Positions 1 to 64,000 of a stretch of 64,000 bases of DNA are shown one piece after another. Source of the DNA: Octopus vulgaris (lineage: Eukaryota); NCBI GenBank assembly GCA_951406725.2, contig OX597832.1:53754001-53818000 (forward strand), written 5' to 3'. Numbering within the stretch: the first letter of the stretch is position 1; every line of letters begins with the position of its first letter. The position numbers were made by a program, and so were the translations under genes. The notes under the pieces are model-generated. The model saw only the letters and a program-made list of their open reading frames with translations, did not search any database and had not been told where the DNA came from.

Positions 1-163
1 AAGTCGATTACATCGACCCCAGTTCGTAACTGGTACTTAATTTATCGACCCCGAAAGGATGAAAGGCAAAGTCGACCTCAGCGGAATTTGAACTCACAAT
101 GTAACGCAGACGAAATACCGCTAAGCATTTCGCCTGGCGTGCTAACATTTCTGCCAGCTCGCC
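1..163 (-). mobile_element. tRNA-derived SINE, family 2 (head GGCGAGCTGGCAGAAA...GAGTTCAAATTCC), cut by window edge
   Basis: Reverse complement carries pol III A/B-box-like motifs. Further copies near 16525, 16703, 20079, 26330, 27838, 35600-36148, 39255, 50205, 50738, 57407, 60337. Confidence 0.8.
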
Positions 164-169
164 GTAGAT

Positions 170-572
170 TTTCCACAGACGCAGGGACAGGACGGGTTGA
201 AGCCTCCGGTTGCCAGATCAGACGCTTCTGTTCACCAGAGCCCCGTTAGCCGGGTGCAGCCCTGATACCGCTGGGTGTCAGAACAATCCGCCTTGGGTGG
301 CCCTACCAGAAACCGAAGTCTCCGACGGCATAGCTCTGACACTCCCATCTCACCCGCTTACCACGATGAGGTGATATATAATTACACATTTATTGGATGG
401 TCGTTGACTCTCAAGAGTTCCTCTGACCTTTGACGGGTTTTGTTTTTCATCCTGCAGGGTGTCCAATAACACCTTCCTCACCAAGTTGGTGGGGTTGCTG
501 GTTTAGTCGCCAACGGCCCAACCATGCAACAGATTGTATTGGGTTACATGTTACCAGTAGCACACGAGTGGA
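170..572 (-). mobile_element. Non-LTR retrotransposon 5'-UTR-like remnants (RTE-like part 170-375; structured segment 385-572)
   Basis: Minus strand has GAGCTATGCC..GGTAGGGCCACCCAAGGC, resembling RTE 5' UTRs. Segment 415-562 is homologous to 62439-62582. Confidence 0.4.
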
Positions 573-1052
573 AATATATATATGAAAGAAGGTTTGAAAA
601 TGCAATTTGAAAAGATTTTTATTCACTGTTTTACTTTTTTAGAAAAATATTGTCAAAAGTGAAATGTAAAACTTTGTATAAGCTTTGTTGTGTTACGTAC
701 AGGTTGTAACAAGATATTAAAATACATATATACATTACTCTTCCTTCCCCCCACCCAACCAACCTCCCACAATGTCCCTTAAAATAGTAAACGGCTTTTA
801 GCTTCACAGAAAAAGAAAAAAATGTTAAAACAGGTCAGGTCATCTCAAATTCTTTATAAACTCCTAAATGTATCTCCTTCTGTGTATAGGCGCATGAAAA
901 AATGTTTCTGAAAGTCATGAGAGCTGTGGTGTTTTCTGACTTTGTAAACATGTTCACGGGTGTTAGACAGGTGGAGTTTGAAAAGGTGCTCAGAGTTATT
1001 GTTTATTTTTTGGCTTTAGGCAGAAAAAAAAAAAACAAAACAGAAATACATA

Positions 1053-1455
1053 GGTGCAGGAGTGGCTGTGTGGTAAGTAGCTTGTTTACCAACCACATGG
1101 TTCCGGGTTCAGTCCCACTGCGTGGCACCTTGGGAAAGTGTCTTCTGCTATAGCCTTGGGCCAACCAAAGCCTTGTGAGTGGATTTGATAGACGGAATCT
1201 GAAAGAAGCCCGTCGTATATATGTATATATATGTGTGTGCGTGTATGGTTGTGTGTCTATGTTTGTCCCCCTAGCATTGCTTGACAACCGATGCTGGTGT
1301 GTTTACGTCCCCGTCACTTAGCGGTTCGGCAAAAGAGACCGATAGAATAAGTGCTGGGCTTACAAAAGAATAAGTCCCGGGGTCGAGTTGCTCGATTTTA
1401 AGGCGGTGCTCCAGCATGGCCGCAGTCAAATGACTGAAACAAGTAAAAGAGTAAA
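1053..1455 (+). mobile_element. tRNA-derived SINE, family 1, full length
   Basis: A-box TGGCTGTGTGG, B-box GGTTCAGTCCC, internal (AT/GT)n and AAGTAAAAG tail. About 10 copies in the window. Confidence 0.85.
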
Positions 1456-1799
1456 AGCATACTGTCTGAAGTCAGAAAACAATGTAGAAACCTTGTGACA
1501 GTATGGCTTGACTATAAGAAGGCATTCGACTCTATCCTTCATTCACATGCTGCTGGAAAAGTAATGGACGCGATTGAGAATATGAAGTGGAATGCTTTCT
1601 ACTACGACCTAACCGCACCATCCCCGAACGGCCACGCTCGGATGGTGTTTTTTACGTGCCACCGGCAACAGAGGCCAGGCGAGGCTGGCACGGCCACGAT
1701 TGGACGGTGTTTGTTATGTGCCACCAGCACGGAGGCCAGTCGATGTGGTGCTGGCTACGGCCACGTTTGGATGGTTCTCTTATGTGCCACAAACTACAA

Positions 1800-2035
1800 A
1801 TATATTTGTGCGAGTGGGTATACATATATGTATGTATATGTATGTATATGTGTATCTGTGTGTACGTACATGGGTATGTGTATGTATGTATGTATATGTA
1901 TGTATATATATATGTATATGTATGTGTATGTATGTATATATATATATATGTATGTATATGTGGGTATGTATGTATATGTATAGATATATGTGAATATGCG
2001 GGTGTATATATGTGTATATATATATATGTAGATGT
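1800..2035. repeat. Compound (TA/TG/TATG)n microsatellite
   Basis: Seen directly in the sequence. Confidence 0.9.
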
Positions 2036-2484
2036 ACAAGTGAGAGTCTCCCTACTTACCTAAAACCCTATTTTTCTATTTATATTTTTTTATCTTTTTA
2101 TTTTAGTATGGTATTATCCATATAATTTAAAATAAGGTGATTATGTATGTGTGTGTGTGTGTATGTATGTGTGTGTGTATGTGTGTGTATGTACGTGCGC
2201 TAATGTTTGTGAGTGTATGTTTGTCCCCCCCCCCCCCATCACTTGACAACCGATGCAGGTGTGCTTACGTCCCTGTAACTTAGTGGTTCGGCAAAATGAG
2301 ACCGATAGACTAAGTACTAGGCTTACAAAGAATAAATCTTGGGGTCGATTTGCACGACTAAAGGTGGTGCTCCAGCATGGGTGCAGTCAAATGACAGAAA
2401 CAAATAAAAGTAAAAGATATATATATATTAATATATATATATCAAAAAATCAAATCAAAATCGAAATCGATCAACATCAATGGA

Positions 2485-2955
2485 ATTTGTAGTTTGTGGT
2501 ACCAGTGCCGGTGGCACATAAGAGAACCATCCAAACGTGGCCGTAGCCAGCACCACATCGACTGGCCTCCGTGCTGGTGGCACATAACAAACACCGTCCA
2601 ATCGTGGCCGTGCCAGCCTCGCCTGGCCTCTGTTGCCGGTGGCACGTAAAAAACACCATCCGAGCGTGGCCGTTCGCCAGCCTCGTCTAGCTTCTGTGCC
2701 GGTGGCACATAAAAAGCACCATCCGAACATGGCCGATGCCAGACCCCCCTGGCACCTGTGCAGGTGGCACGTAAAAAAAAACCAACTACACTCACGGTGT
2801 GGTTGGCCTTAGGAAGGGCATCCAGCTGTAGAAACACTGCCAGATCAGACTGGAGCCTGGTGCAGCCCTGGCTTCCCAGACCCCGGTCGAACTGTCCAAC
2901 CCGTGCTAGCGCGGAAAACGGACATTAAACGATGATGATGATGATGATGATGATG
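2485..2955 (+). mobile_element. Retroposon 3' end with internal ~60-bp tandem units (GGTGGCACRTAAAAAGCACC) and (GAT)n tail
   Basis: Related copies at 6105-6505, 5000-5253, 33550-33790, 47990-48400 (-), 57650-57837 and 58490-58644. A (GAT)n tail is typical of RTE-mobilised elements. Confidence 0.7.
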
Positions 2956-4468
2956 CACAAAAGGGTGTATGGATTAATAGTATCACCTTTATTTGTTTTC
3001 TCATAAAATGTACATGTCCTGAACTATGTAAACATTTAATATCTGTCTCTTAGTAGCAGAGAAGAAGCACTTATTAAACATTTACACTGAAAGTCCTAAA
3101 CATGCAAATTTTATGAGAAAAGCAAATAAAGATGCATATATATACTTCCTTATATACAATTACAGTTTTATATTTCTGAGATAAGGAATTTATATTATGA
3201 TACTGTTTACGATTAGTCTTTTGTACGTGCCAAATATATATTAAATATGTGCACAAGGCAAGCAAGAATTGAAAATAATATTCTGGTAAGGTTATCTGTT
3301 TTGCAGTTGTTTTCCTCTTGATTCTGTCTGTCTAGTTGTTTCCTTTTCATTTACACATGCATAAAAATGTTTCCATGTCTCATGACTATATATAAAATTA
3401 CTGAGGAACAGTTGTTGAGAGAAAATAAGGTAGAATGAATAACAAAGTTTGTTTTATAATATGTGATTTATTGAAGGATAGACCGAGTGGTTTTTGCCAA
3501 ATAACAACAGATATATATTGAGCAAAGTCATACATGCTATGAAGTTACATTGGTGGATAACATAATACAATGCAATTTAGAGATTTTACATGAATTGTAT
3601 ACAAATGAAGACAGAAAATACGAGATGATATTATATTTGCAAAGTAGTTTAATTAGTGAAGAAAAGCCTACATAGTATAGTGTCATAATATATCTTAGTG
3701 GCTTCTCTAGTCTCCTTCCATTGCCCTCTTTTTGCCTCTCAAAGATTCTGATGTGCTTCTTCTTTTAAAATGATTTAATTAGAAGAATAGAGTGGTGCCT
3801 ATGGTTTTTGCAGATCCTCCAGACACGGGTTTAACACAACTTTTTCATTACATTGTTTAACTGTATTGGAAATGTGGCTAGGGAAGGAGTTCCAGAGTTC
3901 TTCAGTTTTGTAAAAAGAGGTTTGTTAAAAAAAAGTATTTTCTTAGTAGTTTAGGAGATGAGACATAATGGATATGATGACCACATGGAAAGTAGATTGT
4001 GTTGGATGGGCTTGGGTGAAACAGGAGCACAACTTAGTGGTTTTAAGAGACGGAGATCAGTATATCTGTGGCCTGCTGGCAGCAGCCTTTTAATGTGTAT
4101 CTATAACAATTTCCTGGATACAACTGAGGATATTTATGTGTATATAACAGAAACACAAAAGAGCAGTGAAGATTAATGCTTACTTATAGAGTCATAGTTC
4201 TGATTTATCAATAACTGGTCTACATTTAAACATTTTCAGCTTCTGATGAAGGAGAGACGTAGTTTTTAAGACATTATTTTGGTATTACTATAGATGTGTT
4301 TTGGTATTATTATAGGTTGCGGGCCTCACAGAGGCAATGACTAGTGACTGAGACCTTTGGTGATATGCCATGCTTGAGAAGACTCATAAAGCCAAGTGAA
4401 ATTGTAGTCATGGCTAATGCTGGTCTCATGTAACTGGCACATAAAAGGTACCTTCCAAGCATTCGCCT

Positions 4469-4899
4469 TGTAATAGGATCAGTTTCGGTGTCACTGGAGG
4501 GGTGTCCGATCTGATCCCGTCACATTCAATTTTAGTTTAAATAACAGACAAGTCAGGCGATCTTCGAACACAGCAAAATGTTGTTTATTCCTCGTCGTAA
4601 TGTAGAACTGGTGTACGTGTTCTCTGGAGGGAAACCGACAGCCGAATCTGTAGGACTGATTCTTGTTTGTTAGTCGAAATGATTCGTCGTGGTTCGCTGC
4701 TTGGTTGGTATGAAGTCCTCAGAGACTGCCAGTACACGTCCGTTCATGGGTGCTGCGAGAGCCAGAAAGGATGAATGAGTGAACCGCGTTTTAGGGGTCA
4801 GTTTCCCGCACATGCGCATGGGGAAGACTTCCGGTGGCCAACCGGAAGTAATCACATTCTGCGCATGTGCACTGAACCTTACACAGCAGCATCACTACA
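4469..4899 (-). mobile_element. Solo LTR (Gypsy-like)
   Basis: TGTAAT...ACTACA termini, 4-bp TSD GCCT (4465-4468 and 4900-4903), AATAAA on the minus strand near 4584. Confidence 0.75.
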
Positions 4900-5514
4900 G
4901 CCTCACAGAGGGAAAATGGTCGATCCTGTCTTGTGTAATTAGCACCCATGCCGGAGGTAAGTAAAAAGCACCTTTAGAGCATTGGCTCTCAGAGGTAATG
5001 ACAAAGGACTGAGACATTTGGCAATATGCTGTGCTTGAGTAAAAGACCCACGAAGCCAAGTGAAATTACAATTGTGCCAGATACTGGTGTCATGCAATTG
5101 ACACCCATGCTGGTGGCACATAAAAGCACCCATTACACTCTCAGAGTGGTTGGTGTCAGGAAGGGCATCGAGCTCTTCAGCTTACCGCCCTGGTCAAACC
5201 GTCCAACCCATGCCAGCACGGACAACAGATGTTAAATGATGATGATGATGATGATTTAAATTAGTAAGACTGGTGTCCTCATCTTGACTGCTGCTTTCAC
5301 TACATTTTGGCTGTTGTATGCACCAACCTTCATTAGGTGTCTTGTGCTGAAGTTGGTCGTTCAAAATTCCGATATGACATCCCAGTTCAACGCAAAACAC
5401 CTGAAGAAGGCAGGAGCACACAACCACTGAAACATAGTGAAAGCAACAACCAAGATAAGAACCACCAGTCCAACTATAATAATATAAACAGTATATTTCC
5501 ATATATATATATAT

Positions 5515-5677
5515 AGGCACAAGTGTAGCTGTGTGGTAAGTGGCTTGCTTATCAACCACATGGTTCTGGGTTCAGTCCTACTGCGTTGCACCTTGGGTAA
5601 GTGTCTTCTACTATAGCTTCGGGCTGACCAAAGCCTTGTCAGTGGATTTGGTAGATGGAAACTGAAAGAAACCCTGT

Positions 5678-5690
<13 letters not shown>
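5515..5690 (+). mobile_element. SINE family 1, 5' half (variant head GGCACAAGTGTAGCTG)
   Basis: Homologous to 1053-1455. Same variant head at 28080-28240 (-). Confidence 0.75.
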
Positions 5691-5713
<23 letters not shown>

Positions 5714-6939
5714 AAAATTTAGATTCAGATGAATATGGTAAAGCTGAAGGCACCAGAATTTAGTATGGTATTATCCATATAATTTAAAATAAGGTGATTA
5801 TGTATGTGTGTGTGTGTGTGTGCGCGCTAATATTTGTGAGTGTATGTTTGACCCCTCCCACCATCACTTGACAACCGATGCAGGTGTGCTTACGTCCATG
5901 TAACTTAGTGGTTCAGCAAAAAGAGACCGATAGACTAAGTACTAGGCTTACAAAGAATAAGTCTTGGAGTCAATTTGCTCGACTAACGGTGGTGCTCCAG
6001 CATGGGTGCAGTCAAATGACTGAAACAAATAAAAGTAAAAGATATATATATATTAATATATATATCAAAGAATCAAATAAAAATCGAAATCAACATCAAT
6101 GGAATTTGTAGTTTGTGGTACCAGTGCCGGTGGCACATAAGAGAACCATCCGAACGTGGCCGTAGCCAGCACCACATCGACTGGCCTCCGTGCTGGTGGC
6201 ATGTAACAAACACCATCCGATCGTGGCTGTGCCAGCCTCGCTTGGCCTCTGTTGCCGGTGGCACGTAAAAAACACCATCCGAGCATGGCCGTTCGCCAGC
6301 CTTGTCTGGCACCTGTGTCGGTGGCACATAAAAAGCACCCACTGCACTCACGGAGTGGTTGGCATTAGGAAGGGCATCCAGCTGTAGAAACACCACCAGA
6401 CCTGACTGGCCTGGTGCAGACTTCGGGCTTCCCAGACCCCAGTTGAACCGTCCAACCCGTGCTAGCATGGAAAGCGGACGTTAAACGATGATGATGATGA
6501 TGATATATATATATATATCACCAAGTATGTTAGGGGTTGTGGATCCAACCCACAAAGGGATAATACTTATCCAATATACTGTTGGTATACTACCCAAATT
6601 ATTAACACACAAGTGTTTTTAATTGCCATGCAATAAACTCACTCATTGTATTAAATGGGTGCAGGTAAAGAAATATTTTACCATTTATTTATATTACAAA
6701 TAAGAAAATGGAGAAACAATTTAGTTGTTTTATCAGCTTTAGGATATTAGAATGTTGACTTATTTATTTATCAAACTGACAACCATAATAACATACATAT
6801 GTAAATTTTAATACTATCATGTTCTTAATCAAATCAACTAATGTGTTTCTCCATTTTCTATGGATAAATTCGTTAATCCTTTACATTAAGGAATTAATAT
6901 TTAGGATTAACGAATTTATCCATAGCATCTGGTGGAATA

Positions 6940-7298
6940 CTGTGCTGTGGTGATCTCATTCTCGCCCACAACATCATAAGCGGAAAGTGTAACCTCTCGA
7001 AAGAGCTGTTCTTCACTCCTGCTCCAGAGCGTCGGCTGCGGGGTCATTCCGAAAAGCTCTACCTGCGACGATTTCATCTCAATCGAAGGAGAGGAGCTTT
7101 CTCCGTCTGGGTTGCGGATCCGTGGAACAAGCTGCCAGACGAGATGGTGAAGATGCCGACGACCGCTTTGTTCAAAGTCTCCCTTGACCTCAAGTGGCCT
7201 GAACTCTTTACATGAACACCACCCTGTATTTAGCTCCATGTCCCCCTACATGGCCTTGCTTTTTGCTTTTGAGCCAAAAAATTAACTAACTAACTAAC
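6940..7298 (+). mobile_element. CR1/L2-clade LINE 3' end, family A, (TAAC)n tail
   Basis: Encodes GDLILAHNII..RLRGH..WNKLP, a CR1 RT C-terminus. Sister copies at 22425-22890 (-) and 61652-62066 (-). Confidence 0.8.
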
Positions 7299-7357
7299 TT
7301 ATTATGGTTGTCATTTTGATGATATGTTTCTTCATTTTCTTATTTGTAATATATATA

Positions 7358-8976
7358 CAGTTGCGGCCAAAATGTGCAGAACGGCATTGTTTTCGTCAGA
7401 AAAGTAGGTATAAGTTTTTATCAAAGTTGTTTTATATTCTATAATTTTCACAGACAATAAATGCAATATTAATTGTTATTGTCTGAGATTTTGGTGTAAT
7501 TTAAGAGGATAATACAAAAGTTATGGATGATTTAGTGATTTACTGCAAAACCCATGGCAGCCAAAATGATCAGAACGGTTGAAAAAATAACAAAATAATC
7601 AAAAATGACAGAGAATACTGGAATTATCTAATATTTAGTGTGAAACCATTTAGCTTCAAACACACTTTGACATCTTCGACTGCATGAGGAAATTAAATTT
7701 TCAATTTCTTGCTGGGTGATTTTATTCCATTCTTCCTGAAGGGCACCCCAAAATTGCTCGGTTGTTTTAGGATTTCTGGCTTTCGAACGTTCTCCTAGAA
7801 TATTCCACACATTTTCAATAGGATTGAGATCTGGGCTTTGAGCTGGCCAATCCATAACAATAACCTTTTCAGCCTTGAGGAAGTTCATGACCACCTTAGC
7901 CTTGTGACATGGGGCATTGTCCTGCATGAATATGGGTGGTCGCTTGGTTGAATTTCTCAGCAGAGGCAAGACATGATCTTTTACAAGTTGTTTATAAACT
8001 CCTGCATTTACCTTTCCATGTAATTGCACCAAAGGTCCCACACCATCTCCAGGTATCATCCCCCAAACCATGACACTTTTTCCACCGAATTTAACACTAG
8101 CCTTAAGGCATTTAGGCAACAATTTTTCACCTACTTTTCGACGAACGTACCTTTTCCCATCTGAGCCAAATAACATAAACTTAGATTCATCACAGAAATA
8201 CCATATTCTTGAGACCACAACACATGTTCAGTTGCAAAGGTAAAACAACACTTTTTATTCTTGGAGCTGATCAGTGGCTTCACTGCAGGTGCTCTTGCTT
8301 GTAGGTCATGTTCAACTAAACGACGAGATACAGTTTTTCGAGATAAAGTTTTCTTCAGTACAATGCTCATTTCCCGAGAAACAGCAGCAGCAGTTTTAAA
8401 TCTGTCCTTTTTAACCAACTTTACCATAGCACGATCTTCTCTCCTGGTCATTTTTCTTGGCCTACCTGTAGACTTTCTAGCTTCACACGAACCACAATCA
8501 TTGTAGACCTTAAGAATACTGTGAACAATACTTTTTGGCTTGTTAACAATCTTTGCAATAGACCCAATACTTAAATTATCCTTCTTTCGAAGCTTAATAA
8601 TCTGCTGACGAATTGCTAACGGAGTAAGTGGCATTATATTAACAAAGTACACTGCAGATATTCTTACTAATGTTTAGTAAACGAACCGTCACGTAAACAA
8701 ATTCAAAACATTAGAGTTCACCGGTTAAATATACTAAAACACAGAGTAAAAGCAACCGTTCTGATCATTTTGGCCGCCATGGGTTTTGCAGTAAATCACT
8801 AAATCATCCATAACTTTTGTATTATCCTCTCAAATTACACCAAAATCTCACACAATAACAAATAATATCGTATTTATTGTCTGTGAAAATTATAGAATAT
8901 AAAACAACTTTGATAAAAACTTATACCTACTTTTCTGACGAAAACAATGCCGTTCTGAACATTTTGGCCGCAACTC
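7358..8976 (-). mobile_element. Tc1-family DNA transposon with ~220-bp IR/DR-type TIRs
   Basis: TIR CAGTTGCGGCCAAAATG.. at 7358-7581 is mirrored at 8753-8976, with TA on the left flank. Inner direct repeat GGCAGCCAAAATGATCAGAACGG. Confidence 0.93.
7628..8634 (-). pseudogene. Tc1 DD34E transposase with a single frameshift near 8200
   Basis: N-terminal ORF has HTH and GRPRK. C-terminal ORF has DESKF, QDNAPCH, SPDLNPIE, with 34 residues between the second D and E. Confidence 0.92.
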
Positions 8977-9290
8977 TCAAGAGTCCCTCATAGCAAGAGG
9001 CATTTATGTGTAGTAATGCCCTTAATATAAATAAATATATCTTTAAAGGGAATAGGTAATAAATTTTTCCCTTATGAGGTTTTTCACGCTGACTACTCGA
9101 TAAATTCTTATAAAGATTTTATCCTATTTTTAAATTGCACATGTGTGTGTGTGTATTATATAATATTAGATTATTAAAACTGCAAAAACATCACAAAAAT
9201 ATCACAAAAAACTGCTACTCAGTTTCATGAACAAGCTGGTAGAAAGAAGGGAGTGTGGGGATGTACTGAATAACTTTTAATAAACAAATA

Positions 9291-9690
9291 GGCTCAGGAG
9301 TGGCTGTGCGGTAAGTAGCTTGCTAACCAACCACATGGTTCCGGGTTCAGTCCCACTGCGTAGCATCTTGGGCAAGTGTCTTCTGCTATAGCCCCGGGCC
9401 GACCAATGCCTTGTGAGTGGATTTGGTAGACGGAAACTGAAAGAAGCCCGTCATATATATGTATGTATATATATATGTGTGTGTGTGTGTCTGTGTTTAG
9501 TCCTCCTAGCATTGCTTGACAACCGATGCTGGTGTGTTTACGTCCCCGTCACTTAGCGGTTCGGCAAAAGAGACCGATAGAATAAGTGCTGGGCTTACAA
9601 AAGAATAAGTCCCGGGGTCGAGTTGCTCGATTTTAAGGCGGTGCTCCAGCATGGCCGCAGTCAAATGACTGAAACAAGTAAAAGAGTAAA
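9291..9690 (+). mobile_element. SINE family 1, full length
   Basis: Homologous to 1053-1455. Confidence 0.85.
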
Positions 9691-9691
9691 A

Positions 9692-11304
9692 GCATACTGT
9701 CTGAAGTCAGAAAACAATGTAGAAACCTTGTGACAGTATGGCTTGACTATAAGAAGGCATTCGACTCTATCCTTCATTCCTGTCTGTTGAAGTGCCTACA
9801 TCTGGCAAAGGTACCCACTGCCTTAATTGCTGCTATAGAGAGACTCACAAAGACACAGACAACAATTCTTACTATTGCAACTGAGAACAGAATAATTGTT
9901 TCTAATAGTATAGGCATTTCAAAGGGAATATTCCAAGGAGATAGTCTTTCGGTACTTCTTTTCATTTTGGCACTGAATCCATTATTGTTCCTACAGTAGA
10001 AAACAAATGGTTACATGTCAGGATCTTCAACTGCTAGAAATATCAATGTAACTCATAATTTCTTTGTAGACGACTTGAAGGTTTATGCTAAAGGTGTTAA
10101 CAATGCCAAAAACAAACTGGAATTAATAACATTTTCAGCTGATATAGGCATGGAATTTGGCCTAAAGAAATGTTCATATTTGGTTATAGAACGAGGAAAG
10201 TCAGTCCCCCAAACCCAAAACCTGTGCATCAACGGTCTCTCTATCTCCCCCATTCCACACAAAGAATGTTACAAGTACCTGGGCATAGACAAAAATGTAT
10301 CATATGAGGGCACTGTGAATAAAGATAGAGTGACCCGAGAATATTGCACCAGACTTTGGAAAATATGACAGTCGGAACTCTCTTACAACAAAACAATATC
10401 CCACAATGCATTTGCGGTACCAGTGCTGATCCCAACATTTGGGATATTTGATTGGTCTGTAGACCAAATCCACTCCATAGAAATCAAAACCCGCAAAATC
10501 CTAACAATAACTTGGAACTTCCACAGAAATGAAGGTAGTAGAGGCCAGAGATCAGTGCAGATGGTCTTCAAATGCCGTATGGTATCACTCAGGCAGCACC
10601 TGCTAAACAACAGCAGCAAAAATAAATATATTAATGCAGTGCTGAAAAGTGAAGTGAGCAACATTGTACGAGCTGGCAGTGAACTCCTCAAGAAACACTT
10701 TCATCCTGATGATCTCCTATACAGCCCCAAAACAGCTGAGCTCTTACCTCAGAGAAAACCTAGATGGAAAGCATTCAGCATACAAAAAAAGAAACAGACT
10801 ATGTTGCCCGGAAGCTTGAAGAACAGTAGAATTGACATGAAGCGCAGCCTCTCTTGGACACAAGACTACTACATCACATCACACTTAGAAGGCTATGCAT
10901 TTGCAATCCAGGAACAGGAGATTGCCACAAAGTACCTGGTGAACAAGAGAGACAGTGACGCTCTTGTAATTCCAAGGTGCAACCGCATGTGTCGGCTATG
11001 CCATGTTTCTGTGGAAGACATCATGCATGTGATTAGCAGCTGTCCTAAAATACCGTCACGGTACTACCACCCAGTGCTGCACAATGTTGTTGCTAAAACA
11101 ATTTACAATGCCATCTGCAAAGAGGCTGTCCTGAAATATCTTAGAAAATCCCTCTGTTATGGAATACTTTCATAAACACCAACTCAAGGAATACTGGTGG
11201 AATATTCCTATCAAAACTTCTGTCAAATGTAAACATAGCATGCCGGATATTGTTTGGGACAGAGGGGCAAAAGTATGTACCATCACAGAGGTTAGCTGCC
11301 CTGC

Positions 11305-11342
<38 letters not shown>

Positions 11343-11715
11343 TATACATATATATATATATATATCTTTGAAAATCAAAGAAAGAGAAGACATCTATGGA
11401 CAACTGCTTCGAAACCGCCAGCTTCTATAACCAGACTATGAATTCATATTCATAGCAATAATAATTGAAGCACTAGGTTTTGTTAGCAAATGCTTAAAGG
11501 AGAATCTGGATAAACTGGGATTTTCAGAAAGAGAAATCAACCGGCTAATTCGCACATTACAAGTGCAATCTGTGAGTGGAACAGTAAAAATATGCAAGAA
11601 TTTTCTCAAGTTCCAAATGTGAATTTGTCTGTGTTATGTTAACTACATCCCAAAGATGGAGCCTTGTATCTTTGCTGGAAACCGGCTCCCTCCTCAGTGG
11701 AAGATTTATAATAAT
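9692..11715 (+). mobile_element. R4/Dong-clade non-LTR retrotransposon (RT + CCHC + restriction-like endonuclease), 5'-truncated and decayed
   Basis: WLDYKKAFDS, GIFQGDSLS, FVDDLK, CRLC..H..SSC, HNVVAK and PDIVWD..EVSCP motifs. In-frame stops and an (AT)n expansion at ~11306-11366. Confidence 0.85.
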
Positions 11716-12094
11716 TAAAAAAGAGAAGAGACATACATACATGCATACAAAAGCCTGCATAATATACACACGCAATCATAGATGTATATTAACATATCTC
11801 CAAATAGATATATATATACACATACATCTTTGTGTGTGTGTGCGCATGTGTGTGTGTGTGCGTATGTGTGTGTGTGTGTGTCTTAGCATACCCGTGTCGC
11901 GAAAAATGCCAACTGTAACAATTATTTTCTGGTATGCCACGACGACAAAAACGTAAGATCAAATTTAATAACAAATTAAAAACAGTATTAAAGCTGTAAA
12001 TATTATCGACCGTACATACTCAACGTATGTGTTTTGATTGTTCGCCGCTTCATTGCAGTAAAATGCCTGAAGGACGACTCCTTGTTGCATTGAG

Positions 12095-12420
12095 CGGATT
12101 TTTTCGGTTTGACCGGCAGTTTTTTAAAATAATTTCCACGTAACTAAACACTTTTAAACTTTGTATACTGGTAGAATGTGTTTATAAAACATCTTTTTCT
12201 TTTGGCTTTATTGAGAAAATTCTATAGCTTGTAAGATATTTGTTGTTTTTTTCTTCACTTTCTGCAATTTCAACCAATCAATGACGTCTATTGAGGTGAA
12301 AACATTCTGTGCCGTATGAATATGTCCCTCGTTTAAGAAACAGATTGGGTTTATTTACATTTCTGAAGAAAAAAAGATACCCTCCCCCACCCCTAACCCC
12401 AACCCTAAAATAGATTGGAG
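12095..12420 (+). mobile_element. One arm of a MITE related to 15017-15829
   Basis: Shares GTAACTAAA..TATACTGGTAGAATGTGTTTATAAAACATC and CCCTAACCC motifs. Confidence 0.65.
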
Positions 12421-13479
12421 AAGCATGTTGCTATAACAAAGAGATAGCTATAGAGAATAACAATGTCGAAAACAAGGATGAATTGTTAGAAGTGTTTTTC
12501 GTGTGACACGTCTTTTCATAGCTCACAGCACTCAACCAACTGAACAAGCCTATCAATGGGAAAACAACTCTAGATTTCTATAGAGGGTTCGACAAGGATA
12601 TGACCGATGACGGCCTGGGATTGGCATCGATGAGAGAAGTTTGAGTTGTCTTTTCTGGAGAAATTTCAGGCCGGAAACTGCAGACAACTTCCAAAAGTCC
12701 TTGGCATGCCGGCTCTTCAGGCGTAGAAGCATCAGTAGCCGAACCTCTACGAGATACGTGTATGGAAACGAAAGTATCCAGTACTCCCTCGTTCAGTGTC
12801 GATGCATGAGGGTCTTGGGGTCTTGTGTTAAACAGCTGTTGTCATGAGTAGGGCGAATCTGGCTGTTCGATCGACACGTCATTTTTCCTTGGCAGGGAAG
12901 GGAGGCGAATTTTTTTTTATCGGTGGCAGTGGCCCACGTGGACTGACAAACTTCGCAAAAACAGAAAAGGCTTAGAGAAAGCAATAAGAAAAATCAATAA
13001 AGAAGAGTGAGGAGTACACCTCCCGTGAAAAGAAATCTTCACAGTGGTTCTGTTTACCGGTTACAAATTTACCTTTATATCTCATGAAGAGAAATCTATT
13101 ACATGCGAGAAGAACCATCCATCTGTCTGATCGAAATGAAATTCGCAGTCCTTCATATGAATAGCAATGATCTTTTATGATACTTATACAAAATACACAA
13201 GGAATTTCCAGATGCATACAAATAATTTAGACAATATATGTTTAGCGGTGGTGTTAAAGAAACTAGTTTTGTCGCTGTCGTCACAGCGATTTTAGATTTG
13301 ATGTATCTCCTCGGAAAAAAAAAATGAAAAAGAATTAACTGTGAATGTTGTATAAAAACCAGACATTGTCACTTAAACCAAGAGAGGGCTTACCTGTGAG
13401 GAATTTTTTTTTGCGCCCTTTTCAAGCCTATCCAGGCTCATAGGCCCGGTTTCTCGGTTTCTGTGGTGTATAAGAGACG

Positions 13480-14607
13480 AACTCTATAACTGGTTAAAGT
13501 CCTTTATTTTCGGCCGAAAAGAGGTTGTCACAGTTCTAGGACAGCACTCTTCGCCCTATGAGATGACATCTGGTGTGCCGCAGGGATCTGTTCTTGGCCC
13601 CCCTTTTATTTGTTGCATATGTTAATGACATAGATGCCAACTTAAAGAATGTCACAGTGCTGAAATATGCAGATGACATCAAGCTGTACCTCGAAATAAA
13701 GAGGTCAAATCCTATACACTATGGATCTCTATTGCAAGCAGACCTGGACACAATGCAGCAGTGGATCATGGACTGGCAACTCAAGCTGGCTGTGGACAAA
13801 TGTACCACAATGCATTTTGGGAGGAGAAACCCAGCGTCGACCTACTCCCTCCACAACACTAGTCTCAAAAAGTGACCTGGGTGTTATTGTCGACAGTGAT
13901 TTGCGTTGGACAAAACACATCGCTAAAATTGTCAAGAAGGCTGAGGGTGTCTTGGCATCACTCACCAAATCCTTTGTGACCCGCTCTCCGGCTATCTATC
14001 TGCGGCTTTATATAGCTATTGTAAGACCTCATCTGGAATTTGCATCACCGGTCTGGAACCCCTATCTTGCCCAGGACATCAATCGTCTGGAAGCTGTTCA
14101 GCGACGTGCAACCAAAAGAATACCCTCCATCAGGCATTTGCCATATCCTGAACGCCTTACTTCCCTGGGCATGGACACATTGAAACTCCGACGTCTGGCA
14201 GCTGACTTGGCAGACACCCATAAAATTATCAACCATCGCACAAACAATAACTCTGAGCACCTCTTCAAACTCCACCCATCTAACACCCGTGGACATATTT
14301 ACAAAGTAAGAAAACAGCACAGCTCCCATGACTTCAGGAAACATTTTTTCACGCTGAGAGTTGCTGAAGCGTGGAACAAACTGCCGGCATCGGTTGTTAG
14401 TTGTCGGAGCACTGCATCCTTCAAAACTTCCATGCTTCCTAAGATTCGCCAACACTACACTTGATTTTCTCCCCTCCATACACACACAAGCATGTTCACT
14501 TTCCAGACATTTCTACATTGCTGCATGTACTTTATATGCACTTTCTGACAAGTTGTGGTGCACCTGAGCACTGTATACAATAATTTCATTATTATTATTA
14601 TTATTAT
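13480..14607 (+). mobile_element. CR1-clade LINE, family B, 5'-truncated, (ATT)n tail
   Basis: GVPQGSVL, YADDIKLY, RPHLEFASPVWNP and VQRRATK motifs; one frameshift near 13870. Sister fragments at 39580-40080 (+) and 895-1000 (-). Confidence 0.88.
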
Positions 14608-15932
14608 ATGTGTTCCCCACCCCCACCCAGCTGAACGGGATGCCAGTCCATCGCAGCGTTACTCAAGAAACAGGAAGAGAGAGTGAGAGAAAGTTGTGGC
14701 AAAAGAGTACAACAGGGGTCGCCACCACCCCCTGCCGGAGCCTCGTGGAGCTTTTAGGTGTTTTCGCTCAATAAACACACACATCACCTGGTCTGGGAAT
14801 CGAAACCGCGATCCTCCGACCGCGAGTTCACTGCCCTAACCACTGGGCCATTGCGCCTCCACTGTCCCCCTTTTAAAGCCTATCCAGGTTCATAGGCCCG
14901 GTTTCCCGGTTTCTATGGCGTATGTGTTCCCCAGCTGGACAGGACACCAGTCCATCGCAGCGTTACTCATTTTTGCCAGCTGAGTGGACTGGAGCAACGT
15001 GAAATGAAGTGTTTTGGGATCTTTTCCTTTTGAACGGCACTTTGTAACATAATTTTCTAGGTAACTAAAAAGTTTTAAACTTCGTATACTGGTAGAATGT
15101 GTTTATAAAACATCATTTTCTCTTGACTTTATTGAGAAAACTCTATAGTTTGTAAGATATTTCGTTTTAGATTTAGGGTTAGAGTTAGGGGTTGGGGAAG
15201 GGTATCTTTTTTTCTTCACAAATGTAAATAAACCCAATTGCATTTCGGCAATTTTAACCAATCACTGGAATCCATTTAGGTAAATAACATTCTGTGCATA
15301 ATGAATATGTCCCTCCTTTAAGAAACAGATTGGGTTTATTTACATTTGTGAAGAAAAAAGATACCCTTCCCCAACCCCTAACCCTAACTCTAACCCTAAA
15401 TCTGAAATAGATTGAAATGCAATAGATCGATACTAGGGTTATAATTATGGGTGACAATTTCATACGACACCGCTACGGAAACTGGGATTTTTTTTCTAGC
15501 GGTGTCAAATGAAAACGTCATCCATAATTATGGCCCTAGTATCGATCTATTGCATTTCAATCTGTTTTAGATTTAGGGTTAGAGTTAGGGGTTGGGGAAG
15601 GGTATCTTTTTTCTTCACAAATGTAAATAAACCCAATCTGTTTCTTAAAGGAGAGACATATTCAAATGCAAGTAATTTCAGACGAAATATCTTACAAACT
15701 ATAGAATTTTCTCAATAAAGTCAAGAGAAAATGATGTTTTATAAACACATTCTACCAGCATACAAAGTTTAAAACTTTTTAGTTACCTAGAAATTATGTT
15801 ACAAAGTGCCGTTCAAAAGGGAAAGATCCGTGTTTTGCTCAAGAACACAACGCGTCGCCCGGTCCAGGAATCGAAACCACAATCTTACGATCATGATCCT
15901 GACACCCTAACCACTAAGCCACGCGCCTCCAC
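14608..15932 (-). mobile_element. Two adjacent SINE-like elements (family 3); the second is split by a MITE
   Basis: tRNA-like heads on the minus strand (GGAGGCGCRTGGC..GGTTAGGG..GGTTTCGATTCC). Related copy at 55835-56135. Confidence 0.6.
15017..15829. mobile_element. Palindromic MITE with GGATC...GATCC ends and 8-bp TSD (Merlin-like; hAT or P not excluded)
   Basis: TSD GTGTTTTG at 15009-15016 and 15830-15837, long inverted arms, internal TTAGGG-like blocks. Confidence 0.8.
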
Positions 15933-16524
15933 ACCTGTGAGGAATATTGGCAGACATTTTCTCGAGTGTAAGTGGGCAAGGCTTATGTTACAATCTGGAG
16001 AGATATTCTCTCAACTGTGAGAGGTTAAGGGCATCTGCTGCATTTTCATCACTGAAGACTCAACTAAAACACGGGATAAAATAGTAATTTATACTTCTAT
16101 TTATACATTTGATCCCCAATATTTAAGTCAGAGAAATACAAAGGTGACACTCGGGGGTATTTACAGCTTTTTGTCACAGTATGGGCATGTGTTAAGCGCA
16201 GGGGTGACAACATGTGGTTAAGAGGAATTGAGATGGATTTGAAGGTCCCCTGCTCAGTTGAGGGTGCTATGACAAAGGACACGAGACTGATGGAGCAGAG
16301 CTAAGGCCTAGTTATTATACAAATGGTAGTAGAAACCAGTCAGTGGAGGGCCATTTACTCAGAACTCGAAAAGCTAATACAGCAACAAGATGAGTAGGAA
16401 TCAATTTCTAGAACACGATCACTACCCAGAAATAGTGAATGAAATCACCCTGAATTCAATCCTGGAAACAAGTGAGCAGGGAGCCGTCCATCAACCGTAG
16501 TAACCAGCTGCGGTGCGTTACGTT

Positions 16525-16940
16525 GTGAGTTCAAATTCCGCCGAGGTTGACTTTGCCTTTCATCCTTTCGGGGTCGATAAATTAAGTACCAGTTACGCAC
16601 TGGGGTCGATGTAATCGTCTTAATACCTATGTCTTTCCTTGTTTGTCCCCTCTGTGTTTAGCCCCTTGTGGGTAATAAAGAAATAGGTATTCCATCGAAT
16701 ACCGGCGAGCTGGCAGAAACGTTAGCACGCCGGGCGAAATGCTTAGCAGTATTTCGTCTGCTGTTACATTCTGAGTTCAAATTCCGCCGCGGTCGACTTT
16801 GCCTTTCATCCTTTCGGGGCCAATTAAATATAAGTACCAGTTGCGCACTGGACTCGATATAATCGACTTAATCCGTTTGTCTGTCCTTGTTTGTCCCTTC
16901 TGTGTTTAGCCCCTTGTGGGTAGTAAAGAAATAGGTATTC
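16525..16940 (+). mobile_element. Two tandem SINE family 2 copies
   Basis: Repeated GAGTTCAAATTCCGCC..AAAGAAATAGGTATT. Confidence 0.8.
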
Positions 16941-19549
16941 CATCGATGACCAGGAGGAGATAAATTAGGATCACGAAAAATAAACCCTGGCTGAAAATAT
17001 AAGAAGACTTCAAAGGAGAAGTGTGAACCCCTACCTACTAACGGCGACGTAAAGTGCTAAGAGGGTCCACTCTTTGGGAAAGTATCCATGAAGTCGCATT
17101 AGTGTAACATGAACGCCAAGAAATAGTAGATATGTACATCAACAGATCTTGCGAACTTTTAGATGAAATATTCAGACACGAGGGCGAGAGAGTGTTCGTA
17201 AAATATTTATGTTGGCATGAATGAAAGACAACCTTAACATGTTTAAACACTCTTAACCTGCTAATAGCATTTGGTGTGCCAGATCTCAATTCCAGAAATG
17301 ACAGGAGGGCAAAGTTATGGAGTGCTACTGTCCAATTTAGCCACCCTAAAAGTTGCTTTTTTAATTCAATTTATGTATTGTTTATATACTGGCTGTTTTT
17401 CTTATATTATTTAATATACATTTCATGTTCTTCTTTTAAATATTTATCTGTCTATAATTTCTCATTCCTTCTCACGTTTTAATATGACTAGGTGACAAAC
17501 CCCATAAGTATTTTACCATCCTCGTCTTAATGTCTGTTGTACTGTATCTTTTGAATACTTGTAGCTAATAAAGAAGTCATCATCATCATCATCATCATTA
17601 ACTGATGAATAAAGAAACCCATTGATTTTTAGCTGGAACTTCTTGTAAGTTTTTTGCCAAAATTTCCCCTCTTTTCCTACCTTTTTTTGTGTATCTGGTC
17701 GTTTTGAATTTTCCCACAAGTAAACTAAATTTTTCTTCAGAGAAATGAATATGAATTCATGTATCAAGTATGAGAAGTACACCCTTTATTCCTGGAACAA
17801 CTAGCGGCATATCATGTAGATATAAAACCTTGATAAATACTTGTTCATTGTCTCATGAAAAAGAAAGTGAACACGTTGAACAAATAAGTGGAAAAAATCA
17901 TTCAAAATATTTCATTAGCAGATTCCTGTACAAATTAAGAACTGGATCCTATTAATTATTGGTGCCAATTCGTCCCAAACGACCCACAGACTTCATAGCA
18001 TCTAATTGACTGCCTTCACCCGAAATATGAAGAAAATAATGTATTTATATTGAACACTTACCGATCGTTTGTTGGAAATTCCGATCGTTTGTTGAAGATT
18101 CTTTAGAAGAGATCACCTTGCTATAACTTTCTAATAATTCTTTGTTGTTGTTGTTGTTATCAACGCCGCTATTGATGAATCGAAGACGCCTTGTAACCGG
18201 TAACGATATTCAAATGACGAATAAAAATGTAATTTCATAAATTAAACAAAATAAAAAATGAAAAGAACTGTAACTATCATATTCCATCTCAAAATGCTGA
18301 GACATTTTTTTCCTTTAACATCTTGCTGAATTCTAATACTTTCTCCAAGTCATGAACTTTTATGTCACGAGTACACAGGAACCAACATCACCTGTATTAA
18401 AGGGGTTTTCGTATTCTCCGGGAATTCTAGTATTTCGTTTGATTTGAAGACATGATGTACCTGCTTCTCGAAGACCAACAATATCGCCATTAAGTATATT
18501 TACAGAATCAGTGTTAATACCTGTGTTAAATGTATTTCAACTGTTTTCATTCTGTTGCTCCCTTACATCTAGCTATGTTAGTCACTGAAACCGCTCTTAA
18601 CTTCAAGGTACGACAAGGTATCAGAATTCATACAAGTATTTTTACCAACGTGGACTGTATATCTTACTTTCGATGCAAATTTATCTTGTCATAGCTTGTA
18701 AAACCGGTTCGATTTTCTCACTCATCACAGATAAATTCCCACTTTAAAATCTCCACTAATTAATTTTAATCATATTCATCAACGAAACCTTCCCAAATCT
18801 TATATCCGGCATTCCTGACACATCTTTCCTCATAATTTGAACTTTCACACTTCCCTATGCTTCCCGCAATTTCCACAATTCACCGTATTCATATCGTTGT
18901 CGTCGTCACCATCATCATCATCATAATATTATCATTATTGTTATTATTAAGGTTAGAGAAGTACAAAAGATGACACTCAGGAGTATTTACATCTCTGAAT
19001 CTGACTGGTCGTCAGGTTTGTGTCACAGTAAGGGCAGGTGTTTAGTGCAGAGGTGACGAGATGTAGTTAAGAGGGATCGATAAATTAAGTACCAGTGAAA
19101 CGCTGGGGTCGATATAATCGACTAGTCCCCTCCACCCCAAATTCCAGGCTTTGTGCCTTTAATAAAAAGGATTATTATTATTAAGGCGATAAGTTAGCTG
19201 AATCCTTAGCACACCAGGTAAAATCCATTGCAGTATTTCGTCTGTTTTTACGTTCTGAGTTCAAATTCCTCTTTGCCTTTCATCTTTTCAGGGTTCATAA
19301 AATAAGTACCAGTTGAGTACTGGGGTTGAGGATGTAATTGACTGATTCCCTTCCCCAAAATTGCTGGCCTTGTGCCACACACTTAAACTCAATTCCCACA
19401 AAAAATTGGAGATTTTCGTGGGAATATCACCAAGAGAATTCTTGGTGATTTGCTGTTGGAAACACCCCACGCAAATAGGAGGGATAGGCAATCCACCCCT
19501 CCAAACAAAATCAAATAAGTTATCTTTTTCTTTTCTTTTATTTTCCTGA

Positions 19550-20860
19550 CAACATGGTTGTGCACAGAATAGGCAACGTGAATGTACATGGCCTGGGGCC
19601 GTCTTGGAAGCAGGGTCACCTGCTCAATGACCTCAGGGTACTGACTGTCAACATGGTGGCCATTAAGGAAACCAGAATTTCTGACTCCCAGGACTTCCGA
19701 CTCATTTTCAGTGACTATGAGATGTACGCATCTTCAAGTCGTCTGGGAGCTGAAGGTGGAGTTGAGATGATGATTCAGAAAAATCTGGATCTTGCAATAC
19801 AGACGACCTTCCTGGATCTGGAAGGTAAGTCGGTGGTCCTGGACGTGACAGGCAGCGAAGGACACTTTCAGGCTAGTTGCTGTCTATGCCCTGACGGGCA
19901 AGATGACCAGATTTCTTCAGACGTCTGGAAACCTTCCTGTGAGCGTCCCACTCTTTAATGTTAGTAGGGGATTGGAATGGAGTTTTAGATGTAAGGTGGG
20001 TTTAGCAGATAGGAGAGAAGGGTGCAAAAGCCTCGCAAACCTGCTCAGACGATTCCAACTGTCTGACAGGTATTGACAAGGCAGCGAGCTGGCAGAAACG
20101 TTAGCACGCCGGGCGAAATGCGTAGCCGTATTTTGTCTGCCGTTACGTTCTGAGTTCAAATTCTGCCGAGGTCGACTTTGCCTTTCATCCTTTTGGGGGT
20201 CGATAAATTAAGTACCAGTTACGCACTGGGGTTGATATAATCGACTTAATCCGTTTGTCTGTCCTTGTTTGTCCCTTCTGTGTTTAGCCCCTTGTGGGTA
20301 GTAAAGAAATAAGTATTGACTGGATTTCTCAGACATACCAGAGTGGACCTGGTGAAACTGCATTGGGTCATACAGATCGTATCTAGATAGGGCATTCTGT
20401 AGAGTAGCAGATAAGGATAGCATAGGTTGTCCACAGATTAAAGTAGCTGACTACACAGACCACAAATTTGCGATCTGTACAGTCAACTTAAGCTTCATAG
20501 ACAGGGACCCAGTTACTGGAAGTTGAACACGCTGTTGCTGACGTGTAAAGATTTCAGTGACCGGATTAGTGAACTAATTAAGAGGGTGTCAACAGGGGCA
20601 ATAATCAACAATAAATGGTAGTTCACCTTGAAAAGAGGGATTAGAATAGAATCGATATGGTTCAGCAAAGGACTAGCAATAGAAAGAAATAGAGTAGAGG
20701 CAGTGCTAGTCAAGAAGTTAGACAAGGCTTTCAGAAAAGGCATCATGATCGATGTGCTCGCAGCAAGAGTGGCACTCAACCAATTCTTCAACATGAAACA
20801 CAGAAGTTGTGTTGTTAGAGCTAAGGCATGAGCACTTAGACATGGGGATGAAAGCCGTTC
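19550..20860 (+). mobile_element. Decayed L1/Tx1-clade ORF2 fragment (APE endonuclease), with a SINE family 2 insertion at 20079-20315
   Basis: IGNVNVHGL, VAIKETRI, DH and YWKLN motifs; multiple stops and frameshifts. Confidence 0.7.
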
Positions 20861-21073
20861 AATGATGGTGAGGCAATCTATCTGCTGACAACACCCACTT
20901 TCTGGTGGCCTGGGCATGCCATGATTGATGATGTGCAGACTTGCACTAAGGCAAAATTTCCAGTGTTCCTTGACAGTGAACAGATGTGATCACCCTTCAC
21001 CACATACATACAGGAGTTGGACAAAGTAATGAAAACACCTTAGAATTTCAAACAGACTTACATTCCAGATCCA

Positions 21074-21482
21074 GGCGCAGGAGTGGCTGTGTGGTAAGTG
21101 GCTTGTTTACCAACCACTTGGTTCTGGGTTCAGCCCCATTGCAGGGCACCTTGGCAAGTGTCTTCTTCTATAGCCTTGGGCCGACCAAAGCCTTGTGAGT
21201 GGATTTAGTAGACGGAAACTGAAAGAAGCCCGTCGTATATATGTATATATATATGTATGTATGTGTGTGTATATGTTTGTGTGTCTGTGCTTGCCCCTCC
21301 AACATTGCTTGACAACCGATACTGGTGTGTGTACGTCCCCGTAACTTAGCGGTTCGGCAAAAAGAGACCGATAGAATAAGTACTAAGCTTACAATGAATA
21401 AGTCCCGGGGTCGATTTGCTCAACTAAAGGCGGTGCTCCAGCATGGCCGCAGTCAAATGACTGAAACAAGTAAAAGTAAAAG
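21074..21482 (+). mobile_element. SINE family 1
   Basis: Homologous to 1053-1455. Confidence 0.85.
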
Positions 21483-22424
21483 ATATACTCAAATGAATAA
21501 ATAACAGACAGTGGATAAATGTCAGTTCATTACAACCGTTTCTTGTGCATTTTTAAATAGATGAATGAGTACATTACATCATTGAAAAAATTGTCTGTTA
21601 TTTATTCATTTGGTGTAATCATACTTCTGTTTTGAGTTCTATTTTCCTGTTTGAATCTCCAAACTTACTCTGGTATCAACATATATCAACATTAGTAAAA
21701 AGTCTTTGGCATTCTTTCGATATAACTCGACAAAATCAAAACATTTCACTTTGGGTATTTCCGTTTTTACGTTCTGAGTTCAAATTCCTCTTTGCCTTTC
21801 ATCTTTTCAGGGTTCATAAAATAAGTACCAGTTGAGTACTGGGGTTGAGGATGTAATTGACTGATTCCCTTCCCCAAAATTGCTGGCCTTGTGCCGCACA
21901 CTTAAACTCAATTCCCACAAAAAATTGGAGATTTTCGAGGGAATATCACCAAGAGAATTCTTGGTGATTTGCTGTTGGAAACACCCCACGCAAATAGGAG
22001 GGACAGGCAATCCACCCCTGGAGTATAGATATAACGAAAATATGCCAGCAATGTCTCGTTTTAAACTTGAAGAATAAAAAAGCCTTGCATATTTGTTCTT
22101 ACCTGTTTCATGTGTGTATGTAAAATCCGCAAATTTCCAAGCAGAAAACAGAATCGAATTGTCATTTGCTTCCACGGAAATACCCAAAGGGAAATGTTTT
22201 GATTTTGTCGAGTTATATCAAAAGAATGTCAAGTCTTTTCCCCCTGGCAACAGTAATACTAGTAATGATATAACTACTAATAATAGCAGCAATACTACTA
22301 CTTCTACTAAATCCTATAACAAAACATACTGATGCAATACAATACCAGGAAGAGTTTGTACTCCCACAACAGATAAAAAAGGCAAGAACACACAAGGCTG
22401 CACACTATTCAACAACACAGGTAT

Positions 22425-22890
22425 AGTTAGTTAATTAGTTAATTTTTTGGCTCAGAAAGCAAAAAGCAAGGCCATGTAGGGGGACATGGAGTTATGTACA
22501 GGGTGGTATTCATGTAAAGAGTTCAGGTCAAGGGAGACTTTGAACCGAGCGGTCATCAATATCTTCACCATCTCGTCTGGCATCTTATTCCACGGATCCG
22601 CAACCTGGACGGAGAAAGCCCCTCTCCTCCGATTGAGATGAAATCGTCGCAGATAGAGCTTTTCGGAGTGACCCCGCAGCCGACTCTCTGGAGCAGGAGT
22701 GAAGAACAGCTCTTTCGAGAGGTTACACTTTCCGCTTATGATGTTGTGTGCAAGAATGAGATCACCACGGCGGCGGTGTTTTTCTAGAGAATAAAGGTCG
22801 AGTGTCTTCAGCCTTTCTTCATAAGACAAATTCTTGAGACCAAGAACCATGCAGGTAGCCAGCTTCTGGAGTCTTTCGAGATGCTGTATG
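22425..22890 (-). mobile_element. CR1/L2 LINE 3' end, family A
   Basis: ORF LSYEERLKTLDLYSLE..RRRGDLI..WNKMP with (TAAC)n tail. Confidence 0.85.
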
Positions 22891-23124
22891 TCTTTGAGGA
22901 GATAAGGAGAAGAGGCTTGAATCCCGTACTCTGGTGTAGAAATCTGAAACTATCATATGTTGAATAATAATAGTTATGATGATAATAATAATCTGAGCCA
23001 CAGTAAATATTCTGTTCAATCCCACAGACTTGCTTGTCAGTTGTTTGAACTTAACCAGTTGATCATGTCCCTTGGTGACTGATCACATGACTGTGCTGAG
23101 AGGAATGTGTAGCCATAACTCTCT

Positions 23125-23528
23125 CTCTTTACTCTTTTACTTGTTTCAGTCATTTGACTGCGGCCATGCTGGAGCACCGCCTTTAGTCGAGCAAATCGAC
23201 CCCGGGACTTATTCTTTGTAAGCCCAGTACTTATTCTATCGGTCTCTTTTGCCGAACCGCTAAGTGACAGGGACGTAAACACACCACCATCGGTTGTCAA
23301 GCAATGCTAGGGGAACAAACACAGACACGCAAACATATACACACACATACATATATACATATATACGACAGGCTTCTTTCAGTTTCTGTCTACCAAATCC
23401 ACTCACAAGGCATTGGTCGGCTCGGGGCTATAGCAGAAGACACTTGCCCAAGATGCCACGCAGTGGGACTGAACCCGGAACCATGTGGTTGGTTAGCAAG
23501 CTACTTACCACACAGCCACTCCTGCACC
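23125..23528 (-). mobile_element. SINE family 1
   Basis: Reverse-complement homology to 1053-1455. Confidence 0.85.
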
Positions 23529-23996
23529 TGTGTTGAGAGGAATTTTTGGGGGTTCGAATAATTCATCTCTGGACACATGGGTGTTTCATTCAACATACTT
23601 AAAGAAACCTTATTCAGGGATCTTTCGAGTGGGATGGGCTACTCAATCTGAAGAAAATTCTAACTGGGCCCCCACCTGCAAACTTATGTGCTGTTAATCT
23701 TGATATGAAATCACCATGTTGTGCACATATGGTTGTAATGCATGTGCCTGGTGTACCCTTATCAGACAGGTAGTCATGACGGGTATACTGGGCTTTGTAT
23801 ATTTTACCCCAGTGTCACTTTGCTGGCATGCACTGCTCTCTCACTCAATAATAATAATAATAATAATGGTAGTAAAGGTGATGCTGTTAATAATAATGAT
23901 AATAATAGTGATAATGCTAAGAAAAGAAAACCATTAGGTACATGGTAGAGCTGTCAAGATATAAACACACGGAAACAGTGCCTTATCTCATGGACC

Positions 23997-24479
23997 TGTA
24001 ATGTAACTGGTTGATTCTTTACACTGTTTGGGTGCAACCAATTTCCTTTCTTTAGTTTCCAGAAACTACCAGTCAGGAACAAGAACGCAACCTTAAAAAT
24101 ATATATAACTCTTTATTTTCTTATTTACAAAAGAAGTACGTTGGTATATTGGTATCCACTTGTTTCGATATAGCAAGGCTGAATTTTAACATTTGTAAGA
24201 TAAACCTCACAACAAATTCAGCAGCAACAGAGCAGGTCAAATCCTAAGCGTCTGGGACAGGAGAATCGGCTGATCACACGTTTAACACGTCCTTTCTCTT
24301 CAATAGCCATGTCTCAAGTCAACGACGCTAACAAGGAACGCGATAGAATTTTCTTCCCCAGTCTCTAGCGCATGTGCATGAGGGAACTTCCTTAGGCCTT
24401 TCCAGAAGGTTCCAGCCCCGCACACGCACAGTGAAGAATGACGTTCCGCACACGCACACTGGGAAATGACGTCACTACA
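23997..24479 (-). mobile_element. Solo LTR (Gypsy-like)
   Basis: TGTAAT...ACTACA termini and 4-bp TSD GACC (23993-23996 and 24480-24483). Same terminal hexamers as 4469-4899. Confidence 0.75.
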
Positions 24480-24733
24480 GACCTTTAAGGGAAGGTCTCT
24501 CACTAGGCAGTGGTTTGAGAAGGAACTGGACAAACGAAGAGAAGAGATTAGTGGTGCAGTTCTATTTGAAGAGAGTAGAGTCTTGAGGACCAGACTAAAG
24601 CTATTAGGAGAAAAAGTGAATAACAGAATAGGAAGCAGAAGAGATCATGAAATAGAACAGCCAACCAGCATAAGTAATAGGGTCCAAGCCAAAGAAGGGC
24701 CTACAAAAAAAATTAAATAAATAATAAATAATA

Positions 24734-25105
24734 GGCGCAGGAGTGGCTGTGTGGTAAGTAGCTTGCTTACCAACCACATGGTTCCGGGTTCAGTCCCACT
24801 GCGTGGCATCTTGGGCAAGTGTCTTCTGCTATAGCCCTGGGCTGACCAATGCCATGTGAGTGGATTTGGTAGACAGAAACTGAAAGAAGCCTGTCGTATA
24901 TATGTATGTGTGCGTATATGTTTATGTGTCTGTGTTTGTCCCCCTAGCATTGCTTGACAACTGATGCTGGTGTGTTTACATCCCCGTCACTTAGCAGTTT
25001 GGCAAAAGAGACCGATAGAATAAGTACTAGGCTTACAAATAATAAGTCCCGGGGTCGATTTGCTCGACTAAAGGCGGTGTTCCAGCATGGCCGCAGTAAA
25101 AGAGT
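24734..25105 (+). mobile_element. SINE family 1
   Basis: Homologous to 1053-1455. Confidence 0.85.
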
Positions 25106-25109
25106 AATA

Positions 25110-25985
25110 GCACTACCAATTAGGAAGGGAAAATTAATACCAGCAATTTGATAGAAGAAGATCAGAATATTTTAGATGATTTGAAGAAAGTAATGAGTAA
25201 AAAAGAAAGTAAAAGATTACTGGCATTTTAAAGTGTTAATAGAAGGAAGTTGCTAGATATTACTAGAAAAGTAGGTTTTGGTATCAATAGGACAGATATT
25301 AAAAATGTAAGTGACACTAACTTATTGATTTATACAGGAGCGGGTAGTAGTTACTAGCAGAATAGGTACTCCCCAAGAAAAGAATAGGAAAGAGGAGATG
25401 TGGAAAAGGAGATAAGAAAATAAAACAAAAACTTTAAGACACAATCTGAGTAGAATAGAAGCCTGTAAACAGGACAAGTTAGAAAACACAAGATTTAAAT
25501 CTTATCTTGCAAAAAATATTTAGTCAGAGAGGAAAGATTTTGTATTGTGATGAGCTGAAACAGCATATCATAGCAATAGCAAGTAAGCTTTCCAGATATC
25601 AGAAAAGAATGGAGACCAGAGGAGGTTTTATTGCCAAATAAACAGAAGAAATCATTGAAGATGAGAACCCTAATGCAGAAGAAGCTAGAAAGTTCTGGAG
25701 TCATTTGGAATAAGCCAGTTAACCATAATGAAGATGCAGCATAGTTAAAGAAAGTGAGGGAAGAAGTAGTTAGTGATTTAGTAGTTGTAGACAAAGAGAA
25801 TAGAAAGTGCCAGGTAATTGACTTTACAGTCCCAAATGATGAGAAAATCAATATGAGAGGTAGAGAGAAAATAGCAGAGTATCAGGGCCTAACCATTGAA
25901 TTTCACAGGCTAAGGAAAGTGCAGTGCAGGTAAAATGTATCTCTGTAGTTATCGGTGCATAAGGAACTGTCCCTAGAGACTTGGG
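25110..25985 (+). mobile_element. Highly decayed R4/Dong-like LINE fragments
   Basis: Residual MWKRR, FWSHLE and VIDFTVP motifs with many stops. Confidence 0.45.
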
Positions 25986-26814
25986 GGGAAGAAGAAGAAG
26001 TGCCTAGCATTGATAACGGGTGGACATGTTCTTCACTGTTCAGACCAGTCAGCAGCCAAAGACACAAATACACTTATACAATCCAGCAGAACAACTGAAA
26101 AATAACTCTCAAAAACTGGAATACCGCCAAATTCCTGTGGGTATTTAAAATTTCTTTCAAAATATGTTTGAAAACTTGCATATCTACAGTTTTCTCTGGT
26201 TGGACACAAATGATTATCTTTAAAAACTTTAAAACCTACAATTTTATGTGAATAACCTTTCCTTTCTCCTTGCTGACTATTCGAAAATGTAAACATACCT
26301 TTTACTACAAGAACACAAATTTTCTTTTTCTTTATTGCCCTCTAAACATAGAGGGGACATACAAAGACAGACAAAGGGATTAAATAGAGTACATCGACCC
26401 TAGTGCACAACTGGTACTTATTTAATCGACCCCGAGAGGATGAAAGGCAAAGTCGACTTTGGCGGGATTTGAACTCAGAACGTAATGACAGACAAAATAC
26501 TGCTAAGCATTTTGCCTGGCGTGCTAACGTTTCTGCCAGCTTGCTGCCTTTCTCTTTGGTAGACACACAAACGCTCATCTTTAGAAACTTTAAAAACTTT
26601 AACGTACGATTTTTTTGTGAATACCTAACATTTCCTTTCTCCCTGACTGCTTGAATATCTTTTATGGCAACAACACTATTAAAACACATGAGAGAAATGA
26701 AGGAGACGAGCAACTGCCAATATGTACAAACTGAACAATTACGAAAACTGTAAATCAAAGTAAAACCTATAAAAAAAAAAGAAAAAAAGGAAAATTCAAT
26801 GGTGTAAGTATCAC

Positions 26815-27296
26815 TCTTTACTCTTTTACTTGTTTCAGTCATTTGATTGTGGCCATGCTGGAGCACCGCCTTTTAGTCAAACAAATTGACCCCAGGACTT
26901 ATTACTCTTTCACTTGTTTCAGTCATTTGACTGCGGCCATGCTGGTGCACCACCTTTAATCGAGCAAATCGACCCCGGGACTTATTCTTTGTAAGCCTAG
27001 TACTTATTCTATCGGTCTCTTTTGCCGAACCGCTAAGTGACAGGGACGTAAACACACCAACATCGGTTGTCAAACAATGCTAGGGGGACAAACACAAACA
27101 CACACACATACATATATATATATACATATATACAACAGGCTTCTTTCAGTTTCCGTCTACCAAATCCACTCACAAGGCTTTGGTCGGCCCAGGGCTATAG
27201 AAGAAGACACTTGCCCAAGATGCCACGCAGTGGGACTGAACCCGGAACCATGTGGTTGGTTAGCAAGCTACTTACCACACAGCCACTCCTGCACCT
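26815..27296 (-). mobile_element. SINE family 1 with duplicated 3' tail
   Basis: Reverse-complement homology; the tail segment occurs twice (near 26815 and 26903). Confidence 0.8.
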
Positions 27297-28247
27297 AAAA
27301 TGAAATTACATGTGGCCTTGGCAAATTAGATATTGTAATTTCATTTCAATTTCAGCCAGCCTCCCCTTCACATTGGAAAATAACTATGTATTAAATGTGC
27401 CGGTTAAAATGTACATGTGTATTAATTTAGCATTAATATTTAATGATAATAATAATAATAATAATAATAATATTTAAATGCTACAACTTTTCTTCTAAGC
27501 ACATCTAGCTATGTGGTGCGTAAACTTAAATTTCTTTATCACCCATAAGGGTTTACACAGATGGGGACAATACAACATGATTTGGGGTCATGTGGATGAA
27601 ATGGAATTATTTACAATGAAATCGAATGAATTATTTACAATGAAATCGAATGAGTTACAAGAACAGTCAAAAAAACAGGATAGCCGACCCCACGAGCCCT
27701 GTTATTTTAACTGAAACCTTTTGGTAAGTGATCATGGCGTGTTCATGCAAGGTCTTTCACACCTAGCATCTGTGCAACACGCATCCATCTATTTTTGAAA
27801 ACGCACTCTGACAGACACATTTTCTCTAGCCCCAACAAACGTTAGCACGCCGGGCAAAATGCGTTGCCGTATTTTGTCTGCTGTTACGTTCCGAGTTCAA
27901 ATTCCACCGAGGTTGACTTTGCCTTTCATCCTTCCGGGGTCGATAAATTAAGTACCAGTTACGCACTGGGGTCGATGTAATCGACTTAATCCCTTTGTCT
28001 GTCCTTGTTTGTCCCTTCTGTGTTTAGCCCCTTGTGGGTAGTAAAGAAATAAATATATACACACATATATGCATATACAACAGGCTTCTTCCAGTTTCTG
28101 TTTACCAAATCCACTCACAAGTCTTTGGTCAGCCTGAGACTATACTAGAAGACACTTGTCCAAGTTGCCACGCAGTGGGACTGAACCCGGCACCATGTGG
28201 TTGATAAGCAAGCCACTTACCACACAACTACACTTGTGCCTATATAT

Positions 28248-29136
28248 CAATACGCAGGATGAAAAATATCAGCTAAGTCCTGTTCCTTCTTTTCATTGTT
28301 TTTGCAAGTATCATCATCACCATCAAGCCTTCTTATTATTATTGTTTCCCCATATATTGGCGTTATCGTTGTCTTTCGTCTCAAATGCTAGCTGAAGCAT
28401 ATAAACTTTCATTTACAAAAACTTCGCAAAAACATCTCGTCTCAAATTTGGTCTTTCTTTTCTGTCGCTAAATTCTCTAACCCATCTTTTCCCAACTTCC
28501 ACTCATAGAAACTTATGCACACGATCGCAAAGCATTCCATCTCAAATCCTGTCTTTCTTTCTGCCGCCTAAAAATCTCATCTTCTCCCATTGCGCGGTGT
28601 CGTTTTGTCCCTCTGTTATCACTATGTCTCTCTCTCTCTCTCTCTCTCTCTCGCTCTCTCTCTCTCTCTCGCTATGTGGTGTCGGTTTCTCCCTCTGTTA
28701 TCACTGTCTCTCTCTCTCTCTGTATATATATCTCGCCTTCACTCGCTTCCACAGGCTTAGCCAATACGCAGGATGAAAAATATCAGCTAAGTCCTGTTCC
28801 TTCTTTTCATTGTTTTTGCAAGTATCATCATCACCATCAAGCCTTCTTATTATTATTGTTTCCCCATATATTGGCGTTATCGTTGTCTTTCGTCTCAAAT
28901 GCTAGCTGAAGCATATAAACTTTCATTTACAAAAACTTCGCAAAAACATCTCGTCTCAAATTTGGTCTTTCTTTTCTGTCGCTAAATTCTCTAACCCATC
29001 TTTTCCCAACTTCCACTCATAGAAACTTATGCACACGATCGCAAAGCATTCCATCTCAAATCCTGTCTTTCTTTCTGCCGCCTAAAAATCTCATCTTCTC
29101 CCATTGCGCGGTGTCGTTTTGTCCCTCTGTTATCAC

Positions 29137-29195
<59 letters not shown>

Positions 29196-29658
29196 ATGTG
29201 GTGTCGGTTTCTCCCTCTGTTATCACTGTCTCTCTCTCTCTCTGTATATATATCTCGCCTTCACTCGCTTCCACAGGCTTAGCCAATACGCAGGATGAAA
29301 AATATCAGCTAAGTCCTGTTCCTTCTTTTCATTGTTTTTGCAAGTATCATCATCACCATCAAGCCTTCTTATTATTATTGTTTCCCCATATATTGGCGTT
29401 ATCGTTGTCTTTCGTCTCAAATGCTAGCTGAAGCATATAAACTTTCATTTACAAAAACTTCGCAAAAACATCTCGTCTCAAATTTGGTCTTTCTTTTCTG
29501 TCGCTAAATTCTCTAACCCATCTTTTCCCAACTTCCACTCATAGAAACTTATGCACACGATCGCAAAGCATTCCATCTCAAATCCTGTCTTTCTTTCTGC
29601 CGCCTAAAAATCTCATCTTCTCCCATTGCGCGGTGTCGTTTTGTCCCTCTGTTATCAC

Positions 29659-29695
<37 letters not shown>

Positions 29696-30171
29696 CTCTC
29701 TCTCTCGCTATGTGGTGTCGGTTTCTCCCTCTGTTATCACTGTCTCTCTCTCTCTCTGTATATATATCTCGCCTTCACTCGCTTCCACAGGCTTAGCCAA
29801 TACGCAGGATGAAAAATATCAGCTAAGTCCTGTTCCTTCTTTTCATTGTTTTTGCAAGTATCATCATCACCATCAAGCCTTCTTATTATTATTGTTTCCC
29901 CATATATTGGCGTTATCGTTGTCTTTCGTCTCAAATGCTAGCTGAAGCATATAAACTTTCATTTACAAAAACTTCGCAAAAACATCTCGTCTCAAATTTG
30001 GTCTTTCTTTCTGTCGCTAAATTCTCTAACCCATCTTTTCCCAACTTCCACTCATAGAAACTTATGCACACGATCGCAAAGCATTCCATCTCAAATCCTG
30101 TCTTTCTTTCTGCCGCCTAAAAATCTCATCTTCTCCCATTGCGCGGTGTCGTTTTGTCCCTCTGTTATCAC

Positions 30172-30218
<47 letters not shown>

Positions 30219-30681
30219 ATGTGGTGTCGGTTTCTCCCTCTGTTATCACTGTCTCTCTCTCTCTCTGTATATATATCTCGCCTTCACTCGCTTCCACAGG
30301 CTTAGCCAATACGCAGGATGAAAAATATCAGCTAAGTCCTGTTCCTTCTTTTCATTGTTTTTGCAAGTATCATCATCACCATCAAGCCTTCTTATTATTA
30401 TTGTTTCCCCATATATTGGCGTTATCGTTGTCTTTCGTCTCAAATGCTAGCTGAAGCATATAAACTTTCATTTACAAAAACTTCGCAAAAACATCTCGTC
30501 TCAAATTTGGTCTTTCTTTTCTGTCGCTAAATTCTCTAACCCATCTTTTCCCAACTTCCACTCATAGAAACTTATGCACACGATCGCAAAGCATTCCATC
30601 TCAAATCCTGTCTTTCTTTCTGCCGCCTAAAAATCTCATCTTCTCCCATTGCGCGGTGTCGTTTTGTCCCTCTGTTATCAC

Positions 30682-30716
<35 letters not shown>

Positions 30717-31195
30717 CTCTCTCTCTCTCGCTATGTGGTGTCGGTTTCTCCCTCTGTTATCACTGTCTCTCTCTCTCTCTGTATATATATCTCGCCTTCA
30801 CTCGCTTCCACAGGCTTAGCCAATACGCAGGATGAAAAATATCAGCTAAGTCCTGTTCCTTCTTTTCATTGTTTTTGCAAGTATCATCATCACCATCAAG
30901 CCTTCTTATTATTATTGTTTCCCCATATATTGGCGTTATCGTTGTCTTTCGTCTCAAATGCTAGCTGAAGCATATAAACTTTCATTTACAAAAACTTCGC
31001 AAAAACATCTCGTCTCAAATTTGGTCTTTCTTTTCTGTCGCTAAATTCTCTAACCCATCTTTTCCCAACTTCCACTCATAGAAACTTATGCACACGATCG
31101 CAAAGCATTCCATCTCAAATCCTGTCTTTCTTTCTGCCGCCTAAAAATCTCATCTTCTCCCATTGCGCGGTGTCGTTTTGTCCCTCTGTTATCAC

Positions 31196-31234
<39 letters not shown>

Positions 31235-31710
31235 CTCTCTCTCTCGCTATGTGGTGTCGGTTTCTCCCTCTGTTATCACTGTCTCTCTCTCTCTCTGTAT
31301 ATATATCTCGCCTTCACTCGCTTCCACAGGCTTAGCCAATACGCAGGATGAAAAATATCAGCTAAGTCCTGTTCCTTCTTTTCATTGTTTTTGCAAGTAT
31401 CATCATCACCATCAAGCCTTCTTATTATTATTGTTTCCCCATATATTGGCGTTATCGTTGTCTTTCGTCTCAAATGCTAGCTGAAGCATATAAACTTTCA
31501 TTTACAAAAACTTCGCAAAAACATCTCGTCTCAAATTTGGTCTTTCTTTCTGTCGCTAAATTCTCTAACCCATCTTTTCCCAACTTCCACTCATAGAAAC
31601 TTATGCACACGATCGCAAAGCATTCCATCTCAAATCCTGTCTTTCTTTCTGCCGCCTAAAAATCTCATCTTCTCCCATTGCGCGGTGTCGTTTTGTCCCT
31701 CTGTTATCAC

Positions 31711-31745
<35 letters not shown>

Positions 31746-32224
31746 CTCTCTCTCTCTCGCTATGTGGTGTCGGTTTCTCCCTCTGTTATCACTGTCTCTC
31801 TCTCTCTCTGTATATATATCTCGCCTTCACTCGCTTCCACAGGCTTAGCCAATACGCAGGATGAAAAATATCAGCTAAGTCCTGTTCCTTCTTTTCATTG
31901 TTTTTGCAAGTATCATCATCACCATCAAGCCTTCTTATTATTATTGTTTCCCCATATATTGGCGTTATCGTTGTCTTTCGTCTCAAATGCTAGCTGAAGC
32001 ATATAAACTTTCATTTACAAAAACTTCGCAAAAACATCTCGTCTCAAATTTGGTCTTTCTTTTCTGTCGCTAAATTCTCTAACCCATCTTTTCCCAACTT
32101 CCACTCATAGAAACTTATGCACACGATCGCAAAGCATTCCATCTCAAATCCTGTCTTTCTTTCTGCCGCCTAAAAATCTCATCTTCTCCCATTGCGCGGT
32201 GTCGTTTTGTCCCTCTGTTATCAC

Positions 32225-32265
<41 letters not shown>

Positions 32266-32720
32266 CTCTCTCTCTCTCGCTATGTGGTGTCGGTTTCTCC
32301 CTCTGTTATCACTGTCTCTCTCTCTCTCTGTATATATATCTCGCCTTCACTCGCTTCCACAGGCTTAGCCAATACGCAGGATGAAAAATATCAGCTAAGT
32401 CCTGTTCCTTCTTTTCATTGTTTTTGCAAGTATCATCATCACCATCAAGCCTTCTTATTATTATTGTTTCCCCATATATTGGCGTTATCGTTGTCTTTCG
32501 TCTCAAATGCTAGCTGAAGCATATAAACTTTCATTTACAAAAACTTCGCAAAAACATCTCGTCTCAAATTTGGTCTTTCTTTCTGTCGCTAAATTCTCTA
32601 ACCCATCTTTTCCCAACTTCCACTCATAGAAACTTATGCACACGATCGCAAAGCATTCCATCTCAAATCCTGTCTTTCTTTCTGCCGCCTAAAAATCTCA
32701 TCTTCTCCCATTGCGCGGTG
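28248..32720. repeat. Tandem array of ~515-bp units (8 full plus 1 partial)
   Basis: Unit starts (CAATACGCAGG) at 28248, 28762, 29284, 29798, 30307, 30821, 31337, 31850 and 32370. Length variation is essentially confined to the (CT)n tract. Confidence 0.97.
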
Positions 32721-32729
32721 CGCCCGCCC

Positions 32730-33030
32730 TCCCACCCCCACCACCAATACCACCCCCACCACCAATACCACCCCCACCACCAATACCACCCCCACCACCA
32801 ATACCACCCCCACCACCAATACCACCCCCACCACCAATACCACCCCCACCACCAATACCACCCCCACCACCAATACCACCCCCACCACCAATACCACCAA
32901 TACCACCCCCACCACCAATACCACCCCCACCACTCCCACCCCCACCACCAATACCACCCCCACCACCACCAATACCACCACCAATACCCCCCCCACCAAT
33001 ACCACCCCCACCGCCAATACCACCAATACC
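32730..33030. repeat. 18-bp minisatellite (CCACCCCCACCACCAATA)n, G-rich on the minus strand
   Basis: Seen directly; regular on the left, degenerating on the right. Confidence 0.95.
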
Positions 33031-34389
33031 GGTGAACACTGTTCTCACCATCTACACCGGATACTCCCTCCTCCTCCCCCACCACCCCTTCCTACCCCTT
33101 CTCCTCATATGCTTTCACTGAGAAAAGACAAGCTGCTAGCGTCTCAGCTCATCAACCGCCCTCTGATCTTACGCTTCCTCCTGTTTTGAATCTGACACTG
33201 CCTCAATCCTACTATCTCCTTCCAGTCCCCTCCATGCCTCGTAATATCCTACGTTTTTATTTCTTACGAACCTGCACCAACCCTTCCTGCCATCGTTCCT
33301 CCTTACCCACCCAACCTTCCCCACACCTACCCATATATATATATACACATCCTACGTTTATATTTCTTACGAACCTTCACCAACCCTTCCTGCCATCGTT
33401 CCTCCTCCCCCAACCTTCCCCACTGGTGCTCCCCTATATTACCTGCACCCCTTTACTATCTCTCCCTCTCTTTTCACTGGTGAAACCTTTCTCAGCTGGA
33501 CCCCCCCCAACTCAACTCTACCCCGCATCCCGTTGCCCCCGTGTCCCTGGCACGTTAAAAGCTCGAACTGATCGTGACCGATGCCGGACCCCCCGGCCCC
33601 TGTGCAGGTGGCACGTAAAAAGCACCCAATCCACTCACGGAGTGGTTGGCGTTAGGAAGGGCATCCAGCCGTAGAAACTCTGCCAGAATCAGACTGGAGC
33701 CTGGAGCGGCCCCTGGCTTCCCAGACCCCGGTCGAACCGTCCAACCCGTGCTAGCGCGGAAAACGGACGTTAAACGATGATGATGATGATATATATATAT
33801 ATATTTAAAAAAGGAGATGTGGAACACGAGTTGTGATATATAAAAAGGAAATGAAGAAAATGCTGACAAAATAATTTAAGTAATTTAAGTAATTTAATTA
33901 GGTGAAGTTCTTTTTACCGGTTGCACATTTGTTATGCTTATCAAAATATATTTTTTAAAGAGAGATTAGAGTTCCTTTTCTGATAGATTTTTTCCTCTTA
34001 TCTGACTTTATGTTGGGTTTGCTGTCTCTTATATGTGAAAAAAGAGGCTCCAGAATTGTTTTGGATTTGCTTGGTTTCGCGCCTAAAATTTCTTGTGGAC
34101 AATGGTCAATACAATTTTGATTGGTCATTATGAAGGGGTCACGTGAATGTTTGAATGGAAGTTGGTGTTGGGGTAAGAAAAAAGGCTCCAGAGAAGTTAA
34201 AATTTGGCTAGTGTTGCACCTAAAATATCTTATTGGTCATAATAAAGAGGTCACGTGGATGTGGTCATAATAGAGAGGTCACATGAATGTTTAGAATTTT
34301 CGAAAATAACGTTGTTGAAAATTCTTATTGTTCAGGCTGGTTAGTAGACGTCATGTGGATATTTTAAATAGCTTTTCAGAGCTTAGTTA

Positions 34390-35165
34390 GGGAGTGTATT
34401 TTCCGCTTGACTGAATTTGAGCTGGATAAGTAAGTTCGTTTAGGACAGGAAGAGCTGTATGTATGTATGTGTGTGTGTGTTTATATATATGTTGGGGGGC
34501 GCGCGTGTATATATGTGTGCGTGTGTGGGTACAATTTTCAATATTTATAGTTCTGCTGGCCTTGTGCCTGTATCGGGAAGCAACGTGTTTGTGTGAAGTC
34601 AATATTTACAGACATTTCCAAAAAATAGTGTTGGATGTTTTGCACCCGTATTCAATTATGTGTATGTGTGGAACCATATATTTGCGTGTGTCATGGTGTT
34701 AATATCTGGGTAAAGGTGTGTGTAGGATGTGTGCAGGTGTAAGTGTGTTTGTTGTGGGTTCGTGTTAGGGGGATGTGTTTAGAAGTGGTCTGTATTTATT
34801 AATAAGGTGGGATTCCATGGTTATTCGCTGGGTATGAGTGGCATTGTCTTTAAATTTGTAGAGGGGAAAGATTCTAAAATTTTAAACAAGGACAACGTTT
34901 CACAGTAAAACACAACTTCACATGCGCATCAGAAAACCTAGTATATGTCTTAACTTGCTCGGGCTGTAATGAACACTACATAGGCCAAACTAAAAATAGC
35001 CTCTGCCAACGCATGACTGTCCACAGATCCCAAATAAAAATACAGGAATACAGAAAAATAGCACTTAGTGCACATATTGATACCTGTGCCGCACAACTCC
35101 ATCCCAATTTTAGAATCTTTCCCCTCTACAAATTTAAAGACAATGCCACTCATATCCAGCGAATA
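34390..35165. mobile_element. Penelope-like element remnant (Neptune-type GIY-YIG) with 5' inversion
   Basis: Plus 34885-35165 encodes FTCASENLVYVLTCSGCNEHYIGQT..RMTVHRSQI. Minus from 34883 leftward encodes ..QRITMESHLINKYRPLLN*. About 60 bp occur in both orientations. Confidence 0.75.
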
Positions 35166-35599
35166 CACTTTGCCTACCGTCGTTCGCCAACCTATAGACG
35201 CATGTTGGGAGTAAACACATTCACACTTGCCACATTCGCCACTGATAACTAACATTCAACAAATTTACTGGAGAAAAGCCTCTTCTCCCCCATTTCGTTT
35301 TCCTTTTTGACTGGAACTTGGAAGAGTCGATGTGAATTTAACCGAGGAGGAGTCTCTCTTCCCCCTCTCTTTTTTCCATCTCATCACTTCACAAACTCTC
35401 ACCTCATAGTTAGAGGTCAACATAGAGGTCAGCTGCTTGGCCCACCCTCTCAAAAAACAATATACATACAACCACAGTTTCACGTAACACAGAGAAACCC
35501 AGAAACTGAATGGATACACGCAGAACAATCTCTATCCTCAGTAACTCATCTCGAACATACTCGTCCAATAGCAATTTCAATAAATAACAAAACCCTTTA

Positions 35600-36148
35600 T
35601 AATGAAGGCACAGGCCCTGAAATTTTGGGGGGAGGAAACTAGTCGATTACATCGACCCCACTGTTTCACTGCACTTAATTTAGCGACTCTGACGGAATTT
35701 GAACTCAGAACGTAGTGACAGGTGAAATACCTATTTCTTTATTACCCACAAGGGGCTAAACACAGAGGAGACAAATAAGGACAGACAAACGGATTAAGTT
35801 GATTACATCGACCTCAGTGCGAAACTGGTACGTTATTTATCGACCCTGAAAGGATGAAAGGCAAAGTCGACCTCGGCGGAATTTGAACTCAGAACGTTTT
35901 GGCAAACAAAATACTTATTTCTTTACTACCCACAAGGGGCTAAACACAGAGGGGACAAACAAGGACAGACAAACGGATTAAGTTGATTACATCGACCCCA
36001 GTGTGAAACTGGTACTTTATTTATCGACCACGAAAGGATGAAAGGCAAAGTCGACCTCAGCGGAATTTGAACTCAGAACGTATCGGCAGACGAAATACCG
36101 CTAAGCATTTCGCCCGGCGTGCTAACGATTCTGGCAGCTCGCCACCTT
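35600..36148 (-). mobile_element. Tandem triple of SINE family 2
   Basis: Three successive GGAATTTGAACTCAGAACG units. Confidence 0.8.
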
Positions 36149-36635
36149 ACTTTCAATAACTAATGGTAATAATAATGGTTTCTAAGCTAGTCCTTATGCT
36201 TATGTTGGCTTCTTCTCTTCCGTGATCTTACAAAATTTAGACAACGATCATACACCACCATTCATATTTTCCACTGTTCGTATATAGCTGATACCATGCA
36301 CCATTTCAGTTATATATACATCCAACCTGAAATTATATCTCAAGTCATTCTGAGGTCGTGCAGTAACGAGGCCGAAACATGCTCCTGGAGTTACCCCCAT
36401 ATTTCCAAAGATCAGATTTACTTCCCAATGTCCGCTATTTTTAATGAACTTTAGAAAGATTTCAGATTTGCCTCCCTTGCTTTACTGTATTTTTGTTAAT
36501 CCAATTTATTATTTTGATAATGATTATTCTTGACATTTGGAGTGTGTTTTTAATTAATTAAAATTTCATAGCTTTTTACATCAAATATATTTGTGTCCAC
36601 TTTACTATTAAAACGACTGGAAAAGGTAATAAAGT

Positions 36636-36654
36636 TGGCCACCAGGAGGTAGCG
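36636..36654 (+). promoter_or_regulatory. Candidate CTCF-binding site upstream of CYB5R4
   Basis: TGGCCACCAGGAGGTAGCG closely resembles the CTCF core TGGCCACCAGGGGGCGC and lies in non-repetitive DNA. Confidence 0.45.
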
Positions 36655-38056
36655 AACAGTAGGGTGAGGGGTTCAAATAGAAGATGAGAGTCTTCAAATA
36701 GTCAGAGTTGATGAATGAATCAACCTGTTCGGATAACTTGCCTGAACCAAAGCAATTTTTCCCTGCCAGACGTTCTGATCCAGTGATGAGGTACGAACGT
36801 CTGGCTTGGGTTTTTGGTCTTTTGCTAACTAAATATCTCTTTGCCCATGCTATGACTACAAACGACAGCAGTAGTTCAGTAACTGAATTGGTTGATGCTG
36901 GCTGTTGGCAGTTTTTTGTCTGTTCATCTGTTCGGCATCTAGTGATATTTGCCATTGATTTTATATGTTCAGTTACCATAGTAGTTCTCATCCACTATGC
37001 TGCATCCTATGATTGCAACGTATCCTGGCTTGGGGGGGGGGTTACATGCTAATTAACCTATAACAGGGATTGTGACGGGTGCTACTACTCAGGGTTAGAA
37101 TAGACCTGGGAACAATATTGTCTAAGAGGTGATCTAACACCTCTCGTAACCCTAGGGCTCTGGAACCAAGACCCTACAATCAGATGCAGTTTAAACTCAT
37201 ACTCAGGACTGATGTATGAATCAATGAAATAATTATTCATTAATGATTCGTTTTAAAGTCATACTTGGGACAGGTGTATGAATTATCGAAATAGTTATTA
37301 AAAAATAAGAACCAATAATAAAAATGAAAATGACCATAAAAAAGAAATAAAATAAATTTTTATTTATAACACACTTTGAAAATGCTAACCCTTTTGCGTT
37401 CAAATTACTCTGCCAAATGTAAAGCTTATTTATTCATGTTGTTTTGAATTAATCAGGTATTGTCTCATAACTTTGAGATTTTGATGATGTTATTGTCTAT
37501 TCTTAGAATGGCATTATAGGGTAGATGTTAGAGCTTAGATCAAGTCAGTTTGACCATAAAACAGGAGGTATATTTTGGCTGGATATGGCCATTTTAAATG
37601 CTACAGGGTTAAAGCAACTATCTACAGTAAAGCTTGTCTGTCTTTATATTACTGTAATTTGATGGCATGAAAGACTCACAGGCATGTTAGATGCACCTCA
37701 CCCCAGCTTCAACAACACATATCCATGAAAAAAAGATTTTAGTTCATTCAGGAACAAAATTAGCTTATGGGAGGCTCAACTTTGCATGTAGGGCCCAGAG
37801 TGAGGTATTTTTCTTTTCATTTTTTTTATTTTGGAATATGTGCATCTTATATGCCATCATATATGGTACTTCTGCCACATGATGGTGCTTTACCCAATTT
37901 ATTGTTGCCTAAACATTTGTTTTTCATTTATTTGGAACTTTATTTTTTTTCTTAGCTTTTATTTTAAATATTCTTTGCAGATAATTCAAACTGGGGTGTG
38001 GCAAGTCCCGATCAAGACCAGTTAGTCCTAACGGTGCAGGTAGAAATAATAGCTGC

Positions 38057-38327
38057 ATGGACAAGTCAGTTGACAAACAGCAAGCTGTGAAAAACATGGT
38101 TCCTCAGTTTCCTGCTGCCGATTCCCAGCAGCGTTCTTCATCATCTTCTGCGTCTTCAGGTGGACGCAACAAAGTTGCTCTGAAGGAATGCCGATCCTTA
38201 ATGGACTGGATACGCTTATCGCGAAGTGGTGAAGACCTTACTGGAATCGGGGGAAAGGTAATTGATGTCACCCCAGAAGAACTGAGGAAACACAATACTG
38301 AGAATGATGCCTGGATGGCTATAAGAG
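38057..38327 (+). CDS. CYB5R4: Cytochrome b5 reductase 4 (NCB5OR), first coding exon (exon 37981-38327)
   Basis: FPAADSQQR..GGRNKVALK..RSLMDWIRL..SGEDLTG..EELRKHN...DAWMAIRG matches the CYB5R4 N-terminus. Acceptor TTCTTTGCAG ends at 37980, an in-frame stop precedes the ATG, and the donor is G|GTAAAT. Confidence 0.92.
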
Positions 38328-38610
38328 GTAAATATGTTTCCTTTAGTTTATCATTAATGAAATTCCTTTGAAATACTCAACAAAACTATGTAAGTCATGT
38401 GTGTTTTTGTTTGTGATTTGATAAGCAGTGCCAAGTTTTGCAATTCTGTAAATAATAATAATAATATTTTATAAACTTAAAGCTTATAAGCAATCACCAT
38501 GTATTGATTTACTTTAATTAAAACATGGTGATTGCTTATGAGTTTTAAGGTCATAAAAATATTAATATTATATAAATCTGTTGTAACTTAATTTTTTATG
38601 TACGATATCA

Positions 38611-39005
38611 GGTGCAGGAGTGGCTGTGTGGTAAGTAGCTTGCTTACCAACCACATGGTTCTGGGTTCAGTCGCATTGTGTGGCACCTTGGGCTAGTGTC
38701 TTCTACTATAGCCTCAGGCTGACCAAAGAGTTGTGAGTGGATTTGGTAGACGGAAACTGAAAGAAGCCCATCATATATATGTATATGTATATATGTGTGT
38801 TTGTGTGTCTGTGTTTGTCCCCCCTCCCCAACATCGCTTGACAACTGATGGTGGTGTGTTAACGTCCCCGTAACTTAGCGGTTTGGCAGAAGAAACCGAT
38901 AGAATAAGTACTAGGCTTTCTAAGAATAAGTACTGGGGTTGATTTGCTCGACTAAAGGTGGTGCTCCAGCATGGCCACAGTTAAATGACTGAAACAAGTA
39001 AACGA
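38611..39005 (+). mobile_element. SINE family 1
   Basis: Homologous to 1053-1455. Confidence 0.85.
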
Positions 39006-39579
39006 GTAATAAATAAAGATAACCAGACAACAGTAAAAACAATGAACTAACAAATCTCTTTACAAACCAACAAACAATATTCCTTGTGAACTAACCAACC
39101 AACACCTTCTGACTTCTCTGCAAATGAACTTTACTTGATTCCAAACTCTGAATCTCACTTGGATTGTTACTATTAATACTTTACTTGGACCCATCTATCT
39201 CTCACAAGGGGGCATCGTAATCTCATCACAACAAAATCATACTTAATAAATATTGAGTTCAAATTTCGGCACTGGGCTGGCAATTTCACAGGAGGAGGTT
39301 ATCAATTGTATTGACCCAAGTTCTCAACTGGTACTTATTTTGTCGACCCCCTACAAAAAGGATAAAAGGCAGAGTCAGCATCAGTGGAATTTGAACTCAG
39401 AATGTAAAGATGGACAAAATGTCAGTAAGCATTTTGCCTGGCATGCTAACAATTCTGCCAGCTCACTGCCTTGTTCATATAATTAATATTGGTGAAAAAC
39501 AACATTCAAGCTCCCATGCAGCTATCTTGTAAAAACATCTTTTGAGCGTGGTTGTTGCCAGAACTGACTGACTGGCCTT

Positions 39580-40080
39580 CGTGCTCCATCAGGCATTTGC
39601 CATATTCTGAACGCCTTACTTCCCTGGGCATGGACACATTGAAACTCCAACGTCTGGCAGCTGACTTGGCAGACACCCATAAAATTATCAACCATCTTAC
39701 AAACAATAACTCTGAGCACCTTTTCAAACTTCACCCATCTAACACCCGTGGACATATTTACAAAGTCAGAAAACAGCACAGCTCCCATGACTTTAGGAAA
39801 CATTTTTTCACGCTGAGAGTTGCTGAAGCATGTAACAAACTGCCGGCATCAGTTGTTAGTTGTCGGAGCACTGCATCCTTCAAAACTTCCATGCTTTCTG
39901 AGATTCGCCAACACTACACCTGATTTTCTCCCCTCCATACACACACAAGCATGTATCTGACTCATACATTGTTCGCTTTCCAGACATTTGTACATTACCG
40001 CATATACTTTATACGCACTTTCTGACAAGTTGTGGTGCACCTGAGCACTGTATACAATAATTTCATTATTATTATTATTT
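39580..40080 (+). mobile_element. CR1 LINE family B 3' end
   Basis: Near-identical to 14125-14607, with (ATT)n tail. Confidence 0.88.
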
Positions 40081-40837
40081 ATATTTTCAGGTTGAATTAA
40101 ATCTTTACTAACATCTTAATTGAAAAGCCATTCATAACAGCTTGATACAAAGTGAGCAGTGAATGCATGCAGTTGCTTCAGCTGCTAGAAATAGCAGTAA
40201 AATCTCACTGAAATCACACCCTACTACCCTAATCGAAGAAAGGACACAGTGAATGATGTAGATCCAGTTACATTACAAATAAATAAATGGCGGATGGTGT
40301 TGGACTGTCTTTCACCATTGGGTTGATTAGTCATGTCTGACATAGGATTTGAGAACAGCATGCAGCAGTTAAAATGATATTCTTTCTGTAAATTTGCTGT
40401 GATTAAACTCATTGTTATAGTGTGTGTGTGTGTATGTGTGTGCATGTGTGTGTGTGAACATCGGACTGTTAATAAACATTATAAACAGAATTAATGATGT
40501 AATATTTTGATTCCAAAATTAAATCCTCCATTATTTAAGTCTTTCTTTCATATTTAGGGTGGCTACTTATTTTTTTTATATCAAGGCACACAGTACACAT
40601 GGCTGTGCACTGAGAAATTTGCTTTTCAGCCACATGGTTCTGAGTTCAATCCCACTGTGTGGCACCTTGGACAAGTGTTTTCCTCTATAACTCTATTCTG
40701 ACCAAAGCCTTGTGAGTGAATTTGGTAGATTGAAGCTGAAAAAGCAGGTGGGGCTGCATGGTAAGGTAGGTGCAGACATGGCTGTGTGGTAAGAATCTTG
40801 CTTCCCAACCACATTGTTCTAGATTCAGTCCCACTGG

Positions 40838-43370
40838 AATTTCTTCTCCAATTCTACTAAAGAATCTACAATAAGAGCAAGGTCATCAGCATATAGCAGT
40901 TCCGAAGGGCACCCAGTTTTGAATTCCTCTGTTATGGCCTGGAGGACTATAATGAATAAGAGTGGGCTGAGAACTGAGCTCTGGTGAACCCCTACCTATA
41001 TGTTAAATTCATCACTGTATTCATGGCTGACTCTCACCCTCCTGACAACACCACTGTACATGGTTTGTACAGCTCTAACAAGCCACTCCTCTACTCCTAA
41101 TTTCCTTAGAGACCACCATATAAGAGAGCAGGGAATTTTCTCCAGGTCTACGAAGGCTAAGTACAATGGCTTACTTTTGGCCAAGTATTTTCTTGCAGTT
41201 GTCTCACTAGGAAGATGGCATCTGTGATACTCTTCCCAAGTACAAAACCAAACTGCATCTCATCTAGTTTAATTCTATTTCTAATCAATTGAGCTGTAAC
41301 TGTCTCAGTAACTTTAATGGCTTTGTCTAACAATTTAATGCCTCTGTTGTTGTTTCTATCTAAGGCAACACTTTTACCCTTGTAGCAGCTAAATGTAATA
41401 CTATCAGGTAATACCATAAATTCTGTCTGAATTTTGAATAAAGAAAACAAGTAATCAAATGTTATATTTAATTGAAATTTAATCATCAATGCACTTTCCA
41501 TGATTATCTATGACTTCCTTCCATCTATTTACAAGCTTTTTAATCCCATCAATGTAAAACTCTTTTGGTTTCAAAGTGAAGAACTCTGAATTATCAGTTT
41601 CGACCTCCTCCTGGCTTGCGAAAGTTATGTCCCCCAAATGATTCTGTAAACTACAAAACATGGTAGTCTGAAGGAGCAAGGTCGGGAGAATAAGGTGGAT
41701 GAGGAACTTTTTCCCAACCAAGCTCTTTGATCTTCTGTGATGTGATCTTTGTGGTGTGGGGTCATGCATTGTCCTGATGAAACATCATTCCTTCTCGATT
41801 CAGTAAAGCGGGTCTTTTTTTCTTCAAAGCTTGGTTCAAATGCTCTAATTGCTGACAGTAGACTTGAGCATTGAGTGTTGCATTAGGTGCTAACAATTCA
41901 AAGTGAATTACTCCTTTGCAATCCCACCAGATAGAGAGAAGACCCTTTTTTCCATGAAGTTCCCTTCTCGGTTGTGGTTGAGCTTTTCCCTTTTACCAAG
42001 CCACTGTTTACGATGTTCAACATTTCGATGGAAAATCCATTTTTCATCACCAGTCACAAGTCTATACAAGAAGGGTGAAATGAGTTTGTGAGAATGGAGA
42101 GAAGAGCAGATATCAACTAAGGATTTGTGGTTGCTTTCGGACATTTTATGAGGCACCCATTTTCCAAGTTGTTGAAGATGATGATTGACAGTTGTATGGT
42201 CTGAACTAAGCTCTATTGCCAATTCAAACTCAAATGGACGTCCTGTTTGATCTTCATCTTCAAGGCTGAAATCTTCACTTCTGAATTTTGCAAAACATCT
42301 TCTGCAAGTTCTTTCATTCAAGCATTCTTTCCCATAAACTGAGTGTATGTTTTGAGTCGCTTCAGCTGCAGAGTTTCCTTTTTTGAACTCATAAAACATT
42401 ATGTGCCTTAAATGCTCTTTGGATATTTCCATGTTAGAAAGGGTTCTAATCAAAGAAATTTTAATTCTTTTATTCTGTAAAATAATATTTAATTAGTTTA
42501 AATGCACACAAAGGCATAAAAATAATTTTTAATTCCATTAGACATTCTAAAATACTACTGAATCTCATTCAATTTAAAAAAAAGTAAAATCGGACAGAAC
42601 TTATGGGATGACCTGATAATACACTAGTCATTGGGGATGGTGCCCTCCTGAATAACCTGATTAGCTATATAGGTGACTAAGTTGTATCCTACACCACCGG
42701 AGATTTTAATAATCTCTATAGTGATTCCTGACGGCCCAGGGTCTTTCCCTGTCTTCATATCCTTAATTGTCTATTATGTTGCTATCAACTCTAATGTAGC
42801 CCTCAGTAAATTCTCCCACAAGAACTTCCAGTTGTCCTCTATGTCCCCAACTTTTCCTTTCTTTTGTCAGAAGCTTCCATTAGTAAATCTCTAAATTTTT
42901 GTCTGTTTGCTGGGCATTTGAGCTTCCATAGTCTTCTTTTCCACATTGGTTTATTTCCATAGTCATCTTTTCCACATTGGTTTATTTCTCCGGGTCTTTC
43001 TAGCTCTAATTCTGAAATCACTAACTAGTAACCTATAATGGGTTGTGCACTCTTCACCTGGGAAAGACTTTGCATTTCTAAGCATCCATCTATCTCGTTG
43101 CCTGGTGAGGAGGTAGTCAATCTGGCTTTCGTGCTCACCAGACTGATAAGTGATTAGGTGGCTGGGTGGTTTTTTGAAATTAGTGTTGCAAATCATGAGA
43201 TCATTTCCATCACAAAACTTGAGCAGTCTTGTTCCCTCCTCATTTCTAGGTCCAAAACTATAGTCCCCATTCACTCCCTGGGATCCATGGGGATGCTGTC
43301 CAACGTGTCCATTGAAGTCACCAGCCACAATAATACAGTCTCTGTCATTTGTTGTTGAGGTGGACTACAA
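40838..43370 (-). mobile_element. Decayed RTE-clade LINE (APE + RT) interrupted by a mariner
   Basis: AGDFNGHVG, SQIDY, MQFGF..TDAIFLVRQLQE, AFVDLEK and LLYADDL motifs. Confidence 0.85.
41404..42616 (-). mobile_element. Mariner transposon, decayed, nested in the RTE LINE
   Basis: TIRs TCAGGT(A/C)AT(A/C)CCATAA.TTCTGTC with TA on both flanks. ORF has WVPH, VTGDEKWI and GIKKLVNRWKEVI. Confidence 0.9.
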
Positions 43371-43960
43371 AAGGATTTCATAGAAAATTTTCAGCTATTC
43401 CCCATATGTATGTATGTATGCATGCATGCATGTATTGACAGCAACTCTAGCTGCTAACCACGAACTATGAAATAACTTTCTCAGCTTATCAAACCTTGAT
43501 ATAGGAAAAATTTATAATCTTCTATGTTAATAAACCATTATTGTTCCTGAAGGTTTTTTTTATACCTTCTATGGACAGCTTGAAGCTTATAACTTCCTAC
43601 ACCCTGATGCTTAGATCTTACCTGTACATATATATATATATGCATATCTATGAGGGTGCATGTGTGTGTAAGTGTGTGCAGTTTCCTGTACATTTGTTGT
43701 AACAAACAAAAGAAAATACATGCAACACATAGTGTGATAAGATTCTATTTATTTGGATGAAAATCACCTGAATCATTGCTCTGAGGGATTCAGCAAATGG
43801 TTCAAACATCTGTATTTGTGTAGAGATATGTATTCAGATAACATATAAATATATATATAAAATTATAATGAAGAAGATGATGATGATGATGATGAAGATG
43901 ATAATTATATATCTGTATCTATCTATCTATCTATCTATCTATATATATATATATATATAC

Positions 43961-44305
43961 ACAATTGCAGCGTGGAAGGTGTTTATAAGCCATTTAAGAA
44001 ACACACAAAACCGTTAGATTCACTTCAACATTTAAATTTAATTTGTCAAAATATTTTCGTCACTTTGAGACCGCGACATGTTCACTGACAAAGCTTCGTG
44101 ATGCAGCACAAAACTTTGTCAGTGAACATGTCGCGGCCTCAAAGCGCCGAAAATATTTTGACAAATTAAATTTAAATGTTGAAGTGAATCTAACGGTTTT
44201 GTGTGTTTCTTAAATGGCTTATAAACACTTTCCACGCTGCAATTGTTTTCGTTCCAGATCATGTTCTCAGATCAAGTCACTCGCTATGCAAGTACATCTC
44301 TGTAA
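43961..44305. mobile_element. Palindromic non-autonomous element with inverted arms, each carrying a hammerhead-like motif
   Basis: 43961-44092 is the near-perfect reverse complement of 44115-44246; flanked by (TA)n. Confidence 0.85.
44115..44165 (+). ncRNA. Minimal type I hammerhead ribozyme, G3:C8 core variant (mirror copy 44042-44092, minus)
   Basis: Stem I TTTGTCA/TGACAAA, core GTGAACA, stem II GTCGC/G(C/T)GAC (intact in the minus copy, GCGCC in the plus copy), GAAA, palindromic stem III AATATT. Confidence 0.65.
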
Positions 44306-44370
44306 TATATATATATATGATTATATATATATATATATGATTATATATATATATGATTATATATATATAT

Positions 44371-44523
44371 ATCTATACAATATGTTACATTACTCGGTAG
44401 TCAAGATAAAACTCAGAGTTTTATCTTGACTACCAGTAATGTAACATATTGTATAGATAAATTTCCTCTATTTACATAATATTGAGGTCTCTTTCTTTCT
44501 TTTGTTATCTTACCGTTTTATCA

Positions 44524-44554
<31 letters not shown>

Positions 44555-46640
44555 TATATATATATATGATTATATATATTGATAAAACGGTAAGATAACA
44601 AAAGAAAGAAAGAGACCTCAATATTATGTAAATAGAGGAAATTTATCTATACAATATGTTACATTACTCGGTAGTCAAGATAAAACTCTGAGTTTCAGAT
44701 GCCGAAGTGGAAATCCACAACACCATCTCTTCGGTTATCTGGCTATTTGAAAACGTTATGAAAAAATACCGTTAAAAATGAAGGGAAATTACTCTGTTAT
44801 AACTCTGCTTTGCCTGCGTACTTATACATCGCTCGCATTTTTCGTCATAAAAATTATATAAAAATACATAAAAATATATAAAAATATATAAAAATATATA
44901 AAATCTTCTTGGGACATAACACAGAAAGTATGTTCTATCCGTTTTCTTTAGGGGACCAAAAACGTAACAGAAATTTAGTCACATGTGGGCATGATCCGAA
45001 AAGTTCTGTCCTTGTATTTAGACATGTGGTAGGGTCTAAGCTGCTTTTCCAGATAAGCCATCTCTCCATGTCGCATAAACCGCACCTTCCGCTGCCGTTA
45101 GTATAGGGCTTACATCTGGCCAAAATCTTCCATTGTATGTTATAATCGACACCTTTATCTCTTAAAGACCAAATATGATTGGATAATTGTGTCGCTTTTC
45201 TTTTGTTCCAGTGCCTAAAGCTCAAAGTGTGGTTATTGAACCTGGCCTTGAAATTACCCTCTGTCAGGCCCACGTATTTCTTCGTCAAAACGGTGTCTTT
45301 AGTGGTTATAGAGTTTACAGTAGCTTCATATATGATGGTCTTGGACATGCAAGCTCCATTTAGCGGGCACAATTCTTTATTCCTGCATGAACAGCTGTTT
45401 TCTTCTTGTGTTTTTTGTATGTTATGTTTGATTATGTTTTTAAAATTGGTAGTTGAACTAAAACTAATTTTTAAATTGTGTCTATTGAAGAGTTTCCTAT
45501 AAGCATGGTTAACTGGAAAATGTCTATCTATCAGTGCTAGGAAATATTTACCTATATTGAAGGCCACCTCGGGTGAGTAAGGGGCGTAAACCAGATGACC
45601 TTCCTATTTCTATTATTCCTTTTCCTTATTGTTGGGCTGGTGATAAGTGTATATTTTATTTTTTCGCTAAAACCACTATCTTTTAAAGCTTTATTATAAA
45701 CTGGGGCAACGCTATTGAAGATGTCCTCATTAGATGAGAGGCTAGAAATCCTCTTACTAATATTTTTAACTAAATTTTTGAATACTATAGGGGGATGGCA
45801 TGAACCTACATTAATATAACTTAGTCCATCATTGGGCTTCCTATAAGGCTTATAAATATTATTATTAAGATCTAAGGAAACGTCTAAGAAATTGACAACC
45901 GTCAGGTTAGTGTCTATAGTTATACTAAGTCCGAAGTGTTTCATTAACTGGATAATATCCTTCCTAAAACGATCTTGTGCTGGTCCATTTGTATTAGCTG
46001 TTAAGGCGAGGGCATCATCTTTGTAGATGGCGAAATGTACGTTAGGGAATGTCTTACTGAAGGTATCTAGGAGAAAGAGTCCAATTAGATCACAGATGCC
46101 TGCCCCATCATATGAACCCATGCTCACATCGAAAGCGCCCTCCGTGTCGGTGTTTTTTACCCACTTTGCATTCTCACTGAAAAGTAATGTCTTTCTAGCA
46201 TGGAAGATTATATCCTTATCATTGGTACTAATTTCTATGAAGTCACTAGCGAAGATTAGGGCTTTATCTAGCAGTTCTTTAGAGATAGAGGCATAAAAAT
46301 CAACAATATCGAATTGTGTAAACCTCGCTTTTTTCTTATTCTTAATAGCTTTAAACCAGTCTACGACTTCTATACTATTGGACAAGAAGATTTTATATAT
46401 TTTTATATATTTTTATGTATTTTTATATAATTTTTATGACGAAAAATGCGAGCGATGTATAAGTACGCAGGCAAAGCAGAGTTATAACAGAGTAATTTCC
46501 CTTCATTTTTAACGGTATTTTTTCATAACGTTTTCAAATAGCCAGATAACCGAAGAGATGGTGTTGTGGATTTCCACTTCGGCATCTGAAACTCAGAGTT
46601 TTATCTTGACTACCGAGTAATGTAACATATTGTATAGATA
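44371..46640 (-). mobile_element. Penelope-like element copy A (Naiad-type), 5'-truncated with inverted 5' pLTR
   Basis: RT (DIVDFYASI, SMGSYDGA, YKDD) plus GIY-YIG. 3' pLTR at ~44580-44907, inverted pLTR at 46382-46640, (TA)n flanks. Confidence 0.9.
44935..46385 (-). pseudogene. PLE RT + GIY-YIG ORF, frameshifted near 45581
   Basis: CSC-x5-CPL linker, IIYEAT..YVGLT and C-terminal CGLC. The G run has 4 G here versus 5 in the open copy near 59956. Confidence 0.88.
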
Positions 46641-46766
46641 TGATTATATATATATATAAATATTTATATATGCATGTATGAATATGTATATATAAACACA
46701 CACAAGTCGTAAAGTCAATTATCTGTTCAAAACTTAGGCTTGAGTGTTATGTGTGTCATGTTTGAG

Positions 46767-47091
46767 CTATCTGTCTGGTTTGATATTTCCGTTGTGTTTG
46801 GTCGTTCCGTCATGTTTGGTCTCGTCGTGTTTGGTCTCGTCGTGTTTGGTCTCGTCGTGTTTGGTCTTTTCGTCGTGTTTGGTCGTTCCATCATTTTTGA
46901 TCTTTCTGTTTTGTTTTGACATAAGTGTCACGTATGATTTAGTTGACTTGTATTTTGTTGTTTCCGCGTGTAATTCCACGAGATTAACTTTTACATGGGT
47001 AAACAGCTTCTCAGACTTCAACTCACGTAAATCATACTTCAAATTACTTAATCCATCTTTATTAAAATTTCTGTTAAGTAAAAGCTTATAT
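46767..47091 (-). CDS. GT7 beta-1,4-galactosyltransferase-family gene, terminal exon with (TKHDE)n tail
   Basis: Acceptor GTGTTTCAG|A, phase-compatible with the donor at 51351. YKLL..KDGLSNLKY..LFTHVKVNL matches the GT7 C-terminus (cf. DGLNSLTY..LYTQITVDI). Confidence 0.8.
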
Positions 47092-47233
47092 CTGAAACAC
47101 AATAAATATATCCTGATAAAACAACAATTAATTCAGTGATATTGTGCATATGATATACATGTATAATATAAATATAATTCACACACCCACACACATATTA
47201 TATATATATATATATATACATACGTGTGTATGC

Positions 47234-47296
<63 letters not shown>

Positions 47297-47546
47297 TACA
47301 CACATACATGCATGTATAATTGTGTGTGTGTATATATATATGTAAATATACTTTTCTACTCTAGGCAAAAGGCCCAAAATTTTTGGGGAGGGGGCCCATT
47401 CGATTAGATCAACTCCTGTATGCAACTGGCACTTCTAAGTATTTTGCCCAACATACTAACATTTCTGCCAGCTTGCTGCCTTTCAATATATGTAAATATT
47501 GAACAATGGTAATGAGTGGTCAACACTACATGGGTAAACAAAGATA

Positions 47547-49118
47547 CATTATTTGTGTATTAAGGCTACCATTGGTTTCATGTTAAGTAATGCCCCGACA
47601 ATTACCAAGCCTATTATCACATGGAACATTGGTGTTCATCTCCAGTTTGGATTAAAACACAGAAAGTCACAATAAAATCACATGAAATTTTCAGTAAACG
47701 AAAATACAAGACATCAAGGGAAACAAACTGTGAATGTTTATTTTCCTTGAATTCGCCTTTTCGAAAAATTAAATTATCAGAATGCAATATATAAGAAAAC
47801 GAACCTCATCACTTATAATTTTATCAATGTTGAAGCAAAAAATTAAAGCTACAAATCTTAAAATTGAAGATAGAATAGAATGACATGTTTAAAAAATTTT
47901 TTTTGTAACTCTGAAAGATCATAAAGACAATTTTGCACAAAATTTTAGCTGTAGATTAACAAATTCCACAAAAAGCAAAATAGGTGTTAATCATCATCAT
48001 CATAATCATCATTGTTTAACGTCTGCTTTCCATGCTGGCAGGTGTTGGACAGTTTGACAGAAGGCTGCACCAGTCTCCAATCTGATCTGGCAAAGTTTCT
48101 GCAGCTGGATGCCCTTCCTAACACCAACCACTCCGAGAGTGTAGTGGGTGCTTTTACGTGTCACCGGCACGAGGGTCCATCAGGCAGTACTGGTATCGGC
48201 CACGCTCAAATGGTGCTTTACACATGCCACCTGTACAGGAGCCAGTTCGGCGACACTGGCGATAATCACGCTTGAATGATTCTTTTTTATGTGCCACCGG
48301 CATGGGAGCCAGTCTGCGGCCCTGGTAACAATCACGCTCAAATGGTGCTTTTAACGTTCCACTGGCGATTCACTTGCCTCAACAGGTCTTCGCAAGCACA
48401 GTTTATTGGTTCGGCATATATTTATGTCATGCACTGTTTATTTATGTAAACTGTTATCATTGTGAGGACCGTAAATTCAATGAAACTGGCATGGATGGAT
48501 GTGACTGTAAATCCTGTAATGGACCAGAAAAACTTGTTGAACCTGTATGAATTTGATAGGAAGTCATAATGGAAATGGTGGTGTAACTGCCAAAACTGCT
48601 ACTGTTATACTATTATGGTGATGAAGTCTTGAAATGAGTTGGAAAATCAGATTCCTTGAAATTTGCATGGTGGCCTCTATTATTGATTCTGTGAGTGATA
48701 ATGGATGTTTATATCAACTGCTACACAAACAGGTACAAAACTGCAGCAGATAGGGCAGTGTATATTTTCATCATCTGGTTCAAAGCGCAGTGCAGGTAAA
48801 TTTACATCACCCAATGTTATGGGGTTAAGTGCACAAAAATTTAAAGCTACAAAAAATTTTGTGCAGGTTTAACATTAATGAAGGTATTTGTAGGCAACTA
48901 TAAAAATTTGAATGAGTTATCCCCAAAGGGTATAACTCATACAAAGGTTGTTCCTCTTGATGTTTTTGTTTATCAAAATTCTCATGTGATTTTATTGTGA
49001 CATTCCATGACATTTATATTCTAATCCAAAATAGAGACAAACACTGATGTGATAGGTTTGATAATTGTTGAGGTATTTCTTAACATGAAACCAATGGTAG
49101 CCTTAATGCACAAATAAA

Positions 49119-49119
<1 letters not shown>
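47547..49119. mobile_element. Old non-autonomous TIR element (TA flanks, ~170-bp imperfect TIRs)
   Basis: TTATTTGTGTATTAAGGCTACCATTGGTTTCATGTTAAG is mirrored at 49080-49117. Nested retroposon at 47990-48400. Confidence 0.65.
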
Positions 49120-49169
<50 letters not shown>

Positions 49170-49256
49170 AACCCATGCCAGCATGGTAAATGGACATTAA
49201 ATGATGATGATGATATATATGTATGTATGTATGTAGAAAATACGTATATGTATATT

Positions 49257-50165
49257 TTGGGTCATCCATAAATAATGCAGTCTTTTTTTCATGCCTCTTA
49301 TTTTTCAAAATCAAGATAAACAAAGTTCTTTTTTAATCTTAAATATACTCTCCTTCATTTTCTACAATGTTCTTCCATCTTTCTGGCAGACTCACAAGGC
49401 TCCTCTTCTAAAATTCACTTGACTCCACCAGTACTGTTCTGACCTCGTCTATAGAATTCATATTTTTTCCATTCAAATGTTTTTGAAGACTGTGGAATAA
49501 ATGATAATCAGATAGGCAAGGTCTGGCGAATATAGTGGGAAGGGCATTGTTTCCCATTCAAACTGCTCCAGCCTTTGGAATGTTATCCTTACTGTATGTG
49601 GCCAAACATTATCCTGATGGAAGAACACCTTTCATCTTAAACCAAAGATGGTCGTTTTCCTTCGAGCGCTGACTTGAATGACTGGTTGAATGATCAAATC
49701 CAAGCTTCTCTGCTAGTTCTTCAACAGGTATGATGGGATTTTTTTTCCAACCAGGGCTTGCAGGATGTCCTCATCGAGCTTTACAGATCTCCCAAGATGC
49801 GGCTTGTCTTCTAGGCTGTAGTTTCCGGCTCAGAATTTCTGGAATCACTGTTGACACTGGCTTTCGTTTATTGTCTGACCCCCATATACTGTATTAATAT
49901 TCCTTGCACTTTCCGTTGCTTTGTTGCCTTTATTGGAATCATGAAGCAAAATATACTGAATATGCTACTTTGTCACTTCCATTATAGCTTTGAAAAAATA
50001 ACTGTTAAATTTAAACTGCATTCTTCAAAACTTGCCCTAAGAATAAGGACGAGATAAAATTACTACCTGTTTTATAGTAAGTTGATGCAGGTAGTTAATC
50101 CCATCCCCCTCCGACTTTTAGTTCATGCAATTGAAAAAAACCACGTTATTTATGGGATGACCCAA
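49257..50165 (-). mobile_element. Decayed, internally deleted mariner
   Basis: TIRs TTGGGTCATCC(C)ATAAATAA; remnants HQDN..PH and YSPDLA..DYHLF. Confidence 0.8.
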
Positions 50166-50454
50166 TATATAATGTATATCTATGTAAATAATGATAATAA
50201 TAATAATGGTTCCAAATTTTGCCACAAGGGCAGCAATTTTGGGGGAGGGAGAATAGTCGATTACATTGACCCCAGTACTTGACTGGTACTTAATTTATGG
50301 GCCCTAAAAGGATGAAAGGCAAAGTCGACCTCAGCAGAATTTGAACTCAGAAGATGAAGTAAGATGAAATGCCGTTAATCATTTTGCCCAGCGTGCTAAC
50401 AATTCTGCCAGCTTCCTGCCTTAATAATAATTATATCAATAATAACAATAATCA

Positions 50455-50684
50455 ACAATTGTCAGAGCCCTGTGAACAGTGAGCAAAAATCTCGAGAAGT
50501 ACGTGGAACAAATAGGGGCTGCAATAAGGGTGGAACACTTGCAGAAAACAGCACTGCTTGGAAACGCTCGAATACTCCGGAAGGTGCTCGAAAAATAAGA
50601 GGTGTTACCTTATTTCACTGGTAGTGAACAGGTGACACTGTAGTACATCTCCAGTGTTAGAAGCTGTGCAAAGGCAATTATAAC

Positions 50685-50738
<54 letters not shown>
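50455..50738 (+). mobile_element. R4/Dong LINE extreme 3' end abutting (TAA)n
   Basis: EHLQKTALLGNARILRKVLEK* followed by a long (AAT)n tract, the known Dong target repeat. Confidence 0.75.
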
Positions 50739-51351
50739 CCTTTCTACTATAGGAACAAGGCCTGAAATTTGGGGCAGGGACATAGTCAATTACATTGACT
50801 CCAGTGTGTAACTGGTACTTAATTCATCGACCCCAAACTAATGAAAGGCAATGTTAACCTCAGTGTAATTTGAACTCAGAACATAAAGACAGACGAAGTG
50901 CTGCTTATTTGCTGACATTGCTTTGAATTAATCATGCATTATCGTGTAGCTTTCAAATTTTGATGAGGAGGTAACTATTAATTTTTAGAAAGATTTTGTC
51001 GGGCTGGTGTGAGAAGCCAGATCTGGACAATTTGAACATGAAAACAAGTGGAATAGTTTGGCTGGATATGGCCAGTTTAAATGCTAATGGTTTAATGCTG
51101 GTCATATTTTCAGACTCATGTAAGCATCTGTTATCTATCAGCTATAAAATCCCTGTGGCATAAAGAAATCCATAAAACCCCAGAGATGCTTATATTCATC
51201 TTTTAACCATTCTTATTGGATTTCATAACTATAGATGAGAGACACTCTGAGATATGGATGGTGTTAATTACTTTTAATTCATGCGATCTTGATTAACTAA
51301 TTAGCATTTTTCTCTCTATTCCCTTATCAAAATGTTTCGAATTATACTTAC

Positions 51352-51381
51352 CTGTCTTCATTTATTGGTCCTCGAATATGT

Positions 51382-51387
<6 letters not shown>
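51352..51387 (-). CDS. GT7 gene penultimate exon, 3' remnant (VKHIRGPINEDR)
   Basis: Donor AG|GTAAG in phase 2, matching the terminal exon. Resembles GT7 MIKH...N..R. The 5' side runs directly into (ATGT)n. Confidence 0.55.
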
Positions 51388-51412
<25 letters not shown>

Positions 51413-51558
51413 GCATGCATGCATAGATACATACATACATGCATGCATGCATAGATACATACATGCATGCATACATACATACATACATACATACATACAT
51501 ACATACATACATACATACATACATACATACATACATACATACATGCATGCATACATAC
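51386..51558. repeat. (ACAT)n microsatellite
   Basis: Seen directly in the sequence. Confidence 0.95.
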
Positions 51559-52432
51559 TTATGTTTGTATCCATGTATAAACATGTGTGTAGTATGTATA
51601 TATATGCATGTCCTGACCTTGTGAAGAGGAACATGTGTTCAGCAGACATATCATCAGCTGCTCCTATTCACGAGACTGATTCATCTCACTTGAAAATCAT
51701 GTTTCTAATAATGAAATAAACCACCAGCATTGTGTGTGCGTGCATATGTGTGTGTGTGTGTGTGTGTGCGTGCATGTGTGTGTGTGTGTGTGTGTGTGTG
51801 AACTTAAGTCAGTAACTGGCTCCAAGACACGTGACATCTTAACTAAAAAAAAATTACTTAACATGGAAAATCAATTTAAAATATTTATTTATATTTGTTT
51901 AATTTAATGATTTGTAAATATTCTATACATACAAGCTAAATTATATCTTCACAGATAAATACATTTTTCTATCTATTTACTCAATTTTGTTACCTTAGGT
52001 TTTTAACATGATATTATAGGCACCTGGTCCTACTGTTTAAGTTTCATTATTAGTTAATGGAGTTTCTTCTATAAGAACAATCATGATTTTATTTCTTTAA
52101 GAAATATTGTTTAATTCTATTGAATTGTTTTTCGATTAAATTTATATTTAATTATAATTCGAATTTAAATTATAGCCATGAAACGTACATAGTCTTTTTA
52201 CTTATTATATATTGTTTATTCATTTTTGTACTTTTTGTGATCTAGTTATATGTTTTATAACATTTTTTTTTTCTTTATGATTTGGTTTATGTCTATCATT
52301 GTTTGAATTGCATAATAATGGTCTTTCTCTAATTTATATATATATTATATATTTATATTGTGAAATTTGATTTAATACTAAATTGAATTTTTCCCTGTAA
52401 GTTTGGAGTTATACTCCCTAATATTATTATTA

Positions 52433-52465
<33 letters not shown>

Positions 52466-52473
<8 letters not shown>

Positions 52474-54107
52474 ATGTTACATTACTCGGTAGTCAAGATA
52501 AAACTCTGAGTTTCAGATGCCGAAGTGGAAATCCACAACACCATCTCTTCGGTTATCTGGCTATTTGAAAACGTTATGAAAAAATACCGTTAAAAATGAA
52601 GGGAAATTACTCTGTTATAACTCTGCTTTGCCTGCGTACTTATACATCGCTCGCATTTTTCGTCATAAAAATTATATAAAAATACATAAAAATATATAAA
52701 AATATATAAAAATATATAAAATCTTCTTGGGACATAACACAGAAAGCATGTTCTATCCGTTTTCTTTAGGGGACCAAAAACGTAACAGAAATTTAGTCAC
52801 ATGTGGGCATGATCCGAAAAGCTCTGTCCTTGTATTTAGACATGTGGTAGGGTCTAAGCTGCTTTTCCAGATAAGCCATCTCTCCATGTCGCATAAACCG
52901 CACCTTCCGCTGCCGTTAGTATAGGGCTTACATCTGGCCAAAATCTTCCATTGTATGTTATAATCGACACCTCTATCTCTTAAAGACCAAATATGATTGG
53001 ATAATTGTGTCGCTTTTCTTTTGTTCCAGTGCCTAAAGCTCAAAGTGTGGTTATTGAACCTGGCCTTGAAATTACCCTCTGTCAGGCCCACGTATTTCTT
53101 CGTCGAAACGGTGTCTTTAGTGGTTATAGAGTTTACGGTAGCTTCATATATGATGGTCTTGGACATGCAAGCTCCATTTAGCGGGCACAATTCTTTATTC
53201 CTGCATGAACAGCTGTTTTCTTCTTGTGTTTTTTGTATGTTATGATTGATTATGTTTTTAAAATTGGTAGTTGAACTAAAACTAATTTTTAAATTGTGTC
53301 TATTGAAGAGTTTCCTATAAGCATGGTTAACTGGAAAATGTCTATCTATCAGTGCTAGGAAATATTTACCTATATTGAAGGCCACCTCGGGTGAGTAAGG
53401 GGCGTAAACCAGATGACCTTCCTATTTCTATTATTCCTTTTCCTTATTGTTGGGCTGGTGATAGGTGTATATTTTATTTTTCGCTAAAACCACTATCTTT
53501 TAAAGCTTTATTATAAACTGGGGCAACGCTATTGAAGATGTCCTCATTAGATGAGAGGCTAGAAATCCTCTTACTAATATTTTTAACTAAATTTTTGAAT
53601 ACTATAGGGGGATGGCATGAACCTACATTAATATAACTTAGTCTATCATTGGGCTTCCTATAAGGCTTATAAATATTATTATTAAGATCTAAGGAAACGT
53701 CTAAGAAATTGACAACCGTCAGGTTAGTGTCTATAGTTATACTAAGTCCGAAGTGTTTCATTAACTGGATAATATCCTTCCTAAAACGATCTTGTGCTGG
53801 TCCATTTGTATTAGCTGTTAAGGCGAGGGCATCATCTTTGTAGATGGCGAAATGTACGTTAGGGAATGTCTTACCGAAGGTATCTAGGAGAAAGAGTCCA
53901 ATTAGATCACAGATGCCTGCCCTATCATATGAACCCATGCTCACATCGAAAGCGCCCTCCGTGTCGGTGTTTTTACCCACTTTGCATTCTCACTGAAAAG
54001 TAATGTCTTTCTAGCATGGAAGATTATATCCTTATCATTGGTACTAATTTCTATGAAGTCACTAGCAGAAGATTAGGGCTTTATCTAGCAGTTCTTTAGA
54101 GATAGAG
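52466..54107 (-). mobile_element. Naiad-type PLE copy B-left, 5'-truncated
   Basis: Near-identical to copy A; forms the left arm of a 3.3-kb palindrome. Confidence 0.92.
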
Positions 54108-54108
54108 T

Positions 54109-55815
54109 TCTCTAAAGAACTGCTAGATAAAGCCCTAATCTTCGCTAGTGACTTCATAGAAATTAGTACCAATGATAAGGATATAATCTTCCATGCTAGA
54201 AAGACATTACTTTTCAGTGAGAATGCAAAGTGGGTAAAAAACACCGACACGGAATCGCTTTCGATGTGAGCATGGGTTCATATGATAGGGCAGGCATCTG
54301 TGATCTAATTGGACTCTTTCTCCTAGATACCTTCGGTAAGACATTCCCTAACGTACATTTCGCCATCTACAAAGATGATGCCCTCGCCTTAACAGCTAAT
54401 ACAAATGGACCAGCACAAGATCGTTTTAGGAAGGATATTATCCAGTTAATGAAACACTTCGGACTTAGTATAACTATAGACACTAACCTGACGGTTGTCA
54501 ATTTCTTAGACGTTTCCTTAGATCTTAATAATAATATTTATAAGCCTTATAGGAAGCCCAATGATAGACTAAGTTATATTAATGTAGGTTCATGCCATCC
54601 CCCTATAGTATTCAAAAATTTAGTTAAAAATATTAGTAAGAGGATTTCTAGCCTCTCATCTAATGAGGACATCTTCAATAGCGTTGCCCCAGTTTATAAT
54701 AAAGCTTTAAAAGATAGTGGTTTTAGCGAAAAAATAAAATATACACCTATCACCAGCCCAACAATAAGGAAAAGGAATAATAGAAATAGGAAGGTCATCT
54801 GGTTTACGCCCCTTACTCACCCAGGTGGCCTTCAATATAGGTAAATATTTCCTAGCACTGATAGATAGACATTTTCCAGTTAACCATGCTTATAGGAAAC
54901 TCTTCAATAGACACAATTTAAAAATTAGTTTTAGTTCAACTACCAATTTTAAAAACATAATCAATCATAACATACAAAAAACACAAGAAGAAAACAGCTG
55001 TTCATGCAGGAATAAAGAATTGTGCCCACTAAATGGAGCTTGCATGTCCAAGACCATCATATATGAAGCTACCGTAAACTCTATAACCACTAAAGACACC
55101 GTTTCGACAAGAAATACGTGGGCCTGACAGAGGGTAATTTCAAGGCCAGGTTCAATAACCACACTTTGAGCTTTAGGCACTGGAACAAAAGAAAAGCGAC
55201 ACAATTATCCAATCATATTTGGTCTTTAAGAGATAAAGGTGTCGATTATAACATACAATGGAAGATTTTGGCCAGATGTAAGCCCTATACTAACGGCAGC
55301 GGAAGGTGCGGTTTATGCGACATGGAGAGATGGCTTATCTGGAAAAGCAGCTTAGACGCTACCACATGTCTAAATACAAGGACAGAGCTTTTCGGATCAT
55401 GCCCACATGTGACTAAATTTCTGTTACGTTTTTGGTCCCCTAAAGAAAACGGATAGAACATGCTTTCTGTGTTATGTCCCAAGAAGATTTTATATATTTT
55501 TATATATTTTTATATATTTTTATGTATTTTTATATAATTTTTATGACGAAAAATGCGAGCGATGTATAAGTACGCAGGCAAAGCAGAGTTATAACAGAGT
55601 AATTTCCCTTCATTTTTAACGGTATTTTTTCATAACGTTTTCAAATAGCCAGATAACCGAAGAGATGGTGTTGTGGATTTCCACTTCGGCATCTGAAACT
55701 CAGAGTTTTATCTTGACTACCGAGTAATGTAACATATTGTATAGATAAATTTCCTCTATTTACATAATATTGAGGTCTCTTTCTTTCTTTTGTTATCTTA
55801 CCGTTTTATCAATAC
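54109..55815 (+). mobile_element. Naiad-type PLE copy B-right, 5'-truncated
   Basis: Reverse complement of B-left; pLTR at 55480-55812, ending in (TA)n. Confidence 0.92.
55651..55713 (+). ncRNA. pLTR type I hammerhead ribozyme with variant core CCGAAGA; identical copies at 46544-46606 (+), 44678-44740 (-), 52496-52558 (-), 59054-59116 (-)
   Basis: Stem I AGATAA/TTATCT, core CCGAAGA, stem II GATG/CATC enclosing a GTGG/CCAC hairpin, GAAA, palindromic stem III ACTC-A-GAGT, predicted GUU cleavage site. Confidence 0.7.
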
Positions 55816-56281
55816 ATATATATATATATATATTGTTTGTTCCTTCTCGAGCCATGCCTGCTTCATAAGGGGTGGTTTCCCGGTTTCCTTGGTGTATAGA
55901 TTCCTCACCTGGACAGGACGCCGGTCTGTCGCAGGTGAGCTGCAAGATGCAGGAAGAAAGAGTGAGAAAGAGTTATGGCAAAAGAGTCAGCAGAAGTTCA
56001 CCATTACCTTCTGCCAGAGCCACGTGGAGCTTAGGTGTTTCACTCATAAACATGCACATCGCCTGGTCTGAGGTTCAAACCCATGATTCCTTGACTGTGA
56101 GTCTGCTGCTCTAACCACTAGGCCATGTGCTTCCACATATATATAGATAGATAGATAGATATATATTATTATTATTATTATTATTATTTAATGATTGAAC
56201 ATTACGTATCCATTTCCAAGTAAGTTTATATATAAATATACACGTATATATACACAAGATATATTCACAAGATGTACAACT

Positions 56282-57045
56282 AGGTGTAGGTGTGGCTGTG
56301 AGATAAGATACATGGTTCTCAACCACGTGGTTCTGGTTTCAGTCCCATTATGTAGTCCCTTAAACAAGATTGATTTACCATAGCCTTGGGCGAACCAAAG
56401 CTTTGTGAGGGACACAGAAAAAACAAGGAGAGAAAAAAATGTGTAGTGGCTAACAATCTATCATGGTGACTGATATATATATATATAATAACAAAGGGTA
56501 AAATTAATTAATTAAGAAGTAATCAGTAATTTCACCAATTAGAATTCGGCATGAAAAAGACCATTTCATGGTAAGCTTAAGTAATACTTTATAATTAGGG
56601 TTCAGCAGAGATTTGCTTCACCACATACCGTAGTTTAGAAATAGCAGTCAAAAAATCTTAGCTATTCCTTCTACTTTAAAAGGAGCTCCCAGAAAAACCA
56701 AAGTACTTTGTGGCGTAGAAAATCTCTTCTGAACCCTAATTATAAAGTATAAAACGGGAAGCTTTATGAAAATAAACAAAAGACGAAGGCAGGTGGAGTA
56801 CAAACAAACAATTGTATTAGTATTATAAAGTTTATATATATATGAATGTGTTTGTGTTTGTCCCCCCCAACATTGCTTGACTACCGATGGTGATGTGTTT
56901 ATGTCCCCGTAACTTAGTGGTTTGGCAAAAGAGACCGATAGAATAAGTACTAGGCTTACAAAGAATAAGTCCTGGGGTCGATTTGCTCGACTAAAGGTGG
57001 TACTCCAGCATGGCCACAGTCAAATGACTGAAACAAGTAAAAGAG
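56282..57045 (+). mobile_element. SINE family 1, split by inserted sequence
   Basis: Head at 56282-56412 and tail at 56850-57045. Confidence 0.6.
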
Positions 57046-58656
57046 TACTACATCCACTTTGAATTATATTCTATCACAAACAGGTCATTTGGAATTCCTT
57101 TTATACACTTGCAGAGACTATCCAGAAATGTTATATTTTTTTCATTCCAATGTAAAATTTACCAGTCTGAAAGAAAATACATTTCAGCATCCATATTTCT
57201 CAGTCAAATGTAATTCTTATCTATTCACATTATTTTGAATTAATCATACATTATCTTGCAGCTTCAAGACTTTAATGATGTGACTGTTTATTTATTAGAA
57301 TATCACTGTAGGGTAGGTGGGAGAGGCCAGATCTGACCAGTCTAAACATAAAACAAATAGAATATTTGGGCCAGATATAGCTGTATAGTTATTATACCTG
57401 CATTTAAGGTGGTGAGCTGGCAGAATTATCAGCATGCTGGACAAAGAGCTTAATAGCATTCCGTCCTGTACGTTCTGGGTTCAATTTCCATCAATGTCAA
57501 CTTTGCTTTTCATCCTTTTGGGGAAAATAAAATATGTAGCAGTCCAGTACTGGGGTCGATGTAATAGGGTTGATAATGGTTTTAAAAAGCCTACCAAAGT
57601 TGGAAGCTCAATTTATTTTCATGTTTCTACCAACCACAAATAAGCTCTTCTCATGCCAGTGACACCTAAAAGACAGCCGGTACACTCTCACTCAGTGGAG
57701 TGGTCGGCATTGGAAAGGGCATCCAGCTGGAGAAACCAGACTGAAGTCTGTTGCAGCTCGCTCACTTATCAGCCCCAGCCAAATGATCTTACCCATGGAA
57801 AATGGATGCTAAATGATGATGATGATGATGATGATGAACAAATACGTAGAGGCTGTGTAAACATTCAACTTATCTCGACAACCTTCTTCTTTTTCTCTCT
57901 TTTTTTCTAGTTTTTCTTTTTGTTTTTAGTTTACTCTTTGATATAACAGTTATTATATACCTGCAGGTTTTTGGGATATAAATTAACAGCAAGTTCTGTA
58001 TCACAGTAACAAGTGGAGAGTTTTCAGACAGATTAATTTGTACAAATACTATCAAACGAAAATATGTTATCAGAAATTAGGTGTCCTTCAGCCTTGGAAA
58101 CGATATTTGATTAAGTTTTACTCTCTTCCATTAATCCTCACAGTTACACTATTTTCTTCACTGTTCCCTACACTGAACTGATATCCTTTACATCCAACTC
58201 ATTCCCTATCCCCAATCATCTGTCACTCTACTTTCACTCAGTGCACTTTTTTACACATTCACCTTTTAGCCCCTCTTGTATAATATTCTGTCTCGTATTC
58301 ACATTGTACCTGGACCTCGCATCTCTTTCTTCGTATTCTCTCTCTCTTTCTCACTTTCCAGGTGAACAAGTCATGCATTCACCTCTTCAGCAAGACACCT
58401 GCTTCTCTCTCTCTATCATAGTCCCTTATTCCTTCAGTCTGTATCCTGCTTGGTTGCGGGGTCTTATCTTGTGGGTACTTGATGGCACTACCAGTGCCGG
58501 AGCCACGTAAAAAGCATCCAGTATGCGCTTCTGAGTTGGCATTAGGAAGGGCATCCAGCAGGGTCCTCTGGTTCATCTGTCCTTGTCAAACCGTCCAACC
58601 CATGCCAGCATGGAAAAAGAATGTTAAATGATGATGATGATGATAGGTTTACTTAC

Positions 58657-58844
58657 TTATACTTCATTTTGTCCACAGCAACGGACATATGTCTTGGAGT
58701 TTCTTCACAATCATAGATGTTTTTATCATTTTCAGGTATTAAGTCAATATCATGGAAAATAAAACAACTATAATTGTAGAGTTTGAGCGATTCTGCAAAA
58801 CCGACATTCATGAGCATCCCTCGATTGAAGGCAAGTGAATCGGA
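58657..58844 (-). CDS. GT7 beta-1,4-galactosyltransferase / beta-4-GalNAcT-family internal exon
   Basis: FNRGMLMNVGF..CFIFHDIDLIPEND.N.Y.C...PRHMSVAVDK includes the DxD motif. Acceptor TTTCAG and donor GTAAGT. Confidence 0.92.
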
Positions 58845-59020
58845 CTGAAATAAATTTGAAAGGTAAAACAAGACATGTAATATAGATTATTAAAAAATAA
58901 ATAGCATACAGTTCGTATTTATTTTGAAATTTTGTATCAAGAATAATTAATTCAGTGTTAAAGGAAATGTGAGCATGTCAAAGAGTATATATATGCATGT
59001 GTGTGTGTGTGTGTATATAT

Positions 59021-60336
59021 ATCTATACAATATGTTACATTACTCGGTAGTCAAGATAAAACTCTGAGTTTCAGATGCCGAAGTGGAAATCCACAACACC
59101 ATCTCTTCGGTTATCTGGCTATTTGAAAACGTTATGAAAAAATACCGTTAAATAAAGGGAAATTACTCTGTAATAACTCTGCTTGCCTGCGTACTTATAC
59201 ATCGCTCGCATTTTTCGTCATAAAAATTATATAAAAATACATAAAAAATATATAAAAAATATATAAAAATATATAAATTCTTCTTGCGACATAACATAGA
59301 AAGCATGTTCTATCTGTTTTCTTTGGGGGACCAAAAACGTAACAGAAATTTAGTCACATGTGGGCATGATCCGAAAAGCTCTGTCCTTGTATTTAGACAT
59401 GTAGTAGGGTCTAAGCTGCTTTTCCAGATAAGCCATCTCTCCATGTCGCATAGACCGCACCTTCTGCTGCCGTTAGTATAGGGCTTACATCTGGCCAAAA
59501 TCTTCCATTGTATGTTATAATCGACACCTTTATCTCTTAAAGACCAAATATGATTAGACAATTGTGTCGCTTTTCTTTTGTTCCAGTGCCTAAAGCTCAA
59601 AGTGTGGTTATTGAACCTGGCCTTGAAATTACCCTCTGTAAGGCCCACGTATTTCTTCGTCGAAACGGTGTCTTTAGTGGTTATAGAGTTTACGGTAGCT
59701 TCATATATGATGGTCTTGGACATGCAAGCTCCATTTAGCGGGCACAATTCTTTATTCCTGCATGAACAGCTATTTTCTTCTTGTGTTTTTTGTATGTTAT
59801 GTTTGATTATGTTTTTAAAATTGGTAGTTGAACTAAAACTAATTTTTAAATTGTGTCTATTGAAGAGTTTCCTATAAGCATGGTTAACTGGAAAATGTCT
59901 ATCTATCAGTGCTAGGAAATATTTACCTATATTGAAGGTCACCTCGGGTGAGTAAGGGGGCGTAAACCAGATGACCTTCCTATTTCTATTATTCCTTTTC
60001 TTTACTGTTGGGCTAGTGATAGGTGTATATTTTATTTTATCGCTAAAACCACTATCTTTTAAAGCCTTATTATAAACTGGGGCAACGCTATTGAAGATGT
60101 CCTCATCAGATGAGAGGCTAGAAATCCTCTTACTAATATTTTTAACAAAATTTTTGAATACTATAGGGGGATGGCATGAATCTACATTAATATAACTTAG
60201 TCTATCATTGGGCTTCCTATAAGGCTTATAAATATTCTTATTAAGATCTAAGGAAACGTCTAAGAAATTGACAACCGTCAAGTTAGTATCTATAGTTATA
60301 CTAAGTCCGAAGTGCTTCATTAACTGGATAATATCC
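59021..60336 (-). mobile_element. Naiad-type PLE copy C, 5'-truncated, uninterrupted 336-aa RT-thumb + GIY-YIG frame
   Basis: ORF 59310-60320, pLTR 59021-59283, (TG/TA)n flank. Confidence 0.92.
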
Positions 60337-60550
60337 CCTCTGTGTTTAGCCCCTTGTGGGTAATAAAGAAATAGGTATTTCTTCTGCTGCTACATTCGGA
60401 GTTCAAATTCAGCCAAGGTCGACTTTGCCTTTCATCCTTTTGGTGTCGATAAATTAAGTACCAGTTACGCACTGGGGTTGATATAATCGACTTAATCCAT
60501 TTGTCTGTCCTCTCTGTGTTTAGCCCCTTGTGGGTAGTAAAGAAATAGGC

Positions 60551-61055
60551 ATTGTTCTCCCAGTCAGTCTCCTGCATATCATAGGCCTTTAATGAGGACG
60601 TGATACAGTTTTTAAATCGCAGCCTTGATTTCTCCCGGAGGTTCTTTCCATTCACAAATTCTCCATAGAGTATCTGTTTTGGGATCCTGCTATATTTCAT
60701 TCTAAGATGTTCAGTTCAGCGTAACCGGTGCTTGTGACAATCACCTCAGTACTCAAGAAATCAGCTGTCCTCAGGACCTGTGTGCTTTCAAGGTCCAGCC
60801 AACATTCAGAATGTGTCTGAGACATCTCTGATGAAAGCGTTCAAGGACCCTTACATGACATTTGTAAAGGGTCCATGTCTCACATGAGTAAAGGGGTGAT
60901 GTCAGTACATATGCACAGTACACAGTAATTTTTGTTTGCCTTGTGATGCTGGGACCAGACACAAGACTGAAGAGACCAGAAAGAATCAGTTGCTCTCTGC
61001 AGCCTGAAAGATATTTCCTCATCCAAGAACGGCTGAATGTGCTGCCCAGGTAGTT
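60551..61055 (-). mobile_element. RTE-type LINE 3' ORF fragment (second family)
   Basis: LYSCETWTLY, LERFHQRCLRHIL and SRIPKQILYGE motifs. Confidence 0.75.
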
Positions 61056-61067
61056 GGCTTGTTGCCA

Positions 61068-61552
61068 AGAATGCTTATGTCACATAGCCAACTGGAAACA
61101 GTGTTTCCTTGGACTGCCACATTAAGTTGGCAACAAACCATTACTTTATTGTGCTGCTACCGTATAAGTCGCTCTGAGAGATTTAGAAGTGCAATATTTC
61201 TACTTTTGTCGATCAGTTAATTTGTTTCACTTGAAATTCTGTAAGCTTTCAAATGCGAATAAGCATCGACAGCTAGCAAGCCAAGCTACACCATACTGAT
61301 GAAGTGCAATGACTCTGAAACTAGTCTCTGGGTGCTGGCTTTGCTGGGTGGAGGTGCTTGTCTCTCCTTTTTGAAAACTTAACGGCACAGAATGCTTGTG
61401 TCACATAGCCAACTGGAAACTGTGCTGCTTGGAGCTAAATAGCAGTAGCATTCTTCTCTTTCCTGGTCTGCCACATTAAGTTGGCAACAAACCATCACTT
61501 TATCGCGATGCTACTGTAAAAGTCTCTGAGAGATTTAGAAATGCAATATTTC

Positions 61553-61554
<2 letters not shown>
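61068..61554 (+). repeat. Partial tandem (~1.5 units, period ~320-350 bp) containing a hammerhead; retrozyme- or pLTR-like
   Basis: 61068-61202 is repeated at 61389-61554. Confidence 0.75.
61275..61345 (+). ncRNA. Type I hammerhead ribozyme with canonical core
   Basis: CTGATGA-AGT..ACT-CT-GAAAC-TA-GTC, with extended imperfect stem I (AGCAAGCCA..CACCATA / TCTGGGTG..TGGCTTTGCT). Confidence 0.7.
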
Positions 61555-61592
<38 letters not shown>

Positions 61593-61651
61593 CATCAGAG
61601 TAAGCATGTAAATGCAAAATAAGTTAGAAAAAATTATACTTGAATACCATA

Positions 61652-62066
61652 TTAAGTTAAGTTAAGTTGAGTTAAGTTAAGTTAATTTTTTGGCTCAAAA
61701 AGCAAAAAGCTTGGCCATGTAGGGGGACATGGAATTATGTACAGGGTGGTGTTCATGCAAAGAGTTCAGGCCATTTCTGGTCAAGAGAGATTTTGAACCG
61801 AGCGGTCGTCGGCATCTTCACTATCTTGTCCGGCAGCTTATTCCACGGATCTGCAACCCAGACGGAGAAAGCCCCTCTCCTTCGATTGAGATGAAATCGT
61901 TGCAGATAGAGCTTTTCGGAGTGACTCCGCAGCCGACGCTCTGGAGCAGGAGTGAAGAACAGCTCTTTCGAGAGGTTACACTTTCCGCTTATGATGTTGT
62001 GAGCAAGAATGAGATCACCACGGCATCGTCGTGTTTCTAGAGAATAAAGGTCGAGCGTCTTCAGCC
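61652..62066 (-). mobile_element. CR1/L2 LINE 3' end, family A
   Basis: ORF RLKTLDLYSLE..WNKLP with (TAACT)n tail. Confidence 0.85.
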
Positions 62067-62819
62067 TATTAAAAAGCATAAAAAAATTATTAAAAAGCAG
62101 CAAAGCTGTCACAGAACCTGTTACTCACAGTTTCGTGTTCCCATTTGTCGGACAGTTTTCTTTAGAATGGAGCAAGATAAGGTTATATGCAGAATTCTGC
62201 ATATAACTTTATCTTGCATTTAATTATGTTATATCAAGTTAATGAGCAATTTCCTTATTTTAACATTTTAATATTATATACACCAGACAGAAGTTTTTGA
62301 AATTGTTTGCGTACTTACGTTATGGTATATGATATATATTTATCTTAATGTGAAGATATGTTTCTATATTTTATGTGTATCTATGTTTTGCTGGTATGTG
62401 TATGTATGTCAGGTCACTTATGAGGCTCTCATTAGTGCTACTGGTGACATGGAATCCAGTACATGTTGCATGGTCAGGTTGCCAGTGACTAAACTGGTAC
62501 CCCCACCAGGCTATCCTGGTGAGGAGGGTTGCTAGAAACACAGCAGGATCAAAAACAAGACCTGTTGAAAGGCCAGATGAACATACATATATTTCCTCTT
62601 TCCAGGAAATTTCCTATTCACAAGAAATTCAAACAATAGATAAAAGACCCAAGTTAAAAAGATTCTCAACTTCTCTGCTAGACATTAAGACACCCACCCC
62701 CAATAGGGGCCATAACTCCCACATTTAAGAGCTCCATGACCTCCATTTTTCAGGAGCAAAATCTTTTTAACAGGTTCTATAAGACTAGAATTTTGGAATC
62801 TGCACATAGAATGTACCCC

Positions 62820-64000
62820 CCAGCATAGGCTAGTCATTAGTGACTTTAGGCTCGAGGCCAGAAGGATACCAAGAAGCAGACCAATCCAGAAAAGAATGAT
62901 TTGGAAGCTAAAGAACCCTTCACATGGTCAGAGATTTAGGGACATCCTCATCAAGAAATTTGATGAGAGGGAGGAGGAGCTACAGACATAGACATAGAAA
63001 GTAGCTGAAAATTCCTATGGGACAGCTTGGTGGGTGCCACAGACCAAGTCTGCGGATGGTGCAAAGTCCCTTCCAGATCTAGAGTTATGTGGTGGTGGAA
63101 TTGTACGGTAGACAAAGCCATTAGAGCAAAGAAACAGGCCTAGGAAGCCTGGAGGGATGGGGGTAGCAGGGAACTGTACCAGGTAGCCAAAAGGGAGGCT
63201 GGGTGGCAGGTATACATAGCCAAGGACGAAGCAGAAAAGAAGTTTGCCAATGTCCAGCAACGTGAGGACCAAAGAACTGTGGTATTTCGGATTGCTAGAC
63301 AGTGTGTGAGAGAAAATTGTGATGTCACAGGAAAGAAATGTGTCTGCATGGATGATGCTGCACTTACTTTTAATGTTTCTGAAAAGAAAGAGGCTTGGAG
63401 AAGCCATTATGAAAGACTGATGAATGTGGAGAATGAATGGGAGGAGGAGAGCCTACCAAATATTGACCCAGTAGAAGGACCAGCTATCCCTTTATCTACT
63501 AGGGACAGCTCCCTAGTAGATAAAGCAATTAAGAGTATGAAGCCTGGGAAAGCCTCCGGCCCATCAGGAATCACTGCTGATATGCTTAAAACATTTGGTA
63601 GTGTGAGCTATGGCCTAGTCACCCTCATTGTAAACCAGGTAGTACATAATGAAGCCATACCCAATGACTGGCGTAGCAGCACCATAGTCAACTGCAACAA
63701 GGGTAAAGGTGATGCTCTAGATAGAAATAGCTACAGGAGTATCAAACTGCTGGATCGGCTAATGAAGGTCACAGAGAGGGTCATAGCCCATCTCATTAGG
63801 GAGGGAGTCTGCTTAGATGAGATGCAGTTCGGTTTTGTTCCTGGTAGAAGCACCACTGATGCCATATTCCTGGTTTGACAACTGCAGGAGAAATACCTAG
63901 CCAAAGATAAACCCCTCTACTTAGCCTTCGTGGACTTGGAGAAAGCCTTTGACGGGGTCTCCTGATCCCTTATCTGGTGGGCAATGTGGAAACTGGAGAT
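62820..64000 (+). mobile_element. Decayed RTE-clade LINE running off the window
   Basis: MKPGKASGPSGI, IPNDWRSS, MQFGFVPGRSTTDAIF and AFVDLEKAFD motifs. Confidence 0.88.

Follow-up and report, generated by a model that had tools for sequence, protein, structure and literature searches.

The window (the whole stretch of DNA analysed, 64,000 nucleotides) carries at 44370-44526 a 157-base mirror-image stub, a head-to-head Penelope-like element (PLE) attributed to the Hydra clade and lying inside a TA tract. Positions within the element are given as a coordinate x counted from the predicted cut of its hammerhead-like motif, the 3' product beginning at x = +1; S denotes the short 3' end (x = +40) and L the long 3' end (x = +107), which has a 67-nt tail. 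The stub and its flanks comprise the following features, the two microsatellite entries being read from the sequence.

44306..44369, no strand: target to the left of the stub, a TA microsatellite interrupted by TGAT
44370..44421, minus strand: stub short arm, x = +40 (S) to -11, antisense on the plus strand; 98% to a natural unit by BLAST
44409..44421, no strand: stem III palindrome, which is the join; 13 nt common to both arms, centre base A at 44415
44409..44526, plus strand: stub long arm, x = -11 to +107 (L), with the 67-nt tail; 99% by BLAST
44527..44576, no strand: TA/TGAT spacer of 50 nt between the stub and the next insertion

Aligned with its own reverse complement, 44367-44462 matches at 94.8% over 97 columns, with the centre at 44415 and the core palindrome AAACTC-A-GAGTTT at 44409-44421. 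The palindrome that the initial annotation placed here is therefore borne out, as is its axis, the stem III palindrome of a hammerhead-like motif. The two arms overlap by 13 nt and each ends at x = -11. The predicted cut site of the long arm lies between 44420 and 44421, and each arm keeps the 12 nt 5' of the cut (x = 0 to -11), which cover stem III and continue into the three A of GAAA; missing from the stub are the first core box of the hammerhead, its stem II and G12. The statement that the fold-back holds only sequence 3' of the ribozyme core is thus refuted, and an RNA cut at this site could not have been the template of arms that hold these 12 nt. Since both arms reach x = -11, the junction is not a ribozyme-defined end, which removes the proposed connection to a ribozyme-defined RNA end; the ribozyme and the fold-back are connected by nothing more than sequence symmetry. 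The unit pattern of the spacer at 44527-44576 repeats that of the left flank of the stub, and the spacer is possibly the target duplication of the stub, the limits of which are hidden by the microsatellite. One G is absent from the long arm near 44434, and the same one-base deletion occurs at 15 genome sites.

Neighbouring insertions and the element family

On both sides of the stub lie further insertions, with the hammerheads of the second insertion predicted from sequence.

43961..44305, no strand: stub from a second hammerhead family, arms head-to-head and 143 nt each, axis at 44103/44104, tail on one side only (44247-44305)
44577..46383, minus strand: second insertion, long arm, with L end, pLTR, GIY-YIG and the 3' part of the RT (frameshifted); 5'-truncated at x = -1691
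44678..44740, minus strand: predicted type I hammerhead of the second insertion, intact; the centroid fold gives stems I and II
46383..46640, plus strand: inverted pLTR arm of the second insertion, x = -218 to +40 (S end)
46544..46606: second intact hammerhead, in the inverted arm of the second insertion

The second insertion (44577-46640) is separate from the stub, stands tail-to-tail with it across the 50-nt TA spacer, and is itself head-to-head, its left end being +107 and its right end +40; the two may nevertheless stem from one complex event. A second self-inverted block (44409-44695, 96%) spans both. The right arm of the stub had been described as inverted again relative to 44577-44690, and this inversion is present, but its assignment to the same fold-back is rejected because 44577-44695 is the L end of the neighbouring insertion. 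The hammerhead at 44678-44740 would consist of stem I (AGATAA/TTATCT), a CCGAAGA box, stem II, GAAA, the palindromic stem III and a GUU triplet. The second hammerhead family, with 7354 intact arms in the genome, has a core with a G3-C8 swap and an extra base after position 9, and its stub at 43961-44305 has the axis immediately 5' of the ribozyme. The TA tracts of 43940-46690 thus hold a stack of three head-to-head insertions. The window also holds two young copies of the stub's family, a 3.3-kb two-armed insertion joined at -1598/-1593 (52459-55815) and a single S arm to -1268 (59017-60336), as well as self-inverted repeats of other families (14900-15830, 5262-5476, 38455-38571, 2984-3134), a tandem array at about 29600-32400 with a period near 515 nt, and, by eye, LINE endonuclease- and RT-like fragments at 42963-43364 and 60320-61079 (minus strand).

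The element itself forms 2579-nt tandem units with one ORF, the translations of which read as an RT followed by a C-terminal GIY-YIG endonuclease. Pfam finds both domains only weakly, with scores short of the cut-off (RVT_1, E 0.037; GIY-YIG, E 0.0099-0.024), the atlas neighbours carry HTH_animal and GIY-YIG, and a PDB sequence search returned 0 matches. Near-identical full-length 2579-nt units stand in an array with an inverted arm at L076-L077 (C1:57208300-57223200), where the unit read has one frameshift; the L076 translation includes MRWKAF, SDKTKN, CSCRNKELC, CGLC and CPH, and its nuclease core is without cysteines. The hallmarks of an EN+ Penelope-like element are present, namely tandem or partial-tandem pLTR copies, an inverted 5'-truncated copy, a one-sided tail and, apart from the one frameshift of the copy read, the ORF order RT then GIY-YIG. 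The features of the Hydra clade are likewise found: RWK, DKT, a CxCX5C linker, CxxC, CxH, the absence of the CCHH cysteines, a length below 3 kb and TA targets. The element therefore probably belongs to this clade, an assignment by motif match by eye against section 11 of PMC8557442 rather than by a tree.

The hammerhead-like core of the pLTR has CCGAAGA (with C at position 4), GAAA, GUU and C3-G8, where the consensus boxes are CUGANGA, GAAA and NUH. Stems I and II and a short palindromic stem III are seen in the sequence and centroid fold, the latter showing stems I and II; the fold of the region is unremarkable (z only -1.0), and an Rfam scan of the window gave 0 matches at gathering score. 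Intact ribozyme arms of the stub's family number 4164 and 1294 for two variants (exact patterns), and at the base of stem II the older subfamily has C instead of T before GAAA.

Recurrence of the junction and distribution of arm ends

The exact 27-nt junction of the stub is found at 35 sites across the 2.8-Gb genome (control pattern, 0), and all 35 loci, once examined, show one S end (near +40) and one L end (about +107). None of the 35 has mirrored flanks, nor do any two of them share near-identical flanks, the best partial matches being 71-92%. Five further loci represent a -13 variant, in which the L arm is extended to -13, and six near variants of the junction were found among 24 fetched non-exact matches (7 of the 24 lie outside the family and were discarded; the fetch did not extend to 11 further listed and 8 unlisted sites). 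By comparison, control palindromes yield 3 joins at the stem II loop and 0 at an ORF palindrome, which has a geometry equal to that of stem III but is reached by fewer arms; GGCC joins make up 16 of 50 among the matches listed.

This recurrence bears on the quality of the assembly. Fold-back reads, or a strand flip at the palindromic word, would generate such a structure artificially; signs of frequent errors are seen at a few palindromic loci (L225, L235, L242), and none of the listed pieces of the contigs of 4 public runs on 44368-44522 has 31 letters on both sides of the stub junction, a result that is uninformative either way. An artefact is nonetheless barely credible, given that the 35 loci have different, unmirrored flanks and a strict S/L asymmetry, that arm divergence grows with age, and that the second family shows the same junction class. 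The stub is a real, recurrent and ordinary member of a described layout, the head-to-head arrangement with a one-sided tail having already been reported (PMC3846280, PMC8557442, in their available text).

To place the stem III class among all inversions, we used as an unbiased sample the first 100 of 2273 matches, on contig C1, which contain 39 head-to-head junctions. Stem III junctions are 0 of these 39, and from the 0.39 junctions per match in this sample we estimate the class at roughly 2% of inversions. Arm ends from 0 to -20 are not enriched (2/92 versus 1.8 expected), and stem III is accordingly rejected as a stopping place of arms, whereas arm ends from -45 to -90 are strongly enriched (22/86 versus 3.7 expected) and fall sharply beyond -86, with 4/64 from -91 to -250. 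In the genome as a whole, a gap pattern just 5' of stem I has 257 sites (control 18) and the matching pattern over the cut site and stem III has 58 (control 22); all 40 of the 40 upstream-pattern sites fetched are family members. Therefore, stem III is a minor hotspot, and most short inversions fall just 5' of the ribozyme. The few arm ends at stem III and the many upstream indicate that stem III sets the register of the join whilst most copying stops elsewhere. The expectation that inversion breakpoints concentrate at stem III is upheld for exact joins and fails for arm ends, and stem III as the main connection between ribozyme and inversion gives way to the accumulation of ends 5' of the ribozyme.

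The zone from x = -45 to -90 maps to 44728-44773 (minus strand) of the window. By eye, candidates for the cause of the stop are a transcription start, a putative 3' splice site-like TTTTCAAATAG ending at -59, and a possible branch point-like TTTAAC near -88. As the pLTR of Drosophila Penelope has a promoter and an intron ending at helix I (PMC2377424, available text), an RNA start or splice feature is a candidate cause of the upstream stop zone. Separately, the junctions of L097, L126, L134 and L030 contain a 17-40 nt insert re-copying nearby element sequence, as if the RT had realigned at the template end, and L266 is joined via stem I complementarity, with the whole ribozyme left at the hairpin tip.

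Origin of the stem III junction

That the fold-back is a footprint of Penelope-type reverse transcription, as first proposed, is supported by these results; the question is whether one cDNA or two gave rise to it. In the unbiased sample, 34 of the 39 head-to-head junctions pair an S with an L outer end. Among these 34 are 9 whose S arm exceeds the L arm by more than 20 nt on the 5' side; as the tail is exclusive to the L arm, neither arm of these 9 can have been copied from the other. The ends of the two arms are coupled (15/34 within 30 nt versus 3.3 after shuffling) without an L bias (L longer 6, S longer 7, equal 2), which fits two enzymes cooperating on one RNA or source.

Snap-back, in which a single cDNA from the long end passes stem III, folds on the palindrome and copies itself to S, requires at stem III that L be the starting end of whichever strand has T as its centre base. 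Such L-first polarity is seen at the stub, at 23 of the 35 loci and at all five -13 variants, giving 28:12 with the variants included (P = 0.017). Arms of the same locus share haplotypes and some rare variants (1.7 differences in 31 nt versus 5.4 for random pairs), and self-priming has been proposed for palindromic PLE junctions in the available text of PMC3846280. The remaining 12 of the 35 loci are S-first, an incompatible polarity in which the second arm holds the 67-nt tail absent from the first, and 3 of these 12 are among the 6 youngest loci. A one-base palindrome spacer can flip after insertion, and the centre base of S-first loci could have done so. At 3 of the 35 loci (L008, L010, L083) the arms belong to different subfamilies. 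A second arm that is a subset or copy of the first, with the centre base following the first strand, is thus not what 12/35 loci display by polarity and 3/35 by haplotype. Self-copying also needs a separate cause for stopping at S, where arms that cannot be copies end as well, and the computed hairpin is weak (-1.3 kcal/mol), compared with -11.2 for the duplex of the palindrome with a second copy and -9.3 for that of the stem II loop. The one-base deletion in the L arm of the stub is missing from its S arm, a weak argument, as it may be later or an assembly error; across the 11 loci with both arms seen, it is unshared in 10 and ambiguous in 1. The same deletion was also considered as a marker of source lineage and was rejected, because it recurs on single arms of both kinds. 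Overall, the counts speak for two-ended priming at the target rather than for self-priming. We consider snap-back improbable, and self-priming as the general route is not supported, given the wrong-polarity and mixed-subfamily loci, although the stub itself has the compatible polarity.

Two cDNAs could alternatively be brought together by the ribozyme as a dimer, two stem III-paired RNAs holding two RTs head to head so that the cDNAs meet at stem III. Dimers have been proposed for active PLE hammerheads (PMC4209133, available text), 3 of the 35 loci derive from two templates, and stem III has 35 joins as against 3 at the stem II loop, 20 nt apart and of similar duplex strength (-11.2 and -9.3). 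Against this, two-template loci number 2/20 at stem III and 0/20 upstream (P = 0.49; 20 of 35 and 20 of 40 loci parsed), exact stem III joins number 3 for the 7354 intact arms of the second family as against 35 for the 5458 of the stub's family, and arm ends show no enrichment at stem III, which leaves an RNA dimer very unlikely.

We propose instead that the stub consists of two separately primed cDNAs, started from the ends of the TA tract on uncut RNA and annealed via the self-complementary stem III, an account which we judge about evenly poised between right and wrong. Both cut ends of the TA tract would be extended by the element enzyme from two fixed start sites on uncut RNA, with priming from both target ends in the stub's family and a coupled termination of both cDNAs, often on the same RNA or source. 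The cDNA ends would then anneal by 12 base pairs around a T-T mismatch, which could be repaired either way. The ribozyme would supply its palindrome as microhomology, not its cut. In favour of two-ended priming are the S and L ends at 35/35 and 34/39 loci, the two polarities of the centre base, the mixed-subfamily arms, the 9 junctions with the longer S arm, the coupling of the two ends, the strong computed duplex of the palindrome and the funnelling of joins by other palindromes, together with in vitro results for another PLE, in which both strands are cut and extended from two start sites (PMC11167929). Counting against it are the near-alike arms of one locus, which are expected from self-copying too, the 28:12 bias towards the snap-back-compatible form, and the 0 joins at the ORF palindrome.

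The rate of stem III joins raises a different objection. By subfamily in order of inferred age, it is 2.6, 7.1 and 12.0 per 1000 intact arms (P = 0.003), with denominators that are different exact patterns, and the classes hold 6, 13.5 and 15.5 loci versus 14.6, 12.1 and 8.3 expected. Such a rise is predicted by a later collapse and not by joining at insertion. An insertion first joined upstream, usually just 5' of the ribozyme, would carry two directly repeated copies of the palindrome at its hairpin base, and slippage or repair would delete the sequence between the 13-nt copies, giving either centre base. A collapse also accounts for the -13 variant as well as for both centre bases; its upstream-joined precursor class is common, and 9 of 80 arms of this class have an internal deletion of at least 8 nt. 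It does not predict the 28:12 L-first bias, and the youngest class includes 6 of the 35 loci, the stub at 44370-44526 among them; moreover, the age order is inferred, and the stem II base of the older subfamily (C for T before GAAA) could alter RT pausing. Collapse alone is therefore rather unlikely as the source of the junction. Joining at insertion and later collapse may both contribute, with the palindrome as the microhomology in each, and the most likely role of the palindrome is that of a microhomology joining two cDNAs, at insertion or through later collapse.

Joins at the predicted cut site and comparison with known systems

A small set of junctions does coincide with the predicted cut. 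Blunt +1/+1 joins with no overlap occur at 5 loci (L176-L180), all with S and L ends, of which three are of the youngest class and two of the intermediate class; other registers near the cut have one locus each (+3/+3 and about +2/+3). Arms begin at +1 in 17 of 26 matches, at +3 in 7 of 12 and at +5 in 5 of 13. The excess at +1 has P = 0.005 by arms and 0.025 by loci, which becomes 0.16 after dropping four loci with at least 3 nt of microhomology. In the second family (that of 43961-44305), 2 blunt joins lie at its own predicted cut (L298, L299), the terminal 10-11 nt being repeated twice before the join in L298; its stem III joins comprise the 3 exact ones already mentioned and four variants, the latter from a check of 15 loci, 7 of which are non-family by alignment score. 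The blunt joins are suggestive of a trace of cleavage in vivo at the predicted site, but a pause at the three-way junction could give identical ends. A broader reading, in which stem III joins record paired RNA dimers and blunt joins record cleaved RNA templates in the germ line, that is, in vivo cutting by PLE hammerheads, is one to which we lend little credence; if true, Penelope insertions would be fossils of ribozyme states and genomic evidence for cleavage in vivo.

LINE-1 twin priming offers a related case, in which two cDNAs from two target strands are joined by microhomology and yield an inversion, the second primer annealing at variable internal sites. In contrast, the element described here has both starts fixed and both 3' ends outward.

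A literature search with most subscription papers and supplements outside its scope found no paper mapping PLE inversion junctions onto the ribozyme, and the available portions of PMC7229834 and bioRxiv 10.64898/2026.07.22.740005 contain nothing on junctions. Thousands of junctions with two fixed 3' ends make the models testable by counting, about 40 unbiased ones being mapped here. From the counts, the ribozyme palindromes emerge as sites where arms join, the principal stop zone lies immediately 5' of the ribozyme, and a handful of joins fall exactly on the predicted cut site.

The Hydra clade, as described in the available text of PMC8557442, shares with our element a unit below 3 kb, an RT followed by GIY-YIG, RWK/DKT, CxCX5C, CxxC/CxH, the absence of CCHH cysteines, TA targets, a pLTR hammerhead, an inverted 5'-truncated copy and a one-sided tail. 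The stub's family differs in a tail of 67 nt instead of 30-40 and in a deviating hammerhead core with C at position 4. Type I hammerheads of metazoan PLEs (PMC4209133, available text) likewise lie in the pLTR with a short palindromic helix III and a long helix II; motifs on opposite strands are 100-700 bp apart, and activity in vitro is low. In contrast to these, the stub's family lacks the additional base that they have between positions 9 and 10.1 and carries one ahead of G12, whereas the second family (43961-44305) has the extra base and the G3-C8 swap.

For Poseidon of Anolis carolinensis, in vitro work has shown that both strands are cut and extended and that ribozyme cleavage is unnecessary; two RT start sites match the genomic tail, a dimer is predicted, and the available text reports no RNA reads ending at the cut site (PMC11167929). 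The two RT start sites that define the tail and the AT-rich target are features in common with our element, as would be the extension of both strands and a mainly uncut RNA template. In contrast to the lack of cut-site ends among the Poseidon RNA reads, a few genomic joins of the stub's family fall exactly there. Further differences are that Poseidon belongs to another clade and that the available text of the same paper does not treat a cDNA-cDNA join. The Penelopes of Adineta vaga (PMC3846280, available text) have the same head-to-head layout, palindromic inverted junctions and a tail on one pLTR only, and self-priming was proposed for them on the basis of few copies, with an antisense template envisaged; in our case, thousands of arms permit counts, and these favour two separately primed arms.
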